Under the pieces are notes generated by a model, which was given only the letters and a program-made list of their open reading frames with translations, did no database searches and was not told the DNA's origin. DNA of 64,000 nt from Styela clava (Eukaryota): NCBI RefSeq assembly GCF_964204865.1, contig NC_135258.1:5828001-5892000 (forward strand). Direction: 5' to 3'. Position 1 is the first letter of the stretch; each line of letters begins with the position of its first letter. This document shows positions 1 to 64,000 of this stretch, piece by piece. The position numbers were made by a program, and so were the translations under genes.

Positions 1-470
1 ATATAAATATAACTTCAAATTCTATTGTCGCTTCAAGCAAACTTCAAGAGAAAAAATCCTACAGTGGATTATTCAGGACAGATTGCTGTTCGTACCTCAG
101 ATGGGTTCCTACATTGAAGATGGAAAATTGCCACCAGTAGAACAATCATCAGTTCAGTTTGTGTGTAATAACTCCCATCTCCAATGCTAATAGTAATTCA
201 TGCACAAATCCCAGCAATGTCTTGAAAATTATGATGCTGTCAGTTTCTTATGACCTTTTGCCGTCGGTTCGCCACCGACGCCTAATTTCACAAATCTATT
301 AATTAAATTATATCTGTTAATAAAGAAAATAAGATGAATTTAAACAAAGTACCATGAATTCGAAAAGAACGACGCCTATTTTTACAACTGCAATTGCTAG
401 AATGATTGTTCGCAAATGTAGATCTTAACTGCAAATATAAGTGTATGCATTCAAAATTGACAAAAATAGA

Positions 471-537
471 CATTTTTGCATTCCAGCTTTGAGTTTTTTT
501 TATTAGATAGTAAATCCAATTAACTTTTTCAAAACTC
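471..537 (-). pseudogene. Decayed fragment of the RMI1 3' coding region
   Basis: ttttgcattccagctttgagttttt and agtaaatcc.attaacttt.tcaaaact match 7532-7556 and 7606-7633, with an internal deletion. Confidence 0.65.
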
Positions 538-819
538 ACAAAATCCCATCATGTAATATATACTGTAAATGCATGCAGAGAATAAAAAAAATATAGTGCC
601 GGTAGGTAAGTGATATAATGAGTGACACTGATATATAAAAAAATAACAGAGATTCAGAAAAAAGATTCGAACACCTAAGAGGTAAACAACAATAAAATAA
701 AACATAAGTCATACAATTGGTATTTGTGCCTGGTTAACATTGACAAATGCGCTGGTTCAAACACAAGAGGTCTAAGCCAATCCCTGCACATATCCTCTGT
801 TTTTACGATACTCTTATAG

Positions 820-1030
820 TGTGCGAGCCATCGGACACCGGAACGAAGTATGTTCACCAGGTTAGAGTTAGGCCATAATTTTATTCCAATTTTCTATATT
901 TTTGTTCTATTACGAGTTCGGGGACTAGCCAAGTGACAACCATAGTATTTGTACCTGAAATTATGGCCTAACCTGGTACATATACTACGTTCCGGTGTCC
1001 GCCATCTTGGTTCACATACTACGGGAGCAC
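820..1030. mobile_element. Palindromic MITE family A (ggttag(g)gttaggccataatt core, ctacgggagcac end)
   Basis: Inverted arms; related full or partial copies at ~31200-31312, ~34990-35205, ~36040-36118, 50703-50920, ~55950-56003, ~57515-57627 and ~61440-61650. Confidence 0.75.
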
Positions 1031-1619
1031 TGTTTTTACAACTACAATTGCTAAAATGATTGTTTGCAAATGTAGATATAAACTGCAAATATAAAAGCAT
1101 GCATTAAAAATTGACAAAAATAGCGGTGAATCCATCTTCCCCACTAATATAAACGTACAAATTTTATTAAAAATAATTCAATTTAAAACAGGAATTATAA
1201 TTATAGGAAAATTTAGAAAAGTAGAGGTAAAAGTAGAGGTAAAAGTAAGTGCTTTTCTCAGGTAATTGCTTTGATGAAAACTATAGTTGAAGCATAGGAC
1301 AGCAAATAAACAAACTTTCATAACATCTGGGATGAAAACCCAATCTTTTGAATCAAAGAGCTTCACATGCACTATGTTTTATTAATTGCAATTCATTCAT
1401 TTATGTTGTATTCAAAACCTTGATGAAGGAAAGACAAAATGAGTAGTTCATGAATAAGGTCAAATATTGAAAACAAAGTCAAATTCAAAAGTAAGACACA
1501 AATATGGATAGCAAAGAAGCCGCAACTATAGACATTTTTTGAAATGTAGGTCTTGCAGAAATACAAATATTTTAAGAACAAATTTAATAATTGAACACCT
1601 TAGTGTGATTTATGATAAG

Positions 1620-2550
1620 TCAGGTGTAAGGGGAATGATTGTATTGTCTTCTCCTTAGGGGTCTATCTACAACAGGCTAAGAATTGGGATGGATATGCTC
1701 CCAATCATAGTTTGAATGGCCTCCTCTGTGGATGGCTATTGAGGCTGCCATACAAACAGTAAGTAAGGAATAGGAATGATTAGGGCTGGGAATTTCAGGG
1801 GAAACAAAATTGACCGGTTAACCGCAGCTTATGTTTGACGTAATAATCTATAATTTCAGCTTGTTACGTCACACAGGGTCAAAGCAATTTCGTGTGATTT
1901 TATCCCGGTATCGCTCAAAAATATTCACGAATGAAGATAGTTTCATGATCACTCAAGAGATATGCAACGCTGTTCGGACATATGGAAACATTTTACTAAA
2001 ACCCGAATCCGTTATTAAATGTCATTCATCATTTATGTCATAAATTCCACATGCGAATTCTACTCTGAGATATCATAAAGGAAAACAGATTCTGAATTTA
2101 TCATTGTCAAATGTTCATAATTAGCAATCTTGGTACTTCAATTATTTTTCACATTCATTGGGTCCTTACCAATACAATTAGGGATATTCTTTTGAATTAA
2201 ACGCTACAGAATTTTAACTTGCGATGAGTCGATGACGTAATCATTTTTGAAAAAATTGTGTACCTGAGATGTCAGTTAACGGTTAAAATAAATCGTAACC
2301 GTTAACCATCTAAAATCAGTTGACCGATTAACCAGTTAACCATTCCCAGCCCTAGGAATGATATATGATTTCGATTGACATTTGAAGGGCCTCCCCATAG
2401 AGGACAAATTGGGTTGCAATATAAACAGCAGGTTAGGGGTAGGAATGGATATATGGTTTCAATCGTCATATTAATGGCCTCCTCTGAGGACAGTTATTGT
2501 GATGCTATATAAAAGGCAGGTCCGATTTAAAAAAATGATATTGTTTTCGA
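1620..2550. repeat. Degenerate ~88-bp tandem repeat, split by the hAT MITE
   Basis: Recurring cagg...ggaatg.atat...ggcctcc...aaacag units on both sides of the insertion. Confidence 0.6.
1781..2354. mobile_element. hAT-type MITE
   Basis: TIR tagggctgggaat/attcccagcccta; perfect 8-bp TSD ggaatgat; subterminal ggttaacc repeats. Confidence 0.9.
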
Positions 2551-3829
2551 TAAGGTGTCATGGTCAAGTTTATCTTTTCTAATCAGCAAAATAATAAGCG
2601 ATACAATTGAAAAATATTGAAAACATAATTTTGCTGGGGAAGGGAAGCTGCGGAGAACAATAAGCTATAATTTGTACAGACTCATAATACTGCAATAAAT
2701 TAAAAAATTCAATGAACGATGAAAAAGTTCAAGTGAGTAATAAACTTGGTCACTTGGAACATGACGAAATGCCACATATTGTCACATTTGGGACCCGGAA
2801 ATGATAAGTCGATCTGACAGACTCGTTTTATTGAGAATATTCAACACGTGAAATAGAAAAATGCGACACATCAAATGCAAGAAAAACAACACAGTAATGA
2901 TGACGACGACAAGATAGCGATAATCATCACGATGCCGATATACAATTGAACGAGCCCGAACTAAACTAAAACTTAGACCACGCGGACTGCCGACACATAT
3001 ATAATACAAAATTCATTAACTAGAACAATAGCCTGGAGCAATCTAGTTTTAATTTAGAGTAATAGGAATAAAATTCAACTGGTTAGGAATAGAAAATTGA
3101 GCAAGATTGGCATAAAATATGGTAAAAAGTTTTGTATAAAGAACACCAACACATGTTAAAAATATGACAAAAATATAGGTAACATCAGAATTACTATTAT
3201 TTTGGTCTGGGTTATTAAAGTCCAAAAATAAAATATTAAGTTCAGATTGACACAAGTCATGGATTCCATGCTTTTGTAGCATATATGATTTGAATAGTAC
3301 ATAATAAAAAAGTACAAAGATAGTACAAAGTAAAAAGGATGAATTTAAAAGCTCCCAAATTACTTCTACTAAGTATACGAGTTTAAGACACAGGGATACT
3401 CAAAACGGTAAAATCTACTTTCAAATATATTCTAAAATAATACTGTTGAATGTCGAATATATATTATAGAATGGGCCATGCTTGAAAACTAACAAATTCA
3501 AGTTAATATATATTCAATTAAACAATTCAGGAGTCCTGCTGCAACAACGACCTTGTTGTAAACTGCTTGTCTGAGAAAGTCTGATTTTGGTCAGACAAAC
3601 GTTACAGAAATACATTTGTGTTAGTGTGCAGCAGGACTCTTGAATTGCATATTATGGTATTTTTATTCCTGCTACAGCATCCTTGCATTATACACATACG
3701 ATGCACTAGCGCAGAGGCATTGAGGAAGGATTGGGAGTCAGTCTCACTTAACCTCTACTGATAGTTATATTCAATTATTCTGAAATGCAGGAAAGATAAG
3801 ATAAAAAGTGATTTGATTGGTTTCATGAC

Positions 3830-4159
3830 CTATTTTTTGTCTTTGTGTATCTTGTTCAAGCCATCAGCTAATTTCAGAGCTCTTTCAGACCCTTCACAGG
3901 CTTCAACCCACTCAGACGGAATCATCTCAATTCCGTAATATGCTCCAGCGATCGCCCCAGTCATTGACCCTATGGTGTCAGAATCCTCACTTATTGCCAC
4001 AGCGTAGATAACAGCCCGTACAAATCCGTTAAATTTGGATAATTCTGGAATGTTTTTTTCATTGAGGGTGTAAAGGAAACAAAAAATTGCAGCAGGTACA
4101 GCTTCATGTGCAGTGACGTCTGTCAATATATCTGCATCCATAACGTCTTCTGCTTTCAC
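3830..4159 (-). CDS. ADPRS: ARH3 coding exon 2 (joined protein ~352 aa)
   Basis: Acceptor ttcatttag|GTG, in frame with exon 1; AVPAAIFCFL and DSDTIGSMTGAIAGAYYG motifs of ARH3. Confidence 0.92.
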   Translation of the reverse strand: MKAEDVMDADILTDVTAHEAVPAAIFCFLYTLNEKNIPELSKFNGFVRAVIYAVAISEDSDTIGSMTGAIAGAYYGIEMIPSEWVEACEGSERALKLADGLNKIHKDKK

Positions 4160-4528
4160 CTAAATGAAGAAAAAATAGGTTTGGACTTTGGAGCTAATTC
4201 CAGATAATAGTATAAATACTTAACTTAACAAAACGAGTCATGACGTGGCATTATTGAAATGCTCAAATGCATATTAGTAGTAGGGCCAAGAATAGTTTTT
4301 GTAAATAAATATCTACTATATATCACGGCAAATCATTTTAGCTAAGTCACATTTTTTGGGTGTTGAGTAAATCATATTTTTTGGGTGTTGAGTAAATCAT
4401 ATTTTTTGTCCGTAAAATATGGTACATGCCAGGCTAACAAATCTAAAAACAAACAGGTCGGTAATGCGGGGAGATGAAAAAAAGTCAAACTGTGAAAAAC
4501 ATGACATGATGTACTTTGATTGCAATAC

Positions 4529-5257
4529 CTCAGTTTTCTGTTTTAGCAGTTTCACAACAATTTTAATTTTTTCATCGTAAACATCCAATTCCTTTTTCGT
4601 TTTTGTCAATTTTTTTAAATCTGTCATCAATTTTTTGGCAAACGCGACAGGATCATGAATATTTTCCGATTTCATCGCTTTCTCGATCGCTAACGCTTGC
4701 AAAATCGCTCCGTTTATTCCCTTTGGGTTTGTGTGAGTCAACTTCGACTGACTTGAGGCTAATTCTGCAATTTTAACTTTGTCTTTATGATGAAACAATG
4801 GAACTGGTGATACTCTCATCGCCGATCCATTTCCATAAGAGCCCTCTCCGTCAAATTGTTCTTTTGCTGGATCGAAGGGGTTGCGGTAATCATTTTCTTT
4901 TGTCGACTTGAAAATAGAGACGACATTTCCGCCATAAAATCTTTGTGGTGACGAAGCAAAGTAGGTTTCTCCAAAGTTTTTAGCGACATTTTGTGGAACA
5001 AATTCTTTACACTCGACAAGTGATTCACCAAGGTCAAAGGTCATACAGGTGTCATCAGTATACAAAACAAACCCCTTTTTCTCATCCTTCTGTGAGTTTA
5101 CTCTGTCTATTACGCTTTCGTAATATCTAACGACCCGTTCAGTTGGCGTTATACACCAACTTTCCTCAAATCTTGCACCAAGGCAATCCCCAAACAGAGC
5201 ACCAAGTATGGTTCCCTGAAATTTTGAAACGAGTGACACTCCTTGAGATGACGCCAT
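4529..5257 (-). CDS. ADPRS: ADP-ribosylhydrolase ARH3, coding exon 1
   Basis: GALFGDCLG, YTDDT catalytic motif, GSYGNGSAMR. The ORF is cut at donor GAG|gtattg (4529, phase 0); 243 codons. Confidence 0.92.
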
Positions 5258-6704
5258 TTTTAGATGGATATTAAAATAAATGTCTGTGATTAAACACTGA
5301 AATCATGTAAAGAAATAATATAAAATATACCAGGAAAAGCGGAATGAAGATTAGTTTAGTTTAAAAAGAACGCAGTGTATGAATTAACGTTGATGCAGTT
5401 GTATAGAACAATTTAAAAAGCATCGAAAATTAATTGCACTGATGCGAATCATATTGCCATTAAGCTGTGTTATCGGCTTTCGTCTCCCCCGGGATGAATA
5501 AGGGTACCTGCTATGGGTACCTTTTAAATTCGTTTCTTATCTGTTTCATGGAGAGAAAGTAAAATACGCCTTACTGAATTGCAATCAACAATTACGGATA
5601 CTTATTTAGCATTATCAGTGCCAATTAAAAAAATGATTGTCCCGAAAGCAATAGTGTTTATGTGCAACGTTCTAAATTACCGGTGCATAGTCTTATCTTA
5701 CAAAATGTTTAGTTTACGGCCAATATACGCGAACAACAGCATCACTTTAGGTATTTATTTAGGAGCTATGTTAAAGTATTGAACTCAGGAATTGGACCTG
5801 AGTCCTGCCCAAATACTCGGATTCGGCCGAGCCGAACCTTTTTGGATTAGTCGCATCACTAATGAGACATCTTTGCTGGCAGGCACAAATATAACAGCAA
5901 CATGAATAATGCATACTGACAAAAGATAACATACTCAAATTACTGTGCGCTGGAAGAGGCAGAAGTGAGCGTTTAGTTCAAACCCAAGTTTTAATAAGCA
6001 ATACCCACATTATTACATCCAATGCACAAACCAATAAGCCATTGAACCTGCCCTCCATATGTAACATTCCTTAGAAAATAATTTTAACTTTTCGTAAAGA
6101 TCTTTGAATCACAAAACAATGTCCTAATGAGAGATTCAAGCAAACAGACGAGATCTAAGATGAACACAAACATTTTGGGATAGATTGATGTTCGTGCTTC
6201 TGACAGGTCGCTTTGAATGTGAAAATCCATCTGTTCAGTTGGTGTGTAATATTTCCCAATGCTGATCCTAACCAGTGTTATGCTATAATTATCAAACTGC
6301 TTTCTCTTGTGTCATTTTACTGGCAGCTCACAAGCAACACCTATTCTTCTAGATCTAATAATAAATCTGAAAGGAAAATAGATGAATTTAAACAGAGGAT
6401 CACAAATTTGATAAATTAAACTTGTTACTGTTGGTTTGGCAATGATAAAATGGCAGTTTTATCAAGCACATAAAAATGTAAATACAGAATGTTGGAAAAA
6501 TAGAAAATACAAAAAAAATTGAGCCGATTTTGGAGTTTATATTATGACATATAGCAGGAGTGTTTCACAATAAACAACAAAATTTTGATGTTTTTCCCCA
6601 AGAAGTTGAAATTTACTTTTATTTCAATTTTCCTATAGGAATAGATGAATATGAACAGATTCATATAGACTTGCACTGTATTAGGCAAGTGCAGTTTCAA
6701 GTAT

Positions 6705-7125
6705 TTTGTGGCGTCTAGAGCTGCCGCAAAACCATGGCGGGATTTCCAAACCATGGCCGCTATGACCAAACTCACGGCTATTGACCAATAGCAGGCTGCC
6801 CCTCGTGACGGCAGCAAATCGAATACCACCAATTTTGCTGCCGTAACCAAGGCATGTTGGCTGTAATAGCAGGGCTGCCCCTGATGGTGATAAATATTGG
6901 GTAAGTTGAAACGCTTTTCCTATGAAAACAGTTTTGATGTGTTTGGGGTTAGGTCTAGGTTTAAGTAGATATAATTCCGCATGATAAACCGGAATATTGT
7001 ACATGACTTTGTAAATATACCGGTAATAGCACAATAAACCCATGGCAAGAGACACCGCGGTACTTTCGTGGCAGGAGCTGCCATGAAGTGGTAAAAACTG
7101 CGCCTCGTATTAGGTCCCACATCAA
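6705..7125. repeat. GC-richer repeat-like element with internal palindromes and a ggggttagg core
   Basis: Hairpin acggcagcaaa...tttgctgccgt; base composition unlike flanks; overlapping ORFs have no recognisable motif. Confidence 0.4.
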
Positions 7126-7428
7126 CTGGCATGTAATACAATAGCATAATATCTCCTGAACTCTTTATATTTCAGTGATTGCCAATAAATTTGCTCATAC
7201 ACGAGTCTTTTACTTCTGAGTACGAGTGACTTTGCTCTGAACTTAAATTTTAATAAGAAACAGTTCTATTTTCCATCGCACATCGGTTTGGCGCCAAGCA
7301 GAGATAACACAGTAGTAATGCAAAAGTTCTTCATTTTTGAGTGAGTGCACATGAGTTTGCTATATAAATTCTCATAAAATAAACGAACCCCTTTGTCCAA
7401 CTCGCTTTACTAGAACCGTGATAAATAG

Positions 7429-9678
7429 TTAAAGCTCAATGCTTGTGATAAAACTTTCAGTAGAAGAAGTCGCAGTCTTAAAAATTTTGATGTTCATAAA
7501 ATGACACATAGAAATTATAGTCGCTCTGCAATTTTGCATTCCAGCTTTGAGTTTTTCTCGTTGTTGAGTGTTTTGTGACGCTTTCACAGCCTCTGCCTCT
7601 GGGACAGTAAATCCTATTAACTTTCTCAAAACTTCGTTTGAAAATTCTGCATCTAATGTGTCCGTCCCATCACAGATTCTTGCTTTTAATCCCCAGCCTA
7701 TAAAAGCATCAGATCTTAGCTTTGATAATAGAGTTACGACGATGCATTTTGAACGAACATTGATTTCTTTTCGGCCTTGATATTTTGATAAAAACACTTT
7801 CGCTTGACACAGATAATCCATTTGATTAGTTTCTGGACACTCTGGATCCTTTTTTACGACGGAATTTAATGTATACGATGGCTTCACTTGTGGTATAGTT
7901 GAAGCTTGAATATGGTGAGACTTTGGTTTTAACTTTGTCTCATTTCTGGAGTTTAAAACAGGAATATCATCATCAAATATTTCCATATTATCATCTGACA
8001 TTAATAATGTTGAGGCCTCATCTCTATTTGTATGTGTTGATAACTTTTTTGGCGAGATGAATTCTGTGTGCTGTGATGGCCTATATTCTTGCTTATATGA
8101 GATATTTGTTTTACTAGGCTGAGGAAAGTTTCCTGAGGCACCACGCTGCATTGAATTTGGATCAGATTTAGTTGGTTTCTGAAACAAACTAGGACCTGGC
8201 ATTGCTTGTTTCTGATGGAGTGTTTCAGACTCTTTTTTTATTATGACAGAATTTGATAACTTACTTACTTCAGTATTTTTGCTGCCAAAATTGGATGAAT
8301 TTATTGCTTGTTTTTCAAGTGAACTGCAACCCGGCATCGCTTGTTTCTGATATAGCATTTTTGACTCTTTCTTTATTATGGCAGAATTTGATAGCTTAGG
8401 TACTTTAGGATTGTTGATGCCAATGTTGGTTGAATTTGTAGCTTGTTGTTCATTTGTATTATTAACCAAATGCTTATCCAAGTCTGCATCTGCCAGTAAG
8501 TCATCAATACCCTCCTCATCGTCAGAAATTGTGATAATATCAAATTTTTTACCACCAGTATTCTTGATAGTAGAAGTTGATGACGTCGCGCAATCTTTTT
8601 GATTGCATGATCCAGTATCTTCAAAATGGGTTGAAACTAAGCTTGAAAGTACGGCATCGTCCATAGAATCATCAAAATCTGCATCGGCCATGATTTGATC
8701 CAACTCAGCATCATCGAAATCTACATCAACATTTCTTGAACTAGATTGGGCTTGATTCTCGAAACTACTAAGAACTCTTCGCTGATTGGTTTTTGTATTT
8801 ATTGTTCTGTTTTGAATATAATTTCCATGACCACTTTGGTTGGAATTTGCAACATTTGTTCGATTTCGAGCGTTTTCATTTCTTGAATTCGGCTGATTTC
8901 GGCTTTGATTTTCAGAGCCTACAAGGCTTCTTTGTCCCGGATTCGCAACATTAATTGTCCGATTCTGTGGTGATTCATTTCTTGTGTTTGCCTGACTATT
9001 TTGACTTACAGTATCCGATATGTTAGTTTGAGCAGTAGGGTTTGTTGGAATAGGCCTGTTCAATCCTCTACAAAGCATAGCTTCATAGTTACACGATTGA
9101 AACATATCCTCCACTTCTCCTCCTAATATATCAATATTACTTTGTTTCAGCATCATAACTCCACGTCTACAAATAACAGGTCCTCGTATAGTAATTTTCG
9201 TACCAGGGGTTATTTTTTCATTTATTTTTGGTATTTGGGTATATTCCATACCAGATATTTCCTGTACGCCATCAGTAATGCTCATCATTAGCATTCGTGA
9301 TGGCTTTGCTTCCCATGGCTTTTGTGTCGCTTGTGTTTCCGCACACACAAACATATTAGAGTTCTCTTTATTTTGTCTTTGTAATAACTGTGAGTATTTT
9401 GGCTGTGAAACATCTAATACATTGTCAATTTGGACACAATAAATCCCTTTTAAAGTATAAGCATCATTTGTGATTTCGGAAGGAAGGCATCCTTCTCCAA
9501 AGTCTCTCAAATCAGTCAAAAGCCATTGCTCGTAAACTAAATTTCTGATTGTCGTAGGATCAGTAGGGTTCGGATTCTCAGATCTCAACCATTCCAAACA
9601 TGCTGAAACCCAGTCATTGGGAACTGAAATATGCTTTGACTTCAACCAGGCAGAAATAGCGTTTGTTGAAGTTGACAT
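7429..9678 (-). CDS. RMI1: RecQ-mediated genome instability protein 1, single coding exon, 749 aa
   Basis: N-terminal WVSACLEWL/YEQWLLTDLR, OB fold (SRMLMMSITDG...GMEY...PGTKI...RGVMML...ILGGEVE), disordered middle, C-terminal OB fold (ICDGT...VLRKLIGFT). Confidence 0.95.
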   Translation of the reverse strand: MSTSTNAISAWLKSKHISVPNDWVSACLEWLRSENPNPTDPTTIRNLVYEQWLLTDLRDFGEGCLPSEITNDAYTLKGIYCVQIDNVLDVSQPKYSQLLQRQNKENSNMFVCAETQATQKPWEAKPSRMLMMSITDGVQEISGMEYTQIPKINEKITPGTKITIRGPVICRRGVMMLKQSNIDILGGEVEDMFQSCNYEAMLCRGLNRPIPTNPTAQTNISDTVSQNSQANTRNESPQNRTINVANPGQRSLVGSENQSRNQPNSRNENARNRTNVANSNQSGHGNYIQNRTINTKTNQRRVLSSFENQAQSSSRNVDVDFDDAELDQIMADADFDDSMDDAVLSSLVSTHFEDTGSCNQKDCATSSTSTIKNTGGKKFDIITISDDEEGIDDLLADADLDKHLVNNTNEQQATNSTNIGINNPKVPKLSNSAIIKKESKMLYQKQAMPGCSSLEKQAINSSNFGSKNTEVSKLSNSVIIKKESETLHQKQAMPGPSLFQKPTKSDPNSMQRGASGNFPQPSKTNISYKQEYRPSQHTEFISPKKLSTHTNRDEASTLLMSDDNMEIFDDDIPVLNSRNETKLKPKSHHIQASTIPQVKPSYTLNSVVKKDPECPETNQMDYLCQAKVFLSKYQGRKEINVRSKCIVVTLLSKLRSDAFIGWGLKARICDGTDTLDAEFSNEVLRKLIGFTVPEAEAVKASQNTQQREKLKAGMQNCRATIISMCHFMNIKIFKTATSSTESFITSIEL

Positions 9679-10284
9679 GACGCAGGTAAATGCAGTCTAT
9701 ATATATTTTAGTTTTATTGATACTGCAAATATTGAATATGTTTTGAGATTTCAAACATGAATTGTAATTCAGCTATCAAAAGAGTGAATCGCATTCAAAA
9801 AATCAAATGTTTTAGGGAAAAAAATTTCATTTTTCATTTAAATCTGTAAATGCAGCATTACTAATGCTATTTACTAATTTCGGTATTTAACATTACTTTA
9901 ATGCTTACGAATTTGTCAAAAAGTATCTAAAATGTACAAAAGTCAGATTACGAAATGTAGGCTACTTATATTATGTTTCAAAACACAGAAATATGGAGTA
10001 CACAACACAACAACTCATACAATATATAGTATTGTAAAGTATATATGGGCCTAGTAATCTTTATGTGCCATCTCTTAAAACAATGTTATTTTGAAGATAT
10101 TGAACAATATTTAGTGTTCATATGACAGTATGAAGCATCTGTTATTTCGGTATTTAGTATTTATATAGCTAAATGGACTACGGTATTTTTCTTTAAAACA
10201 TCTAGTTGTCCCCAAAACCAAAGGAAATTAGGTAAAATTAGCAGATACTTTTTGCATATCAACAAGACTCTATATTTCTTTATT

Positions 10285-10720
10285 GGGGCCTCGTGTAGTT
10301 TCGTACCTAATGTACTTCTAGTGTGCGTTTTTTGATAAGTCAATCCTAACCCCCATCTGACTACGCCATCCAAAAATTACGTCACTACAACATCACAATC
10401 ACGTCATAGAGCTTGCCAAATATACATACAATCGCCCGAAATGGCATTGGCGCCGACGATAAAGAACTGACTAACATTATCGATCTCTCTCCTATTGGAA
10501 TCATTGCGACGAGAAAGCGAGAGATATAACTGTTCGATTTCGGGTGCTAGTTTGCGCGTCTTGGATGGCAGTTCGTATAGTTTGAAGGGCTCTATTACGA
10601 CACTGCGAGTCTGTGACGTCGTGTTGACATAATTTTTGGATGGTGTAGTCAGGTGGGGGTTAGGAATAAATTGTCATGCTACGCCCACTAGAAGTATGTT
10701 ACAAAACTACATGAGACCCC
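10285..10720. mobile_element. Long-TIR MITE with 6-bp TSD
   Basis: ~100-bp imperfect TIRs (ggggcctcgtgtagttt / aaactacatgagacccc; cctaacccccatctgactac / gtagtcaggtgggggttagg) flanked by tttatt on both sides. Confidence 0.85.
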
Positions 10721-11068
10721 TTTATTGCTCTGATATTTTTATTTCACATTCAGTCTGTCTAGTGATTTTCCTACACCACCCCTCCACCTAATTTTTAAGT
10801 GTGACAGCACATTTCAGTTTCTTCTAACATAAATATAATTAGAGGGTCTACCTTTAATAAATTTTCTTTAATAAAAAGAAAGTGACCCGCTATGACTCAC
10901 CGTACGAGTGCTGGAGTGCGAACAGGAGAATGGGTCAGCCAAACACATTTTATCCCTAAATTGGGCATACAAAACATGACAATTGCCTTAAGTTAAAACT
11001 TTGACAGCTATACGAAAAATTACCGGTAAGGGCAGATGTAGAAATTCCTGACGTAACCTAAATTTACC

Positions 11069-11271
11069 GGTGACCGTACATTTGAACCCACGTACATTTG
11101 AACCCATGTGTATATCCACGGGTTCAATCTATATGCAGGTGCTAAAACCCATGGGTTAGGGTTAGTATGGGTTTAACTATCCGTGAAACAAAAAAAATTC
11201 CATAGGTGCAATAGCATACAGGTGCAATTGTCATGGGTTCAAATGTACGTGGGTTCAAATGTAATGGAACC
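11069..11271. mobile_element. MITE with 9-bp TSD (Mutator-like)
   Basis: TIR with tandem tacatttgaaccca; TSD aaatttacc at 11060-11068 and 11272-11280; central gggttagggttag. Confidence 0.85.
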
Positions 11272-11365
11272 AAATTTACCTGAAAAGAGTCGTAATTTTC
11301 TTGCAGTCATCGTTTTATAAACATTTCAAGACTGGGAGAACAACAATCAAAAATACATGGTAGAG

Positions 11366-11381
11366 TAGCGCCACCTAGCGA
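11366..11381 (-). promoter_or_regulatory. Candidate CTCF site in the divergent RMI1/GTSF1 upstream region
   Basis: The minus strand reads TCGCTAGGTGGCGCTA, close to the CTCF core consensus; CpG-richer region ~11500-12250 lies nearby. Confidence 0.45.
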
Positions 11382-12482
11382 ATGTTAGTTAGGTACATTG
11401 GACTTTTCTTTTATTTGAGCACATGTCCTTGGTTGCTAAATCTTATATAAGAGTAATAAACATTTGAATATGAACTAAAATTTATTTAGAACAACACGAA
11501 TACTATATGAACAGGTATCGTTACTAGCGTGTAATCGACAATAGAATTTTTAATTCATGCCGCGGGAAAATAAAAATGGCATGTACAAAATACAAATGCA
11601 GCTATGTGAAATACAAAGAGTCAGCGGACGGCTCATCTTACGGGTATGCTGTTTTGGTCGAGAGACTTCTTTAAAAGACTGAAAGCTCGGCTCGTTTAGG
11701 TGTGTTTCTTACTTTCCATGACATAAATGAAAGTATTTAGGAGAAGAGTTTTAAAGGCTGCAGGAATAGGAAATTCCGCACAGATGCTTGATCTTTTATT
11801 CTAATTCCAATAGCCTACCGGTACCGTACGCTGGGGACTGCTCAATTACCGGTACCGGTAAGTGATTTCACGTTTTCCACTCAATTACCCGTAGTGTTGA
11901 ACCAAATATATTACCGCCAATTCCATTTAATGGTATAGACTACCGGTACCGGTATAACTGTATAAGGAACAAGACTCTGAATTCGGTACGGTCAGGTACG
12001 GTACCGGTACCAAGTTCTGAAGTTAGGTTACGCGCTGACGAGAATGTCATGTCATTCTTGAAGCAATCACGGGCGCAATCTCACTCACTTTTCTCTCGTT
12101 CGCGGTTTCATGTTTTTTTCTGAGGCGATCGACGACGGTGATCTGCTCTTTGGTCGGTGATCACTGGATTACCGCGCAGCTCTGGAGCGTCAGAAATAGG
12201 CAGTTACTGGGCTAACTGGAAAGTTCCTCCATTCTCAACTTTCCTGTTTCTCAGCTTAAGCAAATTGTACTAGGATAGACTAAACCCTAGATTTTTGATT
12301 CAATCCAGAAAAGCTAATATTTCAGTTAAAACTGTTTTGGACTGTCTTTCTCGATTGCTGCAAATATCCCATGGTTTAAGGACTTGCATCCACTTACTTT
12401 GCAGCTTTTATTATTTGTTTTATTATCTGAACAGCTGAATTTCACCTTTTTTGTGTCTTTGCCTTAATAATTTATGACTAAT

Positions 12483-12635
12483 TAGGATAGGTTTTACATG
12501 TTTATCCCAGGGGAGAGCAAAGTCAATAAGATGGCTTAATCATATGGCGAACCACAGCCTTTCGTCCTCTTACCATTCCATGTCGGGTATGGGATTAGTC
12601 AGCCAGTTTATTGCTTTTCGAATGCATGGACTTGA
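12483..12635 (-). mobile_element. 5'-truncated tRNA-SINE
   Basis: Matches the 3' part and taggatagg tail of the 38540-38879 copy. Confidence 0.75.
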
Positions 12636-13308
12636 TCTCTGACTGACTTAATCTCTGTATTTGCATTGTTCAAAATTGCTGTTTTATTTAACATTGAAAT
12701 TAGCTTCAAGTTTGTTTGAATCATTCTTGGCATTCTTTTTATATCCAATAATTTGACTTGTTATGAAAAGCCTCGTATACTGGTAGATGTGTAAATTTTT
12801 ATAGTGAAGCGAGTTCTTTGTTTCAAGCAGTACTACTGCTCATTGTATAAATATCATTTATTGCCATAAACTTATTGTAACTGTATTACCATGGGTAAAA
12901 ATTGTATGCATTTATTTGTTATTTATATGAAATTAAATGACCTTACCAGGTATTGTATTATCAATTGATTTATGTAGTATCCAATTTTCCTCTTAGCTGG
13001 AAGTTTATGATTATTGAAAATTTACTTTACTGATTTTTGGTCTGTGTTGTTCGGGGAAAAACATATTGGCCATTTTCAACTTGACTTCTGTATAGTTTCA
13101 CATTTCTATATTTGTTTAGTAATTCAGGTTTATAAGTCCCATGCATGATAAAATGTCATTCATGCAAAGAGTTACAGCTGATGACATAAAGCGAATACTT
13201 CTTTCTTATATTTATACCTTTAGCACTAAATAGTTGATTAGTTCGATAGATTAGTTGAATAGTTGATTAGTCTATTTCAGATTTTAATCTGCTCAAAAAT
13301 CTGTAACA

Positions 13309-13968
13309 ATGGGCGCTGTTGAAATCAACATGCAAACTACGATGAGCTCTGATAAGGATGAACTTTTTATTTGTCCTTATGACCCTGTTCATAGAGTTGC
13401 AGCTAGGAGATACATTCGTCATATTATAAAATGTCGAAGAAATTTCCCATTAGTTGAGAAAGCTGTTTGTCCTTTTAATGCAAGACATGTTGTTCCTAAA
13501 CCAGAATTGCGACATCACCTGAGCTGCTGCCCTGATGCTCGTATGATTGAATCTGAGATAAATTTTGATCGCTGTGGTTATGATGGGGATGAGGTTAAAG
13601 GTGATACATCAATGCCACCTATGCAGTCTCAACCATTAGATTTTGGGTCGGAAGAAAACTGGGACGACGAAATTGCTGATAATGCTTCGACGCAGGAATA
13701 TGTTTACGGATTATCGGGACCTAAAAAGACAGTGAATCGTAGAAGAGAAGAAATCAAAAGAATAAAAGAAGAAATGAGACGTAAAGCTCAAGAAGAAAGC
13801 AATTTTATTGAGGCTCATTTTGAAATTCATCAACGAAGGCCAATGCGACATCCTGGTGTTGCAGACAGACAGAATCTCATGCAGTATGGCCTGTTTTTTG
13901 CTGATGACCCAAATCCAGCCAAACCACTTCTCGCAGCCAATTTTCAAAAACCAGTGCTCTCTGATTAG
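13309..13968 (+). CDS. GTSF1: Gametocyte-specific factor 1 (Asterix) homolog, piRNA cofactor
   Basis: Two CHHC U11-48K zinc fingers (CPYDPVH...HIIKC; CPFNARH...HLSCC) and an acidic EENWDD motif; splice acceptor at 13280 just upstream. Confidence 0.88.
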   Translation: MGAVEINMQTTMSSDKDELFICPYDPVHRVAARRYIRHIIKCRRNFPLVEKAVCPFNARHVVPKPELRHHLSCCPDARMIESEINFDRCGYDGDEVKGDTSMPPMQSQPLDFGSEENWDDEIADNASTQEYVYGLSGPKKTVNRRREEIKRIKEEMRRKAQEESNFIEAHFEIHQRRPMRHPGVADRQNLMQYGLFFADDPNPAKPLLAANFQKPVLSD

Positions 13969-14747
13969 TTTAGCAAATGAGAGATCTTCGCGACATGAAA
14001 TTACCTAACTTTAAGTGTAACACTACCGATCACAATATGTAGAAAATGAATCTAGCAAAGATCGATCATGATTAGATCTATTTTTTCTATTTGTTTGATA
14101 TTTTTGAACATTTCTTTTTTTGACATTACACTTTACAGCTGTGGTAAGTCAGTGTCATTACATGTGTTCCAAATAGTCTTAGTCAATTTTTTTGCAAAAC
14201 ATGCAAAATTATCAGAAAAATAAGCGAACACACATTTAGCCCAAATAGTAGTTCGCTAAAGTAATATCAAAATTAAAAACAAACCTTTAACTCTACAGGA
14301 TTTTCTGAATTCAACCTTGCTTGTTCTGGCATTTTGTTAGAACATTCACATAGGTTGAGTAATTTAATATTATTTAATGTCAATGAATGGGTGTGCTGCT
14401 AATTGAAATTTGTTTATTAAATTGGGGTGTGCTATTATTTGAATTCCCTTTTTCTTTACCTACATTGTCACATGTGCTTGCTTTCTCTCAATAGCACCAA
14501 TTTCATTCTTTTTGCACCTGTTTTTTTTATTAATAAATAGTTACCAAATTTTACAATTGTGGAAAGTTATTCCGGTTGACTGACTGATGGAAAGAAAATA
14601 TAATAGAAACTTAATTGTGGGGCAATGGCAGAACAGTGCCTTAATTATGTTATAAAGTTAAGTGGGGTGACAGCTACCAATATCATAAATGAATGATGTG
14701 TGTGAGTGTGCCTGACCTTGATTTGCAAAAATAGTTTTGGGGTCTGG

Positions 14748-15858
14748 CAGAGATGTCCAATTTGAATTCAGCATTATATCGTTTTAATGTTTATAACTTA
14801 AATTATAAGAATAGCGAATATCGCAAACAATCGACATAACATGTCGAACACGTTTTTGATTGGAAATATTTTACAATAACTCGTATTTTTTCGTAATAAA
14901 AGAAGTCGTGTGTGGCGCAGCAATAAATCACAGCCGACATAAAAAGATTTAAAGTACTTGTAACACGTTGAGGACGTTTTTGATTGAAATTATTTTATAA
15001 TTATCACCGTACATTTATTCCATAATAGTCGAGATCGTCTGTGCGCTGCAACAACAAATTTTCTGAATTTTTATCTTGTAATTTTAACTGTTTTCATTCT
15101 CCGTTCCGAACATGACGGGGAAATTTTGCATTCTTGCGATTGATGGCGTCTAAAATAGCGTTTAAATATTATTCGGTGGCCGCACTACAGCTGCAGGGAA
15201 TAGTGTTGTCCAAATAACTAATTTTCCCTACATATTAAATGAACAATCTTTTAGCTACCGACTTCGGGATGTGTTGTTTTTCCTATCGTGCTTATGTGAT
15301 TTTGCGTTATATAAAACTCATGAAATGTCGTTACTGCTTATCGATTGAAAATTCTGATAAAATTGAACTAATGGCATTTCAACATATTCACATTAATATA
15401 TCCGTACGGAAATCGTAGAAATGTTACTTTGTTATGAACTTGAATGGATGTTTACAAAACGGCCCACTGAAAAGTTGTTGAAATTCACGCGATATTGGCG
15501 CACATGATGCTTATTTATAAATTAAATCAATATCATAGCCACTGGAAATAAATAAATAACAAACATCATAACGCAAATATAACACTCAATTTTGAGGACC
15601 TTGTCTGTTACCGAAAAGTGTGTGCAGATTCTCACGTGTTCGTCAGAAATAGTTTAATTCGCCAGAGGTGCGTTGTGCCGAGCAAGCGTTTAATTCGGTG
15701 AGGTAACGTCTCCAGGTCACGTGTTACCAAACATTGGAATAAGTATGAGTTTATTTCGACTCCATAATCAGCAGTAGACGATAAAATAATAGATAAAGAC
15801 AAAAAAAATAGTAAACTGCTACTGCAATATTCGCTATTCGAATATTTTGCCCAGCTCT
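14748..15858. mobile_element. Degenerate hAT-like non-autonomous element
   Basis: Right end attcgaatattttgcccagc is shared with the 29107-31086 element; cgaata subterminal repeats; no clear TSD. Confidence 0.5.
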
Positions 15859-15972
15859 TCCCTAAATTTTCTTTTTATGTATTTTGTAAATTCTGACTTA
15901 ACTTAGAACTTGTCTGGTCTTCCAGTTTGGTAAAATAATTTGCATATATATATAAATAAATAAATATATATA

Positions 15973-16458
15973 AAACACAAGAGAGCTACGCACAAATATA
16001 TGGACACGTTAGACCAGAGCGAATCAGTCTTTACCGGTACCTTTGACGCTACCGGTACCCTCATATTTAATATTATGTGTTTTCTGGTTGACTAAATAAT
16101 AAATTCTCTCTCTCCTCAAAAAAGTTCTGAATTTCCAGTAGCAAGAATTTTGCAGAATAAAAACGTACAGCCAGTCATGACACTGACTAAAATCCGTGTT
16201 CCCTTGGATAAAAAATAATACAGCAAAATTTTAGACGAAATATCAAATTTCATAGAATTCACGCAAAATAAATAAATTTTGAAATAAATAAAAGTAATAG
16301 CCTTCTAGCGAAGAAATTAATCTTTAACCACTGAAAATTTCAAAGCAATTGGTCCAGTATTCGAAGAGAAAAGCGATTTTTTAAAAACGTGTCAAAGAAC
16401 AAGAACAACAACAACAACATAATATTGAAACGATCGTTATGGCCACTAAACGTGTCCA
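15973..16458. mobile_element. DINE-1/HINE-like (Helentron-associated) element
   Basis: Starts acaagagagct; subterminal inverted repeat ggacacgt/acgtgtcc; (aac)n; shorter copy at 48700-48952. Confidence 0.65.
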
Positions 16459-17191
16459 ATAAATAATTTGATGAAAAACCGTAGTACAGTAGTATATATT
16501 TACGGGAAAACCGATGTCCATCTTATTTTTAGCAATACGTCATAATTTTGCTGATTCACGATGATCGTTTACAGTTGCATTCGCCAGAGGCAGGGGCCGA
16601 TGTTTATCTTCATATACACACCGGTACCGGTAGCATAGGGCAGCTTACCGGTATTTGTTTTCGAAATTATTTAATTTTTCGAATCGAAATGGCACTGGGG
16701 AGTTTTTAAATTAAAGTGGCGCTGGACAGACTGTGCCGCCATCACGTCCCAGAATTTTAAAAGTTTTGAACTGCACTTAGCTGTAAACAGAATACGGTAC
16801 CGTACCGGTACCCGTACGTCGTAGGTACCGGTTAGGTCTGTAGGTGTTTAGTTCGGTAAAACCTCAAATGTTTTAATTAATTTAATTAATTAATTAAATT
16901 AAATTAATTAAATTTAAAAAAATTAAATGTTTTAAATGTGTTGTTGACTGTGATTTGTGGCAAGTCAGCAATCTGGCAATATAGAAACTCCATAAAATAT
17001 GATGGTATTTATGGGAGAGGGAGTGATCACTTTTTTGTGGCTTTGGGGCCAGGCCACTGAAATGGGGCCAGGCCACGGAGAAATTGGGGCCAGGCCACGG
17101 AGAAATTGGGGCCGGGCCACAGAGAAATTGAGGCCGGGCCACGGAGAAATCGGGGCCAGGCCAGGCCAGGCCATGGTGCTATGCAGTAATA

Positions 17192-18713
17192 CGGAGCCAC
17201 ACTCATATTCTGGTATGAAAAGTGGATTAGTCCTATTTTTTGTGTGTTCAACGGGTTAGTAATGATCTTGAAGGTACAGACAAACCTTATTAGTGAAAAT
17301 AATACGCTTGAATCACATTTAACCGAGAATTTATTGCCTGGAAATACTGGATAGAAAATGGAGCCACAGACTTGAGCAGTTCAGTATTATGGAGCCACAC
17401 TCAAATTCGTTTTGAGAAGTGGATTAGGCTTATTCTTTGTGTGTTTAACAGGTTAGTGATGATCTTGAAGGTACAGGCAAACCTAATTAGTGAAAAGAAT
17501 ACGCTTGAATCACATTTAACCGAGAATTTACTGCCTGGAAATACAGGATAGAAAATGGAGCCACAGACTAGAGCAGTTCAGTAATATAGAGCCACACTCA
17601 AATTCGTTTTGAGAAGTGGATTAGTCTTATTTTTTGTGTGTTTAACAGGTTAGTGATGATCTTGAAGGTACAGACAAACCTTATTAGTGAAAAGAATATG
17701 CTTGAATCGCATTTTACCGAGAATTTATTGCCTTGAAATACAGGATAGAAAATGGAGCCACAGACTAGAGCAGTTCAGTAATATAGAGCCACACTCAAAT
17801 TCGTTTTGAGAAGTGGATTAGTCTTATTTTTTGTGTGTTTAACAGGTTAGTAATGATCTTGAAGGTACAGGCAAACCTTATTAGTGAAAAGAATACGCTT
17901 GAATCACATTTAACCGAGAATTTATTGCCTGGAAATACAGGATAGAAAATGGAGCCACAGACTTGAGCAGTTCAGTAATATGGAGCCACACTCAAATTCT
18001 GTTTTGAGAAGTGGATTAGTCTTATTCTTTGTGTGTTTAACAGGTTAGTGATGATCTTGAAGGTACAGGCAAACCTAATTAGTGAAAAGAATACGCTTGA
18101 ATCACATTTAACCGAGAATTTACTGCCTGGAAATACAGGATAGAAAATGGAGCCACAGACTAGAGCAGTTCAGTAATATAGAGCCACACTCAAATTCGTT
18201 TTGAGAAGTGGATTAGTCTTATTTTTTGTGTGTTTAACAGGTTAGTGATGATCTTGAAGGTACAGACAAACCTTATTAGTGAAAAGAATATGCTTGAATC
18301 GCATTTTACCGAGAATTTATTGCCTTGAAATACAGGATAGAAAATGGAGCCACAGACTAGAGCAGTTCAGTAATATAGAGCCACACTCAAATTCGTTTTG
18401 AGAAGTGGATTAGTCTTATTTTTTGTGTGTTTAACAGGTTAGTAATGATCTTGAAGGTACAGGCAAACCTTATTAGTGAAAAGAATACGCTTGAATCACA
18501 TTTAACCGAGAATTTATTGCCTGGAAATACCGGTACAGGATAGAAAATGGAGCCACAGACTAGAGCAGTTCAGTAATATGGAGCCACACTCAAATTCGTT
18601 TTTAGAAGTGGATTAGTCTTATTTTTTGTGTGTTTAACAGGTTAGTGATGATCTTGAAGGTACAGGCAAACCTTATTAGTGAAAAGAATTCGCTTGAATC
18701 ACATTTAACCGAG
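17192..18713. repeat. 197-bp tandem satellite, ~7.7 units, with a duplicated trimer
   Basis: Unit starts at 17192, 17391, 17588, 17785, 17982, 18180, 18377 and 18580; degenerate units continue at ~18911-19230. Confidence 0.97.
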
Positions 18714-18811
18714 GTTCATATATAGGTTATAATATATATAGGTTCATAGTTTGTATATTTGAAAATCTCGTAATTCTCTACTTTTTAAGTTTGTTTTTAA
18801 TAAATAAAAAT

Positions 18812-18900
18812 ATAAGATATCCCCCGAAAATAAGCCCTAGTGTTATTTTTCGGAAGAAAATTGAAATGAGACCCAGTCTTATTCTTGGGGAAACATGGTA
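18812..18900. mobile_element. Tc1/mariner (pogo-like) MITE end interrupting the satellite
   Basis: cgaaaataagccctagtg...ggggaaacatgg|ta is the reverse complement of the left part of 62037-62354. Confidence 0.7.
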
Positions 18901-20712
18901 TATCTGTATATGGAGCCATGCTTGATTTCTGTTATGGAGATGATTTTGTATTTTTTTTTTTCATGGTTTTCAACAGGTTAGTAAAGATCTTCAAGTTACA
19001 GGTAACCATAATAGTATGAAATCATGTTTGACTGTCTGAAAAGTAAATACTTTGAAATTTGTTGCCGGGAAGTGCAGTTTAAAAAGTGGATTCATACAGC
19101 GAGGTGATTCGGGGACGCAATGTCTGAATGTTGTCGGAAGTGGAATAGTCATAGTTTTTATTTCATATAACAGGTTTGTAATAATGGTTAAGTTACTTTA
19201 CAACAATAGTACCATAAGATTTGTTTCACTTTTTGGGGAATTAATGTTTTTTGTTCAGTATATATGCTGATATGAGTAATGATCGCAGTGAAACAGATAC
19301 TATACGATAACTGAGGAATGTATACAAGAATTAGGCTGTGAGAAGCTGGTATCATATCAATTTGATCATAGATTATGAATATGAAAGCTAATTTGTAGTT
19401 TACATTTACCAGGTTGGGAAAAATATTTCAAGCTTATCTTACTCAAACTATTTATAAGTAATACTCATATCAGACTATACATTTTAGCCTAATATTACAA
19501 TGTATATTATTTATTAGATAACATTAGCTGGCGCACTGGATTTTTCATTTGAGACTGGTTTTGGGGGAAGCTTTGATTCACACTTTTATATTCGTTAGTC
19601 ATTCAAATGGTTTGAGTGGAGATTTAAGTATATATTTGTTTTTGAGATTGTTCTGCAATGTTTTACGGTTGTGACAAAGCTAGAAATACTTATTAATATT
19701 CCTTATATTTTTATATCCAACTGAAGCATGCATAACATATTTGTATTATATTCTTGTGATGATTACTACTACATACATAATTGGATCTGCTTTCAGGGAT
19801 TGTTTAAATTGATAATGAAAACAGGAATCAAGCGAAAAAGTTTTTCCGAGAAGAACTATATTCCGAACGAGATTCCACTACAAAGATTAAATACTAAAAT
19901 AGATGGAATAGTATGATGGTAAGATTTGGTATTATTTTCCTTGATCACATCATTGTAACAATAACTGTACAGATGAGACCTGAATACAATCTCCATGGTT
20001 ATATTTTTTTGTTCCAGTCAAGATTGTGTCTAATAGTCAAGTCTGAATTTTGTACATTTGTTTTCCTAAAATAACATTCGCAAGTTCTTTCACAATTTTT
20101 CTTGACTATTTGCTATTTTTATGCTGTATTTGGAAAAATTTCATTGTCAAGAGATGTTCTCGCAAGATGTTTATTGCAAATGGTGTTCCCTATTAAGCAC
20201 TCTTTTTTTTATAAAAGTGTAAGATGTGAATTTTTTGCCACTATTGGTTTCATTTTTAAATATTGCCTCAATCACTAAGCATTGTAAAGAAATACATGTA
20301 ATGCCTAATATGTATTAATTGTATCACATGATAAAAAATTGTTCAGTATGGCTTTAACAAATAACATAATCTCAGGTGCTCACGTCGTAACGACATGCAA
20401 ACAGTTGTCGCAGTTTCCATGTTATTGATTTTGCTTCTCCAAAACATCGCGTACATAAAACAATAGAATGATGTGGAATTGGCAAGTGTGGTATTATGAT
20501 TGCTCGAAGATTTATTCAGATTCTACGTACCTCAATGTGAGTTTGACGTATTGTTTGTACTGAGCTTTATAGCAGGACATGCAACAATGGGTAAAAACAG
20601 AATAGAATATAAAAATTGGCCCATTCCATTTGTTTCCTAACTTAATGAGTTTTTGATAATGAAGTGATCTGCGATGTATACAAATCAGGGATGGACCAAG
20701 CAGTCTTTAGTC

Positions 20713-21178
20713 CAGGGGTTCTCAACCTGGGGTTCGCGAAAAGATTTCAGGGGGTACTTGGATGGCAGTCGAGTTTTTGCGTGTTGCTGTTTTTAATATC
20801 CTTTATTACTACCAGAGGAAAATGCGTGCCGATTGTAACTGGATGCCAATTGAAACATAGATTTTCCCTGATCTTGCGTTGTTGTGATTGTGACGTAAAC
20901 AATGTGAAATTCACAGAAAATACAGCGTGCTGCGAGCACTGGAGAAAGTGATATCCTTATTGAAACTTGAAAGGGATTTCAAGAATTTATTAGTTAGGGC
21001 AATATTAGTAACAGGGAAATTAAATTTAGTTTTATCTGGTCAATAAATTGTTGTTTCAACAAATTGTTAATCGATATATCACAACTTTGTTCGGTGTCAC
21101 ATTACTGGGGGTTCACGTTGATTGTTTCGTGCCTGGGGGGGGGGGGGTATTTTGCAGAAAAAAGGTTGAGAACCCCTG
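20713..21178. mobile_element. hAT (Charlie-like) MITE
   Basis: Perfect 16-bp TIR caggggttctcaacct; TSD ctttagtc/gtctagtc. Confidence 0.9.
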
Positions 21179-24146
21179 GTCTAGTCGAATAAACACCATG
21201 TTTTATTGAATCTTCGTTAGATTTGGATTGAATAGTTGACAATGATAAAAATGATGTAATAATTCTATATGAAACCTACATACTTCCTTCTGTTAGATAA
21301 ATTTCATCCCATATTGTTGCTAACAACCGTGCCATAAAACCCCACTCCCTAATATCACTACCATTTAATTTTACGTTTTACCTGTATTCTCAAAATGGTG
21401 TGCAGGATTAAAAAGTATTTATTGGTGAAATAGGTATTTTGATTCCCAGTACTGTAAAATAATAAACCACTCAAGTCATCAAGAATTTTAGCATAATTTT
21501 TTTGTTTTATAGCTTGGAGAGAAGAAATTATATCATGGTGTCTGCTATGATGACAACAATACGGACTCTATATAATTTTGGTTTTATATTGTGTAGGAGA
21601 TACTCAACCTTACCAGTGTGGTTGCTAAAAACAAATTTGAAAAAATACCAAATTGAATTTTGCGAATTTTCCCTTGAATCTCTAAACCAGTTCCAGTCAA
21701 AAGAGTCTTACAATTTCCTTGCTTATGATTATCTAATATGCGTTTGTACTACTGTTACTTTTCCGATATATCTATGATGACTTATATTGAAAAAACAGTC
21801 TTATGATTGAACATTTATCCCTGATATTCATTACGCTGAATATAATTGAAGTAATTATCGGTAATAGGAAAGTCTTAAGATGCTAACAAAAAGGACTCCC
21901 TCGGAGATGAATCTTATTTTAAAAAAGAGTATGTTGGAATCCTGCCAATCTGGTGTTTGCAATTTTTTTTTGCATATTTTTCAATAAATGAAACAGTTTA
22001 TCAACTGGTATGCATGGATCTTGTTTTCTGTTAGGGATAATGTATAACTGAGAAGAGTAGTCTTTTTTGCATGTTGAGTATTGGGATACTAGTGGTTGTG
22101 ATAGCGTATACCAGCTACCGATATGTTGTGCCTGCAATTTGTATTACAAATCTAAAACATCTTAGCGTGTAAACCCCTGTCAATTGCCTATGCAATACAG
22201 GTAGAACTACACAATTTATCAGTACGGACTTCATTTAATAATAGCATTTGAGTCACTGGTGGAATTATTCCATGATCTATTAACCATGTATTGTATGAAA
22301 ATAATTAAATAACAACACATATTCGCTAAAAAAAATTAACAATCACAAAAAGGTATGCAACAAGCAATAAATATAACTTATTTCACTGAGTTTTTTTTAA
22401 CATATAGGCACCAGTTCACGCTACAGTAAAAAGACAATGAATGCGGGGAGGAATATAAATGTATATGTACGGTGACCAGTAGAAACACTACAATAATGTA
22501 TCGCTCGCAATATACCCCCTCACATAAGTAATACATTGGGTGAGCGAACACGTACTACTTCTTTTATCAATACCTTTCCATCTGAAATATGTAGGCTTCA
22601 AACTTTACTTGAGGTTTTGTTTGCTTTCCCGATTCTATAATCAGTTACTTTATCATTTGTTTTTATCTATTATTTTCTATTCTATTGCTGATTATGGAGT
22701 CGGTACATTTGTAATGAGTAAGTGTTCGAATACAGCATTTTCCCTGGTTGTAACATACGATACGGTTCAATTGTACAAGTACCGGTACGGTACCGTACAT
22801 GTCTTAACATTACCAGTTTCCACATCACTTATAAACAAAAATATAACTAAACAAATACGGATGTCTTAACATTACCATTGCGCTGGCCTGGCCCCGAATA
22901 TTCTGAGGCCTGGCCCCATTTTCTCCGTGGCCTGGCCCCATTTTCTCTGTGGCCTGGCCCCATTTTCTCTGTGGCCTGGCCCCATTTTCTCCGTGGCCTG
23001 GCCCCTTTTGTGTGGCCTGGCTCCAAAGCCACAAAAAAGTTATCACCCCTGTTGATTTATGGGATGCAATGCAGTTTGAGAGCAATTTTTAAATGTAAAG
23101 TATTGGGGTGCATGGGTTTGATGGACAGTGGATGCAGAAATAATATTATGCAAGATCAACACATTGATGAGATTTTAAATAAATCCATCATGCTATAATA
23201 TCAAGTTTCCAATGCAACCACTGGCCATCTCATGACAATATGTAACAGATTTCATTGTAACAGATTACCGTATTTACTAATTTGTGTAAAATGATAACAT
23301 AGATGGAAAATGTAGGAATTTAATGGTAAATGTATCTGGTCTGAATTATTCAATATTTGTCTTATCTTTTCATTGTATACTTATTCATTGTATAAAATCA
23401 CCTAAATTACATCACAAAAATAAAAATAAAATTTGGACCTCATGCAATAATATTGAAATATATATTTGGATACACCAAAACTATCATTTGTATAAATCCG
23501 ATTTGGCAATGGAATTAAATTTGGCAAAAAAAAAAAAAAGTTTTAATCTTTTTAATGTATGGTACATCTGAGCATCACATAGATACAGCCAGTACAGCTG
23601 TGCTTTTATGTTCTGCATATTCCAGTATTCAGATACCGGTATTGGATTTAAGCAGAAGACAGAAAAAGGTGAATAATCTATAACAGTTGATGCTGATAGT
23701 TTTTAGACTTTGGGTCATTTGTCAGTATTTACATGTTTTTTGATGGGCTACGGTACCTTAGGTATATAAGTTATTTATTTTCTGTTTAATATGCTGATCT
23801 TTTTATTGCACTATCCCAATGTAAATAATTTAATCAATACCTTGATTACATACTGTCAAAATGGAAAACAGACTTTTGTCTTAAAATTCAGGGGAATACA
23901 AATTGTCTGAACATTGGATTTACTTCAACTGTTGCTCTGTTTATCTGCAATTTATTATGACTGATTTATGTCATCTTTGAAGTCAAGTTCCCTTCATATT
24001 CATTTGCTTGAAAATTGGTAAAAATCTACAGTGGTCTAATTCGAATTTCATGGAATTTGTAAAAATAATGATTCCTATGCTGCGGCAGTAGCATTTCTTA
24101 AGACAAAACTCTCAACTAGAAATAATTTTGCATATCATCATTTCCC

Positions 24147-25658
24147 ATGATACTCAGAAAAGCAATGTTGCTGAAACGATTTTGCACAACCACCAAATTC
24201 CAGACATTTTGTCTGATATTTTCTGTGTTTGGAATGCTGCATATCATGTCAAGTATATCAGAGTTGAAAATTTTACAACTCAAATCATCATCACCAGTGA
24301 CAACAGTTGTGAAAAGTGGAAATAACCCTGTTTACTGGCTTTCAGCAAATAATGCCGACTCTGGATACATGAACCATGTCAAAGAAACTTTTAAAGCTGT
24401 AGGATTTGACAGATGGAATGAAAAATCTGGAGATTGGGATGTAATGTGGTCGTATGAATACCCATTCGGAAAAGCAATAACAAGTACTACGTTGAAGCCG
24501 CATCAAAAAGTGAACCATTTTCCTGGATCTGGGTATTTGACAAGTAAAGGGTATCTCGCTATGTCCAAATCAAGGTATATTCCACTTGCGTTTTCTTTAC
24601 CACAAAATTTAACTGATTTTAAGAAATATATTGAAAAGCATCCGGAAAAAATGTGGGTTCAAAAAAATAATAAACACAGGGGAATTAAAATAAAGACAAA
24701 AAAAGAACTTGATTTTAGTGCACCTGACTCGTTTATACAGGAATTTGTAAGGAAGCCTTTTCTTGTGGATGGACGAAAATTTGACGTTGGGATTTATACT
24801 GTGATTACTTCCATTAATCCACTAACTGTGTACGTCCTTGATAATGAATGGTTGATAAGGTTTTGCCCTGAAGATTATGAACCTTTCGATTCTGGGAATG
24901 TTAGAAAATATGTGGTTGAAGATGACTATACTCCAACTTGGGAAATGCCATCTTTAAAGACGGGTTATAAGAATATGAAGCTTTCACACAAAGAGAGCTT
25001 GCTACAACATTTAAAAACAATTGGCCTTAACGAGAAAAAAGTTGTTGATGATTTATATGCGGCCGTGTCAGAGTTGATTTGGGAAAAGCAGCCAGATATT
25101 ATTAGATCAGTTGGGTATTATCCCTATGGTACAAGATCGTTTTTTGAACTTGTTCGTTTCGATTTTGTTCTTGATGAGGATTTAAATGTTTATGCAATGG
25201 AAGTGAACATGTCACCTAATTTATCTAGCGGACATTTTGCCGATAACGCAAGAATGTACCGACAAGTTATATTCAATACTCTATCACTAGTTGGAATCGC
25301 AATGCAAAGGGAACACTCCGCAACGAAAAATATATTTGAAGAGGAGATGTCTGTTAGTAATCGCGATATCGTAGCTTACCCAGAAGAATGCTTGAAATGT
25401 AAATATTGCTTAGATCATATTTGCAAACTATGTAGTCAATGTATGGTAATTCCTGTTGAAAGTAGTTTGAAAATTGCGTATAAACATCATGTTAACAGAA
25501 GAAATTTCAAGAGAGTTTATCCCAAACCACTAGGCGATAAAGATTTGGCTTCATTGTACAACCCAGTAAAAGATAAAAGATTAAGAACTGATTTAGATAA
25601 GATGCTTGCTCTTTGGTATAAAGGGAAATGCTTGCAAGACCTTTCTTGGTGTATTTGA
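24147..25658 (+). CDS. Tubulin-tyrosine ligase-like (TTLL15-like) ATP-grasp protein, intronless, 503 aa
   Basis: TTL motifs QKVNHFPG, WVQK...HRGI, QEFV.KPFLVDGRKFD.GIY, FELVRFDF...EVNMSPNL; Cys-rich C-terminus. TTLL15 subfamily assignment is from recall. Confidence 0.85.
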   Translation: MILRKAMLLKRFCTTTKFQTFCLIFSVFGMLHIMSSISELKILQLKSSSPVTTVVKSGNNPVYWLSANNADSGYMNHVKETFKAVGFDRWNEKSGDWDVMWSYEYPFGKAITSTTLKPHQKVNHFPGSGYLTSKGYLAMSKSRYIPLAFSLPQNLTDFKKYIEKHPEKMWVQKNNKHRGIKIKTKKELDFSAPDSFIQEFVRKPFLVDGRKFDVGIYTVITSINPLTVYVLDNEWLIRFCPEDYEPFDSGNVRKYVVEDDYTPTWEMPSLKTGYKNMKLSHKESLLQHLKTIGLNEKKVVDDLYAAVSELIWEKQPDIIRSVGYYPYGTRSFFELVRFDFVLDEDLNVYAMEVNMSPNLSSGHFADNARMYRQVIFNTLSLVGIAMQREHSATKNIFEEEMSVSNRDIVAYPEECLKCKYCLDHICKLCSQCMVIPVESSLKIAYKHHVNRRNFKRVYPKPLGDKDLASLYNPVKDKRLRTDLDKMLALWYKGKCLQDLSWCI

Positions 25659-28600
25659 GTCTCAAGTCCACATTTGATGAATCAGATGAAAACTTATTTC
25701 ATCTGATTCGAAAAATTGCCTGACATTTGGTTAATTGAACATTAGAGGAAGAATAGTGAAATGGAATTTGGGGCCAAATAAATAGTTTTCATTTCTTGTT
25801 TGGATTTGAAGAACTACTTTTGAGTAACTTATAACCAATTTTTAAATCTGCGGAATCCATACGTTCCATAAATTGTAAATACTACCAAGCTGTCGTACAG
25901 CTCTCCCTACAAGGAGGTTACTACTCAGCGAATACCATAATTGCACTTTGATTTTAATCGAACATTTCCCGCTTCGTCTCACTTTTACTATATGTACTTG
26001 TTAATAGCCTGATACATTGTTTTGGGTTACCAGTAATTATTCTGAAATCCCTTTTTAGTTCCAAGTCTAGGACTAACTAGAGACATGCCTACAACCTCAT
26101 ATATAAATAGTTAAGTTTTATTCAAATAATTCACACGTTCTACCATATATACTGTATTTGTCGATGCCTCAATACATTGTTTTAAGAGACCATTAATCAA
26201 AGTAAAATTGCAGACTTTTGAGTCCAGGACTGTCGGAGGCATGCTCCCTACCTCAAACATAAATAGAAGGTTGGTTTTATTCAAATAATCCATGCCATTC
26301 ATCACATGCATTTGATACCGTCTCAGTTTTGTGATTTTGGTGGTATATTCAGGAATACTTGGTTGGAGTATTTGAGTTCAAGCACTGTCCAGAGATGGCC
26401 ACATCTCTTCACCTTATACAGGCAGTAATATATTGATTATGTGGGCTATGCTAACCTGGAAAACAGTCATTATGAACTTAGGTAATTACTTTGTACGCCT
26501 TAGTTGCTGTATTGAATGTCTTTCAGTATGATATTATTATTCTAAAAAAATTGTTATTCTAATCATGACATAATCCTTTATTGCATTTGTTCATCTTTTT
26601 GTTACCCTGCTGTGCAATGATATTTAAAACTCGTTTAAAAGGGGATAATAATTGTGTTTTTTTTTCTATGTTTGCATTGCATATTTACTTCCAATAATGA
26701 ACTGTGCATTTTTTTAAATCAAATTACCTAAGGGTACATATCAAATTTATTTGTTCATTAGATTCTTGTTCATAATATTTAGTGCTACTTTAGCTTGCTA
26801 TCACACTAATGCATGATATTAACCATCCCATATGGTAGGATCTACTTCAAGCTAGAAAACAGATAGTGAGGCGAAAGTATGTTTATTCATAAAAAACATG
26901 TTGAAAATACGTGGATGGAACGTGAATAATGAAATAAATGATAAGTTTTAAAATGTAAATATCCAAAATAAATCAGGCAAAATCAAATCTAATTAATACT
27001 TTTTTTTCCACACCCTTTCAAAAAAATTGCCATGCCTTTGTGGGACACACCCCATCGTTCGAGAACCACTGCGCTATAGCATGAGTAATACCTCAAGCCA
27101 GTACTATAGTGTGGGGTCTACCTGAAGCTAGGAAGTTGCGGTAAAACTTCTGCAACATTTTGAATCGTTTTTAATCGATGTTAACTGGTTCGAGGCTGCA
27201 CTGGGTAGATGACATATGGTGATAGGCGGTAGCACTCGCGCTATAGTAGCACCAGGTATTTCTGAGAGACCATGTTGTCCAGGGAAATTCGCTTTTGATG
27301 AAAACTTTATGTTGGTAAATATTTTGGGTTCGCCAGTTCACCCTGTTGCTTTGGCCTATCTAAGATAAGTAGAATAGGCTACTAGACCAGTTTTAAATTG
27401 GACTACTTTGAGTATTTTTTGTTTTTCTTCTTTACACTATAATATGGAACATATAATTTATTTCTATAACACATACTTGAATGACATTTTTTTTTAGCAA
27501 AATTATTAGAAATAAATATTTTTCAAATACATACTTTTGTTCTCATTTCGTCTGTGAACTGTCACCTCGTAGCAAAATTAAAAAATATGGTCGCAATTTT
27601 AACTCAAAATCATGCATTTGATGTTCTGAAATTTGATCCATTATCATCTTATTCTAACTGTGTAGTTTATAAGCCTATTGAAAATATATAGAGCACAATT
27701 GGCATAGGTAAAATGATCTAATTTGCCGAAGTTTCAAGTTGACTATTCGAAAAACTTGTCATGGCATGATATGGTAAACCTTAGCTTATAATAATGTGTT
27801 TCGCTCCTTTCTATAGCAATAACTAAAAATTTCGTTTTTTTGTTTATTCATAGTTTTTATTCATAGTGTTTGTATTTCTCATTTATCAATACATTAAAAT
27901 TTAATTAACTAACAATTGTTATAGCCATAAAACTATTTTGGCTAAGCATAATTCTACTTCTTTATATTTTCGGAATTTTTTCCCACTCAGAGATTACGGT
28001 AGTCTCTTTTATTTCAGGGTGAGCGCACGAAATCTTCCTCTGATTTATTTTATCCACATCATCTTGCGTACTCACTGATACTCTCTATGACAAACAAGAT
28101 ATTTTCCTGCAACAAATTACATTTTGTTGCCTACACGCTGATACTCAACAACGATAACCCTTGCTCTGATATTTTATTTTATATGAAATAAATCATTTGA
28201 TTGACATATTCACTTCTTTTCTTTATTTTTAACTCTATCTCTCCTACCTTATATCATGAATGCATTGATTTTTGTTGAAAATTGAATATTGCAAAGTAAC
28301 TTGTAACAAACAAGGATCATCTTGTAAATAATATACTACTGGTATCTACATTTTTATTAATATTATTTTGTATTTTATGTAAGTTATATCTGTTCTGTAT
28401 ATTTGGAATTCAAATGTATATAATTATAGAAATTTTGGGAATTTTAGCGAAGTAAACGTGTAACTCTTAAAATAACGTCAAACAGGAATATGATGTTAAA
28501 ATACTGTCAAAACTGCTTGAATAGCGCCAAACAGAAATGTGATGAAAAAATTTTTATGTTTTTTTTTAAAAAGTCTGACGCGGAATGAAATTCTTGAGAG

Positions 28601-29106
28601 ACGTGATTAGTAAAATTGAAATCCACTCAATTTTCAACTGAGCAGCTATACCATGTCTAATAGGGTATAGTGGTTTGTGCCAAACAGACTTGATTGAAAA
28701 AAATAATGAAAATTTGGGCTGTATTTTTGCAGCGCTTTTTTGTTTGGCATTATTTAATCAGCTTTGGCCATTATTCTTCATCACCTTTTTGTTTGACGGT
28801 ATTTGAGCACTTGCGGTGTGTACTTCGTTAGACCCAAATTTTGTCATAAATGTGAGGTTTTTCTTACATCTCGATTGGCAACAAATGTTATTGCTGCCTA
28901 AAAGTGCTGTTGGTTCAGAAAAGTGATCCGACTTGCCTATATTTTGAGCCATTCAAAATACTCATTTCAGGTTGCTAAAAATTTAACTTTGACTCTATAC
29001 TGCTCGATTATAAAAATGGCACTGCTGCCTAATTACACAATTTATTGTGCTGATGTGCTCTATTATCAAAGTCACAATGGTCATTTAAAAAAAAAAGAGT
29101 CATGAG

Positions 29107-31086
29107 TAGGGGTGGGCAAAATCGAATATTTTTTTCGAATCGAACAGTTCGAATATTTTTCACGAATACCGAATAGTCGAATAACGAATATTTTTTTTCA
29201 AATACAATGGGGTCCGTCGAAGGTCGATACTCCCTTCGAAAATAAGAAGAAACTTTGAAAAATCGGCAACAAAGCGTTTTTTATTTACTGGTTAAATTCA
29301 TCAAAATCGCTAATTGTTTTTGTCGCCGCGATCCTAAAGTTCGTAATCTGTATTTCCGCCTGATTCATTTTTTTGAAAGTATTAATTCTTGCGGGTCGGC
29401 GGACATCGAAGTTTTATGTATTAGGTATACCCGTGCATTGCCTTTGAAATTTTTTTAAAACTGTAAAAGTCGCCAATAACGCGTGCACTAGCATTTTGCT
29501 ATAATCGCCGATTGTTATTATCAGCGTGACGTGTTATTTAGGTCGTAAACAATATGAGTTGGTTTATCTTCAAATCAAATAAATTCAACAACGTTGTGCG
29601 ACGTTAACGATGATAATTATTTTATTTTTGTACACACAGGGAATCGCGAATCCGGCGAAAGTTTAATTAATATACGTTCATCGGCGGCGAGTTTCTCCAG
29701 GACAACGCAAATTTTTTGATTGAAAAGCGGCAATATAAAATACTGAAAATAAAACTTTAAACAATATGAGTTTTATTGAGGTTGCGACAGTTTGAAAACG
29801 CCTTTTTAGACATTGAAAATCGCAAAATTTCGTGTGCCTCTCGCACACATTATGTTTGGCCGGCGTTTAGAAAACATATCATCACTAAAATCGAAGAACT
29901 GTTAATTGTGGGCGGGATTGGCCATATTATCCATTACTTTAAATTGCCCTCGAAAATTTTCATTTCAACATTATACAAGGTTTGAAACGGACAATTTTCT
30001 CCGGGTTGTGATGATATATATAAGATAATCAATCTAATGTATATTCAATCAATTTTTATTGTGCTAAAATAAATTTTAACCTGAGATATTACAGCAAATT
30101 TATGGATTTTTTGATGTTATAAGTCCTGAAAATAAAGCTTTATATATTCGATCAGTTTACCACACTTTATGTCCGCAGATTGCCGTGGTATTTTAAAATT
30201 GTGAAGATTTTATTTTGTAGACTCAACCGCTGGTTAAATTGAAGACAATAATAAAACAAGACATTTTAAATATGCTCTTATCGGTCACAAATTGATTACT
30301 TTGCACAACAGAAAACTCATTATTCATTGCAAAAGTCGGCTCTTATAACAAGTGGCCTAATCGCGGCGATGAATATGTATTTTTGATTAAACGATATACT
30401 TTATATGTATTTTCATTGTTCGAAATGAAATTGTACTCTAGATACAGGATTTTATATCAGTTATTGAGATTTTTCTAACGGCGAGAACGAGTTCGCAAGA
30501 TTCCAAAAATACTTATTAAAATTAAATACACCCGGCAGTTTATCTCATACTTTTATGTCCACAGATCGCCGTGGCATTTCAGAGATGTAATGTTTCAATT
30601 TTGACTTAAGAAGAAGCAACCGCGAGTTACGTTTGACATAATTAAATTAATATATGAAGACATTTTGGAATCCCATAGTTGTCATGATTTGATCATTTTA
30701 CGCAACAGAAAAATCATTATACGCTGAAAAAACTTCTCTTTAGCGCGCACGTAATCCCGGTGACTGTTACAGATGGCAATGAGAATTTCCGATTTTTTAA
30801 ATACATCGTCATACGTTTATAATTTACAGAACAATCATAAATTAAAGCAATGGTGGGGACCTATTTTGCAAAAGAGGGAAATGAAACGATACGTTAGGCG
30901 TGAAAAGAAAACAAATAACATCATAACGCAAAGAAAATTTGTCGCTTTTGTATGTTAGCGAGCGCCGTTTGTGAATTCTCGGGCAATTCACGATTCCGAA
31001 TTCCGTGTTGAAGCAAAGCGGCGCAGGTCACGTGGTACCGGGTATTCGAATAGTAAAATGTCATTCGAATATTTTGCCCAGCCCTA
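29107..31086. mobile_element. ~2-kb non-autonomous hAT element
   Basis: TIR taggg.tgggcaaaat; perfect TSD gtcatgag; internal diverged direct repeat (~30165 and ~30550); no transposase ORF. Confidence 0.9.
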
Positions 31087-31581
31087 GTCATGAGTCATGA
31101 CAAATTTGAGTGTTTGTCCTCTGATTTAATTTTCAAAACCGGATCAAGTTTTGAGCGATTATCTCCCCAATTACTGATTTAGCTCGGCTACACAATTGGG
31201 CGCTCCAATGGTTCATGAAGACAGTCCCTGAACTCGTAATAGAACTAAAATAAGGAGAATCGAATAAAATTATGGCCTAACCCTAACCTGGTACACACAT
31301 TACAGGGGTACCCACAATTGTAATCTGCTGATAAATATGGCGGCCCAATATACCTCTACGACAAGGACCATCTAAATCTCAATTGGAACCTTATAACTAT
31401 ACCTATTTATATCTTGAGTCTAACAGCCCTTTACATATTAGAGTTTTTAAATAAGAATTAAAGCCATATATCCATACTTATCCATGATCTTGTGTTTTCA
31501 TTCTTTTCATAATTCATGTTCTTTTTCACTTTATAATAGGAAATATTATGTCTTAGGTTATGCTATTAATTAATCTGAAAA

Positions 31582-33571
31582 ATGACGGGAAGATCTGAAA
31601 ATGGTGACGGTGATGAAGATTTAGATTTCGTTTATGGCGATTGTGACTCGTTTATAAGTGAGTTAGGAGAATTGTACAGTTATACAGAGGAGAATGAGTT
31701 TGCTTTAAACCAAGAATGCTTCAAAGAAATCCTCGGTGACGAGAGAAAATGGATTGAAATGACTTTGGAAGAAAAGAAGGTTGTGATTATGAAGGCAATG
31801 GATGGAACAGACGTCGTAAATTCTGAAAAAAAGTTTCGAGCTGTGAGAAGTTTATTATACATTGCACAGGGTAATTTTACTGAATTTGCCACCATTGAAG
31901 AACTTTTGAAAAGTTCCAGGAAAAATTGCTTTTTATTGTATGAAATGGGAGTATTTGGATTGGCAGAAGAATTACTTCTAATGGAAATACATAAGAATGA
32001 GAAAGAAATTCCTGATTCGAAAAATCCAACAGTGTGTTCTATCGTAAACAGTTCGGAATTAAGAATCGTGATTAGTCTACTTTATACAATGCTCGAGACT
32101 ATTCGACAGTTTGAAGAGAGCGATTCTGAAAAATTCAAAAAAGCAAGAGATGCGTTCATTACATTGTTAAATCAATCAAATAATGGAAATGAATCGCTTT
32201 TCGTCGTTTTGTTCAATATGGTTACCAAGTTCTGTAACCACAACATAACAGCTTATCCAATTAAAAAGGTTCTTTTATTATTATGGAAAGTTGTCTTGGC
32301 GATGGTGGGCGGGCTTGATGATTTACACCAGTTAAAATGTAAGAAAAGAGAGGAGGCGGGGCTTCCACGTTTAGCAGAAAATCCTATTGAAGTTGCTAGA
32401 AAAATGAAAGCGTCTGCTCCACCAATGAACGCAGCGGATTTGTTCGACCAAGGTCAACCGGGGAGGAGAAAAAATCGCAGAGGAATCATACGTGGACCAG
32501 AAGTGGTTGAAGTTTCAGGTTCGGAAAATAAATCTGAATCTTCTGGTGATATTGACGTCGATATACACATTCCTGGAGCGGATGACGAAGATTCTGAAAA
32601 AGAAGAAATGATAGAAAATGGAGCTGATCTACTCCCAGCCCCTTCAGATCAAAATGAGGTGGAAAAAACTGATGAAGACATCATATTTGACTCTGAAATC
32701 GATGCCCCTGTTCCCGGAGGAGGAATTGATACTCCAGCAGTGGGTATCGGAACGCCAGCACCATTTAAGAGGGATCCAACACCGGGTGACACTGCCGCAA
32801 TCGCTTTAAAATTAATGAAAATTAAAGCAGAACGTGAGGAAGAGCATGCTCTAAAAGATCTTCATGTTATCAAAGTACCTTCTGGGCTTCACTGGACTCC
32901 TAAAACTCGGGAACGAGATGTTGAGATCTTCTTATCTCAAGTCCGTCAAAAGTTTGTCGGTTTTCAACTTGAAGGTGATGTAACTACTATGGCTGGTCTT
33001 CCTACGCCAACTAAGGAGAGTGTTAAAATTCTTCGAAAGCATTTATATGTTTCACTTGCGGAAAAGCAAATTGAAATTGAATCACAGATAGGAAAATACC
33101 CCCTAACAAAAGCAAAATTGGATGTCATTCCTGATAACTCGGCGGAAAAACTTTACCAATCAATTCTACCAAATTTACCACAATATATGATTTCACTTTT
33201 GAAGATCTTACTTGCCGCAGCTCCGACATCGAAAGCAAAAAGTGACGCAATCAATATCTTAGCTGATGTTTTGCCCCCTGAGATTCCATACTCTGCAGTT
33301 CAATCAGTAAGATTAGGAATCGATGTCAATCGTCATCGTGAAATAATCGTTAAATCAATTTCAGCAATTTTGCTTTTATTATTGAAACATTTTAAGCTGA
33401 ATCATGTATATCAGTATGAATACATGAGTCAGCATCTTGTGTTTGCGAATTGTATTCCTCTTGTTTTAAAATTCTTCAATCAGAATATTGTCGCTTACGT
33501 TACAACGAAGAACGTCATTCCTTCATTGGAATATCCTGCTTGTGTTGTTGGAGAGAAAGTGGAAATCACAG
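31582..33571 (+). CDS. STRIP1: Striatin-interacting protein (FAM40) coding exon 1
   Basis: DLDFVYGDCD...ELYSYTE, PIKKVLLLLWK, LPQYMISLLKILLAAAPTSKAK, RHREIIVKSIS; donor ACAG|gtatgg (phase 1). Confidence 0.93.
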
Positions 33572-33946
33572 GTATGGAGAAATTATAGCGAGGTCCCCCA
33601 CTATATTGTTTATTATTCGAAGATTGTTCTCTCGTATTTTGCATTCGAATTTTTGGGACAAACTCCCTCAGAATTTCAAGATTATGTTTGAGAGATAATT
33701 GTGAACTGTGGTTGCTTTCAAAATTCATTAGTTAAAGGTTGAAGTATTTCTTAGAATTCTATTTTTTTGTTTTGTATTATCAGTCCTTACCATTGTTCTG
33801 TAGAATTTTTTAAACTCATATTTGCAAATTATTTTTAAGACAAAATTCTGCTTGTCTAGTCGCCTTCATATTTTTGGTAGTTAGAGATAGATGTTTGACT
33901 AAGGAATAATTGCACCAGTATTGTTAAGTATTTAATATTTTTTCAG

Positions 33947-34065
33947 CTGAATCTCTGGAACCAGTTGACACCCAATCTGCAGCCTGTTGGAGAAATCTAT
34001 TCTCGAGCATCAATCTGCTCAGAATTTTGAATAAACTTGTAAAATGGAAACATTCAAGAACCATG
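33947..34065 (+). CDS. STRIP1: STRIP exon 2
   Basis: tttcag|...|gtaagt; encodes CWRNLFSSINLLRILNKLVKWKHSRTM in frame. Not in the ORF track. Confidence 0.92.
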
Positions 34066-34628
34066 GTAAGTGTAGTAGTGAGGTGTCTCTCTCTTACGAA
34101 TCCTTGAACAAGGCTCTGTAAAAGAAGCCACTGTGGCAGGAAATGCGTGATATTAAAGAACTGAACTCTTAAACTGTTTTTTATTCAAGTCTTGGCATCT
34201 GGAATAGTTAGCTGATCAACTATCACCATAACTTGAAATTTGGGCCGCTTTGCCTGGGATTCTCCCAATTCAGAGTCTCAATTCAAAGGATTTAGTCAAC
34301 AATCTTTTCAATTTCCCAATAAAACTAGAGAAATAACAGAATGAAAATAATTTTTCATGACTCTCGTTCATGTCATTCTCTCTGAATCCCATTGTGTTAC
34401 ATGCCCAACAAAGTGACACCCTGTGAAATAACCTTTCAAGCAATGAAACTAATAAGAACAGGTTATTTTCTTGTAAAGGGAAAAGTGAAATCAGTTTTGC
34501 ACCTGGTATTGTAGTCCCCCCTCATACTGCTCTGTTGCCCCATTAGAGGGCCAAGTGCCGCGATTGGGAACCTCTGCACTAGGCTATCACGTCCACAAAA
34601 TAGAATCGAACATGCAACATTTTTTCAG

Positions 34629-34793
34629 ATGCTTGTGGTCTTTAAATCATCACCAATATTGAAACGAGCATTAAAAGTCAGGCAGGCAATGTTGCAACTT
34701 TATGTTCTCAAACTTTTGAAATCTCAAACAAAGTATCTTGGCCGAGCATGGAGGAAGAGTAATATGAAGATTATGTCGGCCATTTATCAGAAG
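34629..34793 (+). CDS. STRIP1: STRIP exon 3
   Basis: MLVVFKSSPILKRALKV...KSNMKIMSAIYQK; canonical splice sites. Confidence 0.92.
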
Positions 34794-35585
34794 GTACTGT
34801 TTCAGTATTTGGTGGCGACTTGTGCCTTAAAATCCAGCAACGTATCTACTTTCTATACAATCATAATTCACAACATCAGACCCCGCTGATGTATAAGCCA
34901 TCTCTAGGGTTGCGCTGCTTTAACACACTTACTTAATGTTTGAGCTGATGAGAGCTGTTCTCATTGCCTATGCATGAACCTCTTTGTACAAAGCTATACA
35001 AGTTTTGGCGGCGCAATATGGAGGTAACTAATTTTGTTTGCCTACTTTACATCAAGTTGTATAAAGGGATTCATTACTATGGGCAGGGGGGATATTCACT
35101 TGGTTAACACAGACAGTCCCCAAACTCGTAATAGAACTAAAATAAGGAAAATCGGAATAAAATTAAGGCCTAACCCTAACCTGGTACACACACTACGGGA
35201 GTATCCATGTTTCTATGATTTTTTTATATAATTAAATTGGATTTCGAGTTATTTTAGTATTTGAACCTGGGTAAACATTCACTCTTATCCAGAATTTTGT
35301 TTAGCAGTGTTATAAGAATTCAGGTACTTGACTCTACTCGAGTCACTCTTTATTTATCAAAAACTGAAAGTATTGCTCGAGTAAACTGAATGGAATGAAG
35401 TTGGACTCAAGTAACCACAAGTGAGACATAACCCAGTGATTGACCCGACCTCAAATGACTTGACTCCCGAGTTTATGGACATCTAACCAGCACTGCTTGC
35501 TCTTCATTTAGTCTGCTCCCATGGCTTCGTTTTTTTGTGATATTATTTTTCTATTTTCTGTTAATGACCTGCTTTTTTATCGTAG

Positions 35586-35681
35586 GTCAGACATCGCTTG
35601 AGTGATGATTGGGCTTATGGAAATGATGTTGATGCCAGACCTTGGGATTTCCAACAAGAGGAGTGCACGCTTCGAGCTGAG
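35586..35681 (+). CDS. STRIP1: STRIP exon 4
   Basis: VRHRLSDDWAYGNDVDARPWDFQQEECTLRAE; ag/gt boundaries. Confidence 0.92.
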
Positions 35682-36364
35682 GTAGGAAAATCCATTCTTT
35701 TTCTTACATTGGTTCGCTTCCTTAGTATCCATAATGGTAAAAACCTGAGTATTGTTATAGATGAACGGGGGGTACTGCAGTAGTGTATGTGCCAGGTTAG
35801 GATTGTATATAATACATACGAGGAATATTGTTACTGATCTAACATTGAATTTTACCCAGTTAGGGTATGTACTGAGATTTATAGGGGGAAAAGTACAAAC
35901 ATAGGCGCAAATTAATAAAAACAGAATTGATTATAGACTCGATAAAAATTACTCGAGTCCAAAAAATGCGTGGATTTTACTCCAATCCGAGACCGGATCC
36001 GAATCTCGGCCCATCCCTACCCTCTACCCATAGGTTTCAGTCCCCTTACATACCTTGATGTAAAGTAGGCGAACAAAATTAGTTCCCTCCATTCTGGTAC
36101 GTATACTTCTGGAGCGCCGAGCAGGGAACCACAGGTGTTGAGAGTGCGAAGGGATCAATGGATCGTAAAAGTTTGAGACTGGACTGGACTAGAATATTTT
36201 CAATTTGACATACTTATTTGATACATCCCGCATGGTTGCATTTCATTTCCAGAGAATCACTGTGCAGTGCCTACTCTATGGTCTTATGGCATAGTTTGAG
36301 AAACGCTGTACTTCTGATTTGACTCTAATTCAACACAACCTACATGATTGCATTTCATTTCCAG

Positions 36365-36586
36365 GTGGAAAGATTCAACTTCAGAAGATACAAGACGGAC
36401 AGTCCGACTATTATTCCTCCAAATCAAGACCATGAACCGGTTGACAATGACCTTCACAGTGTCCTTGGAGAGAAATTTGACCTTCCAAATGAGTTTGTGA
36501 AAAACTATGATATCTGGTTGGAACGAGAAGTGTACTCTACAACTACAGATTGGGACCAGTTGCTTTCAATATCATGTGTGCAGTAG
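36365..36586 (+). CDS. STRIP1: STRIP exon 5 (terminal)
   Basis: VERFNFRRY...PVDNDLHSVLG...WLEREV...WDQLL then stop. Confidence 0.9.
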   Translation: MERFNFRRYKTDSPTIIPPNQDHEPVDNDLHSVLGEKFDLPNEFVKNYDIWLEREVYSTTTDWDQLLSISCVQ

Positions 36587-37560
36587 TGAAGATAACCTCA
36601 CTATTCTGGAAACATTAATCTTGGGTTTAAATCCCCTTCACCCAGTATGCTCCCCTGCTTTTCATTTTATAGAAGGGGGGTAATGTATTTGACAGGCCAT
36701 CTACATCTACACTGAAGAATATGCCATATTCTATATATTTGAATGAAACTATACTTAAGTTGGGAATTAAAGTTTGGTATCACACCTCAAAGTTAGGGGG
36801 GATGTTAGAAATTTTATAGGAGGGAGGGGTGTAGGGAAGCCACTGCCTTCACCTTAACCGGGGTAAAACAAATTGAATTGTAAATCTTGAAAAGGGAAAG
36901 TTTCCAGTCCTTTCAAACTACAGCAGCTTCTTACCTAACAGTGGTTGCTTGTTAAGAGCAAAGTGTTCAAAGTGAAGGGCATAAAAAAAAGTTTAAAACG
37001 TGTCTGGATGTTGAAAGGCTTGTTTTCATCATTTGATATTTTCGATTATTAATGAATGTGTTGATCTGTAGCGAACCCTGTATGTATTCTCTTTCCTCTA
37101 TGCGTGGTTTAAAGTGAAAGACATAAATGCGCATTCCGAAGAAAAGTTAAAAAAGACACGTTTTCTATCAGTTTATATATTTTATGATGAAAGTGTTATG
37201 AATTATGATACATAGAGGTTATTCTACATGTTATCTTTTCATATTTCCCAAGGCTTGAAATTCATTATTAGGGTTATAGATAAATTCTACATGACCGTCA
37301 GCTCTGAGCCGTCAAAAAGTTCAGTTTTTTCCGAACAGTTTTGAGTTTTTTGCTTTCAACACTGATGAAATTTGAAAGTATACCTCAAATATTAGATTTT
37401 TTTTTGAAAAGTAAAAAGTAATAATGGACCTGAATTAATCAGTGCTTTTGAGTGATTTCAGCATTTTCATAAATTCAAATTTTATTTTAAAATTTATTCA
37501 GTTTATTAGGTTGATTTTGATTCATGGTGAATGTAACCGTTCGATCATGTCTGTCTATTT

Positions 37561-37775
37561 CAGTGGTTCTAAAACTTTTTTAGTCGTGCCCATCTCAAAA
37601 ATAACTAACTGATACAAATAACAGATAGTAAGGCGAAATATGTTTTATTCAAAAAACACGTTGAAAGTATGTGAATGGAACGTAAACATCCAAACTAAGT
37701 AGGGCGAGTTCAAATCTAACAAATATTTTTATTCAGCTTCACGGCCCCTCAAGAACCCACTTATGAGAACCACTG
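37561..37775. mobile_element. hAT MITE
   Basis: cagtggttct/agaaccactg TIR; TSD gtctattt/acctattt; related fragment at ~26860-27071. Confidence 0.75.
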
Positions 37776-38539
37776 ACCTATTTGCTTGGCATTTGTAGTA
37801 CTTGGCGTAATTGATATAAACAATATGTTATATCTTCAACTCAACCAAGTAACTTACATGATGTGCAAAAATGATATTTTTGTAAAAATTTTAGAAATAA
37901 TTCAGAATATTTATTTGAAATGATTTTGAGCAGTTGAAGTCTCATAGTATAAATGAAATGCATACAATTAATATCTGAAAACCAATAATTTCACTATTTA
38001 TCGGAACTTTCCTGCATTCGGATCCAAAATTAGTCTTGTTTTTTTATTCACTGTCAAATCTGAAAGTTCAGAAAAGAGCCTTAACAATTTTTAGAAGTGA
38101 AAACTGTTGACTTACTCAAGAAAATATAATCTTTATTTGCATGTGCTTCAATCGATTGATCATTTTTTTAACATAAAATATTGTGCAGTTGGAACTTGTC
38201 TGATCGTCGTTTTGACTTAACTATTTTGAGATAATTGGCGGCAGCAGCAGTCGGTCTTTAATGTAATCTCGAGTAGTAAGCAGCATTAATTTGATTAGTA
38301 CGCTTCTCACCATCGAAAACAGAAGTTAAGATTTAAAATTTAAACCTTGGGTGTCGCTTTGGTTTCCTGCGGCTTCCCTTCTGCAGTAAAACTGTTTAAT
38401 TATCAACATCATCTTTTTACTGGTTGAAAAAAATTAACTTGACTTGATGAGACCACAGAATTAAAGTCATTCGAAAGTAATATGGACCTCCAAGTCGGGA
38501 AGTTCTGTGTTTGTTTTGATTGACCCAAGAGTTTGAAAC

Positions 38540-38879
38540 ATAGGATAGGATAGGATTTACATATTTATCCCGGGGGAGAGGAAAGCCGATAAGACGGCTT
38601 ATCCATATGGCGAACCACGGCCTCTCGTCCGGTTACCATTCCAAGTCGGGTTTGGGATTAGATTTACTGTATTGTTTGTTTTCGGAAGCATGGACTTGGT
38701 GGTGGAGGAAGCCGTAACCGACCAGCGGTTACGTGAACCACCCAACGACGGCGAGGAGTCCAGCAATCCTCTCGCACATAACCATCCCTGTATGGGATTC
38801 GAACCTGCGAACCCACGCAGAGTAGTTAGAGGTGCGGTGGCGAGCGTATTCCTAACGCTTAGCCCGTTGAGCCACATGC
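38540..38879 (-). mobile_element. tRNA-derived SINE, full length
   Basis: A box TGGCTCAACGG, B box GGTTCGAATCC, (TCCTA)n tail; several copies in the window. Confidence 0.88.
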
Positions 38880-41800
38880 TTGCAATTAGATATTTTTAAG
38901 AGGTTTGGGGAACTCAAAATCGCTGAGTTGTGGTTCATTCAGTGTGAGGAGACTCATCCGAAGGAAGACTTTCAAATAACAGTTTGATGGACTTGACTTA
39001 CGGAAGATCATTTTCAGGGAGTCTTTGAAATAGCAAAACACCCGGGTAAAATACAATTTGCCACTTATAGGTATATTGATCAAATCGGAATTTTACAAGG
39101 TTGCAGTAATAAATATAAATTAAACGTTGTTGATACACAGTGTGTTTTACCTTCAAATTCAAGCTGGTTTAACGAAAGTATGCAGTATCAATGCAAAATT
39201 GTATCATATTCTGATATTCACCCACCCCCAGTGTTGTGAAATTTACAATGACACGAGATTCTGAGTTTACCACTCAAGTGGGTTCGTCATGTAATTCCTT
39301 TCATCCCCCAGGATAAATACAAAGATCCTTCTGAATACCCGGGAACAATTGCAGTGTTATAAGCAACAAAGGTTTCACTTTCTCTTGAATTCAACTCATT
39401 AATTATTCAACAAGAACGTTACGACACAGACTCTCCAATAAGCTATTTGTGGAATTAATTTTCAAGGACAAGAGGGCTTAGCGAGTTCCGATACTAATTT
39501 TAATTCCGCCACACCAGTATTTTGAAAGCATTATGGTGATTATGCACTTTGAGGGGGTGCCAGGTATTCTTATAATGAAAATGTGACACTAAAAACCAGA
39601 CCAATTCTCAGCAATTCGTTCGCAATATTATTTTTCGACTCATTGCAAATAGATTATGGTTTGAAAGTAATTATCAGTTTATATAAATAGTCAAATGTTT
39701 AAAATACACGAAATTCGCAAGAATTAATAGTAAATAGTTTTCGAAAACAAATCTGAATCTTTGGAATTTGTTTGGCTGTACGCAGCCATATAAATGAAAA
39801 ATAACGATCTTTTATCAGTTGAGAAGGAAACAATAATATAAGAACACAGTGACCCCCCAGAAACGGAACACATGTAATATGTTCCAGCACATTTATAGGG
39901 TTGAGTTTGGTGATTTGAATAATTATAATACAAACATTTCTCTCCTACTTGACCTAAATTCATTTATTCTTGTGTATAACAACATCTATAATTTGTTTAT
40001 CCTCAAATTAATTTTGAAGTTACGTATAATGGTCATCATTGTCAGAAACTCACATTGGGTAGCAGAAAAATTGACACCCCACTGTTTGCATGAGCTTCAC
40101 TATAAAAATTTACACATCTACCAGTATACGAAGCTTTTCATAACAAGTCAAATTATTCGATTTAATAAAAGTGCCGAAAACGGGCATCATCGTCAGAAAC
40201 TCGCCAGAGCAGCAGAAAAGTTTGAAATGTCCCTGTATGCATGGATGGCTAATTAGCCCCACATCTTACTGGACATGGTCAGATGTCTCGTCAACTTTCT
40301 TCCACTGAAAGAGCAGTCACAACAATCAAATATTCAAAACATAAACGCCATTTATTATTGAAATAAGTTAAAACTACACAAAGTCACTGATGTGTTCTAT
40401 AAAGCACCTATGAATATCTAAAAGCACAAAGTATTTAAAAACCTAGAGACGACAACAACTAAAAAGGTAAAGTCGGTATTTTCTAAAATCAGGGATGTCC
40501 ATATTTTTTAGTACTTGCTTGAAAACCAAGTAATATTAGGTTTGTGCATCATTAAGACTTGTCAGATTTTAAATTTTACAGATTAAATACAGCTAATGCT
40601 AATTTGAATTGATTTCTATCCATGTATTTGGTTTATGGTAGAGGACACTAATGGGTCAATGGCCCTTTCATTAATGAATAAACAATTTGTTGAGAGTGCT
40701 GTAATATAGTCCAGTTCGAATTCAGAATACGAACTTCTTTTCCAATATCCTAAGAATTATACATTTGATTACACACATTGTATTTTACATTTTATGACCA
40801 AAATTGGCAATTTGTGCTAATGAAATGTTTTATTGAATGACAGGGTTGATTTTATTAAGAAAATGACCAATCGCCACATTTCTTCAGGGTACAGTATAGC
40901 CAGCAGTCTGAGCATCTGCTTGAAATGGGAATTGTGCTGTCAGTATATGTACATACGCAAAAAGTGGAAAAAACGGCATATTTTTTTTTCATGGAATTCT
41001 CCCTACACAGCTCCAAATTTATAAAAAAGTTCATAGAGTATAGTTCATAGAGTCTAAGAAAATATAGTCGAATATACTGGGAATGATTTAGTGTTAAAGT
41101 TTGGGTTTAGTCAACCATTTGAGCACCAAATCTAGGAAATTAAGAAAAACACGAATAAAAAAGGCTTCGAAAATCACCAGGTAAAACAGTGAGACATAAA
41201 ACTTTGGTCAGAAATTGAAAAACTGGCCGTCTAAAATCACAGAATGAACCAATAACATTCACGTAGTTCCAGGTGCTATCGCAAACTGTCAATTCGCTTT
41301 GATTTGTTCTCAGAATTTGACCAGAGTTATTATACCAGCGATATTAGCGAGGGTTGAACACAGAAATACAGCCTCGGGTATTCATGCTACTGTAAGAAGG
41401 TTCATGTAATGATAATAATTACACACAGTTCAACTCGCCAATTGAATAGCCTCTATAACTATATGGAGGAAATGTCTCCAGCCATGAAAAAAGGAAGTGC
41501 AATTTTTGATAGGATTTCTCCCGTACTTGTCCTACAATATTTTTACAATACATCCATGAGACCAAATTTGGTTCAAAACTATGCCAGACAGTTTAATTAC
41601 CCAAATGATGGTCCGCAGCTTATCAGCTATAGTTATAAGGTCCGATTTCGTTTGAAAATGATGCAAGATTGCTCAATCCTATTGGAGTGTTTCATTTAGT
41701 CAGACCATTTTGGTGTGAGAACATCTAATTATTCAGATGCATGTCTTACAATGAATTGAAATAATGGTAAACTACGATTTTGAACAGTGAGATATTTTTC

Positions 41801-42904
41801 AATTTCTGATCAAATATAACATCTATTTTTCTTTAAAAAATCAACTTTTAAGAAACTTAAAATCACAAAAATAAATGCAGCTTTTTATCAGAGGCAAAGC
41901 AAATATAAATCTACTAAAACACAACATCACAGTGAAAAAAAAATAAAACTTCAATAATGAAGCAAACAGGAGAAAATACAAAAATACAGACTCAATTTCA
42001 AGAATCAAAGAGCGTGTCAAATTCTCCATTAGAAATATTCAATATTATAGAATTTTGCAAGTTTTGAATTACATGAATGGAAAACTTTGCAAAAAACTGA
42101 ATTATTATGTGTGACAATTTTTTATTCAGTGAAACTTCATACAAATCTTAGTTTAACAGCAAAAAATGTGGTTTATAGAAAATAAATAAATCAATAGGCT
42201 ATATAGGCCTACTCGTATCAAGAATTGAGACTTGGTCAAGTCAAGACTGTGAGGGGAATAACTAGGAGTTTGTCCAAAAGTTAGACTAACATATCATATC
42301 TAATACTGTGAAATATAATGCTATTTATTTAGCAGATAGTTTCTTGAGAAAAAGCTTGTATTGATAATATTAAGAGGGTGTTCTGAAAGTGTGAACCAAG
42401 GCTTCTCAAACTTGGTCCTTCGATCTCCAAGTGGTACACAGAGCAAAGAGCAAAGACATTCTCAATTTACTATTTGAGATGGGTACTGTACATTAATTCA
42501 AAGTAGATTAACTTCAATTTGTCTAGTTCTTTGACTGTAAATTGTTTTACTTTTGTTTACTGGCTGTTTAATATTGAATGTGCCAAATAAAAAAAAGGAT
42601 AAAAACTAGACATTAGGTATTTTTATGAAAAATCAGGGCGCCACAGAGTGTCGAGAGTCTCTTGCTAGGGGCCACAATCATGAAAGTTTGAGGACCATTG
42701 GCATGAACCAAATCCCACTTTAGCTTGCTTAAATATATTACCGGTAGTCAATTCTACCTAAATGGGTACAACAGTTTAGTACCAAATTTGAAATCAATGT
42801 TCATTACACAATTAATCGAACACAGTATTGAAAATTTAATTTGGCTTGATTTTTTCTTTCCTAAATATTTTTAACAGTCATTGTACAAAATTGATCATGT
42901 TATG

Positions 42905-43942
42905 TTACTTATAGGTTTTATTATTCTTTTGTTTTTGAAGAGCGTGCTGTCGTTTTTGACGGTCGGCTATATTAGAGGAAATGGTGTTAGTTAGTGCAGG
43001 GAGAGATATTTTGACTTCCAAAGCAGAGCTTGCACTTTTGATTGACTTTTTACCAATCGGCTTCACTGGTATACGAGGTAATCTTGTATCAGAAAACGAC
43101 TCGTTATCAGCGAGTCCGACGGTTTTTGAAATATATGGCTCAGGTGTTGAATTTCTTGATGAAATACGCATGTCGTTACGGAGGCGAGACAATTCCGCTA
43201 ATTGCTGACAATTGACCTCATGAAGACGTTGAATTATCGTTTCACATTCGGACATCGATGGCACACGGGAAGTTTCATTTACTCCCTCACGAATTTGTAG
43301 AGGGTTAAGCGTTGCGTTTAAGGGCAATGGTGTAGAAAGACTACTTACAGAATACTTTCTTCTGTGTGCTTTGGTGCGTTCCCCGTCGCCAGAGCTGTGA
43401 CGTTCACCTGTATTTTTACCTTGAGATTGTAACATGAAAATTGCATGCTGCATTTCTTTATTTTTCAAAGTAGATTCCTGTAGAGCTTGTTGTAAATCTT
43501 TAACTTCTTCCTGGAGAAGAAGAGTCTTGATGTCAGATTCTTGTGCTTGCTTTGAAGATGGAGGTAGAGGAGTGTTTCCTCTATGTGCAAGTAGCATTTT
43601 GAATTGTAATTCCTTGTTCTCCCGCTTTAGGAAGTCTAATTCTTCGTGTAGCTTTTTCAATGTGTTCGCATGTTGATCTTGTAGAAATTGAATACTTTTA
43701 TCGTAACGAAATGCGTGCTGTTGATTGCCTGTCGGCATTTTATCCAGAAATTTTACACCAACATTCCCAAGACTTGCATTGAAATCCATCATCGCTGCGG
43801 AATCCGTCGTAATTGTGGTGCCACCTGGTGGTAAAGGAATACGATCCCGCAAAAATGGTTTCGGATATCTCGACCGGTCAAGCGTAGAGACTCGAGACCA
43901 CGAAGGTAGGTTGCCAGGTGGCGGTAAAGCTGATGACGACAT
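42905..43942 (-). CDS. CCDC74: Coiled-coil domain protein CCDC74-like, ~345 aa
   Basis: CCDC92/74 coiled coil SIQFLQDQHANTLKKLHEELDFLKRENKELQFKML and C-terminal LPAL...RQKR..ALQK. The track start at 44014 is TTG; first ATG is 43942, after an acceptor at ~44001. Confidence 0.75.
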   Translation of the reverse strand: MSSSALPPPGNLPSWSRVSTLDRSRYPKPFLRDRIPLPPGGTTITTDSAAMMDFNASLGNVGVKFLDKMPTGNQQHAFRYDKSIQFLQDQHANTLKKLHEELDFLKRENKELQFKMLLAHRGNTPLPPSSKQAQESDIKTLLLQEEVKDLQQALQESTLKNKEMQHAIFMLQSQGKNTGERHSSGDGERTKAHRRKYSVSSLSTPLPLNATLNPLQIREGVNETSRVPSMSECETIIQRLHEVNCQQLAELSRLRNDMRISSRNSTPEPYISKTVGLADNESFSDTRLPRIPVKPIGKKSIKSASSALEVKISLPALTNTISSNIADRQKRQHALQKQKNNKTYK

Positions 43943-44236
43943 TGCGTCTTTGGTTCGTACACTTTTTTTGTATACAAATGTTTTTTTAATTCTACATCTT
44001 CTAGAGATGAACAAATGGAAATAAATTTTATAAAGAATGAATCAAGTGACAAATAATATTATAAATAGTTGAAATCAGAAAAATGGAGAATGGTACTTCA
44101 ATATTCAATAGATATATTGTTTGAAAATACAAATGATTGAAGTGATAATCGCCATTTCTGAAAGTCAAACATTTTTTTCCTTTTTGAAAATAAAATCCTA
44201 ATTTTGTTACAAAATCGATCCATTAATTGTAATATG

Positions 44237-44444
44237 TAGGGTGTCCATAAAATCTTAAATTTTTTTCAAATTACAAAGGGAATTTATCGATACCATGTAT
44301 TGTCTTGTCCCTCACATATGCATTGAATGAAGTAAAAATACTTAAACAATTACTGATTTAAATACAACAAACCTGGTTAAGATATATTGAGAACTGACTT
44401 CATAACAATACTGAAATCGGAAGGGACTTTATGGACACCGTGTA
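44237..44444. mobile_element. Tc1/mariner-like MITE
   Basis: ggtgtccataaa / tttatggacacc TIR with TA at the flanks. Confidence 0.65.
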
Positions 44445-45969
44445 CGTTATCCAATAACTGGTACATAAATACTGTAAGCATTTCATATATATTCACAAAT
44501 GTTGATACAAAATATTACATTGTAATGGAAATTAGTAAGGCACTGTAAATTGTGTTTTTCACGGAATTATTCTTCTCAATTAGGGAACAAGCACTACAAT
44601 TTCAGTCTTATACAGACACCCTGGTGACAAGATGCTTACTTGTAAGTGATTAGCAATCATTGATCATGCTTGAAGCCACATCATGAAAAAATGAGAGTAA
44701 TATATGTACGGGTGTAAGAGTATATTTTAGTAATGCCAATCATTTCGATAATATTCATTAAAGTTCTACAAAATGGAAAAATATTGAGTGGCACAAGGAT
44801 TTATTGAAACAAAAATCATCCCAGAAATCTCAACTAAGTTCAGTTCTAGATATCAGGAATAGCTTCAATGAAAAAAACCAGGATACAGATCATACTCATC
44901 TTGATAAACAACACTCAACATAAGACTGAGAAGTCAATGTTATTAAGTTAAAAGAAACTACAAAATGATTGTTTAACAGTGGGAATAGAAAATCCGGTGA
45001 TATTCAACTTTTAATAAAGGAGGGCCAGATACAAATAACTGGGTGGACCGCACCTCATTTAATAAAGGCTTTCTAGTAGTCGGTTATTGATCTTATGACA
45101 TGAGTCTTTGCAACGCGAAGGGATTGGGATAACTTGCACATACCAGATTAAACTAAATTAAAAACTTACGTCGCGAGCCGCACTTCATCCAAAATTGGCA
45201 CGCCTACGCGAGCCACATTTGGCCTGCGGGCCCGCAGGTTGCACACCCCTGTTCTAAGACATTCTACAAGTTTCTGAATGTTATTTTGCATGCTCTTATA
45301 TAATGATGCCAAAGCCCTTTAACATATACAATACATACTTTATTGTCAAATGGTGATGGCAGGTAAACAATGCCCACTTGGCAGTTGTAACCTGTATAAG
45401 CCTTATCACAAGATCTCAAAAATTGGAAGGTGATGAAAGGCTTACATGAAGTTATCTTGGCGTCTAGTAATTACGGTGACTACTGGGTAAATTTTTTCCA
45501 AATAAAATTGATTGTTCTTATTTGATTTTGATTCTCAAATAAATCAATTTTTATCATAAAGAAATCTATCATGAATGGAAATTTCGATATTCAACCTTTC
45601 AAATGTAGGTTTTAGAAAATAGTATAATATTGCACACCGTTTATGATTTATCAATCCTTCGAAGTACAAAACATGATAAAATATTCAAGTTCAAGTTGAC
45701 AATTACTGAAAAGGGTGTAAATGGTAAACAATGATAATTCTGAAACGGGTAATATGATTTTACAAGGGGGATAAACAGCCCAATGTCCCTAACAAACCCT
45801 TATTTTCTGAAGTTTAGACACCTTTTTTAAACCAACTTTACATTTTCGCACTTTTCAGTACCCATCAAGAACCCCAAATATTTCTAATCAATATTTGCAT
45901 TTCAGAAATAATTACCATAGACATTAATTAAAGATGATATAATTTAACATTAATCCAAAATATTTTTAA

Positions 45970-46569
45970 TCATTTAATGTTTCTTAGGATCCTACGACAA
46001 TGATTTGACTTCATTTCATTAAGAGCTTCTTCCAGTGTTTTAGTCATATGGACAAGATTAACCACGTCAGTCTGGAGCATATAATCTTTTTGTTCTTTAC
46101 CATCGAAAGTTGAGATCTTTAGGTAGATGATAGGCGTAATCTGGTTATGCAAAGCGCGGCTTGCAATTTTTATATCAAACCTCCAACTCAGGTTTCTATA
46201 TACTGGAAGAGACGGCATCGTTTTAGATAAAATACCTTTAGTATACTTGTAATGATTCAAGTATAATTCTGTCAGGATTTTACAAATATTTTCAGAAAAC
46301 CCAATCAGTAATAACGAATCATGAAAATCTGTTTCATCCAAGTTGAATTTTGTTCCCTCTGTGAATAACTGCATCAAACCTTGTACAGCATTCTCAATAG
46401 TATCCACACTTTCGTTTAGTTTTTGTGCGGCAGTGCTAAATGTCTTTCTATTGATTCCATTCTTTAAAAACTCTACTGAAATTAAAGCAAAATTTTCAAC
46501 AATATCATCTTCGCTGTTAATCAGATATTCCAAATGATTTCGGTGATCTTGGGAGATTGTCAATAACAT
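45970..46569 (-). CDS. COMMD2: COMM domain-containing protein 2, 199 aa, intronless
   Basis: MLLTISQDHRNHLEYL start; COMM domain LSWRFDIKIASRAL...LQTDVVNLVHMTKTLEEALNEMKSNHCRR. The track start at 46578 is GTG; ATG is 46569. Confidence 0.92.
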   Translation of the reverse strand: MLLTISQDHRNHLEYLINSEDDIVENFALISVEFLKNGINRKTFSTAAQKLNESVDTIENAVQGLMQLFTEGTKFNLDETDFHDSLLLIGFSENICKILTELYLNHYKYTKGILSKTMPSLPVYRNLSWRFDIKIASRALHNQITPIIYLKISTFDGKEQKDYMLQTDVVNLVHMTKTLEEALNEMKSNHCRRILRNIK

Positions 46570-48699
46570 GATTCTCACTAGTTACATTTAAAGGTTACTG
46601 TTAGTAAGTAATAACAATTTCTAAATTAAATTAAAAAATAGTATGGTTGATTAAAAATGGGGGCGAATATATTTCTCACATTCAGCTATCTGTTCAGTTC
46701 AGGATGAAAAATGATAATATAAGAGGTCTTGAATTGTACTAATAGAATTTTTTTTTATCCACATAATAATAAGCGTGACCTGATGAAGAGATCGCAGAGA
46801 CTCGAAATTGCTTCACAGTGCTAAGTGTTAGAAGCACGCATTTACCTGCGTTCGTTAGAGTCCTAGGCACAGTTCTCTAAACCTGACAGCGCATTTGTTA
46901 AAAGGGTTTTCAACTGGGTGGTATAAGTGGTAATAAAATCACTATTTTCAAATATTAAATCATAGAATATTACTGTATTATCAATATTTTCATTAATTCA
47001 AAATAATTTTATCCCTTTCTCACTTGATTTTATGAATTAGATTCAATTGGTATGGATCCAAATCCCCCAAAATATAGAAACCAATCCATTTTATTTTAGC
47101 CACTTTGGTATAAAAGAAAACAACACTATACGGACAAAAAAAATGCAAAGATCCTGGAAGACGAGCATAACTCAAGAAAGAGTTAAAAGCGTACGAGTAC
47201 GCGCCCGTCCACCAAAACAGTTGAAGCACACAACAAAATAAACCTACACAATACTGCAATACAAAATCGGGCAATAACTTTGAAATCAATTTAACACGTG
47301 AAAACACTGATCAAAAGAAGAACATGGCAGATAATGTCAATAAAACAATATAAAACATGCAATCACAAAATCATGTGAGGTTCGGTATCAAAATTACAGA
47401 TTGTCAGTTTTTGTTACCAGGCGATGGTTTCCTCCGCCATTCAATTCCATGCATACCTGCACACTGCATATAGATGATAATTTAGAAAACTATTCTCATA
47501 CCCGATATAGACTAATATAGTAACCGGCAAGGGGTGCAGACTTGTTATATCTTTGTAATGAAGACGTCTTAATCTTTGTACAGTCTTTTCTTACGCTTGG
47601 ATAAATATAAAAATATGCGATTAGCCAAACAACAGTAGATGCTTCCTAACTTACGGACAACCATTTACGACCACCTGACCTTGCTCATTTTCAAAAACTC
47701 CTATGACCTAGCCTAATTTATTACTTCCATTCCTCAGCAAAAAGTAACAGCAAATTAAAATTTTCCATCTTTACGACAGAAAGAGAATGACTCTCGTACG
47801 CCACTGGTGCTTCCGCGGAAGCTACGCAGAGCGTTGCCCTGCCTACGGCTGCAATTATTGTAGATGCCAGATTGTTGGCACAAGTATTGTGGCCTTTTCT
47901 CTATGGATATTTCGCTGTCAAATTGAAACTTTTTTTTTATATTGTACAATTTACCAAAAAATGTATTACTGTAATTTTTTTACTAGGTCTAAATCAGTTT
48001 GATTTTGTATTTGCCTCAATGTACACAAAAGCTAGCTATCGCCCGCCTTCACTTTACTTCAAATAATAATGGAAATGGCGATTACGTGACATTAAAACTA
48101 TGTCTTTCCAGATATATTTTTGACTTTTGGAAGTAATTTACGAATGAAAATTTGCAAAAAAATTTTGCAATACAAGACGCATTTGAAGACGCTGCTTTGC
48201 AACGCCGATTCATTCAAATATGTAGCTAGAATGGTACAAAAGTATGGTATACCTCACCCATAGTATGCCATAATTGTGTGTACCAAGTGTTTGTGAAAGC
48301 ATTCGGCACTCCCTTTAAAATTGTGATTCACATGAATAAATTTAAATAGCTGTTCTTAAGTAACTGTCATGAAATTATGAATGGATTTTAGTCATTGATC
48401 GGAAAATGAATTTTTCTTAGTCATATCGAATTAACCACTCGTCAATCGTTCCGTTCTTCTATCCTGTTCATTGTAGTACAATACAACACTGTTCAATGTT
48501 TTTATAAGGACACAACGAATAACACATTGTATATATTTGCACTTAAAAATGGGTTTGGGACAACTTTTTCAATAGCAATTAACCCGTTTTAGCGGCTATG
48601 GTCTTTTCGCAGTTCGATGCGATGCAATTTTCACCATGTAGGCCCATGGGAATTGAAATAATTGGGGACTTCCTCTACCAAGTTTTTTATCTGTAAATA

Positions 48700-48952
48700 A
48701 ACAAGAGAGCTGTGCTTAAATATATGAATACGTCATAAGGTGTCGCTATTTTTTATTCTGACACATAAAAAACGAATCTCTTGAAGTCCACAGAAATTTT
48801 TGAAATAAGTAAAAGTAATAGCCTTCTGGCAAAAAAAATCAATCTTTATCACTGAAAATTTCAAAGCACTTGGTACAGTATTCGAAGAGAAAGGCGAAGA
48901 AAAACAACAACAACATAATATTGAAACGATCGTTATGTACACTGACGTGTCC
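48700..48952. mobile_element. DINE-1/HINE-like element, internally deleted copy
   Basis: Shares both ends and the aaagtaatagccttct...cgatcgttatg block with 15973-16458. Confidence 0.65.
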
Positions 48953-49083
48953 GAAAATATCACACATAATAATACAATTTAATTGTTTGAGACTTTGTGA
49001 TTTGTTTGTTATAAAACTGGCTGCTGGAGTAATACACGCTCCACCTAAAAAGGAGGGGTTCATGTTGCTGGAGCAGCCTGTCA

Positions 49084-49411
49084 ATAGATAGGATTTACAT
49101 ATTTATTCCAGGGGAGTGGGAAAGCCAATACGACGGTTTAACCATATGGCAAACAATGGCTTCTCGTACGGTTACCAACCCATGTCGGATATGGGATTAG
49201 TTATTTGTTTTCGGAAATATGGACTTGATGGTAGAGGAAGCCGTAACCGACCAGTGGTTAGGTGATCCACCCTACGGCGGCGAGGAGTCAAGCCACCCTT
49301 TCGCACATAACCATCCCGCATGGGATTCGAACCTCCGAACTCACGCAGAGTAATCAGAGGTGCGGTGGCGAGCGTATTCCTAACACTTAGCACGATGAGC
49401 CACACAGCCGC
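49084..49411 (-). mobile_element. tRNA-derived SINE
   Basis: Colinear with 38540-38879. Confidence 0.88.
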
Positions 49412-49495
49412 GCCAAAGAGGGAATAAGATATAAGACTAAGAGGGTAGTTCGTGTACTCAGCAAAGTAGTGTTTAGGCTTGCCTCAAGATACCAG

Positions 49496-49497
<2 letters not shown>

Positions 49498-49534
<37 letters not shown>
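49498..49534. repeat. (AT)n microsatellite
   Basis: Perfect dinucleotide run. Confidence 0.95.
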
Positions 49535-49536
<2 letters not shown>

Positions 49537-49706
49537 CTTTTTACCATCAATATCGTAGAACATTTCTGCCTTGAGCATGACAGTGGCGATAGTTGTAAAT
49601 AAAAAATGGAATAAAAAATGGAATAATTCGCCATCGAGTATCAGACATCCTTAGGCATTCCAGAATCAAATAAAACGAATATCCCTAGTTGGAACAGATT
49701 CGAATT

Positions 49707-50040
49707 GCGGCGGTGTGGCTCATCGTGCTAAGCGTTAGAAATACGCTCGCCACCGCAGTCCTTATTACTCTGCGTGGGTTCGCAGGTTTGAATCCCATGC
49801 AAGGATTGGTATATGCGAGAGGATTACTGAACTCCTCGCCGCCGTAGGATGGTTCACGTAACCGTTCGTCGGTTACGGCTTCCTCCGACATCAAGCTCAT
49901 GCTTCCGAAAACAAAATAACCAACTAATCGCATATCCGACATGGAATGATAACCGGTCAAGAGGCCGTGGTTCGTCCTATGGTTAAGCCGTCTTATCGAC
50001 TTTTCTCTCCCCCCGGAATTAATATGTAAATCCTATCCTA
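49707..50040 (+). mobile_element. tRNA-derived SINE
   Basis: gtgtggctcatcgtgctaag...ggtttgaatccc...tcctatccta. Confidence 0.88.
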
Positions 50041-50702
50041 AAACAACATCTCTACACCACTAGGCTTTGCTGCGGAGCACAAAACATCACCATCATGCAC
50101 TTTCAATCGAGCAATGTTTCGTCACTGTATAACAAATCCCTGTAGAATTGTTTATGGCAACAGGCCGAACACCAGACTTTTCTATTTGATCTTTTATAAG
50201 CGTTTCGTTGAATGACTGCAGAGAGATGTCGAATGTCGAGACAAGTTATACGCTTTATGTATACATTTAAATATGCAACTTCTAAATATCTTTTTGATAT
50301 TACTTTTTATGAAATGCCGACTAAACTTAGCAGTAACAGGCTGTGGAGATCAGGTTGTAGTCACAACATTAGGATTATTTTTTTAGCCGCCTATTCGCAT
50401 TAGCCACCACGTAAATTCAGACATCTTATTGGTTTGTATGCGGCTGTAAATTAGAGAAAAGGCCGCTAAAAAGTTTAGTGATAGTGGGCTAGGGCAGCGT
50501 TTCCAAAACTCAATGTTCATAAGTAGTAGGCCTTTGACAGTTCATAGGTCTCTAGTGCACCCTCAAATCGCCTTGTATGCTGTAATTGGACGAAATAAGT
50601 CATGTGAACTGCCAGTAGTTACTCTAGTTGTAGTTAAGCTACTACTGTACCTTGAAAATTTGACTTTCAAAAGAGTTGCAAAACTAAGGTCAGTGCTAAA
50701 AC

Positions 50703-50920
50703 GGGCGCCCCCGTAGTATGTGCAACAAGATGTCGGACACCTGAACATACTATGTTAGGGTTAGGCCATAATTTTATTCCAATTTTCCTTATTTTAGTTC
50801 TATTACGAGTTCGGGGACTAGCCAAGTGACTGCCGTAGTATTTGTACCTGAAATTATGGCCTAACACTAACTCATACACCTACTACGTTCTGTTGTCCGC
50901 CATCTTGTTGCACATACTAC
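50703..50920. mobile_element. MITE family A copy
   Basis: gtagtatgtgcaacaagat / atcttgttgcacatactac inverted arms; core close to 860-1000. Confidence 0.8.
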
Positions 50921-50996
50921 ATACTTGTCATCGGATAAATGCACGATTTCTGATGAATCAGGAGATGCCAAACGTCGAAGGTTCGCGGGTTATAGA

Positions 50997-51149
50997 CAGT
51001 GGTGGGATTCAGCCGGTTCGCACCGGTTTCATAGAACCGCCTCACGTAATTTTATGAGATCAGCGAACCGGTTAGCATTACTGGTTACTGCTGAAAAATA
51101 TAACTTTTGTGGAGGAACCGGCTGACAAAAAATTTGTATCCCACTACTG
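50997..51149. mobile_element. hAT MITE
   Basis: cagtggtgggat/atcccactactg TIR; perfect TSD gttataga. Confidence 0.9.
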
Positions 51150-53563
51150 GTTATAGAATATAGACCATATGAAATTCCCAGTTAGTTAGAGTTTAAGAAA
51201 CAACAAATGAAGATATAAGGGCAGCGATCAGGTTACCGTGCTCTGTGACAACAAAATGAGTCTTTTGTACAAAGCCCCTGCCGTTATGCAAAAATGTGAG
51301 ATTTGAGAAAACATCTCCGCCACGTTTTAAAATTAAAAATTAGCAATTATCAAGTAGGGGTTTTGGTTACGAATGATTTAAAAATTTGAACTACCAGCGC
51401 AATCTGCATTTTTAATCTCGACTGGATAATTTCATTATTTTAAGAGTTGGCGGGGGTGTTTTTTGGGCGGGGCTTTGTACAAAAGTTGTCAGTAAGCGTG
51501 TTGTTACAAATTGAAGAGTTGATATTTTGCCTCATAGAAGCGTCATAGAAGTTTGAGTTTATCAGACAACTAAAAAGATGGAATTTAACAAACGATTCAT
51601 GCTCAACAAGGTGGAAACACCGTGTGAAATAACCATATCAAGCAATGGAACTAGGTAGAACAGGGAAATATAAAGTCATTTTTGCGCCTAGCCTTTTTGG
51701 CCCCCCTTCAACTGCTCTGTGGCCCCCTTAGTGGGCCATGGGCCCTCGGGTGGAACCGCTGTATTAAACTTTCCGTCTTTGGATAGTTCTTTATTTAAAT
51801 AGCATGGCTGGCACGATACCCAACGCTTGAATGAAAGAAGGTTTATTTCGAGTATGGAAAGCGTAAAAAGAAAATCCAAATGAAAAATTGCACAGCTATC
51901 AATAGATCCGGTGCACAACGGAAATAGAAAAGCAATTGATTTTTTTTTTCATAGAGCGCCCTGATATATATAAATCAATCAATTCATTTGCTGCAATTTC
52001 GCGAGCTGCGGAACCGAGTTTAGCGATTGTGAGTGATTTTGAGTATGGGTGTCAGCACTCGAAATGCCAGAATTTGCTGCAATGTTTCATCTGTTAAATC
52101 TATGTTGCGAAGGTATTAATTAAATTTTGGGCAAACAACCGTTTGGAATAAACGCACAAGTATGCAAAAGGGCTTTCCGATCACGTTTGCCAATTGGAAC
52201 CTCTTATTTTTGCAAAGCTGGGTCACGTTTATATCAAGTTTAACACCACGCTTTGAAAATATGTGTCCAGACAGCAGAACAGACATAATGTTGTTTTGCT
52301 GCCATTGTCTATATTCTTTACGTCTACATGTTTGAAACATTTAAAAAGCACACGTTTATATCAAGTTTAACACCACGCTTTGAAAAGATGTGTCCAGACA
52401 GCAGCCGCACATCTCTAAATATAAATCAATAAGTATACAGTTATGACATCATGTTGTTTTGCTGCCAATGTCTATATTCTTTACGCCTACATGTTTGAAA
52501 CATTTAAAAAGCATGAAATACACATTAATGTTCACAAAATTGAGTTCAATGTAGGCCTGGGCAAGTTGCAGCCAGCGGGCCGCATCCGACCAGTGGCAAC
52601 GTTTCATCCGGCCCGCGAGCAGACTTCTAGATTTAAACACTTCCGTTTTTTTACCTCTAAACTGTACTTTAGTTTTTTTATTGTAATGAAAAACCAGTGT
52701 TTTAGTAGCGATGTTTTATAGACCATAGTACCAGCTGGTAAATGCAGTCAATTTTGCAAAAATGACCAGCGCTTGTTTTTGCAGGTGATCGATCACTTAT
52801 TATATTAATAGAGTAATAAAAGCCTGAATTTTGCTCGTATTTTTGATGAGTCAGGAGTCGTGCGCTAACACAGCCAGTATTTTGAATATTATTGTAATTA
52901 CATCTGTCGTTGAACCTGACAAACGCGCAATGAAGATTGATTTGACTTAGTCCGGCCCGCCACTGCATTTTGAATTAGCTCCATACCAAAAATAATTGCC
53001 CAGCCCTGATTTGGAGGCAGCATTTTTTTTTTGTGTAAATGCGTTTTTACCTTGATAATTTGGCGCGCACGAACAAAAAGTTTGTGAACTGCTGCTACAG
53101 AATAGAATAATAGACCATACAATAAACTTTCATTTCATGCTACAGTGGCGGATTCAAATCAGTTCATTTATTCCACGAATTAAAATCGCGAAATCACTTT
53201 TTGAATGTGCTCTACGTATCATCGATTCGAATGCAAAAATCGAGGCGCAATTGTAATATACTGCAAAGTCATGGAAATTTGAGTTTATCAAACAGTTGAA
53301 AATATAGAATTTATCATCGCGGTGTTTCTACAGGGTGATCAGACCAACCGTAGACACATGTTTATTGAAATATCTGCAATATAAATGTAAAAGAGAAAAA
53401 AAAATATTTCACTGGAAATAGCTGTATAAAGATAAATAATAGAATTCATTGTTATTTTTCGATATAACAACTTGTCGGGACGAAATTTTAAAAGAAACCA
53501 TACGTGCATCAAGTTCCAATCAGATCGAGGCGTGTAGTGAAGGCCTGTTTAAAGAATAAGAGG

Positions 53564-54216
53564 CGCATTGTGGTAAGCGTTAGAAATACGCTTGCCACGC
53601 ACCTATGATTACCCTGTGTGGATTCGCAGTTTCGAATCCTGAAGGGCTTGGGTGTGCAGCCTGTAATACAGGAGGGCAAGATGCAAGCAAACTGGGTGAA
53701 ATTGAAGGCTTTTGTTTAACATAGACTTTCTAGTAGTTGCAGGCACAAAAAAAATTGATTATTGATCTTATGACATGCGTTGTTCGCTTCTCACAAGCTA
53801 ACTGTTAGGGCATTGTAACGTCATAGGCATAGATAATAATTTGAACTCAGGCATAGGCTTTGCAAGGCAAATGGATTGGAATTACTCGCACGTACCAGAT
53901 TAAACTAAATCAAAAACTCGTTTCGCAATTTCCCCTGTGGGGCGCATTCGGCCCGCGGGCCACAGGTTGCACACCCTTACCGCAGGGGATAATTATTTGT
54001 GAGAGGATTGCTGGACTCCTCACCGCGGTAGGGTGGTTCACGTAACCACTGGTCGGTTACGGCTTTTTCTACAATCAAGCCCATGCATCTGAATGCAAAT
54101 AATTGCCTAACTAATCCCATACACGACATGAACTGGTAAACGAACGAGAGGTCGTGGTTCGCCATATGATTAAACCGTCTTATCGGTTTTTCTATCCCCG
54201 GAATAAATATGTAAAT
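53564..54216 (+). mobile_element. tRNA-SINE split by a nested hAT MITE (~53648-53978)
   Basis: SINE head ends after ttcgaatcc and resumes at ~53984; insert has gggtgtgca/tgcacaccc ends, same family as ~45100-45251 and ~57977-58120. Confidence 0.75.
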
Positions 54217-54731
54217 TCATGCCTTTTCTAAGAAGGCGAAAAAACATTATTGGAATGCGTGTTTCTCGACATTTACTGGACAAATGATTGATCCAATGGC
54301 TACAAAGGACATTAAGGTCAGGAGTTCAGACGTGTCTCAACATAGTGGAGTATAAATTTCTCGTAGTTGTGATTCGATCCCCTATTAATAACAAAAATTC
54401 AGTTCAAAAGCCAGGTTCTTTAATACAAAATCTTTAGCATTAAAGAAATGTATTTCAGTTTAACCTATAAATATCGCAGCGGACCTTCATTATTAATCCA
54501 TACGTCTTTTGAGAGTTTTCTATTGCAGTGGTTCCAAACCTTTCTACCATGGCGGACCGGTACTGTTAAATAAAATATACTCACGGGCCGGCAAAAAATT
54601 GAAATAACTGGAACAGAAAATAATAAGACATATTTGCGTAATTTAATGCAATGTCAGTCCCTCAATATGATTTTAGATAAAAAAAAGCACATTTAAAAAC
54701 ATTTTAGGTTGGCTCATTACCGGGTACACGA

Positions 54732-55945
54732 TAGAGATGTACCGATACCACTTTTGTCGCCGATACCGATCCGATACCACCTAAAACGCCGATACCGATA
54801 CTACTAAAATTCCGATACCGATACTATATAATTATTACTTAATTAAGTGTGCTGTGTAGGGCAGAAGGGTTAAAACAATGGTCTTTGAGCGTTGTTCATA
54901 GTACACATTATTTCAGATCGAAAAAAGGGATATATCACATAATATGAAATTGATCTTTGGTATCCAGACGCTGATTGAGATGCATTGTACAGTGACGCTA
55001 GTAATCTCGGTTCAATTAGAAAACTCATAAGCCGGGATGTCCAATTCGAAGTTAATGTTAATATCGCAACCTTCGAATATCGTTATTCGTGTTTAAAAGA
55101 ATATCGAATATTGCCCACACATTCTAACGCCGCCGTCCTACGTTCAAATTAAAAGAGTTTACAAATATTTTATTTTGTGGTTGATCATAATCGTCGCCAC
55201 AATAAATCAAAGCCAACATGAAAGAATATCAATCAGCACCGACAAAAAGAAGGCCTACCTATAACTGTCGAGCATGTTTTTTTACTTCACTATTTTATAA
55301 TATTTTACAATCGCTATCATATATTTTGAGACAGTCTAGGGCTCTAGTCAGTCATGTCAATATATCTATAAAGAAATTGTGTAGTTAAAACAAAATCGAA
55401 ATTAATACCTGCGTAGAGGAATAGTTGTGTCGGAATTTAGTTTATCGATGTCGACGGACTAAATGACACTCGTACTTGACGACTAACAGTCAGAATTTAT
55501 AGCCGTGCCCAAAGAGCACGTGGCGTTAACAAGAACTCCAATTCCACTGTATATGATTTAAAACTGGGCGCCTCGTTGCTTTTTGTTATGTGATGTGTTG
55601 ATATATTTTTTCATAATTACTATGTAATATTAAGAATGTCAATATAAAAATGTGACAGCGAAAACAGCCAAATTAGTTGAGCTACTTTGGCTGATAAATA
55701 TCTAAAAACAGGTGAATCATATTCCCTCGCGGGGATGGGGACATGTATGGCTCATAGCTCACGATCTCTTTGGACAAAAAATAAATTTAAAAGTAGTATT
55801 TAAACTTATCTTTTAAAACATTCTGGACCATATCAAAAAAGTTAATATATCGGAAATATCGGCCTTAATTCAACCGATACCGATACATGGCCGACACCGA
55901 AAAAATGGCCGATATTGCCGATCCCGATACATCAGTACATCTCTA
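54732..55945. mobile_element. hAT non-autonomous element with ccgata subterminal repeats
   Basis: tagagatgtac/gtacatctcta TIR; TSD gtacacga/gtacacat. Confidence 0.8.
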
Positions 55946-56994
55946 GTACACATACCATGTTCAGGTTGTGCGCCATCTTGGTACACATACTTCGGATGCT
56001 CCACACAATAACATGAAAATAATTCAGTACAATTTGGAGTGAGACAAATATAGTGTAAAAATGTATAACTACTTGCACGTAGACAAAGGCTATCATACAA
56101 GCAGAAGAAAAATATATTTTTTTTCATTTCAATCAGAGAAATTGGATTCAATTGGATTGATGAATGAGAACGAGGATGTCAAGCTAACAGCAAATAATGA
56201 TTAAATAGCTTGCATCAAGGCTTGAACAGTCATCAATATTCCTGTTTATGTACCCTAGTAGTTTCAAGTATTGAAATAGCATAGGCTGGTGCGGTTCCCG
56301 TCTGTCAACAAAAATTGAACGCTTATAAATGAAGGTTTGTTTCGCTCAGTACACGAAAATATATCATAATGTATTATAAAACGTGATTATGATTAATAAA
56401 AGCGTACATTGACGGGAAAAACCTAAAAATTGCAAACACACAACGCCTTCCCTCATCTGGTGCATGATTAACTGGCTCTGTTTTTTCATCATTTAATTTA
56501 TAATCAATTAATTGTCGCGAAAGAATAAAAGATTCCACGAAATGATTTATTTTTATGATACAGCGTACAGGCGGCTTCAATTATGTTTCATTTATTTGAT
56601 AAATTAATATCGCGAATTCACTTCATGACAAACATCGATTAACGCTCAGAATGCTATGGCGTAATCTATTAATTCAGCATATCTGACAATAGAGATAGAC
56701 ACTATTTGCTGCAATTTCGTGAGCTGCAGTTTATTTATATGCTGAACCGAGCTGAGCGAACATGAATAATTTTTCAACTTCAAAGAAAAATCCGGGAAAG
56801 ATAAGAAAGAAGAGTTGACATTTTGCCTTCATTCCCTAGGCGCGTGTTTACAAACTTGAAAGGCATTAAGTACACAGTAACGTTCACAAAATTGAGTTTT
56901 ATTTAAAAGCAGCATTTTTTTCGGGTAACTGCGCCGTGAGTATTTTCCCTGATAATTTGGCGCCGCAGGAACAAAAAGTTTGGGAACCGCTGTA

Positions 56995-57197
56995 CTGTGG
57001 CGTATCTACGTAAAGTGGCGCCCATGACAAAATTTGAATATGCGCCCCCTCTGATTGTTGACGGGCAATTTTTAAGAACTATCGTTGAATTGAGATACTT
57101 TTACGTTATTATTTAGGAAAAATAAGAGTTTCAATTATTTCCAATTTGTAATTAATGGCGCGAGCCATATAGCTGCCACGCCCTAGATACGCCACTG
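56995..57197. mobile_element. hAT MITE inserted in the end of another hAT element
   Basis: gtggcgtatcta/tagatacgccac TIR; perfect TSD ccgctgta. Confidence 0.88.
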
Positions 57198-57670
57198 CCG
57201 CTGTACTACAGTATTCTGGGCAGCTTCAGTTCAGATCAATTTATTTCACAAATTAAAATCGCGAATTAACTTTTTGAATGTCCTATACGTATCATCAATT
57301 TAAATGCAAAAATCGAGGCGTAATCTTTTTAATTTAGCATAGTTTATATTTATGTCTTAGCGCGGCAATGTTCGCTTACAAATATTCTTTCCGTACTGTT
57401 TCCACATTCAGTTGAAAGTTCGAGACGTTTTGAGCGAACTTTAGTATTAAAACGTTCTTTAAAATCTAGATGAGGCGGTAAGCAGTTATTATTGACAGTT
57501 TTTACTTTTCATTTGGTGCTCCCGAACTATTCTTACCAAGATGGCGCACAACCTGAACATAGTATGTGTACCAGGCTAGGGTTGTTCAGGTTGTGTGTCA
57601 TCTTGGAACGAATACTTTCGGAGCGCCTTTCGTTTAGCCTGTTCCATTGAAATATATAGATTATTTTACC

Positions 57671-57874
57671 ATGAAACTGTCCGAATTGACGGTGACTGCG
57701 GAAGATGCCACAGACGTGGGAAAGAAATGCTTGCTAACATTTGCAGCAATCGGAGCGGCTTACTACCTCTGGTATCGAAACAAATGCAGTCAGCTTCGAT
57801 TGAAAGCCATTGATAAAAAAAGAGCCGAACAAGAATATATCAAACAGAAGTTGAACACTCTACAAAGAGAGCTA
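57671..57874 (+). CDS. FAAH: Fatty-acid amide hydrolase-like amidase, exon 1 (transmembrane anchor)
   Basis: ATG 57671, hydrophobic LLTFAAIGAAYYLWY, probable donor CTA|gtgggt (phase 0). Confidence 0.7.
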
Positions 57875-58556
57875 GTGGGTGTTAATGTTTCGTTCGAAAT
57901 TTTACCATCAGATCTTCCACTTTCACAACAAATCTTTGAGCAAGAAGCTATTATTACTTGCGTAGTCACTATACGCCAGGGGTGTGCAACCTGCGGGCCA
58001 AATGCGGCCTACGGGGAAAACTTGTGCGGCCCGCGGAGAAGGGCCAATTTCGAATGGTGTGCGGACCGCGAAACGAGTTTTTAATTTAATCGAGTATGTG
58101 CGAGTAATTCCCATACAATAATGATTGTAAATTATTTTCAATCAAAAACATCCTCGACGTGTTATAAGTACTTCAAGTCGGTGCTGCTTTAAATCCTATC
58201 ATGTCGGCAATAATTAATTGCCACAATGAGCTGTCTTCGATTACGATAATGAATAAAACATAAAATTTACTAATGTTTGTGTGCACGACATTCGATATTA
58301 TATAAACAATAAAAACGATATTCGAAGGTAGCGATATTCGAATATTAAATTCAAATCGAATATTCCTGGCTGTAGTAGGTGCGTACTAGTTTTATGATTT
58401 GTATGGTCGGCGCATATGCGAATTTTCATAAATTCACCGTTTTTTAGGGGATGTTATATATATGCAAGATTGGCTAATATGTGAGGATATACGGTATATC
58501 TATTTCTGCATAACTATCAATAGTTCCTGATCAGCAAAAACTCTTTGTCATTTCAG

Positions 58557-58667
58557 AACGAAGAACAAGTAGAAGAAATCTTGAAACTGAACGGACCGGA
58601 ATTATTGGAAAAATTACAAAGCAGAGAAATAGAACCGACAGATGCTCTGAATGCTTATATCTACAAG
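58557..58667 (+). CDS. FAAH: FAAH-like exon 2
   Basis: NEEQVEEILKLNGPELLEKLQSREIEPTDALNAYIYK resembles the LVQKLHSREL.PE.VL segment of FAAH; ag/gt boundaries. Confidence 0.85.
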
Positions 58668-59545
58668 GTATCGCATTTTTAAAATCAATCAAACCGTTTA
58701 TGACGTCACATGTAGTTTTGCTCCGGAGATGAACAAAGCTTCCGCCCAAGTAAACTCGCTTTAAAACATACACTTAGTCGCGCGATAGTCACCAATGTTT
58801 CAACTTTCAATAAGGAAAATTCCATCAAATGGTGAACTATGGTATCTTATCCGGCCAGGTGCTAGCAGTATGTTCTCCGCATTTTAGGGAGAGTGTTCAC
58901 CGCGCATTTTCATCCATCAAATCTGGTGAACGGATTATTGATAGCAAGTCAGGAAATAGCAAAATGGTGTTGAACAAAGGCGCATGAATTTATGTCTCAT
59001 AGCAAAATTGCATGACTACGCCTATGGATAGAGCGAAATAACCGACCAGAGCTGAGGAACTAACAGCGGCATTATAAGCAACCAATCTGTTACACATAAT
59101 AATAGTACCCCACGGGTATCAACAGTGCGATATCTAGAGTATTTCTGTTACTTGGCATCGTTAGAAATCTTGTGTACATAACAATTCCCCATGAGATTCC
59201 AATCCACGCATCAGCGTTGCGATATCTATATTATAGTTAATGCATGGCTTACTGTTGAGTACGGATTAAACCTTAATTTGACACATAGAGAAATTTTATT
59301 GGCAGTAGGCAAAACCAAGATATAAATTGTGTTTTATTATGTGCCATATTTTTCATATACAAAGGTTAATTTCGTGATGAAAGGCCTCAATTTTGTCAAT
59401 TTTTATATATGATGAAAATATTCTGTGAAAAAGCTAACATGAGGTTCAAAAAATCTATATTATGTCCATGGCTTGGCACGGGCGATCCATAACACATATA
59501 TATTGCTGGCATTTCCACATTTTTACTACATGCATTTCAATACAG

Positions 59546-59692
59546 GCTTGCAAAGTGACGGGAGATATTAACTGCATAACAGAAGTGCTTAAAGACTGCG
59601 AGGAAGTCGCTCGAGAAGTTTCAACAAAAAATCCGAAGGATCTGCCTTTGTACGGGATTCCAGTCAGTTTGAAAGAATGTATGAAAACCAAG
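59546..59692 (+). CDS. FAAH: FAAH-like exon 3
   Basis: NCITE...PLYGIPVSLKEC contains the catalytic Lys of the amidase signature family. Confidence 0.9.
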
Positions 59693-59789
59693 GTTTGTGA
59701 TTGAGATATGACTGCACAGGGGGTCCGCAACGATATGAAAGAGTCTGACCGATCTTCAATGATTAATTTCAATCAAAAAACATTACATC

Positions 59790-60024
59790 TTTTTGGTTGA
59801 GCGTTGCGAACGAATATTCATTTCTGTCAGAAAAGGCAATTAAAATTTTATTGCCTTTTGCAACGACCTACATGTTTGAGGAACTATCTTCAGTTCTTAC
59901 TAATATGATGACAAATTACAGGCCGAGACTTGCAGTAGAGTCGAATCTACGAGTTTGGTTGCCACAAATTGCTTCGAGAATCGATGAATTGGACGGTTAA
60001 ACACAACCTGATCCATCACATTAA
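59790..60024 (+). pseudogene. hAT (Charlie/Buster-type) transposase C-terminal relic in FAAH intron 3
   Basis: WLSVANEYSFLSEKAIKILLPFATTY...TNYRPRLAVESNLRV...I.SRI...*TQPDPSH* resembles the hAT dimerisation-domain end; internal stop. Confidence 0.8.
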
Positions 60025-60516
60025 TGTCGTTTACTAAGATTTCGATTGCGTTTCAAATGTCGTCTCAATATTTCCACTCTTCATACTTGGTGTGGATATA
60101 TATAGTAAAATGAAGGATGAACGGTTTAAAAGATATAAAAGTTCAATAAAATTATCACGGAATATATCAGTTATAAACACCACGATCCATGATAAAAATA
60201 ACACAAGTTAAAGTTCGATACTGGTTCGAAAATCATCAGCAAACAAAAAATATAATATTTTTGAGAAATCAACACTTCCAGTTGTTGCGTGTGCGAAGCC
60301 TCGTTCAGCGCGGGGCTAGTCACTTCACATAAACTACGATTGGATGAACTGGATGTCAGACAAAAACATCAATGTTTCTCGGTGTCCAATTTTTTTTATA
60401 TAATGACGTCATACGAAGCTTTTACCCCGAACAAGACTGGATAAAAGCAGCCCTCGCTATCTAACAATATCTCAAAGAATCTTATCACAGACTTACTTCG
60501 CTGTCGTATTCTAAGG

Positions 60517-60833
60517 CAGGGCTACTCAACTGGCGGACCGCGGTCCAAATCCGGACCTTTCGAGTATTTGATTCGGACCGCACATCATTCTTTATTTTGG
60601 ATCATTAGCCTCACTTTTGAAGTTTTATTTTATAAAAATGACTTTTATAGCTTTGAATATATATGAAAAGAACCATAACACCATAATAAACAATCTTGAT
60701 TAGCTAATATCCATTAGCCGGTCAAGGAAGTGCGCCTTCAAGGATGCCGAAATCTAATTTCTGAAAACACCGGACCCAAATAATTTTGGAGTTTTGTATA
60801 CGAACCTTCGGTGAAAATAGTTGAGTAGCCCTG
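60517..60833. mobile_element. hAT MITE
   Basis: Perfect 15-bp TIR cagggctactcaact; TSD ttctaagg/atctaagg. Confidence 0.9.
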
Positions 60834-61185
60834 ATCTAAGGTTACAAAAGCGCGTTTTCCTTTATCCGTCAGTTTTTCAATAAAATGGTGTTGCAAAAGG
60901 CGTAACCATTTATGTCACGACGCAAATGCCGCAAAATTGCATTTGAAAAATTATTTTTTTCGGGCCCCCCGACTACGCTTATGTTCGGCATTGCCACCCC
61001 AATTAATTAAACCCTGGGTTTTATCTACGATGCCACGACAGCCGGGTTCAATGTTTTAACTTAATAAGCCACTGCGCCACCGAAAACTATAGCTAAAAAA
61101 GATCCATAGAGCTTTGTAACTCTTTAGTGAAAAGATCCTACACTTGTACGGCATTTGTTTTCATTTCTTTCTATGTATTACACAG

Positions 61186-61319
61186 GGAACTCCAAGCTGC
61201 GTAGGTCTGGCAATGTACCTCGATCAAATACCAACCGAGGATCTGGTTCTGGCAAAAGTATTGAAGCAATGTGGGGCGGTACCGTTTGTGAAAACGAATA
61301 CTGTGCAAATCATGCTCAG
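61186..61319 (+). CDS. FAAH: FAAH-like exon 4; gene continues beyond the window
   Basis: GTPSCVGL...D.VL.KVLKQCGAVPFVKTNTVQIML; donor CAG|gtaggt (phase 2). Confidence 0.88.
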
Positions 61320-62036
61320 GTAGGTTTAGTTTGTATAAAATTCACGCAAGATTACCATTCTGGCTTACCATTAAGACGTTGTAGCATAGGCCTTCATTTT
61401 AATTGCTTTTTTTGCGGCATTTGCAGTGAGGCATAAATTCCAAAAGTATATGTACCAATATGGAGGTAACTAACTTTGTTCGCCTACTTTACATCAAGTT
61501 GTGTAAAGGGACTGAAACCTATGGACAGGGGGTAGATTCACTTGGCTAATACAGACAGTCCCGAACTCGTAATAGAACTAAAATAGGGAAATTAGAACTA
61601 AAAAGAGGAAAATAAAATTATGGCCTAACCCTAACCTGGTAAACACACTGCGTGATAACCTAAATTCGTACGTCTTTTTTAATAACATTTTACTCTTTTT
61701 TTGAACGATTTACTGAGTACTCGACGTTACCTGGCTTGCTATCAATAATCCTTTGTTCCAATGAACCAACCGCGATAGATGGAAAGGCGCGCCCATATAG
61801 CTTGGATAACTTCGACAGCGAAATAAGTCAGGAGAGAGATTCTTTAGGATATTGTTAGACATCAGTGCCTGCTTTTATGTAGCCTTGTTCAAAACAAAAT
61901 GCACGAGTAAGTGTTGTGTTACGTCATAATACTAAATTTTGGTCTGATTACGGTTTTGCGTCAGTGGCCTAGTGATTAAAAGCAAGGTGGCTAGCCTTGT
62001 ATGTTGTATAATTCAGGTTGAGAATGCCTGGTACTA

Positions 62037-62354
62037 CCGTGTTTCCTTTAGGGTCCTATTTCAATTTTCTTTCGAAACATAACACTAGGGCTTATTTTGA
62101 TGGATGTCTTTTATTTTCATTCATCACAAACAAAATTACAAAGTAGTGAATCACGAAATTTTCAAATATACAAAATATGAATCGTGGCGTGATCTTCACG
62201 TTACCTCAGGTCATTGAACCTTTTTCTTCGTTCACACGTTTTAGATTATTCACCTAAAGTTTCTTGCTATCGAATAGGTCAATTAAAAGTTGCGCTATCA
62301 ACTTGGTCTTATTTTAATGGGAAGTATTATATTAAAATCATTTTCAAAACACGG
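62037..62354. mobile_element. Tc1/mariner (pogo-like) MITE with CCG...CGG termini
   Basis: TA|ccgtgttt ... aaacacgg|TA. Confidence 0.75.
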
Positions 62355-62895
62355 TATTTGTCTATTTTGAAATAGTTTTAAATTCTGGAATCCTGATATG
62401 CAATAATTGTTAATTCCGTTAATTAACGTATATTTGAACCTATTCACTAGGCCGGAAAATCGCGGTATCATGTAAAATTAATCCCGTGTCACTTCGTAAT
62501 TTGTGTTTTAAATTGCCAAATTTGCTGCCATTAGCCGGTATATTCGTTTGAAAACGACCAGTCAATCCTGCCTTATTACTGAACTACCGGTAATTTCTAA
62601 TGAATAACCAACATTGAACAGCATATTGAACCAATTTCTAAGACACTGTTTCGATATCGGTAGCTGCTTGTACATTACCGAAAGGCGTAATTGATAATTT
62701 TAAAAATATTGACCTTCCGAAATTCGTTGGTTACTTGAAGGAAGGAATGCGTGATTGGAACATTTTTTAATACAAAATGTCTAATTGCCAACTTTTTAAA
62801 TCGTATATACTATAACGTACACATTATTACGTTACTTAGAACCTCATTTAACTAATTTCTAATGAATAATCAACTCCACCATTCTTTCTACACAG

Positions 62896-62950
62896 CATTG
62901 AATTGAGCAACCCCATTTTACAGCGAGGCCACAAACCCTCTGTACAAAAG
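62896..62950 (+). pseudogene. Frameshifted, truncated copy of FAAH exon 5
   Basis: Acceptor ctacacag|, then IELSNPI, one extra T, YSEATNPLYK; the GGSSGG motif does not follow. Confidence 0.6.
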
Positions 62951-63709
62951 TGTCTTTTTGTCCTGAAGTTGTCCATTTGCGTTGTGCTGGTAGTTCGGCA
63001 CACATCGTTAGCTATCAGTGGATGTCCTTATTCGGAGCGCAAAAGCTTAGTATGAAAATCGTCTTGTTGGGTTTCCCATTCACGTTAGTTACTCGCAATA
63101 GGGATTACTAGATTGGAACATTATTAGACGAGATTTTTAATTGCGGTTTTCTTTTGCAAAACTATAATTATATACACACATTGTGAGCCATCAGGGGCCA
63201 AAAATTTTGCCCACCTAGACTGGCGGGCCATGTAAGTGTGACGTAAAAAGTTAAATTTCATGAACAATATTTACAGTGTTATAAAAGCAAAAGTGAAACA
63301 CAATAAGACTAGTGTCAAAACTAAATTTGATCGCAAACTCAACAAATTCTTCGAGCAATTTTTTAGCTAAAACATCAAAATATGTTCTTAGTTTGGTTGT
63401 GGCAGCATCAGGCGGGCCGTGGTTTGGCCATGTCAGTAAAGTAACACAATATTGAACCAGTTTCTAAGACCCCGGTCTTTTAGATATTAGTGGCTGCCTG
63501 TACGAGAACAAAAGGCGTGAATGGTAGTTTTAAAAAATGGGCTTTCCGCGATCCGTTGGTTACTTTGGGGTAAGGAATGCGTGATTGGAACATTTTCAGA
63601 CAAAATGTATAATCGCGGACTTTTTTGAATATATAACGTACACATTATTAGCTATATAGTACCCGGAAGGGTGCCCCCGTAGTGTGTGTACCAGGGGTAT
63701 CCAGGCCGG

Positions 63710-64000
63710 ATAGCAACTGTCATAATGGCGACTTCATAATAGCGACGTAATCAAGCGAGCGACTGTCAAAACAGCCACTGTCATAATGGCGACCGCATTA
63801 AAACAGCGACTGTTATGATAGCGTTAGGCTTAGTCCAAATAAAATGTTTTTTTAAAGTCGTATTTGGTTTCAATCTTTCACTACGCAGTGTGCGTGCGTG
63901 CATACGTGTGTAGCGAGGTCCCTAACCCTAACACGAGTTAAGCCGCTAATATAATAGTCGCTGTTTTAATGCGGTCGCCATTATGACAGTCACTGTTTTG
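63710..64000. mobile_element. Palindromic MITE with tandem subrepeats, cut by the window end
   Basis: 63768-63832 is inverted relative to 63938-64000; central cctaaccctaac. Confidence 0.7.

What the first reader, a model, noticed from the sequence alone, without database searches (positions are those of the whole stretch)
11816..12010. TACCGGTA/TACCGTA/TACGGTA chains look like stacked transposon excision footprints at promoters
Seen: at least 18 TACCGGTA by eye (7018, 11021, 11816, 11847, 11853, 11941, 11947, 12002, 16032, 16050, 16625, 16646, 16803, 18528, 22780, 23634, 42739, 62585). My rough estimate for ~33% GC is under 1 expected. The chains parse exactly as TA-(CCGG|CCG|CGG)-TA units sharing their TA, e.g. 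TACGGTACCGTACCGGTA (16793) and TACCGGTACGGTACCGTA (22780). They cluster in CpG-richer promoter-like zones (11.8-12.0 kb, 16.0-16.8 kb). Known: Tc1/mariner elements duplicate TA and leave a few terminal bases on excision (Sleeping Beauty leaves TA-CAG/CTG-TA). A TA|CCG...CGG|TA element is present at 62037-62354. Inference: repeated insertion and excision in open germline chromatin writes CpG-containing palindromes into promoters, giving a heritable record of transposition and possibly new regulatory motifs.
Basis: partly seen in the sequence, partly recalled or inferred. Interest (0 to 1): 0.75.

Follow-up and report, generated by a model that had tools for sequence, protein, structure and literature searches.

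The report
Stacked transposon scars in sea squirt
The short palindrome TACCGGTA occurs about 30,000 times in this sea squirt genome and appears as a ready-made insertion at plain TA sites, most likely the scar left when resident cut-and-paste jumping genes hop out, with repeated hits at the same spots likely building the chains seen between two genes.

Summary
Observation confirmed: 18 TACCGGTA in the window (0.4-0.9 expected), 30,656 genome-wide. The genome is an ascidian, labelled Styela clava by a 100% protein hit. Three tests show the units are insertions at TA. (1) In the 197-bp array at 17184-18713 one copy carries +CCGGTA and six paralogs have plain TA. (2) Among sites with paralogs, empty copies outnumber filled at 5 of 21 CCGG sites against 13 of 2,138 controls. 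(3) A second haplotype lacks whole units at 11813, about 11822, about 11855 and 11936. The genome holds a Fot-like pogo element with TA|CCG..CGG|TA ends, six copies identical over 2,938 bp, which prefers G|TA|C, the context a scar creates. GG-ended elements match a second scar set (TAGGCCTA, TAGCCTA), and mixed chains argue against slippage. The mechanism is known; the genome-wide scale was not found in eight literature searches. This scan reported the same thing before in diatoms.

The parts
11811..11828 (.). Three-unit scar chain TA-GCC-TA-CCGG-TA-CCG-TA, made of two scar types (GG-ended and CC-ended elements)
   Evidence: parse. Second haplotype lacks 5 letters at 11813 (GCCTA) and 1+4 letters at 11820/11822, leaving a single TACCGGTA (X1 and X4 contigs, 1 raw read of X15).
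11847..11860 (.). Two-unit chain TACCGGTACCGGTA
   Evidence: Second haplotype lacks 3+2+1+2 letters at 11855-11867, consistent with one unit fewer plus small neighbouring changes; gap placement is ambiguous.
11936..11954 (.). Chain TA-GAC-TA-CCGG-TA-CCGG-TA
   Evidence: Second haplotype lacks 5 letters at 11936 (TAGAC) in X1, X3, X4 and one X15 read.
11997..12009 (.). Chain TACGGTACCGGTA, preceded by decayed similar units from about 11984
   Evidence: Second haplotype lacks one C at 12004, so it has a 7-mer where the window has the 8-mer.
16793..16810 (.). Three-unit mixed chain TACGGTACCGTACCGGTA
   Evidence: An RNA-guessed contig of another sample shows 21 gap letters over 16595-16865, letters not seen.
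18528..18535 (.). Single TACCGGTA inserted at a TA in one unit of a 197-bp tandem array (17184-18713, 7.7 copies)
   Evidence: 6 paralogous units with plain TA, 0 with the insertion.
22780..22797 (.). Three-unit mixed chain TACCGGTACGGTACCGTA
62035..62356 (+). Degenerate non-autonomous pogo-type MITE (called family C here) with TA on both sides; both terminal repeats have lost their inner part
   Evidence: 45 matches, 1,951 first-look candidates; ends compared with 7 relatives; related 2.2-2.3 kb autonomous elements.
7429..9678 (-). RMI1 coding sequence; the cluster lies 2.1-2.3 kb upstream of its ATG
   Evidence: PF08585, PF16099, PF21000
13309..13968 (+). GTSF1-like CHHC zinc-finger coding sequence; the cluster lies 1.3-1.5 kb upstream of its ATG
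   Evidence: PF05253
24147..25658 (+). Tubulin-tyrosine-ligase-like coding sequence downstream of the 16-23.6 kb scars
   Evidence: PF03133

Best explanation
TACCGGTA, TACCGTA and TACGGTA arise as 6- and 5-letter insertions at plain TA sites and are most likely germline excision scars of resident pogo-type DNA transposons with CC ends, the chains likely forming because scarred sites are hit again. Shown: insertion at TA, presence/absence between paralogs and haplotypes, TA-duplicating elements with matching ends, very recent activity of one family (A), and its preference for G|TA|C. Inferred: insertion duplicates TA; excision leaves about 2 terminal bases on each flank; end joining either keeps both (TA-CC-GG-TA) or loses one (TA-C(C/G)G-TA). 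The same rule applied to the GG-ended elements gives TAGGCCTA and TAG(G/C)CTA, which are also enriched and inserted. A scar leaves G before one TA and C after the other, matching family A's target preference, which would make re-insertion self-reinforcing. A Passer-like bias to open 5' regions, plus selection against frameshifting 5-bp scars and against the long insertion in coding DNA, would concentrate scars near gene starts. Odds: footprint origin about 0.88; chains mainly by re-insertion about 0.75; real 5' bias about 0.55; regulatory function about 0.1.
For: Tandem array 1 filled vs 6 empty. Cleaned paralog test: empty outnumbers filled, not a tandem duplication, at 5 of 21 CCGG sites vs 13 of 2,138 other TA-4-TA sites (p 4e-7); 6 of 38 CCG/CGG vs 11 of 2,420 (p 1e-7); 3 of 19 GCC/GGC (p 1e-4); single filled copies face up to 13 and 16 empty ones, which gives polarity. 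More pairs in the C2 array. Second haplotype lacks whole units. Family A: HTH_psq plus DDE_1, DD35D by my count, 11 left ends genome-wide, 6 copies identical over 2,938 bp, outer flank -1 G in 16 of 21, -2 purine in 20 of 21; two empty paralogs confirm the TA duplication. Scar flanks with chain neighbours removed: -1 G in 110 of 281 vs 18% background. GG-ended autonomous families exist; TAGGCCTA 3.05-fold, TAG(G/C)CTA 2.07-fold. Chains: 1,090 double 8-mers vs 32 expected, 3,129 mixed 8+7, 454 cross-family TACCGGTAG(G/C)CTA vs about 80 by my estimate. 0 motifs in 35 kb of coding sequence.
Against: No site seen here with both the element and the scar: among 139 element ends no paralog carried a scar at the same TA (the one listed hit is a shared repeat end). 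Only 5 of 2,741 family C end motifs follow a TACCGG and they do not continue as that MITE, so the most abundant CC-ended family does not show re-insertion. Of 8 family A left ends examined none sat in a full scar. Scar flank bias (39% G) is weaker than family A's (76%). 16 of 21 CCGG sites with paralogs had no excess of empty copies. Family A has only about 11 copies for roughly 26,000 excess 8-mers. The GT-ended family predicts TAGTACTA, which is not enriched (0.8-fold), and the GAC/GTC test was not significant (1 of 29). Two haplotypes alone do not give polarity.
Confidence: 0.85

Rival explanations
1. Single scars come from transposons, but chains grow mainly by replication slippage of the CCGGTA unit.
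For: TACCGGTA has TA direct repeats; double 8-mers are about 34-fold above independence; abundant family C ends are not found in scars.
Against: Mixed chains outnumber pure ones (3,129 vs 1,090); cross-family chains (454) cannot come from copying CCGGTA; haplotype differences at 11813 and 11936 are unlike units; all 5 CCGG paralog insertions are not tandem duplications.
Confidence: 0.15
2. The motif is a selected transcription-factor site (homodimer palindrome), as proposed for similar motifs in oomycetes.
For: Palindromic; absent from coding DNA; about 2-4 fold denser upstream of genes; similar motifs were described as promoter elements in Phytophthora and Plasmopara (PMC3520976, PMC10031896, passages).
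Against: It appears as a ready-made insertion in satellites and repeats, is not conserved even between two haplotypes, needs the flanking TA on both sides, and comes with 7-mer and GG variants predicted by element ends.
Confidence: 0.05
3. The insertions are made by the transposase without a lasting insertion (integration reversed at once) or by a host repair quirk at TA breaks.
For: No three-state site seen here; many scars per extant copy.
Against: Inserted letters match the first two bases of resident elements in two families (CC, GG), which host repair alone does not explain; elements with TA duplication are present. An earlier unchecked note of this scan reports a three-state site in this genome.
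Confidence: 0.07
4. Scars form evenly, and the clustering reflects survival of CpG in unmethylated DNA.
For: The top CpG quintile has the most 8-mers (24 vs 13-17); the ratio of CpG-decayed to other one-step variants is 11:3 in the lowest quintile and 9:13 in the highest.
Against: Decayed forms are few (45 against 84 intact in 864 kb) and cannot fill the gap; 22 of 80 chain-merged sites have a neighbour within 300 bp vs 4.7 expected (maximum 18 in 1,000 draws).
Confidence: 0.1

Closest known systems
Tc1 excision footprint taCATGta of C. elegans (as stated in PMC3520976, passages; primary paper not held) and NHEJ footprints of Tc1/mariner elements (PMC2874221, passages)
   Same: TA duplication with two terminal bases from each end between the TAs.
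   Different: Called rare there; here about 30,000 copies, from pogo elements, stacked in chains and polymorphic.
Fot-like family of the pogo superfamily (Gao et al., PMC7386202, passages) for family A
   Same: HTH_psq plus DD35D DDE_1, TA target duplication, 2.9 kb, short terminal repeats of about 24 bp.
   Different: Transposase split over two frames (likely one intron); no tree was built; no natural footprint spectrum described in the passages read.
Passer (PS) pogo transposon (PMC9976928, passages and section 21)
   Same: DD35D, TA target in an AAGTACTT-like palindrome, 0-4 bp footprints, bias to 5' ends and active promoters in human cells.
   Different: Passer has BrkDBD/HTH_Tnp_Tc5, not HTH_psq; measured in cell culture; footprint letters are in a figure I could not see.
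Repeated Stowaway insertion and excision at one TA in Triticeae beta-amylase (PMC1925063, passages)
   Same: [quoted passage not shown]
   Different: One locus in plants; here genome-wide in an animal with several families.
Oomycete promoter motifs: motif-1 TACATGTA and motif-9 GTACCGGTA (PMC3520976, PMC10031896, passages)
   Same: Same or same-shaped palindromes, abundant upstream of genes.
   Different: Read there as transcription-factor sites, and the footprint idea was dismissed because of abundance; not tested here for oomycetes.

Membership tests
Excision footprint of a TA-targeting IS630-Tc1-mariner/pogo element | Net insertion at a TA with the TA duplicated | tested here: met
Excision footprint of a TA-targeting IS630-Tc1-mariner/pogo element | Inserted letters equal the terminal bases of a resident element | tested here: met
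   CC/CCG ends in families A, C and others; GG ends in others
Excision footprint of a TA-targeting IS630-Tc1-mariner/pogo element | An intact, recently mobile transposase in the same genome | tested here: met
   Six identical 2,938-bp copies at different loci; activity inferred from identity, not assayed
Excision footprint of a TA-targeting IS630-Tc1-mariner/pogo element | The same site seen with the element and with the scar | tested here: inconclusive
   None among 139 ends in about 1.5 Mb; few ends had paralogs
Excision footprint of a TA-targeting IS630-Tc1-mariner/pogo element | Transposase experimentally leaves this scar | not testable with these tools
   Needs an excision assay
Fot-like pogo (family A) | DD35D catalytic spacing | tested here: met
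   Counted by eye in the ORF; DDE_1 E 2e-21
Fot-like pogo (family A) | HTH_psq DNA-binding motif | tested here: met
   PF05225, 25.1 bits, cut-off 20.4
Fot-like pogo (family A) | TA, TAA or TAAA target duplication | tested here: met
   TA, confirmed by two empty paralogs
Fot-like pogo (family A) | Placement in the Fot/Fot-like clade on a tree | not tested
   No tree built
Passer | BrkDBD and/or HTH_Tnp_Tc5 without HTH_psq | tested here: not met
   HTH_psq found, BrkDBD not found
Cis-regulatory promoter motif | Conserved between alleles or species | tested here: not met
   Units differ between two haplotypes, although at least one 8-mer is kept per cluster
Cis-regulatory promoter motif | Positional bias to the transcription start | tested here: inconclusive
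   Only ATG-based windows on 22 genes; no TSS data

The most novel reading that the evidence does not exclude
A handful of low-copy, highly active pogo elements act as a standing, self-reinforcing mutator: each excision scar is a preferred target for the next insertion, so the 5' regions of active genes accumulate family-coded palindrome chains. The most over-represented short palindromes of many eukaryote genomes, including oomycete motifs now read as transcription-factor sites, would be such scars, predictable from the first two bases of resident elements.
Probability: 0.4. Interest if true: 0.75.

Novelty: new variant of a known kind. Interest (0 to 1): 0.52.

Why it matters
Footprints are textbook at single loci. 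Here they are a genome-scale source of small insertions in a chordate, with alleles still segregating. If right, scars record where germline transposition happened long after the elements left, so copy number greatly understates activity. Motif-discovery hits of the form TA-XY-X'Y'-TA upstream of genes should be checked against resident transposon ends before being called binding sites. Family A is also a candidate native transposon tool for ascidians.

Tried and rejected
Three-state site search among 139 element ends: none found; the C2 array gave element plus two empty sites only; the top DDE_1 loci on C6 showed no terminal repeats within 1.5 kb. Family C as chain builder: rejected. A 3-base stagger with no overlap or one-base overlap (TACCGCGGTA, TACC(C/G)GGTA): not enriched (0 vs 0.6; 3 vs 2.8); a 3-base stagger with CG microhomology cannot be excluded for CCG ends. 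Grainyhead-type AACCGGTT (label recalled): 1.5-fold only. GT-ended family as source of TAG(A/T)CTA: weak. CpG-decay explanation of clustering: insufficient. First read laying over 12 kb was swamped by repeats. No RNA holder is on record, so no transcription start could be placed. The first paralog tally (8 of 24) included 2 self-hits and 1 non-TA centre, dropped. Four high-GC, satellite-rich blocks of the 16 random ones were left out of the 864-kb statistics; with them included the 800-kb random set gives 6.8-fold. Literature searches (listings only) showed no paper on genome-wide footprint accumulation; subscription journals are largely missing, and the Passer footprint figure and supplements were not seen.

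Full report
Setting. The window is G000:C10:5828001-5892000 of a 377-Mb genome. The gene right of the finding is a CHHC zinc-finger (GTSF1-like) gene whose best named relative is from Ciona savignyi, and a transposase from this genome is 100% identical to a protein labelled Styela clava. The finding lies in single-copy DNA (depth like coding regions) in the 3.6-kb gap between divergent RMI1 (ATG 9678, minus) and GTSF1-like (ATG 13309, plus) coding sequences.

Observation. The genome holds 30,656 (control 4,861), one per 12 kb, so the window is about 3.5 times denser than average. In 864 kb (the 264-kb block around the window plus 12 of 16 evenly chosen 50-kb blocks; 4 satellite-rich blocks dropped) the 8-mer is 10.9-fold enriched and the 7-mers 2.6-fold; only 9 of 156 7-mers look like element ends. 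Swapping the outer TA removes the signal (0.8-1.5-fold). Some occurrences were copied with repeats (7018, 16032).

The units are insertions at TA. In the 197-bp array, the last unit has TACCGGTA where six paralogs have TA. I tested all 21,112 TA-3-TA and TA-4-TA sites in 1.43 Mb against paralogs in the same DNA. After removing self-hits and non-TA centres, empty copies outnumbered same-length copies, without the unit being a tandem duplication, at 5 of 21 CCGG sites (controls 13 of 2,138), 6 of 38 CCG/CGG sites (11 of 2,420), 3 of 19 GCC/GGC sites and 1 of 2 GGCC sites. Cases of 1 filled against 6, 13 and 16 empty copies give the direction. Part of that DNA was selected for motifs or elements, so the rates are not genome estimates.

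Alleles. Laying four runs on 11290-12215 shows two haplotypes. One is identical to the window over 11550-12113. The other, in contigs of X1, X3 and X4 and in one raw read of X15 (another study), lacks GCCTA at 11813, five letters at 11820-11825, eight letters at 11855-11867, TAGAC at 11936 and one C at 12004 (letters). So the chain at 11811 has three units in one haplotype and one in the other. 12 of 25 indel rows were shown, and X3 did not list the first five. Two haplotypes do not give polarity on their own.

Candidate elements. A DDE_1 search gave 126 matches. Family A is 2,938 bp, TA|CCGT..ACGG|TA, with terminal repeats of about 24 bp; 11 left ends genome-wide; six copies identical base for base, one 6 bp shorter, three internally deleted, one heading a tandem array. 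It encodes HTH_psq and DDE_1 in two frames, with DD35D by my count, which fits Fot-like pogo (PMC7386202, passages). Two empty paralogs confirm the TA duplication. Its flanks are G at -1 in 16 of 21 and purine at -2 in 20 of 21, close to the AAGTACTT target of Passer (PMC9976928). Scar flanks, chain neighbours removed, are G at -1 in 110 of 281 against 18% background. It may add single scars but does not explain chains. The 62037 copy has lost the inner part of both terminal repeats. GG-ended autonomous families also exist.

Mechanism. Inferred from known Tc1/mariner chemistry (PMC2874221 passages; Tc1 scar taCATGta as quoted in PMC3520976): the transposase leaves a few terminal bases on each flank and end joining seals them between the two TAs. 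A two-base stagger gives TA-CC-GG-TA if both are kept and TA-C(C/G)G-TA if one is lost. For GG ends it predicts TAGGCCTA and TAG(G/C)CTA, enriched 3.05- and 2.07-fold and seen as insertions. Longer products expected from a three-base stagger are not enriched, though CG microhomology could hide them for CCG ends. The GT-ended family does not fit well (TAGTACTA 0.8-fold).

Chains. Double 8-mers number 1,090 against 32 expected; mixed 8+7 chains 3,129; cross-family chains 454 against about 80 by my estimate frequencies. Unlike units cannot come from slippage of one unit. A scar supplies G before one TA and C after the other, so family A-type elements would be drawn back to it. This feedback is inferred; no element was caught inside a full scar.

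Promoter claim. For 22 Pfam-supported genes, the 8-mer occurs 14 times in 32 kb within 2 kb upstream of the ORF, 4 times in 35 kb downstream, 34 times in 405 kb elsewhere and never in 35 kb of coding sequence. Seven of the 14 are this finding's own cluster; without them the rate is about 2.5 per 10 kb against 1.1 and 0.8 (hand count). At 4 kb the upstream-downstream contrast shrinks (3.8 vs 2.0). Local clustering is real (22 of 80 sites have a neighbour within 300 bp, 4.7 expected). The CpG trend is slight. Passer's measured bias to active 5' regions makes the idea plausible, but no transcription start, chromatin or expression data were available, and nothing here shows regulatory function.

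Comparison and novelty. Footprints and re-insertion beside a footprint are known at single loci (PMC1925063, passages). Abundant TACATGTA and GTACCGGTA upstream of oomycete genes were published as binding-site candidates with the footprint idea dismissed. Eight searches (listings) showed no report of genome-wide scar accumulation; the S. clava genome paper passages read do not mention it (PMC7540406). This scan noted the same motif and reading in diatoms (16 findings) and a three-state site elsewhere in this genome; both are unchecked notes.

Verdict. Real feature; footprint origin likely (0.85); promoter bias modest; function unsupported. New variant of a known kind; interest 0.52.

Noticed in passing
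G000:C6:21.82-21.84 Mb (L102, L103): Six family A transposase matches at 2,937-bp spacing: a head-to-tail array whose junctions have no TA and lack one terminal base, as if a circle or concatemer of excised elements had integrated.
   Followed up: partly
window 17020-17180 and 22880-23050: Inverted arrays of a 22-bp unit about 5.7 kb apart enclose the 197-bp tandem array; possibly a foldback-like element.
   Followed up: no
window 4400-46600: Seven host genes (ADP-ribosylglycohydrolase, RMI1, GTSF1-like, TTL-like, N1221/DUF3402, CCDC74-like, COMM domain) have long uninterrupted reading frames; many sampled genes elsewhere do too.
   Followed up: no
window 11800-13968: The scar cluster lies upstream of a GTSF1-like gene, a piRNA-pathway transposon silencer in other animals (recalled); no evidence of a functional link.
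   Followed up: no
window 11893-11908: The second haplotype has 59 other letters in place of 14, starting right after a TACCCGTA; content not shown.
   Followed up: no
864-kb sample: TAG(A/T)CTA (1.48-fold), TAC(A/T)GTA (1.42-fold) and TAAGCTTA (2.07-fold) are mildly enriched and may be scars of further families.
   Followed up: partly
L250, L251, L252: Internally deleted family A copies of 2,020, 1,707 and 1,660 bp with intact ends.
   Followed up: partly
window 10308-10701, 11077-11263, 12218-12618: Three high-copy repeats (two with inverted arms) share the RMI1/GTSF1-like gap with the scar cluster, marking it as a general insertion hot region.
   Followed up: no
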